Source: Zygnema circumcarinatum SAG 698-1b
Lineage: Eukaryota; Plantae; Zygnematophyceae
Reading direction: 5' to 3'
Assembly: GCA_037447605.1 (NCBI GenBank)
Contig: CM074818.1
Coordinates: 434,001 to 498,000 of the forward strand
DNA length: 64,000 nt
Shown: positions 1-64,000 of the stretch, piece after piece
How positions within the stretch are numbered: position 1 is the first letter of the stretch
Layout of the letters: every line of letters begins with the position of its first letter
Position numbers and translations under genes: made by a program
Notes under the pieces: generated by a model
Told to the model about the DNA's origin: nothing
Database searches by the model: none
The model's input: the letters and a program-made list of their open reading frames with translations, nothing else

Positions 1-1530
1 GGGAGAAGGAGAGGGAGGGGGAGAGGGAGAGGGAGGAGTGGAAAGGGAGAGAGAAATTAGAGTTGCAGGCCTGCTTTTTGGACTTAAGTTTGGTCATCAT
101 CTGATGAGAGATGTGGGAGGGGAATACCATTCATGCAGGTACATATTGGTTTATCCGCAGGGCTGTGATGTGTGTAACCATCTCTCCCTATTTTTATGTG
201 TGGCGGACTATGACAAGCTTCTCCCAGGTGACTCAAACAATAGTATTGACAAGTCTTATTTGTTTCTGCCACTCTCCCTCCCTTTCCTTTCCCTTCCCTC
301 CCCAGAAGCCTCAAAGGTTGAACGAGGGAATGTTAACACCTTCATTTCCCTTGTTCCTTTTTTTTGCAGGATGGAACCATTTTGCCCAGTTCACCATCGC
401 TGTTGTCAACAAAGATCCAAAGAAGTCCAAATATTCAGGTGAGGTCTATGGTACTTCTCACTATCTCACACGCGTCACACGTCTCATAAGCGGCAACCTT
501 TCCCTCCCTCCTCCCTCCCTCCCTCCTCCATCCTATCTCTCCTACTCCCTCGCCCTCTTGTGCTGTCCACTCACACTCTCTCTCTGCTCCATTCTGCGTT
601 CCTATTTCTTCCGCAGGGCTGAAGCCGTCCGATCTGTACGGCAAATTCACATGGAAGATTGAAACGTTTTCAGAGATCAACAAGCGAGAGCTCCGGAGCA
701 ATGTATTCGAGGTCGGCGGCTACAAATGGTATGCAAATTAAACATTTTTCTCTAAATCTCTTCTATCTCCCCACTTCAAACAACAAAATTAAGTCGCTCC
801 TTTACGCTTTCATTATACCTTCAAGGGACATTCTATTAGCCCGAGTCGAACTGCTGTTCTATGTTCTTGTGGAAGCAGGCATTGAAGCCCTCTTGCATAT
901 TATTCATGCAAGAGTTCAGTCAGGTTTGCGGGCCTGCTTAAATGAGTGTTTCCAGGGCCGGTTAGGGTACTTGGGGATGAGGGAGAGGGAGAGACAGGGA
1001 GAAGGAGATGGAGAGAGAGGGGGAGAAGGAGAGGGAGGGGGAGAGGGAGAGGGAGGAGTGGAAAGGGAGAGAGAAATTAGAGTTGCAGGCCTGCTTTTTG
1101 GACTTAAGTTTGGTCATCATCTGATGAGAGATGTGGGAGGGGAATACCATTCATGCAGGTACATATTGGTTTATCCGCAGGGCTGTGATGTGTGTAACCA
1201 TCTCTCCCTATTTTTATGTGTGGCGGACTATGACAAGCTTCTCCCAGGTGACTCAAACAATAGTATTGACAAGTCTTATTTGTTTCTGCCACTCTCCCTC
1301 CCTTTCCTTTCCCTTCCCTCCCCAGAAGCCTCAAAGGTTGAACGAGGGAATGTTAACACCTTCATTTCCCTTGTTCCTTTTTTTTGCAGGATGGAACCAT
1401 TTTGCCCAGTTCACCATCGCTGTTGTCAACAAAGATCCAAAGAAGTCCAAATATTCAGGTGAGGTCTATGGTACTTCTCACTATCTCACACGCGTCACAC
1501 GTCTCATAAGCGGCAACCTTTCCCTCCCTC
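1..1530 (+). repeat. Direct tandem duplication, period 1020 bp, covering MATH exons A-B-C
   Basis: Positions 1-~510 are identical by eye to 1021-~1530. The copies diverge inside a (CCCT)n tract. Confidence 0.95.
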
Positions 1531-2784
1531 CCTCCCTCCCTCCCTCCCTCATCGCCAATTTTAGCCAACTTCCCTGATCCCCTTCCTTTCCCGCAGACAC
1601 TCTGCACCGCTTCTGCAAGAAGGAGCACGATTGGGGTTGGAAGAAGTTCATGGAGAGAGGGAAAATGTTGGACGGATTCACCCCCTCTGATACTCTCATC
1701 ATTAAAGCCCAAGTGCAGGTTATAAGGTTAGCGCCGCAGCTCGTAACCCTCAACCTAAAGCCTACCCTAGCCCTAGCCTAACACTAACACTAACACTAAT
1801 CTAACCCTCCTAAACTTAAACCTATCTCTAACTCTAACCCTAACCCTAACACTAACCTACCCCAAATCTTAGCTCTAACCCTTACCCCGACCGTAACCGT
1901 AACCCTTACTCTAATTCTAACTCTAACCCTAACCTTGATTCTAACCAGAAACCTAACCCTAACCCTAGCGTTAACCCAACCCTTACCCCAACCCTAACCC
2001 TAACCCTAATCCTAACCCTAGCCCTAAGCTAACACTTACCTCTCCCTTTAACCTAAACCTAATCTAGAATCATCCTTATCTCCAACCTTTACCCTACCAC
2101 TATTCTAATGACTAAAACTTCAATAGCTGCTTGCTAACCTTAAAATTCCACCTTTAACTTATTCGCTACAAGTACAAATACATTTTTTTTCTTTTTCTTT
2201 GGGGGGGTTAGCAGGGAGAATCCAAGCAGACCTTTTCGCTGCTTGGACAGTCAGTACAGGCGGGAACTGGTGAGGGTATATCTCGCAAATGTGGAGAATA
2301 TTTGTCGGAGATTTGTAGATGAAAAAAGAGACAAACTCGGGAAGCTTCTGGAAGACTCGGCGCGCTGGCTCAGGTGTGAACACATGTTAAATATTCACAT
2401 ATTTAAGGTTTTTTGTAGTTGTTGAAATGTTCACGATATTGGGAGAGTTAGACAGAGATTGATGATAGATGTTAACGATAGCGAGAGAGGGAGACCAAGA
2501 CAGAGGGACAGAGAGAGGGAGACAGAGACAGAGGGACAGAGAGAGAGACAGAGAGACGGAGAGACAGAACGAGCGAGAGAGAGACAGAGAGACAGAACGA
2601 GAGGGAGGGAGACAGAGACGGAGAGACAGAGAGACAGAGGCAGAGGGACAGAGAGAGACAGAGGAACATAAAGAGAGAGAGAGACAGAGAGACGGAGAGA
2701 CAGAGGCAGAGAGGCAGAGGGACAGAGAGAGAGGCAGAGAGACAGAAAGAGAGTTAGAGACAGAGAGACCGAAAGAGAGAGAGG

Positions 2785-2860
<76 letters not shown>

Positions 2861-5800
2861 CCAACCCTGAACCCACCCCCCCGCCCTCCCTCTCTGCAGC
2901 CTCCGTTCCTTTTGGGCCGCAGTGGACGACGGCACGCGGCGCCGCCTTGCGCGGGAGAGAAGTGACGTCATCCTGCGCGCCCTCGTGAAGCGTTTCTTTA
3001 ACGACCGCGAGGTGACGTCAACACTCGTCATGCACGCGCTGCACAGCGCCTGCAGAGACCTGCTCGCTCTCTCCTCCCGCAGGAGTGGGAGTGGGAGTGG
3101 GAGTGGAGGTGGGAGTGGGAGTGGGTGTGCGAGTGAGAGTGGAGGTGGGAGTCGGAGTGGGTGTGGGAGTGGGAGTGGAGGTGGGAGTGGGAGTGGGTGT
3201 GGGAGTGGGATTGGAGGTGGGAGTGGGAGAGGGAGTGGGAATGAGGGAAGCACTGGGGAGGGAAACTTGAAGGCTGCGGGAGAGGGAGGGAGAGGGAAGG
3301 GGCAGGGCTTAGAGGGAGAGGCGAAGGGGGGAGGAGGAGGAGGAGGAGGAGAGGGTTCAGGGGCGGTGGTTTGGATAGAGAAGGGGTCGTTTGTGTTGGC
3401 GGGAGATGTGTTGGGGCTGTTGGAGAGAGCGGTGGGAGAGACCATTCCTTCATATAAGGAGGAGAAGGGACCCCAGAGTCGCTCAAAAGTAAGAGCATTC
3501 TCTCTCTCTCCCTCACTCTCCCTAACTCTCTCTCTCGCTGCTTTTCCCTTTCCTCTGTATATCTTGTTGTTGTACTAAGGACATTCTCTCTCTCTCTCTC
3601 TCCCACTCTCTCTCTCTCTCTTCCTCTCTCTCTCTTTCTCTTTCTCTCTCTCTCTCGTTCTCTCTCTCTCTGTCTCTCTCTCTCCCTCTCTTGCTCTCTC
3701 TCTCTCTCTGCTTGTGCAGGAAGTGGGAATGGATGAAGTGGGGAAGGAGGCGGTAGAGAGAGACGAGAGGCGGCTGACGGAGCTTGGGAGGAGGACGGTG
3801 GAGATGTTTGTTCTCACGCACCTTTTCAGGTAAACAAATTTCCCAACAAATTTCGCGAAAAGGCAAAAAATCTTCAAGCCCCAACATTACAGTTTTTGAG
3901 GAATTTGGGAGTAAACATGCCTATCGAGAAATTCAACTCGTCTATGCCAAGGATTGCAGCATTTAATTTATGTAGCTTTTGCAGCATAAAATTTGAACAT
4001 ATACATTTCGAAGGCGGAGAACGGAAATGGGTTTCCGTAGATTACAACTGACAACTGACAACTTCACGTTTCTTTGTGTTTTTTTGTGACGTGACAGTAA
4101 CCGAGTGGAGGTGGCTTATAGAGAAGCAGTAGCTCTCAAACGGCAGGAAGAACTTATAAAGGAGGAGGAGGCTGCAGAAGCAGCGGAGAGAGAGCTTTTG
4201 GCGAGGCGGGAGAAGGCGGAGAGAGAGAGGAGGAGCAAGAAGAAGCAGGTGGGAGAGCGAATCCGAAATCTGAAATCTGAAATCTGAAATCTGAAATCTG
4301 AAATCTGAAATTTGCAGTCTGCAATCTGAAAGAGGTCGACAAGGGTTATGAGCGTATGAGCGTATAGTTTACGGAAAAAACTACTTAAGAACATCATGTT
4401 TTCATGTTATAGATTTTGACGTGGGCGAGAGTGCGGTAGAGGAGGTGGGAGCAATACGAGTGAGAGCTTCTCTCTGCTGTATACTACTATTATTACTATT
4501 ATTTATAGTATTCTTCTTACTATTATTATTATTATTATGATTATGAAATATGGGATGCTGGGTCCATCAGGCAAAGCAACGGAAAAAAGATCGGAAGGAG
4601 AAGAAGGCGGGAGGACAGAGTGGAGCAGAGAGAGAGAGGGAGAGGGAGGAGCAACACATCGACGGTAGCAGCCTTGAGGGAGAGAGAGAGGAGGTAGGGA
4701 GGGGCACCCAATGGACCAATGGGAGCGCTTCTCCGGCTACCAATGGGCACAGAGAGGAGGAAGAGGAGGGAGAGGAAGAATCCGAAGTCACTATGGAAGA
4801 AGCTTCTAGAGAGGAGAGTGATGCTGACGTCAGCGTGAGAGATTGTGAGGTCAGCGCAATTTCGATGGAGATAGGTATGACAGTGGGTGGAACGGAAGCC
4901 AATTTCAGCACGGAAATCGAGGGAACCCCAAATGCGGAAATTCGAGAAATTGGAGAAATAGGAGAAAGGCCAATTTTAGTAGAGAGTTTGGAGGTGGATG
5001 GGGCGGGTCCATGCAGTCTTAGCAGGGATGTGAGTGTCAGTGAAGGGCAACTGAACAGAATCCAACATGGAGAGGGAGGGGAGGCAGATGTGGAGGGAGA
5101 GGTAGTGAGTAGGAGGAGTCTCCATGATGAAGCTTCTTCCACTTGTTCGTCAGATTCTCTCCCTTCTGTGCATATAAATGGAGTGTTGGGAGAGACTCCT
5201 CTCTCGGCAGATTCAAACGGATTAGCAGGAGAGCTGCGGCAGAGACGAGGGCTTTTGGGAATGTGAGTATCCCTCTCCCTCTCCCTCTCCCTCTCCCTCT
5301 CCCTCTCCCTCTCCCTCTCCCTCTCCCGCTGTCTCTCGTTCTCCTTCGCTCTCTTTCTCGTCTCCCTTTCTCTCTGTCCCTCTCTCTCACAGAATTGATA
5401 ATTTTCACCTTTCTAATTGATGTTGGTCTTGCGGTTTGAGGGGGGCAGGGTGGAAAATTTCTATAGAGATGAAGCTGGAACGAGTGAAAATAGTGGGAAC
5501 GCCTCCCACAGTGCCAACAGGAGGGTTGAACCTGGTCATGCGCTCGGTCCAGATGCAGACACCATCATCCTTTCCCTCAAGGAGAGAGTGGTATGGTTGG
5601 AACAGAGGCTGCAAGAGAAGGTGAGGGAGAGGAAGCTCACACTTTCTACGTTGATTGAACTTCATCATTCTCCCGCCTTTCAACAAACTTCTACATTTCC
5701 TTCTCCCTCTTCCTCTCTCTCCCCCCCTCTCACTCTCTCTCGCTCTCTCCCCTCCCCCAATCCTCCCTCCCTTTCGTCTTTTTTCAAATAGGTGGAAGAA

Positions 5801-7399
5801 GTGCTTTTTCTGCACGAGCAGCTAAAGTTCAGTCAGGCAGGAGGAGGGAGACTCCCTCCCACAGCGAGAGGAGTAAGGACGGAGGGTTCAGGTGCGCTGC
5901 TTAACGGAGGTAGCCCTGCAGAGACTAAGTCCCAAAGTGAGGAAATTCCGCAAGCAGAGAGATCAGGGAGAGGCTCATTTTCAGGAGACGGAGTATCAGA
6001 TAATAGAGGCTCGCCGAAACCACTAGGAAGACACGTGACAGGTGTCACACTCGGACATGGAGGCCTTAGAGGGGGTGTGGTAGTAGGACCCACAAATGGA
6101 GCACTTGGAAATGGAATTTTGAATGGAGGAGAGAGAGGAGGAGGAGCATGGGGGGGGAGGAGAGGAGGAGAAGTGGGAGGTAGAAGCTCAGCTGTACGGC
6201 CTCCAAGGCCATGTGGCAGCATAGAATTGGCCAGTTCTGGATCGACCAATGGGGCGCTTGGAACAAGCGTGCGGGCGATGAGTATGTCGGGAGGGGGAGG
6301 GAGCAGGAGAGAGAGAGAGGGAGAGGTGGGAGGGCTTGGGAGAGCTGGAAATGGGGCAGGAGGAGTGGGCCCCACCAGGTCTCTCAGTATGGGAGGCCAA
6401 GTTTCTAATGAAGTAGTCAACCCTATTCAACCCTCTTCGGGAGTTCCCCTCTCCTATAGGAGTGTGATTGTTGGGCCACCTCGTACAGCTGCGGGAGGGA
6501 GAGGAGTGGTAGGACCCATGATGTCGTCTATGGAGGTGGGAGGGAGACATGTGGGAGGGAAGGGTTCAGTGCTCTCATCTCCTCCTAAAACTCCCCTTCA
6601 ACTAAACCCTAAAGAAGCGGAATTAGCGGAAAGTCAAGATGGGTTAGTTCTCTCACTGAAGCCGGAAATTGGGAAGGAAAGAAATTCAGCAATGGGGCCT
6701 TTTCCCTCGGAAACTCCCTCGCTAAGTAGTGGAACAGAGGGGCAGAGGAGTGAGGAGGAGAGAGTGGGAGAGAGAGGGTGGGAGAGGAGCCGGCAGGGAG
6801 GAGAGGAGAGTGAGAGGAGGAGAAGTCCAAGCTTGGAGGATGTGTTGAGAGAGAATTCAGAGATATCTTTTGGGACTATGGTGGCTACAAATGTCCTTTC
6901 TTCATCTTCAACGGAGGCAGAAGTAGTTCCGTCTGAGACTGGGCGGCAACCTGTTCTATGGAAGGAAGAGCCCTCTCCTATACATGGAATCGGGGCCAGT
7001 TCCGTTCTGCATAACGGAACTGAAAGCATGAGCTTGCCTGAGGATTTCCCTCATCTCGCACTTATAAATGACTTGCTGGACGAAGATCTGCAGGGGCTTT
7101 GTGGAGGAGGGGGAGAGGGAGAGGGAGGGAAGGGGAGCTCTCTCTCTCTTGAGCCTTCTTTATATGTGAACAGGACGAGTGGGAGAGGGATGGAAATAGG
7201 GGATGTGGAAGTCCTCATGTGGGGCTCTCGCGAGGAGGAAGGAGACGGAATAATGGTTAATCTGCAGCGCTTTGGGAGAGAGGGAGGTAGAGGGAGAGGG
7301 AGGGGAGGGGTTGAGGGAGGAGGGGAGGGAGTGGGAGTGAAGGTCTGTGGGAGGAACGGCTCTCACCATGCAATTGGGCAGCCCATGTATGGCTACTAG
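139..7399 (+). CDS. TRAF1: MATH/TRAF-domain protein, TRAF1A/TRAF1B (MUSE14/MUSE13)-like; 5' end lies upstream of the window; three MATH exons are duplicated
   Basis: Phase-consistent GT-AG exons: 139-227, 370-438, 617-728, 1159-1247, 1390-1458, 1597-1726, 2215-2373, 2900-3488, 3720-3829, 4098-4248, 4571-5262, 5449-5620, 5792-7399. They encode [53 protein letters not shown]...[12 protein letters not shown] (MATH), then [62 protein letters not shown] and C-terminal [16 protein letters not shown], motifs I recognise from plant TRAF1A/B. Confidence 0.92.
1744..2100 (+). repeat. Degenerate telomere-like (CCCTAA)n intronic array
   Basis: Runs such as ctaaccctaaccctaac and cctaaccctaaccctagc in TRAF1 intron 1727-2214. 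Confidence 0.85.
4265..4330 (+). repeat. (AAATCTG)n heptamer microsatellite
   Basis: About 7 near-perfect copies of gaaatct just after the donor at 4249. Confidence 0.9.
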
Positions 7400-7849
7400 G
7401 ACGGATAAGTGAGGTTCCATGGAAGCAGGTGTTCCGTGCTCTGTGACTGAACTATGGAAGGCGTTCCATGTATGAGGACACGTCTTAGAGCATAACGAGA
7501 GCCTCTTCTTGTGATGTTTCAGTTAAAGGCGGTTCAACGCAGTTCCATGATCTTCTTTTTTCTTTAAAGCGTTGGGGTCTCAGCTGCTGTGGTTTTTTTT
7601 CTTTTCTTTCCTATGTTTTTTCAAGTTAGCGGAACTAGAAATGAAGAAGAAGAACAGGATGCAGCGGCCTTCGCTCTCTCAAACCCATTTCATGGTGCGT
7701 TCATACATGCATGAAGGGATGCACCCGTGCACCCATCCATCCATGCATGGGTGCCTGCACATGTCATGGAAAGCATCGTGGATGGATGCATGGATGCATC
7801 GTTTTTCCCTTTTTTGCATGTCCATGGTGCTGGCTGGAACTGGCCGGAG

Positions 7850-7940
7850 ATATTTCGATATCGGCGCGTCACATCGTTATTGATCGATACGGTATGATGA
7901 GAGATACGATACGAGGCGATTCGATATTGCATGATAGAAT
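7850..7940. mobile_element. Fragment of a CGATA-repeat MITE family related to 14453-14630
   Basis: gatacgatacg and cgatattgcatgatagaat resemble the reverse complement of the left end of the 14453 element (cgatattgtacgatacgat). Confidence 0.4.
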
Positions 7941-8015
7941 AACCTCCCTCCGAGTTCATGTCGACTTCGCAGATCAAGATTTTTGGTTCAACATGTGGTA
8001 AAGGTTGGGTAATGA

Positions 8016-8664
8016 AAGTCACGTGGCAACGTTTGATTGCACGACAATTTTTTACATAGCTACGTGGACAAATATGCGTTTGTCACGTGCTGGTTTAACT
8101 ATACAGAATCTGGCGTTGACCGCTTGTTGAACCGCCGAAATTCAGTTCAAACGCGGTCAGCGGTCTCGGAGGGTCTTCAGATGAGTCTAGGCTGCCACGT
8201 GGCACCACATTTTGTATATTTTTTAGCAATTTCGATTTTTTGATTCTAGAGGTATGTAGCGTCACGTGGCAGTTGGCCATTGGATGGAAATAGTTTAACT
8301 GAGGTCAACCGTTCTAGGCATCAAGAGTTTACTCGTGTTCAACTTTTGATCTTTGCTTGGATCCGAACGATCAGTACTGATCCATCGCTGATCTGCAGTT
8401 GATCTGCTTTGGGTTAACTGCCCTTCCGACTGAAAAACCCGAAACCCGAAAACTACAATCTTGAAAACTTCAAGCTTTCAGTTTCCAGTTTGCAGTTTGT
8501 TGCAACTGCTTCCTCCGGGACTTGGACCTGGGCCTTCCTTCCCCTCATTCCAATTTTTTCCACGTGGACCAATTGTGAAGAACCACGTCAGCAAATTGGT
8601 CCACGTGTACCCAATGGTGAGGCACCATGTCAGCACATTTTACCACGTGGCGAATTTCCATTGG
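8016..8664. promoter_or_regulatory. G-box/CCAAT cluster upstream of ALIX with ERSE-I and ERSE-II type composites
   Basis: Perfect CCAAT-N9-CCACG at 8265-8283 (rev), 8569-8587 and 8646-8664 (rev). ATTGG-N-CCACG at 8595-8605 and 8563-8573 (rev). Near matches at 8022-8040 and 8611-8629. Several CACGTG cores. Confidence 0.6.
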
Positions 8665-9175
8665 TGGTTGTAGTCCCAGATATGAAGAAAGCCTCCCCCC
8701 CTCGTTTCCTTCCTTTCTTCCCTCTTGCAGGCCGCTATGGCCTGACCACTTGGAGCTTCTTCCCTGCTTCCCTGCTTCCATCGTCGCTTGAGTTTGAGGG
8801 TTCTTGCTGAAGTTTAGTGTTCAGGCTATCGCGCTGCAGGGGGTGGGGTAGCGGCGGCTGCAAGCGCTCGCACGTGCTGGAGGAGGGTTGGAAGTGTGGG
8901 GGGAAGCTTTTGTTGGAGGTTAAAGAGGAGAGGTCCTGATTCATTAGAGGGAGAGAGAGAGAGAGTGAGAGAGAGTGACAGAGGGATAAAGAAAGCGAGG
9001 GAGAAAAAGATAGAGAGAGAAAGAGAAAGAGAGGGATAGCGAGAGAGGAAAAGAGAAAGAGCGAGAGTGAGACACACAGAGAGAGAGAAAGATAGAGAGA
9101 GAGAGAGGGAGAGAGAGAGAGAGAGTGAGAAAGAGAGAGTGAGACACATAGAGAGAGCGAGAGATTGCGTCTGCC

Positions 9176-11398
9176 ATGGCGACTTCCATGACATCCATGA
9201 ACGTGATGCTCGCCATCCATGGCAAGAAGACGGCCCCTCTGGACATGTACAAGCCCCTCCGGCAGTACATCCTCTCCCACTACTCCGAGAGAGAGGCCGC
9301 CGACGGGGAGGATGACCTGCAGTCAGTGCAGAGCATGAGGACAGCTGTCGAGAAGCAATTGGACGCCTTGGAGCCTCGCAGGGACCTTCTGCAACGCTAC
9401 TTCCGAACCCTAACTGTCATGGAAACACGGTTCCCCATTTCTCCGGAACGGGATCATGTGAACAGTCTCCATTTTGTGTGGTTTGATGCCTTCAAGGCGG
9501 GGAAGAAAGCTTCTCAGCAGAACATACATTTCGAGAAAGCGGGAGTTATATTTAACTTAGCCGCGGTTCAAAGCCAGTTAGGATTAGCGGCTGATCGGAG
9601 CTCGGCAGCAGGGCTCAAGCAGGCCTGCAATTGCTTTCAAGCTGCGGCCGGATGCTTCGCTTTTCTGAGAGATAATGTATCGATGAAAGCTTCGGCAGGA
9701 GGGATCGGAAGCTCTACCGTCGATATATCGGTGGAATGTGCGGGAATGCTGGAGAGGTTGATGCTGGCGCAGGCCCAGGAATGCTTCTATGAAAAGGTCT
9801 TAGCAGACGGAAAGCCGAGTACTTTATGTGGGAGAGTGGCTCGACAAGTGGGAATGTACTATGAAGAAGCTCATGCAGCTCTCACTTTACCACCTCTGAA
9901 TCTGCATTTTGATCGAACTTGGGTATCGCATGTGCAGCTGAAGTCTTCACAATTCCAAGCAGAAAGTCTTTTTAGGGTTTCATTGGATCTGCATGAGCAG
10001 GATAATATTGCGGAGGAGATAGCACGGCTGCAGGGAGCCATGGCTATGCTGGGCGAAGCTAAAAAAAGCGGGAAAGGAGCGGTAGGGCCCCTCTGGGATG
10101 CTGTTATTAAGCTGGAAGGGAGTGTAGCCCGAAACTTGGAACGGGCCAAGAAAGAAAATGACAGAGTTTATTTGATGAAAGTTCCTGCATACGAAAGCCT
10201 GCCCGGGATTCCGCCTGCAAATCTGGTTTCTGCAACTTCCCAGCAGGAGGTTTTGGATGCGAGTAAAGAGAAGATGTTTCCGGGACTCGTTCCGGATAGC
10301 TCCGCAAAAGCGCTTTCCAAGTATACTGAAATGGTGGATGATATTATTCGGACTCAGACAGAGAAGCTGCAGAATGAGAGCGATCTAACAAGGGTGAAGC
10401 TGCAGGAGATGGAGCTTCCGGAATCCATGGCTGCCCTGCAAGGAAGTGGGTCTATTCCAGACCAGCTGCAGGAGGATGTGGAGGCTGTGAAGATTGATGG
10501 AGGCCCGGGAGGGTTGGATGGATTGATGCTGCAGTTGAAGGATTTGAGGAGAGTGAATGAGGAACTTTTGGTTCAGACGGAGGAGCTTTTGGACAAGGAA
10601 GCGAGAGAGGATGCCCAAATTAGGGCGCAATTTGGAACGCGGTGGACCAGGCCTGCGTCGAGCACTCTCACTAAGAATCTGCATGATCGAGCGAATGGGT
10701 TTGCAGCAAACCTAAGGCAGGCGGGAGAGAGCGACTCTCGGATAGAGAGGAGCTTGAAGGATAATGAGCAGCTGCTGGCGATTCTGAAGGCGCAGCCGGT
10801 GAGTGAGAGAGGGAGGGGGAGGAGGAGGAGGAGGGGAGGGGGAGGAGGAGGAGGAGGGGAGGGGGAGGGGGGAGGAAGTGGGGGAGGGGGAGGGGGAGGA
10901 GGAGGGGGAGGAGGAGGAGGAGGGGGAGGGGTGGGGTGGGACGCGGATGAGGGATGGGGCTGTGACTGTGGATGAGGTTGGATGGATGATGATGTGACAT
11001 GATGAGGGTTTTTGTGTTGGTGATGTGCAGATTGAAGCAGCACTGCCAAAGCTCTCAAAACCAATAGTTTCGGTGCATGGAGATGAGGATGCAATTACTT
11101 CACGACTGAAGCAGCTTCTGGTATGCTGCTCTGCTTTGGTCCAGCTTTGACACCCCTAACACCTCTTTGAAGGGTGCGTTGTTCAATAATGGGACTAATA
11201 AGGAAAAATAAACTGAATTTGTAGAGTTTTTCGTCCTCTTGCTAAGCCGAGGAAGTTTCGGTGGTTTGTGCAGACGGAACTTGAAAAATTGGGCTCTCAG
11301 CGAGCAGGTCTAGAAGACATGCTTAAGGATATGAAGCGCAAGGTGCGTCCGCCAATCTTCAGATAAGAAAAATGAAAGAGCGAGAGAGAGCGAGAGGG

Positions 11399-11434
<36 letters not shown>

Positions 11435-12830
11435 GAGGGAGAGAGAGAGAGTGAGGGAGTGACTTATGTTTCAATCTCTTCCTTCCCCTTCCTTCCGACC
11501 TTTGAGGGCTTTCCGTAACCCTGTTTGATTTTTTGGAGCCTCTGCAGGATAACATTTTGCCGCAGTTAATGAACACTGCTGGTTCATATGACGATCTTTT
11601 CAAGCGAGAAGTGGCGAAATATGATCCCATTTGTCAGCAGGTGGACCGCAATATTAAAGAGCAGGAGAAGCTCCTGCAGGAGATCAAAGTAAGCCCCTTA
11701 TCTCTTATAATACTTTTTTTCATTCACTGGAGATTACCTCCACTTCTGTTTAGCTTCCTGCTTTTCTTTCCCATCTCCTTTCCCTCGTTTGGCTGTTGCG
11801 TCCATCAATCTTCAGATAAACAAGGAGAAGAGAGGGAGAGTGACAGAGTGAGGGAGTGAGAGGGGAGGAGAGAGAGAGACAGAGATACATGCTTCAAGTT
11901 CTCCCTTCTCCTACCCTTCCTACCTTCAAGGGCTTTTCCTGATCGCATTTTTGGGACTTCCGATTTGACCTTATGGTGAATCCTGTCCTTCTCTGACATA
12001 GATAGTCAACTGGTCATTCCTTTTCATTAGTTCATCTGTATATATAGATGTATGCTGCCATATCCCATTGGATGTAATATAAGATCATGAACTTATGCTG
12101 CAGACAAGCTCCCGTCTAGGATCTTTAAAATGACCAGATTGGATCAATTAGGGTTCCTGAAGTCTTCAATATTTTGGGGTGTATGGAATGTTATAACAGA
12201 CACAAAGTGAAGCGTTTGCTGCTGCTTTCAACCTGCAAGAACATAACGGTGAGCTTTTCTTCAAGTCACCAAATCAAAGCTTTAGAATCCATCAATCTAA
12301 ACAATGTCCTTTTTTCGTTTTATCTTTCTAAATAGCAAGCAATAGCAAGTTTGGAGGGTCGGTTAAATGTGAAAAGTCTTATTGTCAGCGCATTGTTAAA
12401 TATGAGCATCCCTGACGGAGTAAGTAGATCTTCCCCCCTCTCCCTCTCTCTCTCCCTCTGACTTTGTCCAACTTGCTGCTTTCCTAGATTTTGAAATGTT
12501 CTTATAGATAGTCTTCTTTGGGCGTGATGTATTCAGCGGCTCGCGAGAAAGTTCTGAAGCAGATCACAGCTGCAGTAGCGAAGTACCGAGAAATTCGAGA
12601 GAACATGAATGAAGGCCTCAAGTTCTATGTCACACTTCAGGTGCGTTTTTTGGAATTCAGATGCTTACCATTCCTTGCCACTTCCTTTTGGCTCTTGCAA
12701 TTTTTTTCCTCATACAGTAAGAACTATGCATAGTTCAAACTCAGTATGAATAGAGGAATGTGTGAGAGTTCTTACATCTCTCCCCCCCTCCCCTCCCTCT
12801 CGCTCTCTCTTTCTCTCTTCCTCACGCTCG

Positions 12831-12876
<46 letters not shown>

Positions 12877-12892
12877 TCTTCACGCTCGCTTT

Positions 12893-12956
<64 letters not shown>

Positions 12957-13636
12957 TTCTCCCCCCCCCCTCGCGCACTCTCTCTCTCTCTCTCTCTCTC
13001 ACACTCTCACTCTCTTTCCCCCTCTCCCCCCCCTTGGCACAGGACGCCATCACCAACCTGAAGCAGCAGTGCGGCGACTATGTGATGACTCGCTCCATCC
13101 AGTGCCGCGAAATGATGGAGGACCTCCAAAGGTCCATGGCGGGTCTCTCTGTCGCCGACTCCCACTCCCAATCCCGCACCTACCCCCCTCCTCCCCAACC
13201 CTCTCCCGAACCTGGCCGGCAAGGCCCGGGCGGAATCTTTCAGCACTTCTCCATGTTCGCTCAGAGGAACAATCAGCCTCAGCCTCAGCCTCAGCCGCCT
13301 CCTCCCTCTGCCTCCCATCCTCCACAGCAGGTACACCCCCCCCCATACTATGCTTCCATGCCTGAGAACCCTCCCCCCTCCTACCAGCAGCAGCAGCAGC
13401 AGCAGGCTCCCCCTCCCGCCTATGCCTCTCACCCTCCTCAATATGCTCATAGTTCTTACTATGGGCAGCAGCCTCCTGCTGCTCCTCCTCAGGCTGGCGG
13501 CTATGGATCCTACACCTCTCCTCCCCCTCCTCCTCAGTACTACCAGGGGCCTCCGGGATCCATGCAGACCGCCCCCCCTAATGCGCAATACCAGGCGCCC
13601 TACCAGGGCCCAGGAGGATACTACAGGCAGGGATGA
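9176..13636 (+). CDS. ALIX: ALIX / BRO1-domain ESCRT-associated protein (BRO1, V domain, proline-rich tail)
   Basis: Exons 9176-10798, 11031-11120, 11274-11342, 11548-11688, 12200-12248, 12537-12640, 13043-13636, all phase-consistent. Motifs LDMYKPLRQYI, FVWFDAF, FEKAGVIFNLAA, MLAQAQECF, KDNILPQLM, EGLKFYVTLQDAITNLKQQCGDYVMTRSIQCREM, then a Pro/Gln/Tyr-rich C-terminus. Confidence 0.95.
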
Positions 13637-14452
13637 GAGAGAGCGAGGGAGTGAGAGTCAGTGTGGGAGCGGGGGTCCTAAGTGAATATTGTGCATAGTG
13701 GGGGGGAGGGGAAGGGGGGAGGGGGAGAATAGAGTGGAGAGGTGGAGAGAAGCCAGTGAGGGTTGAGGAGATGGGGAGGGAGGCAGGGAGGAGTTAAATA
13801 GAGAGAGAGAGTAAGAGGGATGTGGGAAGAGAGACAATAAGGAGTTGGGTTTCAAGTCAAGGTAACGTTTGTTGGTAGGAGACATCTTTGGCGATGTGGG
13901 GAGGACTGAAACCACAGAAATGGACCCACCCCCCTCTGTGATGGGTTGAAGCCAATTTTGACTTGGCTTCTCTTGATTTTACTTTGACCCATTGGAAGGC
14001 TGCTAATCTGGTGGTGGGCGGTTCCATGAGACAGTGAAGTCGTTGCCGTTCTGTTTGCCAGAAAACATGTAAAGAATTAAATCCTGAAGTCCATTTAATT
14101 ACATATAAAATTTTAAACTGGCGAGAATTCAAAGTAGCAGTGAAGGCAGCAGAGCGAGCCGTTGTTTTTTTTCATGAAAGAACTTGCGACCGAAAATTCG
14201 CAACAACAACAAGAAGCAGTCTGGTTGGCCGACAGATGAAGGTAGAAAGAGAGAGGTCGTCATTCCGTACAAATGGCAATAGCAGCTCCGTGGAAGTTTC
14301 CACATGAAGGCAGACGGCTCGAACTGCGACTGCAACTGGAACTGTAACAATACTAGTGTGTTTTACCATACAGCTTTTGTCGTCATCCTCGTTGACTCGT
14401 GATTCCGTACAGCCGCTCCGCCTTCGAAAACTGATTGGGCTTCTGCCGATAT

Positions 14453-14630
14453 CAGTGCTGCATCGTATCGTACAATATCGTCATATCGGTGTAGTAACGT
14501 ATCGTATCTTATCGTATCGTGTATCATATTGAGGTGTTCCAGACAGTGGCGTATCGTTATAGAGTATCGAGAGAGTATATCGTTTCGTACCTTCTGTATC
14601 GCTTGAGATACACGATATGTTTCAGCACGG
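14453..14630. mobile_element. Putative short hAT-like MITE with TATCG/CGATA subterminal repeats
   Basis: Ends cagtgctg ... cagcacgg (7/8 inverted match), more than 10 internal TATCG motifs, only a degenerate 8-bp flank match (gccgatat vs tacggtat). Confidence 0.45.
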
Positions 14631-14963
14631 TACGGTATTTTCAGGATATCGCAGGTTTGCAGCTCACAAACTTAGTTTTTTGTAAAAAACATTCCGCCTC
14701 AGTTTGCAAGTTGGGAGCTTCGACCGCTGAAGAAACCGCAACCTTAAAGGCGTAGTCCTTCTTGCAAATTCGTAAAAAAAAAATATATATAAATAAAAAA
14801 AAAAAAAAGCGTCTGTGGACCCTGCTTGTAAATATAGTTCTTTCTTTTTTATTGAGAGAGACTGAGACTTGGTCGAAACCCATCCAGTTCTTCTTCACTT
14901 TTTTTTTTTGGATTTTTTTTCGTATTTCTGCCCTGAGACTGAAAGTTCCTTTGGAGGAAATCC

Positions 14964-15266
14964 ATGGCGTCGCTTTGCCTCACAACTCACCTAAAAATTT
15001 TCACCCCATTTTCCAAAATGGGAGGACCATTTCCAAAATTTGTTTTGGAAAGAAAATTTTTTCGAAGTAGATCATTGAAGGTAGAATTTTCGTTGGCAGG
15101 AAATTTCTTTCAGAAATGGCCCAGATATGTATTTTTTAATGGGGTTGAAAGTAGGGGTTTTGGGGCGGTAAAGGCACAGGCTGGTGCTTGGAAGGAGGTG
15201 ACAGATGCTGCGTCAGGGAAGGTGGGCAGACCTGTCATGTATAGATCGCTTGAAAGGAAGGAGATG

Positions 15267-15302
<36 letters not shown>

Positions 15303-17406
15303 AAAAGAGAGAGAGAGAGGGGGGAGAAGAGAGGGGGTGAGAGGGAGGGAGAGAGCAATGGCGAGAGAGAGAGGGGGGGAGAGAGACCGGGGGGGGAGGG
15401 AGAGAGACGGGCGAGAGAGGGAGAGAGGGGGATCGAGAGAGGGGGGGAAGAGAGAGGGGCAAGAGAGGGAGAGAGGGGTGGAGAGGCAGAGAGGGGGGGA
15501 TGATGGAGAGCGAGAGAGGTGGAGAGAGAGAGGGGGGGATTGAGAGGCAGAGACAGGGGGAGAGAGAGTGGGGGAAGAGAGAGAGGGTGGAGAGAGAGAG
15601 AGGGGGCAAGAGGGAGAGAAGGGGGAGAGAGAGGTAGAGAGCTAGAGAGAGCGAGAGAGAGAGATAGATAACGAGAGGGAGGTTAAGAAGGAGAGTGATA
15701 GAGAAGGAGAGAAATGAGGGGAGGTGGGTTTGCAGGTTTTTTGATGTTTATGTCAAGTGGGCTTTTTTCCTCAAGCAATTTTTGAATTGGGTTTTACCCC
15801 TTCTCCCTCTCCATCTCCTCCCCCATCCCTCCTCCCTCTTCCCTTCTCTTTCTCCCTCTCCCTCCTCCTTTCTCCCTTTCCTCTCTCCCTCCCCCCCTCT
15901 CTCTCTCTGTTTCTCTCTCTCTCTCCCTCTCTCTCCTTCTATCAGCCCTATTATTGGAATACCGCCACCAATGAAACCTCCTGGACACTGCCCGAAAGTG
16001 ACTCTTCTTCCGATGCTCAGCAGACTCCCAATGTACGCCCCACTTTCGAAACCCTAAAATCCTAAAAAAATTGGAATCCTATCCTCGCCCCTCTCATCTT
16101 TATCTCTAATTACTTACATTTTGTGAACAAAAAAATCCTTTTGGCGTCCTCATCTACTGCTCTATGCGCAGACCCTTCGATTGAAGATAATCCCCTTTTA
16201 ACCCTTCATTCTTCTCTATACACCCGCTCCCCCTGCCCCCTATTATTTCTACTTTCATTCTTAACTTTAGTCTCCTTTTTTTAAATTTTTGGGAGTTAAG
16301 TTTGATTTTCACATTTTGCGCAGGTGCCGAATGAAGAGGTGCTTGCCACCCTCCTTTCTGCCGACAGCGATCGATTCGGCGATGTTGCTGACCGCTTCAG
16401 GTCGGCCTATTACTTTTTTACTTTTCTTCTTTTTAGGGTTTTTCACTTTGATTCTTAACTCGCAAAAACTCGGCAGTTGGTTGGTTGGTCGGGTTATCGG
16501 TTGATGACTAACTTTTAGGACTATATCTTCATAGAGTGTAGTAAGCACATTACATTGTATTCCTTCCTATTCATTATGAATGTGTGGCTAAAAAAACCAA
16601 CCCTTGTTTCATAACTATGTGAATGCGAATGTATGAAGACACAGTGAGCATATGCGCACATCTATGTATGTATCATGTATGTTCAAGCAGGATCAGCCAA
16701 CAAAAAAGGAAAGACGTACTTTTAACATTTGTTCGTTTTGTATCCATTGGGGGGGTCAGGCCTCAATGCTTTGAAGACGAATTTTCAGACTTTTTGAATG
16801 CAAAAATTGACAGCACAAGCGATGCGGGGGAGAGGTAAGCAAGCGCCCACTTTTCTTCCTTCAGAAGAATTCGGGTGCAGGGTTTTAGCTTTTTTTTCTG
16901 TGATACATTGAAACCTCTTTAAAGGAATAGGTACTGAAATAATATAATAGTAATTATTTCTTCTATCAATGGTGCGAGCATAGGGTCCAAGTTCAGTCCA
17001 AATCAACGGTTCGATTTGATGTTCGTCTCTGTTCAAATGAATAGGATGAATTATTTTTGTAAAGAAACTTTTGTCTGTTTCTTTAGAGAGGCTTGACTGA
17101 ACTGAGGTTTTGACTTTAGACTTATGTTTCGACTTTAGAGAGGTTTGATTGAACTGAGGTTTTGACTTTAGATTTAGTTCTTGACTTTAGATTTAATTTT
17201 TGACTTTAGAGAGGTTTGACTGAACTGAGGTTCTCACTTTGGACTTAGGTTTTGACTTTGGAGAGGTTTGACTGAACTGAGGGTTTGACTGAAGTTAGGA
17301 TTTGACTTTAGAGTGGTGTTATGCTGGAAATGGGAACAGGGAACGTCTTGAAAAGTTGAGAGCCCGACTAGCGAATCCGCTGCTGAAAAATCCTCCGCCA
17401 TATTGA
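14964..17406 (+). CDS. Unannotated 187-aa protein: predicted plastid transit peptide + WW domain + helical domain + C-terminal PPPY
   Basis: Exons 14964-15221, 15946-16032, 16324-16400, 16760-16834, 17340-17406 have GT-AG boundaries and matching phases (564 nt). Exons 1+2 join into [28 protein letters not shown], a textbook WW motif. The N-terminus is MASLCLTT..., S/T/K/R-rich, with a VKA/QA cleavage-like site. Confidence 0.8.
17083..17312 (+). repeat. Intronic minisatellite (about 50-bp unit ctttagagaggtttgactgaactgaggttttgactttagattta..., about 4 copies)
   Basis: Repeated gagaggtttgactgaactgagg and ttttgactttaga blocks in intron 4 of the WW gene. Confidence 0.85.
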
Positions 17407-17990
17407 CGAGCCCACCATTTTATACTTTCGATTTTAGTCTTTGCTTGCTGTCTTATTCTCGGATTTTTCTCTTTTTGCTTTGCCTATAGCCTTCATCTCT
17501 GGTTATGTTCCTTCTCTTCTCTATCTTATTGTTGCAAATTTGAATGAATGTGAGGTTTTGTATGAGTCAACAAGGGAGAAAAAAGCACAAAATAGAACAA
17601 TGCTGTGGAATGCGATCACACCCAATAGGGCTTACATAGAGGAATTTAGGGTTTCTGGATCCTAAGCAGCTGCCAGAATCCGAAGTTAAGTAACATTTCT
17701 ATAAGACGGAAGGAGTTCTGAGGAGAAAGTTTAGAACTAATGAAAGGTTGAAAATTGCTTTACCTCGGCAATTCTACATTAGATTTGGGATTTAAATTGG
17801 GTAGTTAGGTTTTAACAACTGTAGGTTGAAGGGTTTCCTTTGAGACTGATCCTTATCAAAGGATCAGTCTCAGAGATAGTGTTGTTCCCTCTCACCTTAC
17901 AAAGCTTTAAATTGTTTATTGACTGGAAACCAGAATATCAGTAGCCGGAAGCTAGAAACTCGGAAACTAGAGATTTAGCGCAGGATAAGC

Positions 17991-20900
17991 TTAGACACCG
18001 AAAAGGATATAGAAGTGCAAAAAGAGGAAGAAGGCAATGCTGACGACACACGCCAAATGTTGGTAGAAGAGAACTGCCGAGACCTCTTTCTCACCAAAGC
18101 CACGCAGACTGCAGGCAGTGCCTGCGGGAGAGACATGGCATGCAGCGGTTATGGAAGAGTTCCCAACGGGAAATAGGGAGAGGGAGGGAAGGAAGATGGA
18201 GAAGGGATGAGGGAGGAGGGAGGAGAGTGGAGAAAAGTGGGAGGGAGAAGTATGGAGGGAGGAGAATGGACCGAGGAAAGAGAAGTCTAAAAGGAGGGAG
18301 GTGGAGAGAGGGATGGGGGAAGGGGTCAGAGAGGGAGGAGATAGGAGGGCGAGGAGGGAAATGAGAGAGGGAAGGTGGATGGGGGAGGGTCGAAGGAGGG
18401 AGGGAGGGAGACAGACTCCAGGTAGGAATGGAGAGATAGGGAGCGACGAAAGAAGATCGAAGAGGGGGACGGGGAGGGGAGGGAGATGGAGGAGGGGATA
18501 GATGAAAGCAGCATGAGAGAAATCAGCACGAGATGGAAGCAGCAGTCAAGGGAGAGGGAAAGGCAAAGAAAGAATCTCCAAAGAGCCTCAGGTTTACATG
18601 TGAACGCACCTAATTGAATGGATGATGGCATGGTATGCTGAAGGAAGAGAACGAATCGGAACATGGGGTCATCCGGAGGGAGCCATCCGAGATGGTCCGC
18701 CGTCAATACAATGCAAATTCCAATTGATGGAACAACCAGCAGGCGAGTAATAACCACCAGCACCGTCGTGGAAGTGGGCAGCTCCGAGGAGCCCGGACCT
18801 GAGGTCCCAACTTCCTGCCATTAGTACTTTCATTTATGTAATAAATGAATGCAATAGTAAGTTTAGGAATGTTCTACTGACAAGACTCGAGAGTCACTGC
18901 ATGCCGAAGTTGATAATCCTTAGTATACATGAACTGGTGTGAGCTTACTTTATCTGAATAAAACATCGATTGTGGTTACGGGAACTAACTTAACTAATTG
19001 GATCGTTACGTGGAGATTCGGAAACAAACTTGACTTTGTTAAGCATCCCTTGTGATTCCGAAAAGTAAAGACAACAATACAAACACGTGCAGGTTGAAGA
19101 GGCTACTGCAGCTCCCCTTCCTAGAATAAGAGCAACACTACCGCTCATTCTGGAGGATTGGCTTCCTACCGCCAACAAGGTTGCCTCCCAATACGAGGAG
19201 AATACAAGCGATCATGGCCTGCCTGTTCCGTTGAATCGAGTATTCCCAGCCCCAAGCACAGGCACACGCCCAACACCAAAATCAGAAGTTAGAGTATCCA
19301 CACTTCAAATCTATGAAACCTTAAGAACATGACTTTGCAGTTAGACTCGCAACGTGATTGCAATCTCTAGTTTTACTCCGCGCCTTCCCGACCTGTAAAT
19401 GAGTTTTACTCTATAAAACGGCCGATTCTGGGTCCTTAGTGACAATGACGAGATGTGAAGAGATGCTCAAACCAAGTAAGGCAATCTTCAAAAAAGAGGT
19501 GGTCTGTAAAAAATATGCGCACATATGATTGAAAAAAAATATGAGCGAAAAATATGCTCGTTAACTTACCCCATAATGCCGATGGAATCTGTCAAAAATC
19601 GAAGTGGGCCGTTTGGATCAAACATTATGAAATCGAGGATGGGCACCATCCCCATCAGCATAGCAGTGAACTGCAAGAGGGAGCATGGAGGCAATGTATT
19701 GGCTTGGCTTTCTGCAGCAACATTCTATTGATCTCCCACTTACCGAGAAGCCCCATCCATTCCTCCCTATCCATGCAGTAGAGACCTATTGGTAGGGGAG
19801 ACTTCATGTGCCTATTACAGCCAGTTTTGAGGCCACTCGGACATAGCCATAACAATGACATAGTCTGAAGCAACCATTATGTCTACATGAAAAACTATGG
19901 CTGACAGTTTTCCGACTATTCTCAGATCACAATAACGGTTTTTTGAAGCTTCCGGAGTTATGTGGTGACTGGGACAGCAATGTAGACCCTACTTATGTTG
20001 TTTAAGAGACATTACCGCAGCCAAAACAGGAGGTCGCAGAATATCGTAAATGTGGAGCGTCTCCATCCAATAGTTGAACTGCACGGAAATCACGAGAAAC
20101 TACGGATTAGCTTCAGCAGCTCGTTATTCAGTTGCTTCAATCCTTTAAGAACCAAGCATACTTGGGGTCTGAAATCAAATCGAATCTAACTCGTTCGATA
20201 GCAACTCAGAGTGGCCCAAACCCAAAAGACATGCTTTCATCCACTCAGCGTACCCCTCATTAGAGCAAAGAGCCAGAAGACTATAAAACAAGTTGAAACC
20301 CACAACAACCGAGTCAAAAGCCACAAAGGACTTACCTTGCTGTGCGCAATGAGGATCGTCTCCGAGGCTTTTCTGAAGGAACCCGAGGTTGCTTGTAGGA
20401 GGGGATGAGCGGATAGACCCACACGGGCCCCATATGGTTCTGGAGTTCCATTCTCCACTTGGTTCTCGGGGATTGGAGGAGGATGAGAATGGCTCTGTTC
20501 CTTCCCACGATGAGAACTATGATCTTGACTATGTTCCGGCAAGGGCTCATATCCAGGTAGCCATTCTTGTGGAGGAGCTACCACGTTGTACACAAAGCCC
20601 CACATAATGATAGCAGCCATCTGGAAAACAGAATTCAGAACACCCCAATTTTCCTCACAAAATAACCCAAAGGGTCCCTTCCAACAAACATCCATGTCGA
20701 GTATCTGCAAGTAAACAGAAGAAGCTAACATGAAAGACCAGCTTCAAAAATTTACTCACCCACATTCCCAGCGAGATGTAGGCAGTACCCATTTTGTCGC
20801 ACTGTAACGTATCGCCGAAAGGGTTGCGGGAGTCACTGCACACAGCAGAGAGAAGCACGAGGGGCATGTTTCCCATATTGCCTGCAAAGACGACTCCCCC

Positions 20901-23860
20901 CAAAAAGCCTCAAAGAACGGCCCATACATCCTGAAATCCCTCCCTGTCCCTGTCCCTCTCCCCCTCCCTCTCCCCTCTCCCTGAGCTTTTGAAATCCGAA
21001 GGCCCGACACCCTAGAAGTTCAAATACCAATAATAGCCAACGAGAGAGAGCAACCGCCAGCTCTCACTTAAAAAATATTGTATTATTAGGGTAGAGAGAG
21101 AGAGACACAGAGAGAGATACAAACATGGGCTGTGCTACAAACACAGAAACTATAAGAATAGGGAAAGCCGAACTCACCAATTCCGGTGAGAACAAAGATA
21201 ATTCGTGAAAATTCTGGTGGAGCATTAGTCACCTTGCCCACGACTACACCCATAAGGCAGCCGATTACCGAGGCCAGGATAACGTTGACAGGGATGAACC
21301 ACCTGCCTCCATCAAGAAACAGCCTAGGATTAACTAAACAAGAAAAAAAACTTGACTTCCGTTAACTAATGTAATCTATGGTTACTAGATCAGCAATTTA
21401 CCTTTAACAGTAACTTGGAGCCTGCCAAAAGAGGACTAGAGAAAGAAACCATGTCGAAGGGCGAAGAGGAAGAAAAGGTGGGGACGAGAGCGAGGGAAGG
21501 AGAAAGGGAGGAGAGGGAGGGAGAGCGAGAAAAGGGGGAGGAGTGAGAAATGGAGAGAGAGAGAGAGGGAGTGATAGCGAGAGAGAGTGGGGCAGAGAGT
21601 TTTGTTTACCATGCTACGAGTTTCTGAACATTTATGGACTCGCCAAGGTTGACAAAGATGATGGCTGGCAGGAAGATAGTGAATACGAGCTGTAATTTTA
21701 CCCCACCCCCCCAAAAGGACGACGACATCCGTCATAAGTCAGGCCTTTCCTGAAGTACGCGTACACTGTATTTACAAGAACGGCATTTTTAGCAGTGAAA
21801 AAATTCACACCCTTCACTACAGGAGGGCCTTTAGGGTTTTGCAGGAGGAAACAAAACAGGGGCTGCATCCCACTCACGTTTGTTCCATTCTAAAAGCATT
21901 CGAGTTCCTTTCTCAGGCCAAAAAGAAAAATGCACAAGAGACTTAAAATCGCAAAGACTTTGAAAGAAACTTAACAGGCACCCGTGTGCTCCTTCCCATC
22001 CCAACCACTTCACTGTCTGTTATCCACATTTTTTACCGCCCCCTCCAATTTCAACATCTCTTCCCGCCCTTCTGTCTATCTTTATCTTTCGTCCCTCACT
22101 ATATCGCCCATATCACCTTCCTCGTCGCTTCTAGTCTACTTCCAATTTCCTCTCCTCCCTGCCTCTGCCGCTGGCCCCTCTCGCTCTCTTTCACAACCCT
22201 TCCCTGCGTCTCACTCTCAACTCCTGCCACCTCCCTCCCCTTGTTCCATTCTCTCTCTCTCTCCTTCTCTCCCACACTCTCTATTACTTCGTCATTGCTG
22301 ACAAAAGTTTTCAGTTTGCTGAAAAAATGTTCACAATCCTTTCAATATCAATTACCATTACACCAATAATCCGTGGAAAACTGAGAATCTCTGCCTTGAT
22401 AGGTACTTCTGTCCCCAAGACAGTCTGAAGTCATTTTTAGCCTTTTGGACTCATTTAGATCTCTTCCTGTCTCTCTCTCTCTCGCTCCCTCTCCTTCTCC
22501 CACTCTCTCTCTCTCTTATCTCTCGCTTTTTCTCCCATTCTCTTATAACATGCGTACAGTTCCTTAAATTGCATATTTTGAATCACGATATTCAAGCCTA
22601 TTGCCTTCAGTAACAAGAACGATCATTCAAGTGCGTGCACATAAAGAGGCAGCTTCAAACCGCTTGCAAGCATGTTATTAAACAATGGAGACGCAGAAAT
22701 TCACACATCTGATTGTAATCGAGCGTAGCTACAAAACAAACCTGACAGATTTTGATTTGGATCAAACGTTAGTTGCACAAAAATCTCAATGCAAATGCAC
22801 CATGCCCTTGAGAGACAGTCATCTAAGTGCCAATCATTCTCTGCAAAAGGCTGATTCCAGAATGAAGCAATTTTTCCTTAAAATGACGTGATCTGATTGC
22901 AGGCGTTTGATTGAAAAAACGAGAATGGAAGCGAATCACATTGTTGAAAGAGACTAGCAAGCATTGCATATGCATTTGTCTATAAAAAAAATACACAAGC
23001 GGACACATTTGACAGCAAAAACGTGAATCTGCAGACCTTGCTCTGACTGCAAGGCATTTGGCTGCATGCACACAAATGTTAATAGAATGTGAGTTCCTTG
23101 ATAGAAGCGAACATCTGATCGCAAGCATCTGATTGCTTACACTTTCATTCCAAGTACCTGAGTTGCAGAATCTGAGTTACAAGTACCTGAACTTGATCCT
23201 AGTTTCAAATATCTGAGGTTCAAACATCTGACTCTGAAATATCTGAGTTGCAAGTATCTGAGTTACAAGCATCTGAATCTAATCCGAGTTTCAAACATCT
23301 GAGTTTCAAATATTTGAGTTGCAAGTATCTGAGTTGCAAGTATCTGAGTTACAAGCATCTGAATCTAATCCAAGTTTTAAACAACTGAGTTTCAAATATT
23401 TGAGTTGCAAGTATCTGAGTTGCAAGTATCTGAGTTACAAGCATCTGAAACTAATCCAAGTTTCAAACATCTGAGTTTCAAATATTTGAGTTGCAGTATC
23501 TGAGTTGTAAGTATCTGAGTTACAAGCATCTGAATCTAATCCAAGTTTCAAACATCTGAGTTTCAAATATTTGAGTTTCAAGTATCTGAGTTGCAAGAAG
23601 AAGAAATGCACCTTGCTGAGCGATTTTCTTGAAGCGGCGTTCAATACATTGACGCTTGGCAGCGCGAGCACGAGGCCCGTCCCTGCGATGATGAGCACTT
23701 TGAGGACGGGCAGCACCGAGCTGAGCAGGAGGAAGCCGAGGGGGAGGGCCACGCCCAGCGCGGGGCCGAACGAGAGCAGCGAGGCCGCCATGGGAGGGAG
23801 AGGGTGAGGTCCTGCTCCGGAGAGGAGCAGGAGGGAGGCGGACGAGGCGGCGGTGGCCAT
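17991..23860 (-). CDS. PILS: PIN-LIKES (PILS) auxin efflux carrier family protein, PILS6/PILS2-like
   Basis: Exons (minus strand) 23860-23612, 21689-21610, 21302-21178, 20881-20760, 20620-20336, 20078-20016, 19670-19570, 19222-19170, 18798-18610, 18121-17991. Motifs LVFTIFLPAIIF, WWFIPVNV, GNMGNMPLVLL, NPFGD, AMIACILLVLGGNL, GPGSS, DPMFRFVLFLQHTMP, SLRGFGEKEVSAVLFYQH. The start could instead be the ATG near 23790. Confidence 0.93.
23152..23596 (+). repeat. 15-bp minisatellite (AAGTATCTGAGTTGC variants) with an ~86-bp higher-order repeat
   Basis: Blocks aaacatctgagtttc-aaatatttgagttgc-aagtatctgagttgc-aagtatctgagttac-aagcatctgaatctaatccaagttt recur about 4 times in PILS intron 1. Confidence 0.9.
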
Positions 23861-24079
23861 GGCCGCCGGCAGAAGAGGAAGCTGCAAGGCGGAGGCTTCA
23901 AGGAGCAGGACGCAGAGGGCAGATGATGGAGAGATTGTTTTGAAGTGGACTATATGGGGAAGTATGGATTCATGGCGGTTTTGAAGGAGAGAGAGAGAGA
24001 GAGTGATAGAGAAGAGAGAGAGAGAGAAAAGCAGACCGTGGGCATGACGGGAGCAAAACCCTGTGACGATCTGTTTTCT

Positions 24080-24630
24080 GCAGACGTGGCATTTGCATGT
24101 GTAACAAATGTCTATGATTGGCTGTTGTTGTCACGTGTAAACCACACGTGTGGTAATTGTACATGAGTGGCTGAAATGCTGACGTGGCCCTAGAAGCGTA
24201 AACCGTACGGACTTCCTGAGGAAGCTTCCTCCATATTTCCTTTCGCATGTGCGAATTCCAACATGGCGGCGCGTTCTGTTCCCCTAAAAAAGCTAATCCT
24301 TTGGCCAATGAAAATAATCCACATGTAATAATGTACACGTGGCACGTAGCCATTGGCAGACGCTTTCGGAATAATAAATAGTCAGCGGAATGAGGCGGAG
24401 CAGAAGGATCGGATTTGGATTTCGGATTTTTTTATCAGATTTTGTAAAAATTAGTTTTGACGAACAAATTTTAAGGCGTCTGGGCAATGAACGGATGCCA
24501 CGTGGCACTTCAGCTTTTTTTGCTGACGAGGATCCTACGTGTTACAAGTCCTTACAGGTGGTAGTGACCGATTGGTTAAAAACAAAACGGTTTCCAGCGG
24601 CGATTCTGAGCCGTCCGATCTGCCACGTAT
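24080..24630. promoter_or_regulatory. G-box/CCAAT cluster upstream of PILS
   Basis: Multiple ACGTGG/CACGTG cores. Perfect reverse CCAAT-N9-CCACG at 24338-24356, near match CCAAT-N9-CCACA at 24305-24323, palindrome GCCACGTGGC near 24497. Confidence 0.5.
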
Positions 24631-24761
24631 GAAACGGACGTGCGAGATGCAGCTGCCGGTTCCATGTTGGCAGCGTTCCCAGGAACTGGACTGAACAAGA
24701 TGCAGCGAAACACAGAAGGAAAACGCTCCAAGCCTACATAGAGCGTGAGCATGGAATGTAA

Positions 24762-25111
24762 AAATGGAAGTGGCATTGATTTCACGATGGCGATGATGCC
24801 GTCACATGGACATAGCCAAAATCAGCACCATGGGGAACCACGAGGAACTGGTCGCAAAGGACCTAAAAGGAGAAATGAAAAAACTGAAAAAAAACAATGA
24901 AATGACTACCCTTCGACCAATTGTTTCAACTTTGAACTTTATTTTTTGGAATTAAAAAAGCTAAGCTTAGGCGAAGCTTTCAGCTCCTCCCTCTTTTATC
25001 TTGTGCTTAGGTCCTCGGCGACCAGTTCCTCGTGGTTCCCCATGATGCTGATTTTGGCCATGTCCATGTGATGGCATCATCGCCATCGTGAGATCAATGC
25101 CACTTCCATTT
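24762..25111. mobile_element. Foldback element / MITE: ~105-bp inverted repeats around an ~140-bp AT-rich spacer
   Basis: 24762-24866 is the reverse complement of 25007-25111 with about 6 mismatches, mostly transitions. No clear target-site duplication. Confidence 0.7.
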
Positions 25112-25440
25112 CCTTTTTTTGGATTTGTTCAATGTTCAAATGAAACCAATTTTTAACACTTAAAATGAACAGTTCGCGTGCTTTGCGGCTTGCCAAAATT
25201 TCATTGTTGATCGATGGATACGAAGTAAACTGAAATTGAACACGACCTGCAATTAATTGTTCAATGTTCAATTGGTTTTGGTTTTGGTTTTGGTTTCCCC
25301 TACCTTTTCCCCCTCTCCATAGACCAGACCTCTAATAAGAAGCCTAATTTCAGTCCATTCTACTCTCTTCCAACGATTTTTTTTTTTTTTCATTGTACCA
25401 ACAAAAAACCGCCAAATCGGATCTTTCTAAGATGCCCGCC

Positions 25441-25606
25441 CCCCTCTCTAAAGTCATCCTTTCCCATGCCCAGCACAAAGTCTCTCCTCCTAAGCTACCC
25501 ACCCCCTCTCTAAAGTCATCCTCCCATGCCAAGCAGAAAGTCTCTCGTCCTAAGCTGCCCATCCTCCCTCTCTAAAGTCATATTTGTTCTATGCCCAGCA
25601 GAAAGG
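25441..25606 (+). repeat. 62-bp tandem repeat, about 2.7 copies, just downstream of the NRPA2 stop
   Basis: ctctctaaagtcat recurs at 25444, 25506 and 25568. Confidence 0.85.
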
Positions 25607-25637
25607 AGGAACCCCAAAAGCCCTACAAAAAGGGCCT

Positions 25638-26431
25638 TCAAGCGTCGTTCAAAGTCAATGTCACCTTAATATTCATCGCCGCCAACTCCGCTGCGAGATA
25701 CTTAAAAACGAAAGGCATGGCTATCCTCTCTACTCCTCTCCCTGTCCCACACGTTCTACATCTCACTCTCTTCCCACTGCTCCCCTCCATCCCTCCTCCC
25801 ATCTTGTTCATGCTCATGGGATCATGTAAGGGAGGCTCCATCCATGGGGTCAACATGCTCCCGCAGAGAGAGCAGACATCTCCCACATGGTAGTCGGAGC
25901 ATTTGTGAAGGCGATCATGGAGGAGGTAGGCCGCCCCGTGAGAGAGGAGAGCGTCTCTCTCCATCTCTCCAAACCGGATTCCCCCTCCATACTTTCTCCC
26001 CTTTACAGGCTGCTGAGTGAGGGGGTTTACAGGGCCTGTAGACCGAACCTGGAGAGGACGAAGGGAAAAAGATATACTCGTTAAGGGTCTTCCCAAAAAA
26101 AGGGTGAAGGGGAGATGAGAGAGAGAGAGAGAGGGGGGACGGCTGGGGATGGGAGGGGGAAGGGTCGGGAGAAGGGGAAGAGAGGGAGGAAAGGAGGGAG
26201 GGGGAGAGTTAGAGAGATGGTGCTAGAAAGAAGAGGTGGGGAGAGGGATGGGGGGAGAGGGGGAGGAACGAGAACGGGAGAGGAGAGAGGAGAGGTGATG
26301 GAGGCAGAGTTAATAGGGTAGGAAGGAAGGGAATGGAAATTGGAGACCACACGAAAGGCAAGGCGAAAGAGGGACAGTGAGAGATGAAGGGAGGATTAGA
26401 GTCGCGAAGGAGGTAGGGGAGAGAGAGAGCG

Positions 26432-26507
<76 letters not shown>

Positions 26508-29500
26508 AGAATGAGAGAAGGGAGAGAGAAAGGGGGAGAGAGAATGAGAGAGAGAGGTGGAGAAAGAGGGAGAGATATGAGGCATTGATCCTAAAGACTT
26601 CCACACCTTTCTTCATCTGACGGTATCATACCGACCTCACTTCACCTCGAAACCCATACCTCCCTCCCTCCCTCTCTCCCTCCCTCATCGTCATATCTGC
26701 CTCTCTCTCTTCTCACCTGAAACTTGTCTGAAACCATGTGACGCAAGCGCTGGTAGTACACCATTCCCATATAGATTTCACAAGTCATTTCCACTCCAAA
26801 AACTCCACTATACATCACTTCCGTTCCACAATAATTGAAGCCTTTTGCTGAGAGCTCCCGCCCAAATTCATTCAGAATAGTTCCTCCCTGATTCTCTCCT
26901 CCACCTTCACTTTTCATTAACCCTCTTTTTTGGGCATCTTTTCTCGACTTCGGAGTCATTCCTTCTGTCCTCATTCCTTCAGGAATTTGCTCCCTAGCCA
27001 TAGTCGGATGGGACATAGTGAGAGGGGGAGGGTCCTTCACGCAGCGTCTGAATGGAGTTGCATTCACAAAGTAGCCATGGAGAGCACCACTCTGTTCCAT
27101 TCCCCTCCCCCTTTCCCATTACTTCACTCATCTCACATCTTCGTCCAAAAACCCACAAAAAAGTATGAAAAGAACACATAGGAAAAACGAAAGGATCACT
27201 GCGAATGGATGCTTAAGAACTATTGCCACACATCAAACCACTATTGATGTAACTAGAATTTGCTCATATTGCCTCCCAAAACCCTAAAATTTAAAGACCA
27301 AGAGCGGAGTGGGAGTGAGGAGCGGTGGGAAAGAGAGTACTTCACCTTTGAAGCCATGGATTCCACCAACATCCCTATTGTCATGCGGGATGGGAACGCA
27401 TGTGGGTTGATGATGATGTCCGGCCGCATGCCTGATGCATGGGAGAATGGCATGTCGATATCGGGCCATAGCTGAGAGAGGACTCCCTTCTGACCATGCC
27501 GGCTACTGAACTTGTCACCAATAATAGGGTTCCGATCGTACCGCATCTTGATTCTCACCTGGAGGGGAGAGTGGAGGAAGAGGGAGGGAGGGAGGGAGGG
27601 AGGGCGGGAGGGAGGGAGGAAGGGAGGGAGGGAGGGAGGGAGGGAGGGAGGGNNNNNNNNNNGGGAGGGAGGGAGGGAGGGAGGGAGGAGGGGGAAGCGA
27701 ATGGGTGGAAGGTGGGGAGAGGGGTGGGGAGGGGGAGAGGGAAACGGGGAAAAAAGGGGGGTGTGGGTGGGAGGAGGGAGGGGAGCGAAGGGGGAGGGAG
27801 AGGGGACGTGTAGGGGGGGAAACGGAGTGGATGAGGGGAAGGACAAGAGGAGGAGGGGGGAGGTAGGAGCGAGCGGACGGAGAGGGAGGGGGACGGGAGA
27901 AAGGGAAAGCGGATAAGGAGGGGAAGGGCGACGACATCGTGGGGAAATGGGGATAGATGGAGGGAGAGAAAGGGGCGGGGAGATGAGGAGAGAGAGGGAG
28001 GGAGCAGGTGAGTGGAAAGGTCGAGTGAACAGAAACGTAACAACAGGAGAGGTGAGGCTCAGGGGGAAGAGAGGAAGAGTTGGAAAGTAGTAAGAGGGGG
28101 AGAGGGAGAGCGAGAAAAACTGAGAGTGGACAGATTCGGCGGAAATCAGTAGCCAAAACAGAGAGGCAAGGAGGATTGGAGGGGGAGAAAAGAGAGTGGG
28201 AGAAGGCAAGAACGAGAGCGAGAGAGAGGGAGGGAGGGAGGGAGGGAGCTTACTTTTCTTAGGGGCTCCCTAGGTTTGGTCCCAATGACAGTTACTTGGT
28301 CCACAATTGCATCCTCTGTGCCCTTAAGTCGGACCAAATGAGACTTCCCAGTGACAGTGTTCACAGTACAGCAATAGTCATCTCCTGCAATTATTTTCTG
28401 CAGCCCCACAGCATTTGAATCCTTCAATGAACTCACTCTATTTCAAGTGTTAATTGATTCAAATCCACGATGAAGATATTGGGTATTGATAACCGACCCG
28501 TTTAATTTTCACTCCCTCTCTTTCTCCCTCTCACTCTGCCCTCCCTCTCCATCTCCTTCTCCCTCTCGCCCTCTGTCCCCTTTTAAGTCCTTTTCTCTCT
28601 CATTTCTCGCAATCGATATTCATAATTTTGCACCATGCACGATATACACGTTTCAAACAAGAGAGATTTTTTTTTTTTCTTTTTGCTTTGATCAAATATA
28701 CCTGTCCGACGTGTGGTAATCCATCTATCCCCATAAAATTTGCAAGATTTTTGCCCTGCCCGCGGAATTTTGGCATTAAGAACTGCTCGTCCGGCTTCTT
28801 GTCCAGGTCAATCGTTTCTGTCTGAGAATGAAAAAAAACAAGAAAAAGAGTTACTACTTTCCACTACTCCTCCACTCACACCGACCATTATCTCCACAAG
28901 GGCTTAGACTCTCTCTCACTACCTCACCCTCCCTCCCTCCCTCCCTTCCTCCCTCCCTCCCTCCCTCTCTCTTCCTCTCCCACTCCCTCTCTCACTCCTC
29001 CCCTCCCTCCCTCTCTTTGTCCCTCTCCCACGATAATCGAACCAACAAAACGGGGTTCTGAGCGAATCTCCTACATTCTCAACAAAAAACAATAATCAAG
29101 AAGACAAATTTCACAACAAACTTACAACAACTAATTTTCAAAGTTTTCAGTATTCATTATGCTCATTATTTTTACTTTGTAAATTTGTCCGTGGCACAAT
29201 CCCCGTTCCATCGACGACTTGTTGATAATCATCGCATCCTCCATATCATACCTTCAAACCAACCCCACATCAAATTCACTTACAAAATTTAAAATTTGAA
29301 TTGAGTACAAGATGAATTTGCTCTATTCAATTGAGCATTTTGTGAACATTTTCTGATTTCTTCCATTTGCTCAGCGGAGCAGTATCAAATCTTTCCAGCC
29401 ATTGAAACAGACCTCGGGAAAGCCACCACATATCGAGTCCGACTACAGTGGAGATCCATGAGAGAGGAAGTGCTTGGGAGAGAGAGAGAGAGCCAGGGAG

Positions 29501-29633
29501 AGGGAGAGGAGAGTGGGAGGGAGGGGAGGAGGGATAAGGGCGGGATGAGGGGGAGGAGGAGATGGAGGGAGAGGGGCAGGGGCAGGGGCAGGGGGAAGGA
29601 GAGGAAGGGGAGGCAGAGAGAGAGAGGGCGAGC

Positions 29634-29728
<95 letters not shown>

Positions 29729-32131
29729 AGTGCTCCCTACCCTGTGTAGGCCAGCACAGCTACCACAGCATTGGTGCCCGTGGGGTAGTCATCCATCGCG
29801 TATTCGTCATAAGTAGTGGTTCGAGCGATTGGGGTTTGAGGGGTCTGTTTCCATAGAGACATCGTATAAGTACATATTATATTGAGTTATACATTCATCT
29901 TGTTCTCCCATGGAAGGACATTCTACAACTTAAATACAAAGTGTCAAGTTTCCCCTCTCCCTCTCCCTCTCCCTCTCCCTCCCCCTCTCTCTTTCGCCAG
30001 AGCGGTTAGAGGATGGGATCACCTGCAGCTTGTACAGTTTGTTGTCAGTTCTCCGTTTCAAGGCCTGTAATGGCACTCCCATAGTCTGCTTTCCCATCTG
30101 CTTCCCCCTCCCATACTCTCCCTTTATCAGAATAAGGGAGAGGGTGGGAGGGAAGGGAGAGGGAGAGGGAGTGGAAACTCACTCACATCACATACAACCA
30201 GAACTTCTCACATCAAAAGAACAGTTCTAATCCACTCCTCTCCCCTGCCCTTCCCTGCCTCCCTCTCTCTCTCCGTCTGTTCCTCATTTTAACAATAGTT
30301 TCAAACCATCTCCAATTCAAATTCCAACCATCTCCCCACAAATGGAGCTCTCCTCCCACTCTCATGTATTGAAAGCATGCCCAGCTTCAACCTACGTTTC
30401 TTTATCTTCTCCATTCTGAAAATTTTTGCTAATTAGATTGTTTCAATCACAAAAAACTTGCTCCTATGTGTTAACACTTCAATAAAGTATATGTTACTAT
30501 AGTATGAAGATTTCCCCCTTCCTTTTTTTCCTTTTCTAATTGCACAAGAGTGGGTCCCACCTGGCATTGATACATATTTCGAGGACTTTGATTGTAGTCA
30601 GACCAAGGGGTCAGATTTGCCACCACACTAAGCATAGAAGTTGGATGAATTTCTTCATGTGTTGCTTTCTTTGCTCCCTTCTCCCATTCCATGCTCCGTC
30701 CTCCGTCCACCGAATCCGGGCAACGGATTTCCATGAAGGCCTGTTCTACACATAGTTTCGCATCGGTAACAGTCATTCCTAAATTGAGGGAGGAGAGAAA
30801 GAAGGGAGAAGAGGGGCATCTAAACTAAAGGAGCGAGGGAGAGAGAGAGAGTGAGAAAGATGGATAGTGTATATACATGGTAAGATTCTCCAGGGAGAGA
30901 GGGAGAGTGAGCGAGAGAGAGACCATAGCGAGAGAAGAGGGATAGAGAGAGGAGAGGGGGAAGAGTGGGCAAGAGCAAGAGCGAGAGAGGGAGAGAGGGA
31001 GCGAGAGAGAGCGAGAGGGGGGAAGGGGAGAGAAAGAAAGAGGGGATGAAGTGGAGGGGGAAGGGGGAAGGGGGAAGGGGGGGAGAGGAAGAGAGAGAGA
31101 GAGGGAGAGAGAGAGACAGTGAGAGGGAGGGAGAGCCAAAAGAGAGACCTAAATCACCTGCTCAAAGGGTCCTATAAGTTCGACAGCTGGCGCGTCGTGA
31201 TTCGCTCCCCCCCTTAATTGCTTTACCGGTCGCAAAAAACGCGATGATGTGGAAAATAAGAAAAGTCCCGGAAAAGTTCCCATAGGAGAATACGGAACAT
31301 AGCCCACCTCTAAATCCGGCGGAATCTGAAATCACGCAACTGTGAAATTTTTAAGCAAAGTTTGACAAATTTCAAGGGATCCAAGCTTAAGAAATTAAAG
31401 GGAAGGCAAAATTTTTAATCTATCTAAGCTGAAGAGAAAAAAAAGTTAAAAGTAAAAAAAAAAAAGGGGTGAAAAATGTTACGGAAATGACCTCTGAATC
31501 TTCCGTAACTTTCAATTTCCGGAGCTCTCGCACGGTTGCCTCCATAGTTTCAGCCCTTAAATGGCCCAAAATACATCCATCCAAAATTACGGAAAAGTAC
31601 AAAGGAGCGCCAGGTGGCGGCACGCCACTGGCTACCGGACGCATGCCCCGGGCAGCAAGAACCTTTCCGACTGCCCGTGCAACTTTGTCACGCGATTTTT
31701 GCTGCCCGTCAGTTTCGAAATCCGTTGAAATTTGGCACGAAAGCGTTAAATGGTTAAGGAGACCACATGGAGATCCGTCGGGAGTGTGAACCGGACAAAG
31801 AAAACCCCAAGATCTGCAAAATATTTACATTTCTAGGTCGTCATTTTTGGAAGAGAGGTTAAGTGAGGAGACTTGAAGAGTGATAATATATTTGTGGGAA
31901 GGGTGCATTTTGAGATAGAGAGGGGGCGAGGGAGAGTGGGGGAGTGGGAGAGAGAGGGAGGGAGAGAGAGGGAGGGAGGGAGAGCGAGAGAAAGAAAGAG
32001 AAAAGGAGAGAGAGGGGGAAGAGAAGGGAGGTAGACAAGGGAGAGGTAGAATGGGAAGAGAGAGCGAGCGAAAGGAAGAGGCGGAGAAAGCGAGAAGGCG
32101 GGGAGGGAGGGAGTGTGAGAGAAAGAGAGAG

Positions 32132-32190
<59 letters not shown>

Positions 32191-35100
32191 CAGAGAGACC
32201 GCACGAGAGAGTCTGAAGTTAAAACCAAGAGGCAGGAGAACTCACTCTGGCAGCAATTTTCGAACCGATGTTGTTCGCATCTGAGCAAAATATGCCCCTC
32301 TGTGGACGGACCGGAAATGTGAAAGGTATCGCAAAAAATTCAATTTTTCCGCCACAACAGTGAAGCCAGAAGTCTGCGATCACCGATTCTCCAAACTGTC
32401 AATATTTCAAAGGAGAGCAAAAGCGTGGGAAGGTATAAGTGGGAGAAGGAGAAGGAGAAGGAGAAGGAGAGGACTCTCTAACTGACCAAATGAAGAAATA
32501 CAACTGCTACTGTATCTGTTGCAATGGTTCAGTCCTAGCTCCCTGTTTGATGTCCACTCCCCCTCCCCCTCGCCCCTCTCCCTCTCCCTCTCCCTCTCCC
32601 CCTCCCAACCACCTCCCCCCTGCCCCCTCCCTCCTACCCCCTCCTCCCCACCTTCCAGTCTCTCTCCCACTCCCACTCCCTCCCCTCTCCCCCGACCTCT
32701 GTGTCCCTGTCCCTCGCCAGCTCCCTCTCCCCCTCCCCCTCCATTCCCCCTCCCCTAGCCCCTCCCTCTCCAACTACCCTCTCTCTCCCCTCTCCCACTA
32801 CCCTCTCTCTCCCCTCTCCCACTACCCTCTCTCTCCCCTCTCCCACTACCCTCTCTCTCCCCTCTCCCACTACCCTCTCTCTCCCCTCTCCCACTACCCT
32901 CTCTCTCCCCTCTCCCACTACCCTCTCTCTCCCCTCTCCCACTACCCTCACTCTCCCCTCTCCCACTACCCTCTCTCTCCCCTCTCCCACTACCCTCTCT
33001 CTCCCCTCTCCCTCTATTGCACATTATGACGTGACAGTCACCTGCTGCAGATCGAGGCCCGTGTCTGAAGTCACATTTCCCGTGTTCAGGAGATACTCAA
33101 CGGCCTGCCCGATGCTATTACCAAAAGCTTTTTGAGAGATTTTTTTAAGGGTAGAAGGTTCGAAAACATTGGTGTCAGGCTTTGAAACCATTTCTGCTTC
33201 ACAGAGAGACGCGAAAGACCGAAGACATTTTTGCATCTTTTCCTGCACTCATAAAGCAAAAAAAAAAAAAATCAGCTCATTTCAGGGGCATCTTCTTTCT
33301 CCACTACCCAAGGGGTGGGAGGAGGTGGACTCTGAGTGGGAGAAAGGTTCCTACAATAGTTACGAAGTGAGGGAGAAGCGGAGACAGAGAGGGCTTAAGT
33401 CGAGGAACCTCACTTTCCCAAACATGCTAGAGAAACATCTCTCTTTCCATCACTCCCTCCCTCTCTCACTCTCTCGCTCTGTCTCACTGTCTCCCTCCTC
33501 AGTTCCAGTTTCCTTCCGTTTTCACCCTTGAAAAGAAATTCTCACATCCATAACCTTCTGGCTACCTCAAAGCAAGAAAGATATGCATATACATATGTTA
33601 GGCGTTACGTACTTTGTATATTCATGTATGAAGCATGTAGTTGTACTATGTATTTGTGCAATGTTTGTCATGTATTAAATACTTTGCATTACGTAGTAAC
33701 GCATGTACATATATGTGTATGCTCATGAAACGTTCTAATTGTTCGATTCATCGTGTGACATATCTACACATTATGCCGCCGTGCATGCAGATGCATGCAG
33801 CGCCGGCATGTGACGTGACGTGACCTTGACGACCATGGCGAGCAGGTCCCCGGCGCGCAGCACGTCGTGGTGTTGGAGCGCGTCCGGACTGTCCGCCAAC
33901 GCGGAGCCGTCCGCCAGGGCGAACAGCTTCTGGAGCATGAAGCTGGGGAGGGAGGGAGGGAGGGAGAGGGTGTTACGAAAGGAAACAAAGACGAAGGGGA
34001 GAGGGAGAGGNNNNNNNNNNGGAAAGGGGGGGGGAGGGGGGAGAGGGGAAAGGGGGGGGAAGGGGGAAGGAGGGAGGGGGGAAACGGGGAGGGAGAGGGG
34101 AGAAGGGAGGGGAGAAAGGGGGAGGGAGGGGGAAGAGAGGGAGAGAGAGAGGAGGGAGAGAAGAGTGGGCGAGGGAGGGAGGGATAGAGGGAGAGTGAGG
34201 GAGAAAGAGGGAGAGAAGGAGAGAGAGGGGCGAAAGAGGGAGAGGAAGGAAAAGAGAAAGGGAGGCCGAGAGAGAGGAGAAGAGGAAAAAAAACAAAGTC
34301 GTACTTTTCGCTTCGTCTAAGCTTTCTCTTACACTAAGAAAGGAAAAGTCTCATTGTACAAAAAGCTATTATGCATGAAAGCAAATCAGGAGCTGCTAAG
34401 TGGCAGAGATCAGCAAGGAGACACTGACATGAAAAGGTTGAACTTGTCTTGAGGTCGATCGAGATGCACTAACACACACTCCTGTAGAAATTTAAGTCCT
34501 ACCTGCTCCGCAGGACGAGAGGAAAGAGAGAGAGCGAGAGAGATGGGGGGAGAGAGAGGGGGAGAGAGAGGGGAAGAGAGGGAGAGATCTGGCCTCTTAG
34601 AATTACAAAACTTTAGTGATTTCATGTACACAATTTCATGTTTGACATATTCTTAGAGAAATGCATGAACAAGAACGCTTCACAGAATTCTAAAAGGCTG
34701 AAAAAGGAAAAAATATCATAATATGTAAAGTGAAGAGAAAGAAAACTCACAAATTCGTCTGACCAGCGGCTTGACACTTCCAACACTGCTCGAAAATTTT
34801 CTCCCAAAAACTTCAAACACTGGTTGCGCGTAAAGAGACCTTTTTTTCGTAACTGGCCCAAAATTGCGAGAGCTCTTTCTCTCACATAGTGCGTCCCTAT
34901 GCGGGATTTTCCTGTTCCGTCAGAAATTTCCTTGAAACTATTCTCATCTTCTTGATCAACGATTGAAACGAGCTGTTGATATACTTCGTGGTCCGAACAC
35001 TCCACCAATGCCTGAAAATCACGAAGAAAAAAACGAAAATGAAAACCTTTCTGTCTCACTCTCTACGTCCCTCCCTCACTCCAATTGTTCCATTCTACCT

Positions 35101-38100
35101 CTCTCGTCTACCTAGCCTTCAGTTTTCCATCCCTCCTTCCGCACTCCCTGAAAACCCCCCCTCCCTCTACCCCGCATCTCCCCCTCCTTCCACCCTCCTT
35201 TACCCCACATTCCGCCCTTCCTCTCTCTCCTCCCTTCTTTTCTCTACTTCCATGCTGTGCGTTCCATTACTCGCACTTGCCCTCCACCTTCTTCGTCTCC
35301 TTTTGTGAGCCTCCACTCTTCCACCTTCTCCCTTCACTCCCTCCATCATATTCTCTCCCATATTCACACTCCCTTCTTCCACCTTTCCTCACTGCCTTTC
35401 ACTCTCCTATCCCCTCATTCCTCCCTCCAGCTTCCTTTAATCCTTCCTTTCCTTCTCCTTCCCAATCTCTTTCTCTTTCTCATCCTCCCTCACTCTATCC
35501 CCCAACCCCTCCCTCCCTTCCCTTCCATCACCCTCCCTCTCCTTTAAAGTGATGATGATACAACTACACTCCAAAATCTTAACCCACCAAACAACTCACC
35601 TTGAGAACAATCCCTATTGGTATAAAATATGCATTTTTCCGATACCTGTGCACCACTCCCCGAAAAAGAAGCGGAGAGAGAGATATTAAGAAAGAGAGCG
35701 AGTGAGTGGGGGAGAGAAAGAAAGAAAGAGAGACACAGACAGAAAGAGAGAGAACAATTGAGAGCGAGAAAAAGAGTGAGACAGCGAGAGAGAGAGGGGG
35801 AGAGGGAGAGGGACAGAGCGGAAGAGAGAGGGAGAGAGTGCGAGAGGCCGCGTGAGGGAGAGAGAGGTAGGGAGCTCACGATAAAGTGAGAACTGCAGAC
35901 CCATCTTGTACAAAGATGAGAGCATTGGTTAAAGAAGAAAGATCTTTCCGAAGGCATCTGCTCATATTCAAATCCCCCCAACCCGCTACATCTCAGTTTC
36001 AGCAGCAGCTCTACTCTCCTTCACCCTCCCCCTCCTCCCCTTCCCTCTCGTCAACCCCACTTATACAAAATCATGTCCAATCCTCCTACCCACCCATCTC
36101 TCTCTCTCTCTTTTCTCCTTTCCTCCCCTCCACTCATCCGCCTGGGCTCCCTCCCTACTCTCTCCGACTGCTGTCTTCCCTCCCTTTCCACCACTCCCTC
36201 CCCAATACCTCCATTCCTCCCTCCATCCTACGCCTTCTCCTCTGCCACTTCCCTGTCTCTCCCCCTCCATCACCCTTCCACCCGTTTTCCATCTTTCTAC
36301 CAATCCTGGTCCATCCACTTCTCCCCCATCTCCTGCCCTTCCACCCCTGCCTTCTTCCCCTTCTCCCGCGTCTACCCTCCTTTCTCTCCCGCTCCTCACA
36401 CCCGCTCTGCCTCCTCTCTCCCTCATTTCTTTCCTCCCCATCGATACCAGTTTCTGACTTCCCTCCTACTCGTGCAACCCTCCCTTCTTTCCTCTTCGTC
36501 CACATCCCCTTCTCTCCTCTCCCTTCATCTTCTCTCCTCTCCTTTTTTCTGTCCTCTCCCTCCTCCACCCCTTCATCCGCTCTTAAAAGTGGAATTTACC
36601 GAATTGTTGTTGCCATGTCCGTAAATCCCTTTCCCTTACTTGCATAGGAAGAACGCTTAACTGCCATTACCTGCACACTTCAATACAAAAAACGGTGATT
36701 CCATGCACAGAGAAAGAGAGGAAAAGGTAGGGGAGGGTGAGAGAGAGAGGGAGAAAGAGATACGACAGAGAGAAAGAGTGAAAGGGAGAAAGTTAGGGAG
36801 GGAGAGAAGAGAGAGGGAGAGAGGGAGAAAGCGAGAGAAGGTGAGAGAGAAGGTGGCGAGGGGTACAGGAAGAACGGAAGAACGCTCATCATGGGAACGG
36901 AGAAGTAGGCAGAGAGAGGGAGAGAGAGAATTGCGAATGAGAATATCGACATACGTAATTCCGTTTCGGCAAAATAAGGAGACGCATGATGCGCTCAATT
37001 CCGTTACATACGAAATATCTGGAAGAACCCAGTTGAGAAATAAAAACCATAAGGAAACGCACATTAGAATCAATATCGAAACAAAATATGCTAATCAGTT
37101 TCTCCGAAGAACCTGAGTCAAATTTCAAGCGCGAAGGAGGGTAGGGAGAGAGGGTCAGCTCTGGGTGAGAAAATCATCAGGTGATTGCATATCTTTGGAC
37201 GAGTAGGAGAGGAAGGAAAGAGAGAGAGAGGGGGGGGGGGCGAGAGAGGAAAATCTTCACGAATATCTTCTTCGTCAGAGGTTGTAAGAGTATAGAAAGA
37301 AGCAGAATGCAAAAGAGAGAAGAATCTCACCCTCCCATTTCAAGGGCCTCTTCTCCCTTATCCACGAGCTCCTTCTGATTAAGTCCAGCCAGGTGGCACA
37401 GCTTTGACTGGAAAAGTATTCCCGAAACAAGCCCCACATGAGTTAAAAAAAAGGAAACAAAAACAAGTGAATCATAGTACAGTTCAAAACAAAGGGCAGT
37501 GGAAAGTACCATTAATCATATTAAGGGGCAGAACTTAAGCTCAAACGTGGGTCTGAAACGGAATTGAGTGAGACAAACCCAGATGTTATTGAATGACAGA
37601 GAGAGAGAGAGGGGAAGAGGAAGAGAGAGTGGGAGAGAGTTGAGAGAGAGAGCGAGAGCAAAGAGAGAGAGAGAGAAGAGAGAGAGATAAAGAGGGCGAG
37701 AGAGGATGTTGCTTCTCACACCTTCACCATGATGGGCATTTGGCCCAAATTGAGGTCCACTCTGTGCACCACCCCGGTTCCGGATTCACACATCATGTCC
37801 GCCCGAAAGTCTCCGCGATAACTTGTGGCGCTCTCGCGGCACTGCAATCGCAAGGTTCGAATTCATGCTTTGACATCTCAGTGGAGGAACAACAACATCT
37901 TGGAGGTTGTTATACAACAACAACAACAACAACAACATCGTGCAAGTTATTGTACAACAATAACAACAACTTGCAAGTTGATGTACAACAACAATAACAA
38001 CAACATCTTGCAAGTTGTTGTACAACAACAACAACAACAACATCTTGCAAGTTGTTGTACAACAACAACAACAACAACATCTTGCAAATTGTTGTACAAC

Positions 38101-39254
38101 GACAACAACAACAACAACATCTTGCAAATTGTTGTACAACAACAACAACAACAACAACATCGTGCAAGTTCTTGTACAACAACAACAACAACTTGCAAGT
38201 TGTTGCTATGCACTTTCCTGATCATTATCTTCGTCATTGATCAGTCCAAGTTGAAAACCATAGCAACAACTTGCAGGTTGTTGCTATGGTTTTCAACTTG
38301 GACTTCATGCAATGACGATAGAAGAAGAAAGATCAATGACGAAGATAATGATGAGGAAAGTGCATAACGAAGGTGATCCAGTTCCGCATAGAACAAGTTG
38401 AGACAATAATAAAAAGGTTAGAACTTGCCTCTGTAGGGTAGATTTTTCTGAGCAATGAGCTGTCCCGAGGAGGAGATATGTCGGGTTGCTCCAACCAAAG
38501 TGTGTTCAGTTAAAGGTAACCTCTGCACTCAAAATTTCTTAACTAAAATCCTCAAGCACATGGAACTTGCACCCCTCGTTCAAAGATGGTAATGAAAAAT
38601 CACGCCTATACAAAACTCCCACTCTCACCATCACCTTAAGACCAGCCCTACTCTTACCACTAGCCCTGACCCTAACCCTAACCCTAACCCTAACCCTCAT
38701 CCCTAATTCCACCCTAATTTCACCCCGACCCTAATCTTCAACCCTGAATGTAACCCCTATCCCTATCCCGCTTACTAAGCCTCTAACCCTAACCCTAACC
38801 CTAACCCTAACTCTAACCCTCACCCTAACCCTAACCCTAACCCTGACCCTGTAACCCTAACCCTAACCCTGTAACCCTAACCCTAACCCTAACCCTGTAA
38901 CCCTAACCCTAACCCTAACACTAACCTTAACCCTAACCCCTACCCTAGCCCCTATACCTCTCTCAACCTACACCAGAAATCCTCTCTCCCTATCCTTCCC
39001 TTATTCCTGAACCCTAAACCCTGAACCCTGACCCTCCTGCACATGCGAGCACGCGAGTGGATATCCCTCAGCCGGCGGCCCTTCGCATCCTCGATCTCCG
39101 CGGGGTCGATCCCCGCTACAGCTTCCGCCAGGCCGTGGCTCACAAAGGCGTCGAACGACGCGATGTGCGGCGCTACAAGCGCCTGTAGCTTCGCCGGCAC
39201 CTCCGCCGCTGGCCCCCTCGCCATCGCCGCCACCTCCTTCACGCGAGGCGCCAT
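25638..39254 (-). CDS. NRPA2: DNA-directed RNA polymerase I second-largest subunit (RPA2/RPA135/POLR1B), 24 exons, 1228 aa
   Basis: Exons (minus strand) 39254-39065, 38499-38429, 37841-37722, 37407-37331, 37018-36955, 36670-36600, 35957-35880, 35645-35600, 35011-34751, 34502-34429, 33942-33825, 33242-33042, 32373-32246, 31813-31492, 31325-31158, 30740-30561, 30097-30023, 29844-29741, 29251-29176, 28821-28702, 28397-28254, 27558-27346, 27091-26717, 26048-25638 (3687 nt, open frame). Motifs [105 protein letters not shown], and a C-terminal CxxC...CxxC. The [12 protein letters not shown] context is Pol I-type. Confidence 0.96.
27653..27662. other. Assembly gap (10 N) in a (GGGA)n tract; similar gaps at 34011-34020 and 54473-54482
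   Basis: N runs are visible, and each sits inside a purine/pyrimidine homotract. Confidence 0.99.
32762..33012 (+). repeat. 24-bp tandem repeat (ccctctcccactaccctctctctc) x~10
   Basis: Near-perfect copies in NRPA2 intron 32374-33041. Confidence 0.95.
37880..38235. repeat. Compound (CAA)n array of tandem palindromic units
   Basis: Unit catcttgcaagttgttgtacaacaacaac... contains the palindromes gttgttgtacaacaac and aacttgcaagtt. It lies in NRPA2 intron 2. Confidence 0.9.
38243..38304. repeat. Perfect 28-bp stem hairpin with a 6-nt loop
   Basis: agtccaagttgaaaaccatagcaacaac-ttgcag-gttgttgctatggttttcaacttggact. Confidence 0.95.
38500..39064 (-). other. U12-type (minor spliceosome) AT-AC intron, NRPA2 intron 1
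   Basis: On the minus strand the intron starts ATATCCAC, has branch site TACCTTTAAC about 10 nt from the end, and ends AC. The join gives RRLR-V-WLEQP in frame. The nearest AG acceptor would create an in-frame TAA. Confidence 0.85.
38645..38952 (+). repeat. Telomere-like (CCCTAA)n array inside the AT-AC intron
   Basis: Long runs of accctaaccctaaccctaa with ccctgtaa variants. Confidence 0.92.
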
Positions 39255-40314
39255 GGCGGCAAAACCCTAAACCCTAAACCCCGATGATGACGCCAGCCCT
39301 CACCTTTTGGCTGCGCGGCGCTAGTTGGCTCTAAACCCGCGCGGGGGCTTGGGGAGTTTCGTGGAGCCGTTGGGCGTCGCGTTGCCCGGTTTGATGAAGG
39401 CGAGTTTTGCCGACGTGGCGCCGACGTGGCTGCCACGACGGCATTTAAGACCAATAGCACACTGCCACCTGGCAGTTGATCCGTTTCGTTGTCACGCTGG
39501 CGGGCAGCCTTGGACGCGCGGTGACCGCCGGTCGCGGTCGCGGTCCACGGCAAATTGGCGGCCGCTTGAAAGCGTCTACGTGGCGACCGCTCTCGAGGAA
39601 GTTTGGCGAGGCTGCAGAGCCGTACGGACACAAGGGCCTTGCAGAAACCATGATTGCCATCGTCACGTGACGTCGCCAAGGTGACAGTTCAAGACTGTAC
39701 GAAAGTCCATCCGTATGGGAAAAAAGGTACATTATCTGTTGGTCGGGTGGTGGGTTGGTCGGTGTTTTTTGTCTGGTTGTGACGTCCACCTAACGAAAAT
39801 GACGTCAGTATCCGACAATTCTAGGGCTGCAGGTTATTAACTTGAGCCAATGACAATTCGCCACGTCTTAAACTTGCCGACGTGGCATGCTGACCTGGCC
39901 CTCACGATCATCTACAGACATGTCGTTTTTGGTGTTTGTTTTATCCGAGCTGCTCGCTGCCCTCTCATTGGTCATTGGTTACATAGGATGACGTCATATA
40001 CCTTCTGTCTTGACGCTGGGCGGTCTTTCGGTCGTTTCCCTGTCCTCAGTCCTTCAGGCTAAAAACAAGATTTTTGGATTTTTTTTTGGATTTATTTGCG
40101 CCAATCAGATTGCAGCGCAGAGACCCGCCCTCAGTCGCAGCGCGGGCGGGCCCATCATCAGGGTTTAAGGGATTAGGGTTTAGGGTTTTCAGGGAAATTA
40201 GGGTTTCTGGGGTTTTAGGGTTTGAAGACTTTTAGGGTTTCTAGGGTTTTAGGGTTTGGAAGATTTTTAGGGTTCTTAGGGTTTTAGAGTTCTCTTACTT
40301 TGCATGGGCAATCC
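39255..40314. promoter_or_regulatory. Divergent promoter region between NRPA2 and the LRR-RLK
   Basis: Telo-boxes AAACCCTAA at ~39263-39280 and TTAGGGTTT at ~40175-40190, site II GGCCCA near 40149, several ACGTGG cores, perfect CCAAT-N9-CCACG at 39847-39865, near match at 39451-39469, TGACGTCA near 39800 and 39989. Confidence 0.6.
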
Positions 40315-43300
40315 ATGGCGGGCCTACACCTCCTCCTCCACCTCCTTCCCCTTCTCCTTCCGTACGCCCCTCTCGGTGCACATGCCACGTGTAGCCAGAC
40401 CATTCGCCGGGTCGATTTCGACGCGCTGCTAAAACTAAAAGCGGAGGTCGCCGATCCCTCCAACTACCTGACCCAGTGGGCGGCCGGCAACCGGTCGGAG
40501 GCGTGCTGCTGGACCGGCGTCACCTGCGAGAGGTCGCGAGTTCGAGCCCTGTCAATGAATGGATACACCCTCCAGGGCGCCCTCCCTTCGGCCATTGGGA
40601 GCCTCTCCTCCTTAGGTTCTCTCAGCCTTTCCAGCAACTTTTTGGAGGGGCCCGTGCCCTCATCTTGGGGCCTGCTTACTGAGCTTCAGTATTTGGATCT
40701 TTCTTTCAACTTTTTGAACGGCTCGCTGGAGGAATTTATGGGAGAAGGGGTTGTGGGAAATCTGAAGAATTTGACGGCGCTGAATTTGAGGTCAAATGGC
40801 CTTGAGGGGACTGTGCCTGCCGCTTGGGGGCAATTGAAAAAGTTACAGATGTTGGACCTCGCTCAAAACAACCTGACGGGCAGTTTGGAAGATTTTATGA
40901 GCTCCGAAATCGTGTTGAATTGGGAAAAATTGACGTCTTTGGATCTATCCCTAAACCAGCTTGAAGGTCCAATCCCTAAGTTCTGGGCCAAATTGAACCG
41001 CTTAAACTTTTTGGACCTCTCTTACAATCTTCTTAACGGCTCCCTCGAAGTGGTGTCTGCTTTCCCCTCCCTCCTACTGTTGAACATGAATGCGAATATG
41101 TTCACTGGCGACCTCCATAACTTGCCTCTTCAGAACATGTCAAACCTAGTGGTCCTTAACCTTGCTAATAACTTCTTATCTGGAACATTCCCAATCTGGA
41201 TAGGGAATCTGAAGCAGCTCAAAGGGATCGACCTCAGTAACAACCCTACCTTGCCCTCCTCCCTTCCCTTAAAAAATGCAAGCTGGTCTGTTAACCTTGA
41301 ATATGTTAAGTTATCCTCCTTGAATCTGCAAGGCACCACCCCTCCTGCACTGTGTTCAGGCAAGGTTACAAATCTTGATCTCAGCTCTAACAACCTCCAT
41401 GGCAGCATCCCCGAGTTCACAGGAGGGAAAACTAGTCTTGAAGTCAACCTCAGCAGGAACAATTTCACAGGTGGTCTGCTGCAAATAGTCAGAAACGAAA
41501 ATGTTTTTTCTTCATTGGATCTTTCTTACAATCGACTAAGTGGCGACATCCTTTCGTTCAGTAAGATGCTCTGCATGGGCTCACAAGGCAGTACCTCAGT
41601 TCCCTTTTTCTTGAACCTCACCAATAACGAATTCAAGGGACCCCTCCCCAGCGCCCTTGGAAGCTGCTCAAGTCTTCAAGGCCTTTTTCTCGCCAACAAT
41701 AAATTTGAAGGCAGCGTTCCGCAAAGCCTCCTTCTTTCCATTTATACATTGTAAGCTCCGCCCACATTTCCCAAAATGAGTCGATTTTTTGAGAGGCAAA
41801 AAAATGGTTTGATGATTTGAGGGGCATGAGGACACTGAGAACTCTGAAAACTCGGACTCACAAACCCTAAAAACCCTAAAAACCCTGAAAACCCTGAAAA
41901 CCCTAAAAACCCTAAAAACCCTAAAAACCACAGAATACAGACGGGCATTGGTCGAATTTTTTGAGCTTGAAGCGTGATGCTGCATACAAGTGTTTTCTTA
42001 CTTTTTTTTTCTTGCCTTTCTCTTGTGCTGGGATTGCAGGAATTTGCGCAATAACGCGATTACCAGCTTGACTCGGCTCCCAAATGAAGTAAGCATCAAA
42101 ATATTGTGAGCAAATTCTTCATCACATGAACCAAGGCTGAGCCAAAGGGTGCGTTCTCACGGTCCAAATTTTTTCATGAAGTTGAATGTAAAAGTTGGAA
42201 ACTGAGGCGGAAAAAATTGAAGGGAAGTTGAATGGAAAAATCTCTTTTCGTTCCCAAATGAACGAAATGAAGTTTTTCCATTCAACTTTCGTTCAACATC
42301 TGAATATCAACCGTCCACACGTGCCAGCCGGCTCAGCTACCGCAAATGAGAAAGCGCCACGTGGCGTCCATGTGGAAGAACCACGAATGTCGTGTTGGAG
42401 GCTGGTTGCAAAATGCGCGCTGTGCCACGTGTTTTTATTTAGTTGTTAATTTGAAAATTTTTGCTTTACCCAATTTTTCTATTTGGGTACAACGGCGGGA
42501 CCTGAATTATTCAATGTCCCCCATCACCAACTAGTTCAACTTTCCGCACGTGCGAAATTGCATTAGCAATGTTGAACACATGCCACGGCGGTTGTGGTCG
42601 CAGTCCGTACTGACCGTACTCCATACGGATCCGTACGACTGTACCGTACAACTGTACGGATTTTTCGTACGGCCGAATCGTACGGATATCTCCAGGATGC
42701 CGGCGGCACCGTGGTGGTTGTAGCTTTCGCTACAAACTAAATGGACCACGGAAGACAAAAAAACCCTAAAAACCCCTAAGTGACTGCAATGGAGGAAGTT
42801 AGGAAGGAAACATTGCCTTTCTTTGTACCCTGCACAAGTCTTACAGTGGTAACAGAATGATGAGCTTCACAAATGCTAGGTTCCTTGTAGTTTGGGTGAC
42901 AACCTCATGGAAAAATTGCAATGGGTATTGCAGAGACTTGTGGAGAAATCAGCTGATTGATACACTGGCTTCAGGGTTTAAACTGATCTACAAACCAATC
43001 AGTCAGTCGTTTAGTCAGTCAGTCTTAGCTTCTATGGGTGATTGAAACTCACAGAAAGAACACTCACACACTGGAGGTCCATTCAACTCGTGTTGAATGA
43101 ACCTCCAGCCTCCGAGTAGTCGATATTGTTGTTGAGTTTCATTCTCCTTGCGGGAGTTGAAGTGTTGTTGATTGGCAACTCACCTGTGGCTTACCATTGA
43201 AACCCTAAACCCTAAACCCAAGTGTGTGCTGCCTTGCAGGGATGTTGGGGGGAACGAGCTGAGCACTGTGCCTCCCGCGGTCGAGGAAATGTCTAGTCTT

Positions 43301-46300
43301 CAAGAATTGTGAGTGGGCACTCAGTCAAACTGAGACTCAAACTCAAACTCAAACTTTGTCAAAGATTTGATGTTTTCCCTCTTGCTCTTGCTCAGTCTCG
43401 CGGTCTCTTCCTGTCGCTCTCCCTCACTCTTGCTCTCTCTCCCTCTCTCGCGCTCTCTCTCTCTCCCTCGCTCTTTCTCCCTCTCGCCCTCTCTCGCGCT
43501 CTCTCGCTCTCCCTCACTCTTGCTCCCTCTCGCTCTCTCGCACTCTCTCGCGCTCTCTCTCTCTCTCCCTCGCTCTTTCTTGGAATGTTTGTATCACTTA
43601 TGAGAGTATGAAGGAATGACATTACATGCAGCTCTTCCACCATCAACCCGGAGAAGCATATACTCTTTTTCCAGTGCTCACCATAATAACTGCTCCGTTT
43701 GGCTGCAGATATTTGGACAGCAACCAGATCAAGGGGCCCATTCCGGAATTTATAGGCAACTTGTCTAACCTTAAAGTCTTGTAAGCATAGAAACAAAACC
43801 TTCATGTTCTGAGCACCGGAAATCTTCCTCATTTTCTTTTCTTGACCTTCGCTTACTAAATTTCACCGTGAAAGCAATGTTCAGATCTATTGAATGGTCC
43901 ATTGGAAACATCAAGAATCTCCCCTTTCTGGTTTTTCTGTTCATCAATTGCCTCTTGTTCCTCTGAATTGGATCAAAAGTGTCAGGTTGGTTGGTTGGTT
44001 GGTTATTATTATTATTATTAGTATTATATATTATATTATGTATTTGACCAAAAAAAGTTGTCCTTCACTGCGGGTACGTTCAGAGACTTGTCGAACAATC
44101 CCTTCAGTGGAGCTATTCCTCAGACCTTCGCACGGAAAGGGTTCACTTATGATGATTTTTTTGGTAATTACAAGTTCAATAGCTTCATTGCGCTTACATA
44201 CATGTGAGTCCTTCAAACTTGGTGCGTTCTTCAAATTTTGTTTCCTTGCTTCTTAAGTTTCTCAAGATTCCAGACTACTGTATCTGTGCAATTAACTTGT
44301 TGTGATGAGCCGCTTGACATCAATCTGTTGTATATTTGGAAACAATCAATTAGCTGCAGAACGTATATCATTACATGCCGCTCTCCTTCTCCTTCTTTCT
44401 CCTTACGCAGCATATGTTTGAATCAGGAAGCGCCATATTCAGACGTTTTTTTCTCCGGAGATGAAGAGAAGGAAGACCTAGAAGAAAGTCAGGAGACTTG
44501 GAATGGCAATATCTTCAGTTTGCATGTTTCTTCAACTGTTGCATCATCTTTACATCTTCATCTTCATCTCCATCTTCATCTTCATCTTCATCTTTATCTT
44601 TTTTACTTTACAGGACAATCTCTGGCAGAGCAGCTTTGCCAAACTGTTCCTGAAGAATCTACGATTTCCTCGTTCATGCAGATGTAGAGCTATATCGCAT
44701 CGTTTGACGCTTATTTTCCGCAAGATCATGGAAAATAATTTTGGCATTCAGAAGTCATTTGGCTCTTCATGTGATGGTGGATGCAGGAACTTGAGCCATT
44801 GCCAGCTCACAGGAGAAATTCCTTCAAACTTTGGAAACTTGCAAAGGCTTCAAACATTGTAGGACTCGTACTGCCCAAAGCTCGCGGAAAATGTTGTCAT
44901 GGTAAGCTTACAAGTTGATGTTTTCGAGTGTGATAATTTTTGTAACAAGGATTGGAATGTCACTTTTTATTTTCCAGAGACTTGTCAAGCAACCAGCTGA
45001 GTGGAGACATCCCTGACTTGCAAGGCACTATCCTTTCTCTTTTGTAAGTAGGAAGGAGACTCCTGCACCTCTTTTCACCTCTTTTTCTTGCCCTTATAGT
45101 TCTCTATTCATCGAATTACTTTGGTATACTTTACAATACTTCCTTTACCTTTTTGCTCTCATGGAAAACCTCGATTTGTGTGTTATGATTGGTGAAGCAT
45201 TATCGATGTGTGGCATCATTTTAAGAAGATTGTTGTTTTTGAAAGTATTTGTTAAATGGAAAGGAAGAGATTCTCCTCGATAGGTCGTTTGAACGTTTTT
45301 TTCTCTGTGTGGATTCAATCAGAATGTTACGTTCAAATTCGCAACTCTTGTTTGGGGGATTGCAGGAACTTATCTCAAAATTCTCTGACTGGCAGTGTGC
45401 CGGCTTATTTGGGAAACCTTTCTTTGTATGAGCTGTAAGTTCACAGGAGCTCTCCTTAAAAAATGTCATTTGAAACAAGGAGTAACTCTTATTATATATA
45501 GAAATCGCAACCACATGAAGAATCTTGATGAAGGGGAAATATGTAAGCCCGGTCATATTTACGAAACCATTCACAAATTGGGCATAAGTTTGATTCGGTA
45601 AATTCCTACAGTGGAGTAGAAAGCTTCTGGGTTTACTCCGGAGCAGGGTTTTAACCACCGTTTCTTGCAGCTAATTTCTCTATCACTGCTTTCTATCTCT
45701 CTCCATCCTCCTCTCACTTTCTCTCTTTCCTTCTCTCTCCCTCTTCCTCTCTTTGGTTGCTTTTGCGCAGCGATTTAAGCGACAACAATCTTTCTGGGAT
45801 TCTTCCGGCAGAGCTTCTATTCAACTTAACTTTGTCAAAGTGTGGCAAGTATGTGCTCAATCGCAGCGCATATCCTTCTTGCATGTTCTCCTTGTTCTTC
45901 TTTCTTCTTGTTTGTTCTTGGTTTTTTTTTTTTTTTCCTTCTTGTTTTTCTTGTTCTTCTTCCTTCTTGTTGTTCTTCTTTCGTTTTTTTTTTTTTTTTT
46001 TTGGTGTTTCTGTTCCTATTCACAATTAACTGTGCATGGCAGCTATCGTCCGGGAAATCCAAATCTTCAGGTCGTCTGCATTGGAGGTAAGTAAGCAGAC
46101 AAGTGGCATCAGAATGTATGATCACTTTGTATGCTGAAATGGCTCGAGAAGAGTTTCAGTTCCAGTTTCAGTTTCAGTATTTCAGTTTCAGTTTTGGCTT
46201 CATTCACATCTTACCGAGTCAAAGGCTGCTCCAATTCTGTTGATGTTCAGTAATAAGTTAATAAGTTTGCTTTACCGGTTGAATTTATGATCCAATTCCC

Positions 46301-46504
46301 CATACCGGCCTAAACTGCGTCCTTTCGGATAGCACATAATGATGAGTGAGATTGACTTTTGATTCAGGTTATGTTCAGAATAATGCATCACCTCCTCCCC
46401 CTCCTCCACTTCCTCCACTTTCTTCAACTTCGAACGGTGGTACGTATCAGCATTCTCCATTCTCTTCTCTCTATGTCGCCCCTTGACTGCCTCCCTACCT
46501 CCCT

Positions 46505-46549
<45 letters not shown>

Positions 46550-47311
46550 TTCTTTCTCTTCTCTTCCTCTCTCTTTTTCCTCTCTCCCTCCCTTTTCGTC
46601 CAATTTCCACTTTTGTATTTGAATATGACTGCCAGAAAACCTCTCCGTTTCTTTGCTTCTGATCTATTCGCCACTTCTCTTTTGCAGGCCTTCAAGTTTA
46701 TGTGGTCGTTATCATTAGCGTGGGAGCGGCAATAGTCATATGCGTTGCAATTTTTTTGGGCTATGTTTTCCTTCGCCCAAGTAATGATGTTAAACTTACT
46801 CCTACTCGCTCGGAAATTTCAATACCATATTCATGGTGGCAATGAGAGTTCATAATTCGTTATTTTGCATGAAAACCTTGACTGCACCGCTAGAAATCTT
46901 ACTCTGAACTTTCGGCATTAGTATGGATGCGTAAAAACTTAAAAACCCTAAAAACCCTAAGAACGATTCGCAGTTCTTGAACCAAAAATTTCTAATAGTA
47001 CGATTGTTGCATTGGATCGTTACTGCACAGAGCAACCACAGAAATCACAATTTGCAGTGAAACTGGAGGACTACTTTGTGAAGCAAATCCCTCTGCAAGC
47101 TATCTGTGAAGCCACCAACAACTTCAGTAAAGAAAACTTGCTCGGAGAGGGAGGGTTTGGGACCGTGTACAAAGGCACTGCTAAGAACGGAGTGCAGTGG
47201 GCGGTGAAGAGGGCCAAGACTGTCTCAAATCAAGGTCTCCTAGCCTTTCAAAATGAGGTGTGCTCCAAGTCTCCCGTGGTTCACTATCTCAAGCCATTGT
47301 GGTCCTACCTT

Positions 47312-47351
<40 letters not shown>

Positions 47352-50300
47352 GCTCTCTCTCTCTTTCTCTCAGAGCGATGATGCTGCATTTGTGCGTCAC
47401 TCACCTGCTCGCTTTCATACAGATTGACGTCATGTCGAGAATGAACCACAAAAATCTCGTCAAGTTGCTCGGCTTCTGCGATGAGGACAACGAGCAAATA
47501 TTAATTTACGAATTTGTCGCTAATGGCACATTGAAGGCCGCTCTTCAATTGAAAGATGGTGAGTCCTCCGTCCTCGCAATAACCCCCATCTGAAATCGAA
47601 GTATCTCCTCATCCCTTCAGTATCAGTTTTCCCTGCTCTCACTTTGGTCTTGGCCGACCCCACTGCACGTCACGAGGTGGTTAGTTAGTTAGCTAGTTAG
47701 TTAGTTAGTTAGTTAGTTGGTTCTTAGTTAGTTAGTTGGTTAGTTGGTTAGTTGGTTGGTTAGTTGATTGGTTAGTTGGTTAGTTCGTTAGTTGGTTGGT
47801 TCGTTAGTTGGTTAGTTGGTTGGTTAGTGATGCGTTTGGATTTGCTTTTGGTCAGCATAAACCTTGTGCCTCAATTGACTCGAGGAGCCCTAAGCCACCA
47901 CCCTAGTCCTATGCCCTAAAGCTGAGTAATCCTTAAACCTTAAGCCCGAACCCCTCACCACAAAACCATAAAACTTGGTCTCTAAACCCTAACCCCTAAA
48001 CCGTAAACCCTAACCCCTCAACCCTAACCCCTCAACCCTCACGACTAAAACCAAACCCCTGAACCCTAACCCCTAGGCCCTGAACCCTAACCGCTAAGCC
48101 CTGAATCCACAATTGGTCATATTGTGTTCTTGTTCCCATGTTCTATGCTCAACGCCATGGCCCCCACTGCGGCACGTTGTAGGGCATTTAGGCATTTGTT
48201 GGGCAAACCCTAAAAACCCTAAAAACCCTAAATGTACCGCCAACTCCCCCTCGTCGCCAAGGGTTGTTTGTGTGATATGAAATGTATATGGGGAGAAACC
48301 GAAGGTCTATTCTAGTCATGCTTTTGGAATGTTCAATGCATCAACTTGACGTTGATACCAGCCTTCAAGTTAGTAACACTGTTCAATGTTTGGCAATATT
48401 GAAAGGAACGAGAGCCCCGCTGACATTCAAGCAACGGTTGGAGATTGCGTTGGGAGCGGCGGAGGGCCTTAGTTACCTCCACACGCAGGCGAAGCCGACC
48501 ATCATTCATAGAGATGTGAAATCGGACAACATTCTTTTGGACGACAAACTGCAGGTGGGGGAGGGAGGCCCAGTCCATTGGAGACTTGCGAACACATGAC
48601 GCATAAGGAGAGATGATTAAGTTAGCATATACTCTCCCTCTCCCTGTCTCTCTTCCTCTCCCTCTCCCTCTCCCTTTCCCTCTCCCTCTTCCACTCCCTC
48701 TCCCTCGCCCTCTCCCTCTCCCTCTTCCACTGCCTCTCTCTCCCTCTCCCCTCCCCCTCTCCCTCCCCCTCTCCCACTCCCTCTCCCTCTCCCTCCCTCC
48801 CCCTCCCTCCTATGATGCGCTTTTGAAGCTACTAAACTAACTCTTACGAAGTCGATTCTTTTACTTTGAAAATAAGAGTATATTGAGTGCCAGCGACTTA
48901 CACCTCGGGATGCAGACAACATTTCCTCAAGAAACATGCCTGCACCAGCATGATTGTGTCCTCTTGAAACGAAGTCATGCCTGACATTCTAAGCAACGCA
49001 TCCCACTAAGAGCTTTGGAATTGAGTAGTGGATGACTCTCTTGGCCTGCTTTTAAAAACCCTAAGAACCCTAAGAAGCCTAAGAACCCTAAAAACCCTAA
49101 AAACCCTAAGAACCCTAAGAACCCTGAAAACCCTAAAGACCCTGAAAACCCTAAAAACCCTAAAAACCCTAAAATCCCTAAATACCCTAAAAACCCTAAA
49201 AACCCTAAAAACCTTGTTGCAGGCCAAAGTTTCCGACTTCGGGCTTCTGAGGGACAACGTGGACGAGCTCGCCCTGCTCTCAAAGACGCGCGTTGCGGGC
49301 ACTCACGGGTACATGGACCCCGAGTATTACACGCACTACAGAGTCACCACAAAGTGTGATGTGTACAGGTAGGCTCCAAGAATCTGTAACAAAACCTGAA
49401 TCCTCTCTGACCCTTAGTGTTAGAAATGTCAGTATTTCCGCAGAGTCTCTGTACTCTGCCATTCAGAGACTTAGGACTCAGATAGGAGTTGGGGTCCTGT
49501 TACACCTTGTAACCTAAGCTTCAAACCTTCGTAATAGTACTTGCCCCACTCCGACATCTTTCTCTAACTAACTAACTAACTAACTAGGATTAACTTATTA
49601 ACTTTAACTAGGATTCATCAAGGTATCGGTACTCAGTTCCTAGCCCGGCCAAACAAGGAGGCGTGACGACACAAATATAATAGGACGATGGTGACAGCAG
49701 TAGTATTTTTCTATTTTAATTGCAAAAGGATGCACTAATGGAAGCTCTCTGTGCCAGTCATCAGGGACTTTCACGTGTTCAGATTCAAGTTTAGCGTATC
49801 CAAGAAGAAGATGCCTTTATATTTTGCATTTTTATTTTTTTTGTCATTGAAGTGAAGCTGAGTCTTTTGGAGGTGCTTGTGCAGCTTCGGAGTGGTCCTC
49901 CTCGAGCTCATCTCTGGGCAGTCGGCGGTCATCAAACCGACGGAAGACATAAAAGATGTCATCTCGTTGTCCAATTGGGTGAGAGCTCTCCCCTTCAGAC
50001 CCTGCCTAGCGAACCAAAGGCGAAGCCTAATATCGGCACCAATCCTTACATTATTCACTTGATGGCAACATTGTACTGCAGTTCACTTTCCAATTCACTA
50101 ATATGAAGCTTATGTTGCTAACAATATTGTTAACAATGTTGTTGTTGTTGTTGTTGTTGTTGTTATTGTTATTGTTGTTTTATCTCTAGGCATTGCAAAG
50201 GATCCGAAGCACTCTGGGCCTTAGCGCCGTGGCGGACCCCAACTTGGAGGGAGAGTACGCCCTCGAAGACATGCAGACCTTGGCGAGCATCGCCGCGTCC

Positions 50301-50504
50301 TGCCTTCAAAAATCTTCCGCACATCGACCGGAAATGGCGGATGTCGGAAGCCAATTGCGCATGCTGAAGGCGAAGGTGGAGGGGGTCCAAGTTCGGGACG
50401 TTCAACCGGAGGAGATTGCAGAGGTCGCGGTTGAACGGTCTTGGTTTATCGACAAAGGATTGTCGTCGGGGATTGTAGAGGAAAGCGTTCTTGAGGGACG
50501 ATAG
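40315..50504 (+). CDS. Leucine-rich repeat receptor-like Ser/Thr kinase (signal peptide, LRRNT, ~24 LRRs, TM, RD kinase)
   Basis: Exons 40315-41750, 42040-42105, 43240-43308, 43709-43780, 44084-44203, 44787-44858, 44978-45043, 45366-45434, 45771-45848, 46043-46086, 46688-46780, 47031-47257, 47423-47558, 48406-48554, 49223-49368, 49885-49978, 50190-50504. Motifs CCWTGVTC, LxLxxNxLxGxxP repeats, [84 protein letters not shown]. Confidence 0.92.
41862..41929 (+). repeat. 9-mer telomere-like array (AAAACCCTA/G)n
   Basis: aaaccctaaaaaccctaaaaaccctgaaaaccctg... in LRR-RLK intron 1. Confidence 0.9.
42600..42690. repeat. Cluster of CCGTAC/GTACGG motifs, possibly a MITE remnant
   Basis: At least 8 ccgtac/gtacgg/cgtacg motifs in ~90 bp. 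Similar motifs occur at 52050-52110 and 62200-62290. Confidence 0.45.
47680..47829 (+). repeat. (GTTA/GTTG)n tetranucleotide microsatellite
   Basis: gttagttagttag... with gttg variants in an LRR-RLK intron. Confidence 0.95.
47902..48107 (+). repeat. Degenerate telomere-like array (AACCCT core)
   Basis: aaaccctaacccctaaaccgtaaaccctaacccctc... in an LRR-RLK intron. Confidence 0.75.
49054..49213 (+). repeat. 9-mer telomere-like array (AA(A/G)AACCCT)n, ~18 copies, abutting a splice acceptor
   Basis: aaaaaccctaagaaccctaagaagcct... ends 9 nt before the AG at 49221-49222. Confidence 0.92.
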
Positions 50505-51255
50505 GAATTTCGGCTTACTTTTTTTGGGACAATCTTTTATTGTACTAAAAGAACATCTCGTCTGACCATGCAAGGACTGAAAGGCACACCAAAAGTTTCA
50601 ACAATAAACTCGAAATTAAACTAAACTAAACTAAATTAAACTTTTAATTCTCAAGAGACAATAAACTCAAAATTACCCCGAGTGAAGCAGGTTAGTGGTG
50701 ACCAAAAGGCTACCAACCCTAGTCATAACCAAGGCCTTTGATGGAGAGCTAAGTCTCCCCCAACTTTCTAAAAACTTTAAAAATATTTTTTCTTTTTGTA
50801 CATATAGGTCAGCCCTTAAGAGGAGCTCCCAGTCAACTCATGATAAAGGTATAAGAACTATTTTCTCCCAACCGTCCCTATATGAAAACTTTTGGATCTC
50901 AGCCCCCCATGGCCCTGAACAAAAGTCTTGGACTCACCCCATACTGTTAAATTCTTACACTCGAGTCTCGAGGTATAGTATGCATCACTACGTGGAACGG
51001 CTTCGACAACGTGGGCCCAGAAATGTAAAATGTTTCGAGAAGATCTCGGGCAGCCCGAAAAGAATGTCCGCTAACCCCAAAAAAAACTGGAAACCGAAAA
51101 CTAGCAACTAGAAACCAGCCGTAGGTTTGTAATTCGCGGTTTTCAGCATGTTGGCAACGGACCAGGTCATGAAACGGGCGGATTTGTGCTGTTTCTAACG
51201 GGACTGTTACTGCGCAGCGGGAAAATCGGCGGAATTTGAACTGGCTAAAACTCTA

Positions 51256-51841
51256 GGAAAATGATACAGGCGCCCCACTTTTTGGATATCCGCGCCCCCT
51301 TTCGGGAAAAAACTGTACTTTCATTCTGGCTAATCACGCCCCCCCCCCCCTTGGATCTTTCGGGAGGAGAGATCTTGTAGACAATCGGACCCCGCGCCTC
51401 GCGCGCAGGATCCGACCGTGCACCGACGTACGGCGCCGCGCATCGCGGCGCGGCCCGCGAGATGCGGCGAGCCTACGGAAACGTTGTCCTCACCTGACCC
51501 TTTTGGGTCAGAGGTTGCGACGTGGCAGTCTACCATTGGACAGCCCTGCTGCCGGTCCCCCATGCCGTCGTAGGGGGTATCGGCAGCAGGGCTGTCCAAT
51601 GGCAGACTGCCACGTGTCCCGTAGGCTCGCCGCATCTCGCGGGCCGCGCCGCGATGCGCGGCGCCGTACGTTGGTGCACGGTCGGATCCTGCGCGCGAGG
51701 CGCGGGGTCCGATTGTCTACAAGATCTCTCCTCCCGAAAGATCCAAGGGGGGGGGGGGCGTGATTAGCCAGAATGAAAGTACAGTTTTTTCCCGAAAGGG
51801 GGCGCGGATATCCAAAAAGTGGGGCGCCTGTATCATTTTCC
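51256..51841. mobile_element. Palindromic non-autonomous DNA transposon (MULE-like foldback MITE), copy 1
   Basis: Starts GGAAAATGATACAGGCGCCCCAC and ends GTGGGGCGCCTGTATCATTTTCC. Arms of ~250-290 bp are near-perfect reverse complements (the right arm lacks ~40 bp). 8-bp flanks aaactcta / aaacttca. A second copy lies at 61688-62749. Confidence 0.9.
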
Positions 51842-52389
51842 AAACTTCAACTGTGCGCCTTCCCATGTGCGAACTTCACATTGGGAAGATTCTGACTCCT
51901 GTTCGCCCGTACGGGTATATGCAGTTCAACAGCTGTTTAACGGTGTGCAGTTCCGTCACCGTCTCATGGAACGGATTCTCTCAGAGCTTCTAGAACATTC
52001 GATGCCGACATTTTTTCGCAATCAGAAGCCGCCACGTAGCACTCTCTCCAGGTTTTGTACGGATGCCTTCGTTTGTACAATGTACGGTCGTACGAGTTTG
52101 TACGAATTGTAGGGACTCCCTCCCGCAAAGCCCCCTTCAGAATTCGCGAGGGGGCTCTCTCCTTCGCTCCAGGAAAAATTCAATTCTCGAGTACTTTAAA
52201 AAATAAAGAAAAATAAATAAAAAATTGAAGAAAAGAGGAAAACAAACAGAGAAATTGAAGACGTGAAGCGATAAACTTGAGAATCGGATGTTAAAAAAAT
52301 CCAAAAAAACGACGGGCTGAAAACTCGGTTTTTGGATGAAAACGTAGGTTTTAGGGTTTTGGGTTTGCGATCAAATTTGCGCCAGCATC

Positions 52390-55088
52390 ATGCAGAGGGT
52401 TTCTTTATTTCTGGGCAGGAGGGGAAAATTTTTGTGGGGCAGAAATGAAAGTGGGTTTTTGGGGCGACGCGGAATGGTTACTTTTTTGGGGGCAGAATTG
52501 AAAAAAATTGAGGCGGAAAAGTCGATTTTGGAGCATGTAAGTATGTTTTTTTTGCTGCAAGTTGTGTAAATATTTTTAGGGTTTTTGATTTTTTCGCAGC
52601 CCATTTTTTAGTTTCTGGTTTTTGGGGTTTAGAATCACTTGAATTGAGTAAGGAGGGCATGTAATTTTGACTTTCATTTTATATTTTTTTTTTAGTGTAG
52701 GATAACTTTTAAGGATGAAAATTCTCCTCTCCCTCTCTCTCCTCTCTCCCTCTCTCTCTCTCCTCTCCCTCTCTCCTCTCTTCCTCTCTAACTCCTCTCC
52801 CTCTCGCACCTCTCTCTCTCTCTCCTCTCCCTCTCTCACCTCTCTCTCTCTCTGGCCCTCTCTCTCTCTGTTCTCCCTTGCCCCTCTCTTCCTCCCTCTT
52901 CCTCTCCCCTCTCCTGACCCCTCTCCCGTATGACTATCTGCCGCCTCTCATCCCCTCTCTCTCCTCTCTCTCTCTCCACAGGCTTCAGCTCTCTCTCCTT
53001 TCCAGCGACACAGAGCCCATTTGGAGCCCACGTGGCAGCCATGGCGGATCTCTCCTTCCTTCTCCTCCGCCGCCTCCCAAGAAGGAGAGAAGAAGGGTGC
53101 AGAGAATGGCAGTAACGCCAGGAATGGAGGCGCAGCAGCAGGAGGAAAGGGAGAGGGAGTGGGAGAGGAGGTAAGGGGGAGGAGGAGACAAGAGGAGGAG
53201 AGGGAGGAGAGGGAGTGTAGGAGTACGGAGAGGGTTGGGAGAGAACGATGGGAGAGAGTGGAGAGAAGTGGAGCGGGCGAGCGGCAGAGTGTGTGAGTGA
53301 GAGATAGAGAAAGAGCGAGGGAGGGAGAGCGGGAGATTAGAGAGTAAAAAGTAGCTGGAGAGGGCGAAAAGTGGAGGGCGTTACACAGATATCGAGAGAG
53401 AGAGAGAGAGAGAGCCCATCACTCGCACTCCATCCTCTCCCATCATGTCTATGGCTCTCTCTATTCTTTCCCAACCTCTCGGTCTCCTCTCCCTGTGCAG
53501 GTGCGAGAGGGAGAGGCCTCCCCGGAGAAGGAGAGGGAGAAGGAAGAGGAGGAGGAGAGAGAGGATCTGATGGCTCTTTTGGCTCAGAGAGAGGTGGAGC
53601 TGCATGAGAAGACTGAATCCATCGCCAATTTGAAGCAGATGGTGCTAAAGACAATGGACGAGATGGAAGCTCTGAGGGAGAGGACGAAGAGGGAGATCGA
53701 CGCCAGCAAGAAATTCGCAGTGCAGGTAAACCCTAATTCTTAAACCCTGCCTTTAAATTTTCAAATGATATGGCCCTTCAAAATTCTGAAAACCCTAAGA
53801 AATTGTGAACGGGAAGGCGGGATCGGTATGGAAAAGATAGTTTTGGAGCGGGAGTCTCCTTTGAACCCTAAAAAGTAAAAGTTAAAAAGTTAAACCCTGA
53901 CCCTAAACTCTCGAATTCTTGCCAATAACCGCTGAACCCTAAAAAGTTGATACCTGAACCCTAAAATTTCGAACCCCAAACCTTTCTATGTGAAGGGGTT
54001 TGCGACGGGGCTGTTGGACGTGGCGGACAATTTATCGAGAGCGCTTGAGGTGGTGCCGGAGGAGTACAGAGGGGGAGGGGGAGGGGGAGAGGGAGAGGGA
54101 GAGGGAGAGACTGCGAGGAAGCTTCTAAAGTCGCTGGTGGAGGGAGTGGTGATGACGGAGAAGCAGCTCCTGCAGGTCCCTCCCTTGGTCCTTCCGGGGA
54201 CTTCCTTTGTTGGGAGAGGGAGAGGGGCCGGAGAGAGAGAGGGTAGTTCTTTTTGAAAAATTTCCATGATGGGTCTTTTTGATAATTATCTTGTTGGTTT
54301 GACTCTGTATTAAGATCTCCTCTCTCTCTTTCTCTCCCCCCATCACTTCTCCCTTGACATCGCCTTCCTTCTCCCTCCTCCCTTCTCTCTCACCGTCTTC
54401 CCCTCCCTCTCCCCTCTCCTATCGCTTTCTTTGTCTATCTCTCCCCTCCCACTCTCTCCATCTCTCTCTCCCNNNNNNNNNNCCCTCCCTCCCCCTGCAG
54501 GTGTTCCACAAGCACGGGCTGCAGCCCATCCACCCTCTCGGCGAGCCCTTCGACCCTCACACCCACAACGCGCTCTTTGAGGTCGCCGACGCGCAGAGGC
54601 CGCCCGGGACCGTGGCCGCCGTCCTCAAGGCGAGGGCCGACCCGCCCTGCTGCTAGGGTTTAGGGTTAAGGGTTTAGGGGATAGGGTTTAGGGTTTCTGA
54701 AGCTTTCTCTACCTTAAAACATCCCTCCCTCAAAGCATGCGTCCCATCTGTCGCTCCCATTACCCCGTCCCCCTCTCCTCTCCCTCTCTCCCACCTTCCT
54801 ACTCTTCCCCCCTGCTCCTCCCCTCCCCTCTCCCCTCCCCCCTCCCTCCCCTCCCTCTCTCCCTCCTCCCTCTGGGCATATTGACCCCTAACCCTCCCTC
54901 CCTCAACATCCCCTCTCCCCCACCCCTCCCTCTCCCCCTCCCCTTCTCTCCCCGTCTCCCTCCCTCTCCACAGTGACCTCTAACCCTCTCTCCCTCCCTC
55001 CCTCCCTCCCCTGCAGACGGGCTACAACCTGCACGGCCGCGTCATCCGTCCTGCTGACGTGGGAGTGGTCCGAGCCCCCTCTCCGTAG
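52390..55088 (+). CDS. GrpE: GrpE nucleotide-exchange factor, mitochondrial type (MGE1-like)
   Basis: Exons 52390-52476, 52982-53170, 53501-53725, 53996-54175, 54501-54629, 55017-55088 (intron 5 is GC-AG). Motifs EMEALRERTKRE..KKFAVQ, LLDVADNLSRAL, EGVVMTEKQL, FDPHTHNALFEV, GTVAAVLKTGYNLHGRVIRPADVGV. Arg-rich presequence MQRVSLFLGRRGKFLWGR. Exons 1-2 are less certain. Confidence 0.9.
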
Positions 55089-55765
55089 TGTGAACGCGGC
55101 TGAGTGTTCGTCGTTATCTCATTTTTCCTTTTTCTGTTTTGGGCCGAGTCTACGTCTGAACGGTTTAATGGCCCTTCCTTCCTTCCTTCCTTCCCGGCTC
55201 TCTGTATGGTCGTACACCTCCGCCCTATTGGGCGCACAACAAAAGAGAGAAAGGGAGACGTAGAGGGCGAGCGAGGGAGAGAGAGAGCGAGGGGGAGAGA
55301 GAGAGAGGGGGAGAGAGAGAGAGGGGGAGAGTGGAAGAGAGCGAGAGGGAGATAGAAAGAGAGGGCGAGGAGAAGAGAAAGAGAGACGGAGAGAAAAAGT
55401 CGTTTGCCTCATATTAACAATTGATGGTACACATGGGAGGGCAGCTTGTGCATTGAGTCTCTATGTGATTTACAAAATATCGTTCTAAGCTACTCCGGAG
55501 CTTTAACTTCTTCCTCAAAAACATTGCAAAACCCTACAAGCCTAAGAAACCGTTGACTTTGATATCGACCTCTTTGAAATCATCCGGGACTCAAAATATT
55601 AACAATCCCGGACAGTTATTCTTAAAGTAAAAAAAAAATGGCTATTCTAAGGCTCTGAAAAAAACTTCCGTTTTATTCTACATCGAAACCACATTCAAGA
55701 AAAAAAAAAGAAAAAAAAAAAATGCTCGTTTCTTATGTACACGGAGCTCATATGATGAGAGAAAT

Positions 55766-58011
55766 TTATTTTTGTCGTTTTGTATGACTCTCCCAAACAG
55801 CTCGGAGAGCCTCCCAGAAGGCAGGCAGTGCCACGTCATCACTTACGTCCTTAAAGGAGGGAAAGTAGTTCACATCAATGATCACATGGTCCTTGGTTTG
55901 CCGATGCACCTGAGAGGGAGAGGGAGAGGGAGAGGGAGAGGAGAGGAGAGGGAGAGGGAGAGGGAGAGGAGAGGGAGAGGGAGAGGAGAGGAGAGGGAGA
56001 GGGAGAGGGAGGAGAGGGAGAGGAGAGGAGAGGGAGAGGGAGAGGGAGAGGGAGGAGGGAGAGGGAGGAGGGAGAGGGAGAGGGAGAGGAGAGGGAGAGG
56101 GAGGAGGGAGAGGGAGAGGGAGAGGAGAGGAGGAGAGGGAGAGGGAGAGGGAGAGGAGAGGAGAGGAGAGGGAGAGGGAGAGGAGAGGGAGAGGGAGAGG
56201 GAGAGGGAGAGGGAGAGGGAGAGTGGAGAGGAGAGGGAGAGGGAGAGGGAGAGGAGGAGAGGAGAGGGAGAGGGAGAGGGAGAGGGAGAGGGAGAGGGAG
56301 AGGGAGAGGAGAGGAGAGGAGAGGGAGAGGAGAGGAGAGGAGAGGGAGAGGGAGAGGAGAGGAGAGTGGAGAGGAGAGGGAGAGGGAGAGGAGAGGGAGG
56401 TGGAGAGGGAGAGGGAGAGGGAGAGGGAGAGGAGAGGAGAGGAGAGGAGGAGAGGGAGAGGAGAGGGAGAGGAGAGGAGGGAGAGGGAGAGGGAGAGGGA
56501 GAGGGAGAGGAGAGGAGAGGGAGAGGAGAGGGAGAGGGAGAGGGAGAGGGAGAGGAGAGGGAGAGGGAGAGGGAGAGGGAGAGGAGAGGGAGAGTGGAGA
56601 GGGAGAGGAGAGGGAGAGGGAGAGGGAGAGGGAGAGGGAGAGGGAGAGGGAGAGGAGAGGGAGGTGGAGAGGGAGAGGGAGAGGGAGAGGGAGAGGGAGA
56701 GGGAGAGGAAGAGGGAGAGGGAGAGCGAGGGAGAGAGAGGGAGGGGAGGAGAAGGGGGGAGGGGGCCATCAGTACATAGTAATCATCCTTCCCATGAAGT
56801 CGAAGTAAGAGACAACGAGAAAGGAGATGGAGCAAAGAGTTTCCAGTAAAGAAACACCCACAAAAGCATATTCAGATACAAAGAGAGAGAGAGAGAGTGG
56901 GGAAATTCATCTATTCAACATATTGAAGGTAATCCTTTGAGGAGCTTACCACAACATCGAAGCCGATGAGAGTTAAGTTCAATTTTCTTTGAAGAAATCG
57001 AGCGGCTTCTTTCACAGATTCCATGTCCAGCTCGTTGTACGGATCAAAGGGAGGAGAGAGAGGAGAGGGAGAGGGAGAGGGAGAGGGAGAGGGAGGGACA
57101 CTCCCTCCCAAAAGGCCTTCACCAGTGAAAGATGTCGGAAGCGCTTTAAGGCTGCAAGGAAAAAAACTCTCCTTCAAATGCTTATTCAACCTTTTCCTTC
57201 CTTCAAATTCATTGCCCTTTAATACGAAATCAATATATGGAGTGGTTTCTCAGGAAAGGAAAAGTAAAGGGCACCTGTCAAACAGAAATACTGCAGGGAG
57301 GGGCTCTCCCGCAGTTCCCTCCTCCCTCCTGTGAGAGAGGGGGAGAGAGGGAGGGGCGTTGGGAGTGGACTTTCGGAGAGTAGTGAAGAGAGAGGAACCG
57401 ATGCAATAACACTTGTGTTGAAAGGCTTCATGGTCAACATATTCCTGCTAGGGCCAAAAATACCCACTTAGAGAAACGTTTCCCTCTCTCCCTCTCTCCC
57501 ACTCTCCCTCCCTCCACCCCTTCCTCCCCTCCCTGTCGTCCTCCCTCTCCTCTCCCTCTCTCTTCATTCCTTAACTCCCTCGTTCCCTCCCTACCAATTT
57601 AAGGAAACGTTCCTTCCGCCCCTCCCTCTCACCATCCCTCCCTCCCCTCCCTGTCTACATCCCTCCCCTCTCCCTGCCACTTCCTCCCGATCCCTCCTTC
57701 CTTTCCTCCCTCCCTCTATACCTCCCCTCCCTGACTTCCTACCTCCCCTCTCCCTCCGTCTTCCTCTCATTCCTTCCTTCCCTCCCTACCCCCTTAGTGG
57801 TAGGCTCCTTCCTCCCCCTCCCTCCCTCCCCCAATCCCTCCCTCATGTCTCCAAAGCTCTTCTACCGCAAAGACAGATGAAATTCATCACTGCTATTTAA
57901 AAAAAAAAAAAGAAAAAGGGCGTTTCTGCCCACCTGTACCATGGCCGGCATCGGAACCTCCAAATTTTCAAAACCATCTTCACGCAGAACGACTGCCTGC
58001 ACATGGGAACA

Positions 58012-58057
<46 letters not shown>

Positions 58058-61000
58058 TATATGAGATAGAGAGAAGAGAGAGATGGAGAAAGCGAAGTAC
58101 AAGGGATAGAGAGGGAGAAGAAAGGGTGCGATCTCAGAGAGAGACAGATAGAGAGAGGAAAGTGGGAGTGCCCAAAGAGAGAGAGAGAAGGAATGGGCGA
58201 GAGCTCAAAGGATAGAGGAGAGAGAGGGAAAGGGAGAGGGAGAGGGAGAAGAGGGAGGAGGTAGGAGGGGTCCCCTGCCATAGTATGCGAATTCGGAGCT
58301 CCGCAGGCTATGAGTGGTTTCACTATGGCCGGAAAAGCCAATGCTCCGCTCCTTAATGCTTTTTTTAGAGAAGGGTCTGTTGGAGTTTTTATCTGAAAAA
58401 TAGAAAATAAGAATCACACGTTAAATTTAGGTGAAAAAATAAGCTTATATATACCCCAATACATCTCAAAGACGGTTTTTTACTTAATCTTTCAGAAGGT
58501 AGGGATTTCAGATCAGATGAAGAGGCAAGAATGTGATTAATTCGAATCCAGATTTTTTTTCATAATATGCTTTTTTTCGGGGGGGGGTTTTTTTTTTTCA
58601 AATTTGAGGAGAAAAAGTACCTCACAAGCACGGGGCGGCCGCACGATGCGAGCGAATGAGGTGGTGACACGTGGCAGGTCTTCGAGAAATTTCTGAATTT
58701 TGGAGCGGTCGAGAAGAGGGAGAATAGAAGGGATTGGATCCACAATGCAAATTTCTGGATGCGATTCGCAATATCTGGGAAAAGGAAAATGTTCATTTCA
58801 ATTTCTTAAGGCATTTAAAACAAACTATTTTTGTAAAGAAGGCACAATTCAAGGGTTGGTAAGACAAGCGAAACTTAGAGAGGTCGGTGGAGGCTATTGG
58901 TATCTTGTGGGAGCTTGGAAAGTAGTGATTGGAGAGTGAGAGCGAGAGGGAGAGAGAGGGAGAGTGAGGAGAGAGAAAGAGTGGCATGTAGTGAAGTTTA
59001 GTAGTCCTATAATGTAGCATAAGCTCTCACTCTCCCTCTCTCTCCCTCCGTCCGTCTCTCTCACCATCTCTCACTCCCTCCCCCTATCTCTCGCCCTCTT
59101 TTTCTCTCTCCCTCCCTCTCTCCCCCTCCCTCTCGCCCTCCCCCTCTCTCTCCCTCTCTCCCTCCCTCCCTCCCTCTCTCCCTCTCTCCCTCACTCTCTC
59201 TCTTCCTCACTCTCCCTACCTCCCTCTCCCTCTCCCTCTCGCCCTTCCCACTCTCTCCCTCCCTCTCTCCCTCCCTCCCTCCTCCCTCTCCCGCTCGCCC
59301 TTCCCCCCTCTCTCTCCCTCCCCCTCCCCCCACTCACCCCCCCTCTCTCTCTCTCTCGTTCCCTTCCCCTCTCTCCCTCTCCTTCCCTCCCTCTCTCCCT
59401 TCCCCTCTCCAGCATGAAGGAAGTTAGAAAAGTATTTACCCCATTAGCCTCTTCATCCCATCCGAAAATTCAGCTCCCACACCGCCTCCTCTCTCCTCTC
59501 CCACTCCCACTCCCACCATCTCATCTGTCGCTTTGTGAAGCATCAAATCTACGCCGTCCATCTGCCGCTCCAACGGACGGCTCAGATCGATCGCTACAAA
59601 GCAAAGCCCCGCTTGCGAAGGATTCAAAGGAAGGGCTCCACGCTGCGGAAAACGACAAAAAAATGCCGAATTTCATTCGGTTAATTAAGCATCTTCAAAA
59701 TTAAAGAAAATTACGATTAGAAATGTAATTATATAACTTCAATTCTTCGTCAAAAAATGCGATAAGAAAAAAGATATGCAAACCTTAAGAAAATCTTTTT
59801 CCCGGCTCCACTTCATAGAGTGCCCAACAATCAAAACGTGATTTTCGGGATTTAGCTGCAAAAGAAGCAAAAGTAGAAATAAAAAAAGGGAAGTGAGAAA
59901 GTAAAAACAAGAAATAACAATAAAAATGAAAATGAAAGCATGAAATGAGAAAGCTTCAAATATTGTTGCGGTTTTGGGTTTAAGGCTTTATCTTCTGAGT
60001 TTTGGAGATGCAGAGATTGAGGGTTCAGGGTTAGTGTTAGGGTTAGGGTTAGATTTAGGGTTATGGTTACGATTAGGGTAAGGTTTAAGATTAAAACTAG
60101 GAATAAGATTAGGGTAAGATTAAAATTAGGGTTAAGATTAGGGTTAGGGTTAAGATTAGAATTAGGGTTAAGATTAGGGTTAGGGTTAATACTAGAATTA
60201 GGGGTAAGATTAGGGTTAGGGTTAATATTAGAATTAGGGTTAAGATTAGAATTAGGGTTAAGATTAGAATTAGGGTTAAGATTAAAACTAGAAATAAGAT
60301 TAGGGTTAGGGGTAAGATTAGGGTTAAGGTTAAGATTCGGGTTAGGATTAATATTAGAATTAGGGTTAAGATTAGGGTTAGGGTTAAGGTTAGGGTTAGG
60401 GTTAAGATTAGAATTAGGGTTAATATTAGGATTTTCTGCATATGAATGTCACCTTTTTGGTCGCTCTCGCGATGACACGTGGCACGTCCCCAAGTTCCTT
60501 CACTGTTTTCCATGACTTTCTCGGTGGCTCGCCTGTGAAACCCTAAATGGACATTAGAAACCCAAAAGTGCTATAACCTACATACAGAAACCTTGATAAA
60601 GTTAAGAATGTCACGAACCTCGATAATGTTAACGCACCTTCAGCAATCTGAATGACCTTCCAGCCCTGAGACTCCACCTCTGCCAAATCCTCACCATCTC
60701 CCTCTCCCACTCCCTCTCCCACCCCCACTCCCTCTCCCTCTCCTGCCTTCACTACTACGGCAGTGAGGGAGGAAGGAAGGGCCCACTTCCCCTCCGTCTT
60801 CAGCGAGAGGAGAGCAGACTTCAGCGAAGGGCTTGGACACGTGGCAGCTCCCAAAAGGGATGCAAAATTAGGGCTAGGGTTAGAATTTGGGATCTCTTCC
60901 TGCACAGATGAGGGCGGAACATATGAACACATAGAAATAGAAGGAGATAGATGTTAATAATAGGGTTGTTGAGGATTTGAGTTTTGAACTGCTCTTTAAA

Positions 61001-61403
61001 ACTTCTTTAGGGTTTATGAAGGTCTTTTCAAGTATAAAGTAAAGTCAAGTCGAGTCAAGTTTCATCGGAAGGAAGGGGAGATGAGTACTTGTGTTGAAAT
61101 CTGCTCTTCATGCTCCTCCATGCCACGTGGCAAGCATGCCTGCACATGAAAATAAACATGTTTGCATTCAAAATTTCAAATCAGACTCAAAAATACGTTA
61201 TTTTTAGTAGATTAACTACCACTTATTCTTGATGATTAGCTTTTTAGGGTTAACTGTAACTCTTTAAACATAATTTCTTTTAAGTTTCTGACCACGGGCA
61301 TGTTCGCGAGAGCGAGTCGCTCCAGCAGCCGCGCGACGCTCTCTCTGTCGGCGCACTGCAAGGCGGAGGCAGTGAAGATGATGCCCTCCACTGCACCCGC
61401 CAT
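55766..61403 (-). CDS. ITPK4: Inositol-tetrakisphosphate 1-kinase, ITPK4-like (extended N-terminal domain + ATP-grasp), 541 aa
   Basis: Exons (minus strand) 61403-61293, 61139-61089, 60899-60638, 60532-60453, 59855-59784, 59642-59440, 58774-58621, 58392-58279, 57996-57934, 57444-57275, 57151-56950, 55909-55766 (intron 8 is GC-AG). Motifs [82 protein letters not shown] match my recollection of ITPK4. Confidence 0.9.
55912..56764 (+). repeat. ~850-bp almost pure polypurine (GAGGGA/GAGAG)n tract
   Basis: Only G/A apart from a few T/C, in the last ITPK4 intron next to the acceptor. Confidence 0.97.
60021..60430 (+). repeat. Degenerate (TTAGGG)n telomere-like array with ttaaga/ttagaa variants
   Basis: ttagggttagggttaagattagaattagggtt... 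in ITPK4 intron 4. Confidence 0.9.
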
Positions 61404-61460
61404 GGCTTTCTCTCTTTCTCTCTCTCGCTCTCTCGCTCTCTCTCGGTCTCTGTCTCTCTT

Positions 61461-61492
<32 letters not shown>

Positions 61493-61687
61493 TCTTCCTC
61501 TCTCTTTTTCTCTCTCTCTCGTCCGATCTCCCTTTTTCCCTCCCTCTCTCTCGCTCTCTTCCTCTCTCCCTTCCTCTCTCGCTCTCTTTTAGTCTCTTTC
61601 CCTCTCTCTCGCTCTCTCTACTTCACGAAACCCTAAAAGTTTTTCGAATATTCTGAAAAAAAGTATCTGAATTCCGTCAAGTCTTTA

Positions 61688-62749
61688 GGAAAATGATACA
61701 GGCGCCCCACTTTCTGGATATCCGCACCCCCTTTCGGGAAAAAATTTGTACTTTCATTTTGGCTAATCACGCCCCCCCCTTGGATCTTTCGGGAGGAGAG
61801 ATCTTGTAGACAATCGGACCCCGCGCCTCGCGCGCAGGATCCGACTGTGCACCGACGTACGGCGCCGCGCATCGCGGCGCGGCCCGCGAGATGCGGCGAG
61901 CCTACGGAAATTTTGTCCTCACCTGACCCTTTTGGGTCAGAGGTTGCGACGTGGCAGTCTACCATTGGACAGCCCTGCTGCCGGTCCCCCATGCCGAATT
62001 GCCGATACAGTGGACCCCCATAATATTGTCCACCTTGTACAGTGAGTCCCCAAGAAATTCGCCCCGATTTTGCCGAAACCACCTTTTTGTACGGTAACTC
62101 AATGTTAACGTATTAGGGATGTTAACCTAACCTGACCTATTCTCCAAAATAAAATCTGTTAATCGGAACGGATTTTAAACATGGGTCACGCTTTTACGCT
62201 GTACGGTAAGTACGAATAGAATCTCTAAATCGTACGGTATAGGTACGGTACCAATAGAAACTCGTGTATCTAAAGTACGGTACGATACGATACGATACGA
62301 TACATACAGACAGACATGAACTCTAACATAATATCGCTCGCCTATTGGTAACACGGACCATATATTTGCAAATTGCAATATTTTCGCCCAGTAGTTGCCG
62401 AAACCATGACGAAAATATTATGGGGTCCACTGTATCGGCATGGGGGGCCGGCAGCAGGGCTGTCCAATGGTAGACTGCCACGTCGCAACCTCTGACCCAA
62501 AAGGGTCAGGTGAGGACAACGTTTCCGTAGGCTCGCCGCATCTCGCGGGCCGCGCCGCGATGCGCGGCGCCGTACGTCGGTGCACGGTCGGATCCTGCGC
62601 GCGAGGCGCGGGGTCCGATTGTCTACAAGATCTCTCCTCCCGAAAGATCCAAGGGAGGGGGGGGGCGTGATTAGCCAGAATGAAAGTACAGTTTTTTTCC
62701 CGAAAGGGGGCGCGGATATCCAAAAAGTGGGGCGCCTGTATCATTTTCC
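61688..62749. mobile_element. Palindromic MULE-like MITE, copy 2, interrupted by a nested element
   Basis: Same termini and arms as 51256-51841. 8-bp target-site duplication agtcttta / agttttta (7/8). It sits between the divergent starts of ITPK4 and ORF 62965. Confidence 0.92.
62008..62432. mobile_element. Tc1/mariner-type MITE, 425 bp, nested in the palindrome
   Basis: TA|CAGTGGACCCCATAATATT ... AATATTATGGGGTCCACTG|TA: perfect 19-bp TIRs and a TA duplication. Internal ttgccgaaacca direct repeats and a (CGATA)n run. Confidence 0.85.
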
Positions 62750-62964
62750 AGTTTTTATGCCTTTCAAGACTTGTTTAAAAACAGTACTTTGCTTTGACGT
62801 CCGTGGTACGTTCCGCGTGAAGAGAAGTACTGAATTCAAATTTTTTTTTCCGGCCATGGTAAGGGTTGGCTCTGTTTCACCCACCTGCTTTCGTTTGATT
62901 CTCGCTTTACTTGTCCTTTAACCATCCTTTAGTCATCCTTTAGTCATCCTTTAGTCACAGAAGA

Positions 62965-63951
62965 ATGGGCTCGTGGCTTGACTATCTTGGCTTGACTAAG
63001 TTGGAGTCAGCCCCTGCTGGTAATAATGATGCAGCAGGACTGGCTCAAATTGGCTCTGCAGGGAAATCTGAAAAAAATAATAATAAGGAAATAATATTTG
63101 ATGATAAAAAGGAAGAAATTCAAGTTGTTGGAGAAAAAGTTTCTGAAAATGAAACTGAGTTTGAGTTTGATTCAGCTGTTGCTGCTGCTTCTGATGATCT
63201 GAAGAAGAAAAAAAGCGAAAAAAATGAGAAAAAGTTGGAGGTGAATGGATCTGAGCAGCAACAGCAGCAGGCCTTCTCCTCCTTTACTCGATCTCTCTCT
63301 TCCTCTCCCAAGCAGGTGCTGCTTGTCGAAGAAAATGACTTTATTTTGAAAGAAAACGGTGAACAGTTTTCTGCAGGTGATAATTTTTTGCAGAAAGAAA
63401 CTGAAATAGAGAAAAAATCTGCACATTTTCTTCCTAAGTATGACATAGAAAAGTCTGGAACTCAAACTGAATCTGGACCTGTTTCTGCTGATGATGATGC
63501 AGGTCCTCCTACCAAAAATACTGAAACTGAAACTGAAACTGAAACTGAAAAGCTTGTAAAAGATGAAGATCCCATTCCCAACGGAAAAACTGAAACTGTA
63601 ACTGAGCCCCTTCAAAAGGGTGGTCCTTCATCATCTAACAATGATCCATTATCAGCCGGAAAACTGAATCCCTCTCCTGAATCTGTCCCTATTTCCGCAC
63701 CTATAATTACTGAAACCAAAGCACATTCAAAATCTGCATCATCATCATCATCTCCATCACTTAAAACGATAGCTCCACTTTCTTCTTCTTCTTCCACTTT
63801 TTCAAGTCCTGCTGCATTCATTCCTCGGACAGTTTTCAGTAATCTGATTGCGGATACTCAAGCAAGTTATTATTTTCCGATGGAGTTTTTCGTGGCCTGG
63901 CAAGGCGTGCTCACGATTGCATATTCCGGCATTCCGCCGGCGCTGGAAGAG
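62965..63951 (+). CDS. First exon (329 aa) of an uncharacterised protein: MG- start, long acidic/Ser-rich disordered region, start of a globular domain; the gene continues beyond the window
   Basis: 987-nt open frame with protein-like composition that ends at a GTGAGG donor (63952). The last ~40 aa (SYYFPMEFFVAWQGVLTIAYSGIPPALEE) look folded. Confidence 0.75.
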
Positions 63952-64000
63952 GTGAGGCTCGAAAATGCATTGGGTTTTTGGTTCATGGTTGCTCTTTAAA

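Follow-up and report, generated by a model that had tools for sequence, protein, structure and literature searches.

A predicted WW-domain protein of Zygnema circumcarinatum with an organelle-type leader and a proline-rich tail, assigned to an uncharacterised green-lineage family

Introduction

WW domains, classically adaptors of the cytosol and the nucleus, have two Trp 20-23 residues apart, a Pro three positions behind the second of them and a central aromatic cluster. In class I domains, which bind PPxY, a His following the YYxN motif forms the Tyr pocket; class II/III domains of the Prp40/FBP11 type have a third aromatic residue behind YY, which builds a second XP groove, bind peptides of the PPLP or Pro-Arg type and accept ligands with a basic residue near PPP. 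Prp40 proteins are nuclear splicing factors in which two WW domains are followed by FF domains. In green algae, CBP1 and HCR1 of Chlamydomonas are WW-domain regulators, described as CobW_C plus WW repressors of the CO2-concentrating mechanism (bioRxiv 10.64898/2026.09.01.748463). A further protein with which the present locus can be compared is PALE CRESS (PAC), which, according to a statement in PMC8364240 that cites Meurer et al. 2017, binds 23S rRNA.

Here, we describe a gene found in a 64,000-nucleotide stretch of DNA from Z. circumcarinatum SAG 698-1b (contig CM074818.1), referred to below as the window. Its product shares with Prp40 and PRPF40A (FBP11) the signature Y-Y-aromatic-N-[TSP]-x-T...W..P, including the third aromatic residue and the lack of a class I His. 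In contrast to Prp40, its single WW domain is accompanied by a leader and by a helical domain in which FF is not detectable. With CBP1 and HCR1 it has only the WW domain in common, since these nuclear or cytosolic proteins carry CobW/CobW_C domains and do not show the leader-WW-helical-tail order; because of this other WW architecture, the CBP1/HCR1 papers were rejected as a description of the family.

Results and discussion

Splicing of five exons on the + strand (14964-17406) yields a 564-nt ORF of 187 aa with canonical GT-AG at all exon borders, which bears out the five-exon model ending in KNPPPY-stop that had been proposed from the letters of the DNA in a preliminary description. Exon 1 (14964-15221) includes the start codon, a 75-aa putative organelle leader (14964-15188), most likely plastid, and the first WW strand (W76 to K86, 15189-15221); a stop in the same frame lies 24 nt upstream of the ATG. 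Intron 1 (15222-15945; 724 nt, phase 0, GT donor at 15222) contains a GA-rich block followed by a complementary TC-rich block. Exon 2 (15946-16032) encodes the remaining 16 residues of the WW domain (15946-15993) and an acidic/Ser-rich linker (15994-16032). The helical region and tail of the preliminary description are likewise present, and the family HMM matched them exon by exon, in order: the first helices in exon 3 (16324-16400; HMM positions 3-33), the middle helices (RPQCFEDEFSDFLNAKI...) in exon 4 (16760-16834; positions 28-54), and the last helix, ERLEKLRARL, with the tail in exon 5 (17340-17406; positions 52-75, E 2.6e-12). The ANPLLKNPPPY tail occupies 17371-17403, with PPPY at 17392-17403 and the stop codon at 17404-17406, all on the + strand; the tail peptide is RLANPLLKNPPPY. 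The gene is single-copy within the 64-kb window.

No identical or near-identical protein was found among a collection of 5.8 billion proteins, which is consistent with an unannotated gene and does not prove it. Exon 1 alone had no match in the same collection, a result explained by the unconserved leader and by the absence from the collection of the genome's own protein.

Based on domain order, C-terminus and shared introns, the window protein is a member of an unnamed green-lineage family that ranges over Chlorophyta, Klebsormidium, Z. circumcarinatum, Selaginella and Psilotum. Complete members consist of four parts, namely a leader, a WW domain, a disordered linker and a helical bundle with a PPP-aromatic end. 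Two proteins, D8T1Q5 (Selaginella SELMODRAFT_428095) and A0A1Y1I9R4 (Klebsormidium KFL_002740080), are its orthologues: they have all four parts in the same order, are 45-48% identical to it and have introns in common with it; their tails differ from that of the window protein, being PPPWA in Selaginella and PQPF with a 13-aa extension in Klebsormidium. Each of the four introns has a counterpart of the same position and phase in one or both of these genes. Intron 1 (phase 0, SGK|PYYWN) and intron 4 (phase 2, within the Arg/Lys preceding the LEKL helix) are common to both, intron 2 (phase 0) is common to Klebsormidium, and intron 3 (phase 2, within the Arg preceding PQCF) is common to Selaginella. 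In the tree, the window protein groups in the streptophyte clade with moderate support (81/86). For three other relatives, the coding sequence runs uninterrupted in the contig of origin; one of these is present in five RNA-seq runs. Metagenomes contributed no more than two additional members, L009/L010 and L011; all other matches of that scan were generic WW ones. A seed-plant member was not found among matches ranked to 150 in a profile search swamped by multi-WW proteins, and the family is apparently absent from seed plants.

Databases name the members only "WW domain-containing" or "hypothetical", and our literature search found no paper on a plastid WW family or on the accessions of the orthologues. 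The family is thus one for which no earlier description was found, with uncharacterised members, in agreement with the initial failure to recognise a described family.

The WW domain was rebuilt by joining its halves across the exon 1/2 junction, and the joined peptide matched Pfam WW (PF00397) with an E-value of 3.5e-12 and 46.6 bits, against a gathering threshold of 26.9 bits. Its hallmarks are W76, Y88-Y89-W90, W99 and P102; the domain recognised in the preliminary description is therefore real, with its second Trp at W99 instead of W98. Across the family, PF00397 matches 19 of 21 members, the ligand-groove residues (second Tyr of YYW, second Trp and Pro) are near-invariant, and a third aromatic follows YY in nearly all members (YYW, YFW or YWW). 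A recurrent weak Glyco_hyd_101C match in the Pfam scan of the members overlaps the WW strands below the cut-off and was discarded. The position of the class I His is taken by T92 in the window protein and by T, R, K, P, I or S in its relatives, which points to a non-class-I specificity. The earlier caveat that group I was unlikely for want of this His holds, and the closest solved WW domains are those of yeast Prp40 (WW1/WW2 pair, E 3.5e-12) and human PRPF40A (5e-8). By these residues, the domain is Prp40/FBP11-like and its ligands would be of class II/III.

C-terminal to the linker, the family has a helical bundle of about 70 aa that ends in RLANPLL[KR]xPPP plus an aromatic residue. Using as a folding proxy the homologue P0057, which is 59% identical to the window protein, AlphaFold predicted a WW domain, a disordered linker and a helical bundle, with no confident arrangement of the WW domain relative to the helical part (pTM 0.43). 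The helical part modelled by itself reached a pLDDT of 84 and a pTM of 0.65, and the confidence of the tail was no higher with the WW domain than without it. In Pfam, the helical region had only a sub-threshold match to EAD9 (E 0.12), and the scan of each family member gave nothing consistent besides WW. An FF domain (PF01846; alpha1-alpha2-3_10-alpha3 fold), which would make a WW-FF protein as in Prp40, was rejected, as Pfam gave no match and the top PDB matches included no FF structure.

The Foldseek comparison suggested for the helical domain gave no match among solved structures, where fold searches returned only generic helical matches (Z <=5.9, Foldseek E >2). It led to models of unnamed green-lineage and Chloroflexota clusters, partly annotated DUF8246, on which about 72 residues superpose at TM 0.71-0.82, in agreement between two queries and between two structure predictors. 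Feature similarity in the Atlas to streptophyte DUF8246 clusters was 0.64-0.70, where scores <0.9 are leads only. The DUF8246 HMM (PF26740) gave no match in our local Pfam at E up to 5-10, a copy that may predate or lack the model. Judged by these predicted models, the helical part resembles DUF8246-type proteins, including the Chloroflexota CpXC fusions, in shape and features; the DUF8246 clusters differ from the family in having no WW domain listed.

Taking these data together, we lean towards a functional nuclear gene that is an orthologue within an uncharacterised green-lineage family of organelle-targeted, most likely stromal, two-module adaptors. Removal of the leader would leave a mature protein of about 112 aa starting directly with the Prp40/FBP11-type WW domain, which, with its YYW, its lack of His and its class II/III character, would read proline-rich peptides. 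The flexible linker would connect it to a compact domain of five to six helices with a DUF8246-like fold, whose last helix, together with the RLANPLL[KR]xPPP-aromatic motif, would form the most conserved surface of the family. Most likely, the protein would bridge or regulate partners through these two surfaces, that of the WW domain and that of the helix and tail. The basic-Pro-Pro-Pro-aromatic tail could also be a plausible ligand of its own WW domain, either in cis, giving a closed state, or in trans, giving head-to-tail chains.

Conservation in the family peaks in the last helix together with RLANPLL[KR]xPPP-aromatic at the C-terminus. The end of this stretch varies: PPPY is present only in five streptophyte sequences, PPPF in most chlorophytes, PAPF in one, PPPW in Selaginella and PQPF, with the extension, in Klebsormidium. 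The motif is missing in three members that keep the remaining parts. P0038 and P0039 have an intact WW domain and have lost PPP-aromatic, and P0080 keeps PPHF next to a degenerate WW domain, indicating that domain and tail are not strictly interdependent. Of the pairing of WW domain and PPPY seen in the window protein, what extends to Chlorophyta and Streptophyta is the co-conservation of WW and a proline tail; PPxY itself is not conserved. The conserved unit is longer than PPPY and may belong to the helical domain, instead of being a dedicated WW ligand.

A somewhat unlikely alternative develops this last point, making the tail integral to a DUF8246-type helical domain with a partner of its own. 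By analogy with PALE CRESS, this partner might be RNA or the plastid ribosome, and the WW domain would serve, separately, to recruit another client, one that is proline-rich. The shape matches to WW-less clusters, some of them DUF8246, span query residues 2-75 and thus reach the last residues; the feature similarity to streptophyte DUF8246 clusters points the same way, as do the annotation of DUF8246 on part of the PALE CRESS cluster and the 23S rRNA binding stated for PALE CRESS in PMC8364240. However, the likeness to DUF8246 comes from shape and features, and the feature scores are leads only, that of the PALE CRESS cluster being a weak 0.56. Kinship with PALE CRESS itself was not supported, as this protein is missing from the Foldseek matches among Swiss-Prot models. 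When bacterial and archaeal genomes were scanned with the tail motifs, no relative came up.

Alternatively, the C-terminal PPP-aromatic could mainly function as a ligand reserved for the WW domain of the same protein, so that within the plastid the monomer would be autoinhibited or head-to-tail polymers would form; we regard this as rather unlikely, even though binding of the tail by the WW domain is plausible. The two elements lie at opposite extremes of the predicted mature protein with a flexible linker between them, both are kept across chlorophyte and streptophyte members, and a basic residue stands two positions ahead of PPP, next to a WW domain similar to the Prp40/FBP11 type. Nevertheless, the aromatic varies (Y, F, W), as does the middle Pro (PQPF, PAPF), and three members have a WW domain without the motif. 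Moreover, the whole last helix and ANPLL are conserved, beyond the needs of a WW ligand, AlphaFold gave no confident docking, and several chlorophyte linkers are proline-rich (PPPLP in P0014) and offer alternative cis ligands. A bolder scenario, which we consider doubtful, is that of a WW switch in chloroplasts: a host-derived Prp40-type WW domain and a DUF8246-type domain would have been sent to the stroma early in the green lineage, with the PPP-aromatic end of the latter domain serving as ligand of the former. The resulting adaptor would close on itself or form chains; chlorophytes to ferns would have retained it, and seed plants apparently lost it.

The two-module adaptor that we favour depends on a leader that directs it to an organelle. 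The transit-peptide-like leader of the preliminary description, estimated there at about 72 aa, measures 75 aa before W76, and a targeting-type leader occurs family-wide: every complete member has one of 20-140 aa, unconserved in sequence and stopping at the first Trp. These leaders are basic and acid-poor, and many end in [VI]-x-[AC] just before that Trp, a motif that resembles a stromal processing site. The window leader has 16% R+K and 4% D+E, ends V-K-A|Q just ahead of the WW domain, and is unusually Phe-rich and Ser/Thr-poor (12%) for a green transit peptide; that of Selaginella is also less Ser/Thr-rich (14%). The vascular-plant-type leaders of Psilotum, P0060 and P0155 are classic, Ser/Pro-rich and acid-free, starting MA-. 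In chlorophytes, Arg and Ala are abundant in the leader, and an Arg stands two or three residues ahead of the WW start (-2 or -3; for example ...TTARA|W and ...ACRA|AW). Across the family, leader composition and junction motifs are compatible with a transit peptide, from which we infer a probable plastid location.

Targeting by the leader to mitochondria, or dually to mitochondria and plastids, in place of plastids alone seems improbable. The Arg/Ala-rich chlorophyte leaders with their Arg at -2/-3 could equally be mitochondrial presequences, and the low Ser/Thr content of the window leader would fit this; against it stand the Ser/Pro-rich, acid-free leaders of Psilotum, P0060 and P0155, the [VI]-x-[AC] sites of several leaders, and the presence of the family only in photosynthetic green-lineage organisms. 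It is highly improbable that translation of exon 1 ahead of the WW domain departs from the model, for instance by starting at M19 or through use of a different first exon, and gives a cytosolic or nuclear protein: conservation of exon 1 is confined to its last 11 residues, and M19, its second Met, has a better Kozak context than M1, but a leader is present in every complete homologue, including the three from contigs with uninterrupted coding sequence, 57 aa of leader would remain even with M19, and the first WW Trp must come from exon 1, whose frame is open from M1.

Conclusions

This family may have gone unstudied on account of its apparent absence from seed plants. It is small, and its conserved motifs make it readily testable in an alga by localisation, peptide binding and knock-out. 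If the favoured two-module adaptor is correct, with the WW domain following a leader for organelle targeting, signalling or assembly through proline motifs would reach into plastids, and the family would also provide a handle on an uncharacterised DUF8246-like helical domain with further occurrences in green-lineage and bacterial proteins.

Gene model and intron positions

Reading of the region 14700-17700 and splicing of the five exons proposed for the forward strand (14964-15221, 15946-16032, 16324-16400, 16760-16834 and 17340-17406) gave a 564-nt ORF with GT-AG borders at all four introns and an in-frame stop 24 nt 5′ of the ATG. As the preliminary description had proposed, the ORF encodes 187 aa and terminates in KNPPPY followed by a stop. 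Queries with exon 1 alone and with the helical region did not recover this genome's own protein from a collection of 5.8 billion proteins; homologues were therefore used as evidence for the gene model. When the annotated Selaginella (EFJ09430.1) and Klebsormidium (GAQ86169.1) proteins were mapped to their genomic loci (L007 and L008), every intron of the window gene was found at an identical alignment position and phase in one or both: intron 1 (phase 0, between SGK and [PV]YYWN) and intron 4 (phase 2, within the Arg/Lys preceding the LEKL helix) in both, intron 2 (phase 0) in Klebsormidium, and intron 3 (phase 2, within the Arg preceding PQCF) in Selaginella. Additionally, three homologues (P0057, P0060 and P0155) have uninterrupted coding sequences on contigs of about 0.9-1.5 kb, and P0057 was found in five RNA-seq runs. 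The family HMM matched exons 3, 4 and 5 in order, with no other match in the 64 kb. The gene model is real.

Codon 19 (M19, 15018) is also an in-frame ATG; with A at -3 and G at +4, its Kozak context is better than that of the first (M1, 14964; T at -3), so that the true leader may be 57 aa instead of 75 aa.

Intron 1 contains a long GA-rich microsatellite block in its 5′ part (15261-15668) and a complementary TC-rich block in its 3′ part (15802-15940), with inverted arms of up to 51 nt at 88% complementarity, or about 70 nt at 71-77%. These arms could pair in the pre-mRNA, drawing both splice sites together, and the blocks could form purine-pyrimidine (H-DNA-type) structures in DNA. Much of intron 4 is occupied by a tandem array (17081-17317) whose GACTTTAGAGAGGTTTGACTGAACTGAGGTTTT-like units measure about 19, 52 and 71 nt and match at 70-90%. 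The last large ORF of the upstream neighbour (12746-13636, forward strand), about 1.3 kb from the gene, encodes a Pro/Gln-rich tail with PPPY and PPPSY motifs; its proximity to a WW-domain gene is probably a coincidence.

WW domain and C-terminal tail

The peptide spanning the exon 1/2 junction matched the Pfam WW model at 46.6 bits (E 3.5e-12; gathering score 26.9), which upholds the domain described from the sequence. Its signature Trp pair is W76 and W99, followed by P102; the second Trp had been numbered W98. The groove residues are nearly invariant across the family. Because the domain has the third aromatic residue (YYW), lacks the His, and has yeast Prp40 WW1/WW2 and human PRPF40A as its best solved relatives, its sequence assigns it to class II/III, not to the PPxY-reading class I; the earlier caution that a missing group I His could mean another specificity was right.

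Five streptophyte sequences, that of the window protein included, carry PPPY as their tail; the Selaginella protein has PPPW(A) and the Klebsormidium protein PQPF followed by an extension. Most chlorophytes have PPPF, optionally with V or L, the L011 homologue has PAPF(E), and a single member whose WW domain is degenerate has PPHF. In three members, the tail is replaced by DDLS or EQVWG, and the WW domain is intact in two of them, which argues that the domain and the tail are not strictly interdependent. Co-conservation with the WW domain thus holds for a basic-x-P-x-P-aromatic motif at or near the C-terminus and not for PPxY. The proposal that the protein carries its own PPxY ligand stands as regards a tail co-conserved with the domain; it fails as regards PPxY, which is neither conserved nor matched to a class I domain.

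Family membership and distribution

With the 72-aa helical-region query, four proteins were found; they measure 112-123 aa and each has a WW domain. Their profile was searched against 1.84 billion representatives; among the best 150 matches, multi-WW proteins dominated, and at least 13 were single-stretch, near-full-length matches. A metagenome scan added two members. Named members comprise D8T1Q5 of Selaginella moellendorffii, A0A1Y1I9R4 of Klebsormidium nitens and one transcript each from Psilotum nudum and MMETSP; the remainder are algal metagenome or run-assembly sequences. The tree has three groups. The window protein falls in a streptophyte one (support 81/86), in keeping with the window's origin in a streptophyte alga; the others are a group of chlorophyte type (96/92) and a small third group. 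Neither the best 150 profile matches nor a word-indexed search covering NCBI and UniRef, among others, contained a seed-plant member, which suggests loss of the family in seed plants.

The WW domain itself is known, and UniProt already lists the orthologues, as unnamed proteins. Database names are only "hypothetical" or "WW domain-containing", and our literature search turned up no publication about a WW family of plastid type, the orthologue accessions or DUF8246, in agreement with the initial impression that no described family could be recognised. The Chlamydomonas WW regulators CBP1 and HCR1, which are nuclear or cytosolic, differ in architecture, combining CobW_C with WW (bioRxiv 10.64898/2026.09.01.748463).

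Leader sequences

Family leaders are 20-140 aa long, not conserved in sequence, basic and nearly without acidic residues, and end 1-8 residues ahead of the first WW Trp. Their ends are often [VI]-x-[AC], as in V-K-A|Q (window), I-S-A|S, V-R-C|C, V-K-C|S and V-C-A|A, a motif that resembles stromal processing sites. By composition, leaders of the Psilotum group (P0060, P0155 and P0156) correspond to classic Ser/Pro-rich transit peptides, and those of chlorophytes are ambiguous between plastid and mitochondrion. The leader of the window protein has an unusually high content of Phe (16%) and an unusually low one of Ser/Thr (12%). On L001, the chlorophyte metagenome contig bearing homologue P0001, an ORF about 1 kb downstream of the WW gene (2137-2439) has a faint Pfam match to TIC20, a plastid import channel.

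Linker and helical domain

The variable, low-complexity linker, Pro-rich in several chlorophytes, is followed by a helical domain of about 70 aa. No other stretch of the protein is as conserved as the final helix plus tail, RERLEKLRARLANPL[LI][KR]xPPP-aromatic. As a folding proxy, we used the mature part of P0057, the closest homologue (59% identity with the window protein across the 113 columns in which their mature regions align), with a 21-sequence alignment. The model comprises a three-stranded WW domain, a linker predicted to be disordered (pLDDT below 50) and a five-to-six-helix bundle, with mean pLDDT 75 and pTM 0.43 and no confident inter-domain arrangement; the helical part modelled alone reached pLDDT 84 and pTM 0.65.

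Against the PDB, the full model gave WW matches only, and the helical part nothing past generic helical matches (Z ≤5.9, Foldseek E >2). The helical part had no match among Swiss-Prot models; PALE CRESS, considered as possible kin, was not among the Swiss-Prot fold matches. The AFDB cluster search yielded nothing beyond generic WW proteins and the Klebsormidium orthologue. In ESM Atlas shape searches, by contrast, the helical domain superposed at TM 0.71-0.82 over about 72 residues (rmsd 2.0-2.4 Å with the AlphaFold model) on clusters of three kinds: Chlorophyta clusters of 298-330 aa and a Streptophyta cluster of 207 aa, all of them unnamed, and Chloroflexota clusters with Pfam DUF8246 in 18-26% of members, one fused to CpXC. 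These matches were obtained with two queries, our own AlphaFold model and the Atlas's independent model of the Selaginella protein. Feature similarity to streptophyte DUF8246 clusters was 0.64-0.70, to be taken as a lead only, and DUF8246 had no match in the local Pfam copy. The modelled resemblance to the DUF8246-cluster fold is consistent; membership in DUF8246 is putative.

Six of seven streptophyte members, including the window protein (16760-16775), have a Cys where the third main helix begins, within RP[QE]CF; it is absent from Klebsormidium (RTRLF) and the chlorophytes (RDAAF). This residue may be redox-sensitive or structural and specific to the lineage.

Proposed role

Tentatively, the tail may belong to the surface by which the helical domain would contact its partner, with the WW domain recruiting a separate client. 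This is at least as likely as the tail being a ligand of the WW domain in the same protein (in cis or in trans), a mechanism that we consider doubtful although the tail is a plausible candidate for it: tail and domain lie at the two termini of the mature protein with a flexible linker between them, and a basic residue precedes PPP. In models with and without the WW domain, the presence of that domain did not raise the confidence of the tail. Location and mechanism are inferred, and on balance we lean towards a conserved nuclear-encoded, organelle-targeted, most likely stromal, adaptor with two surfaces: a Prp40-type WW domain that would read proline-rich peptides, and a DUF8246-like helical domain that would present the conserved C-terminal helix-plus-proline motif.
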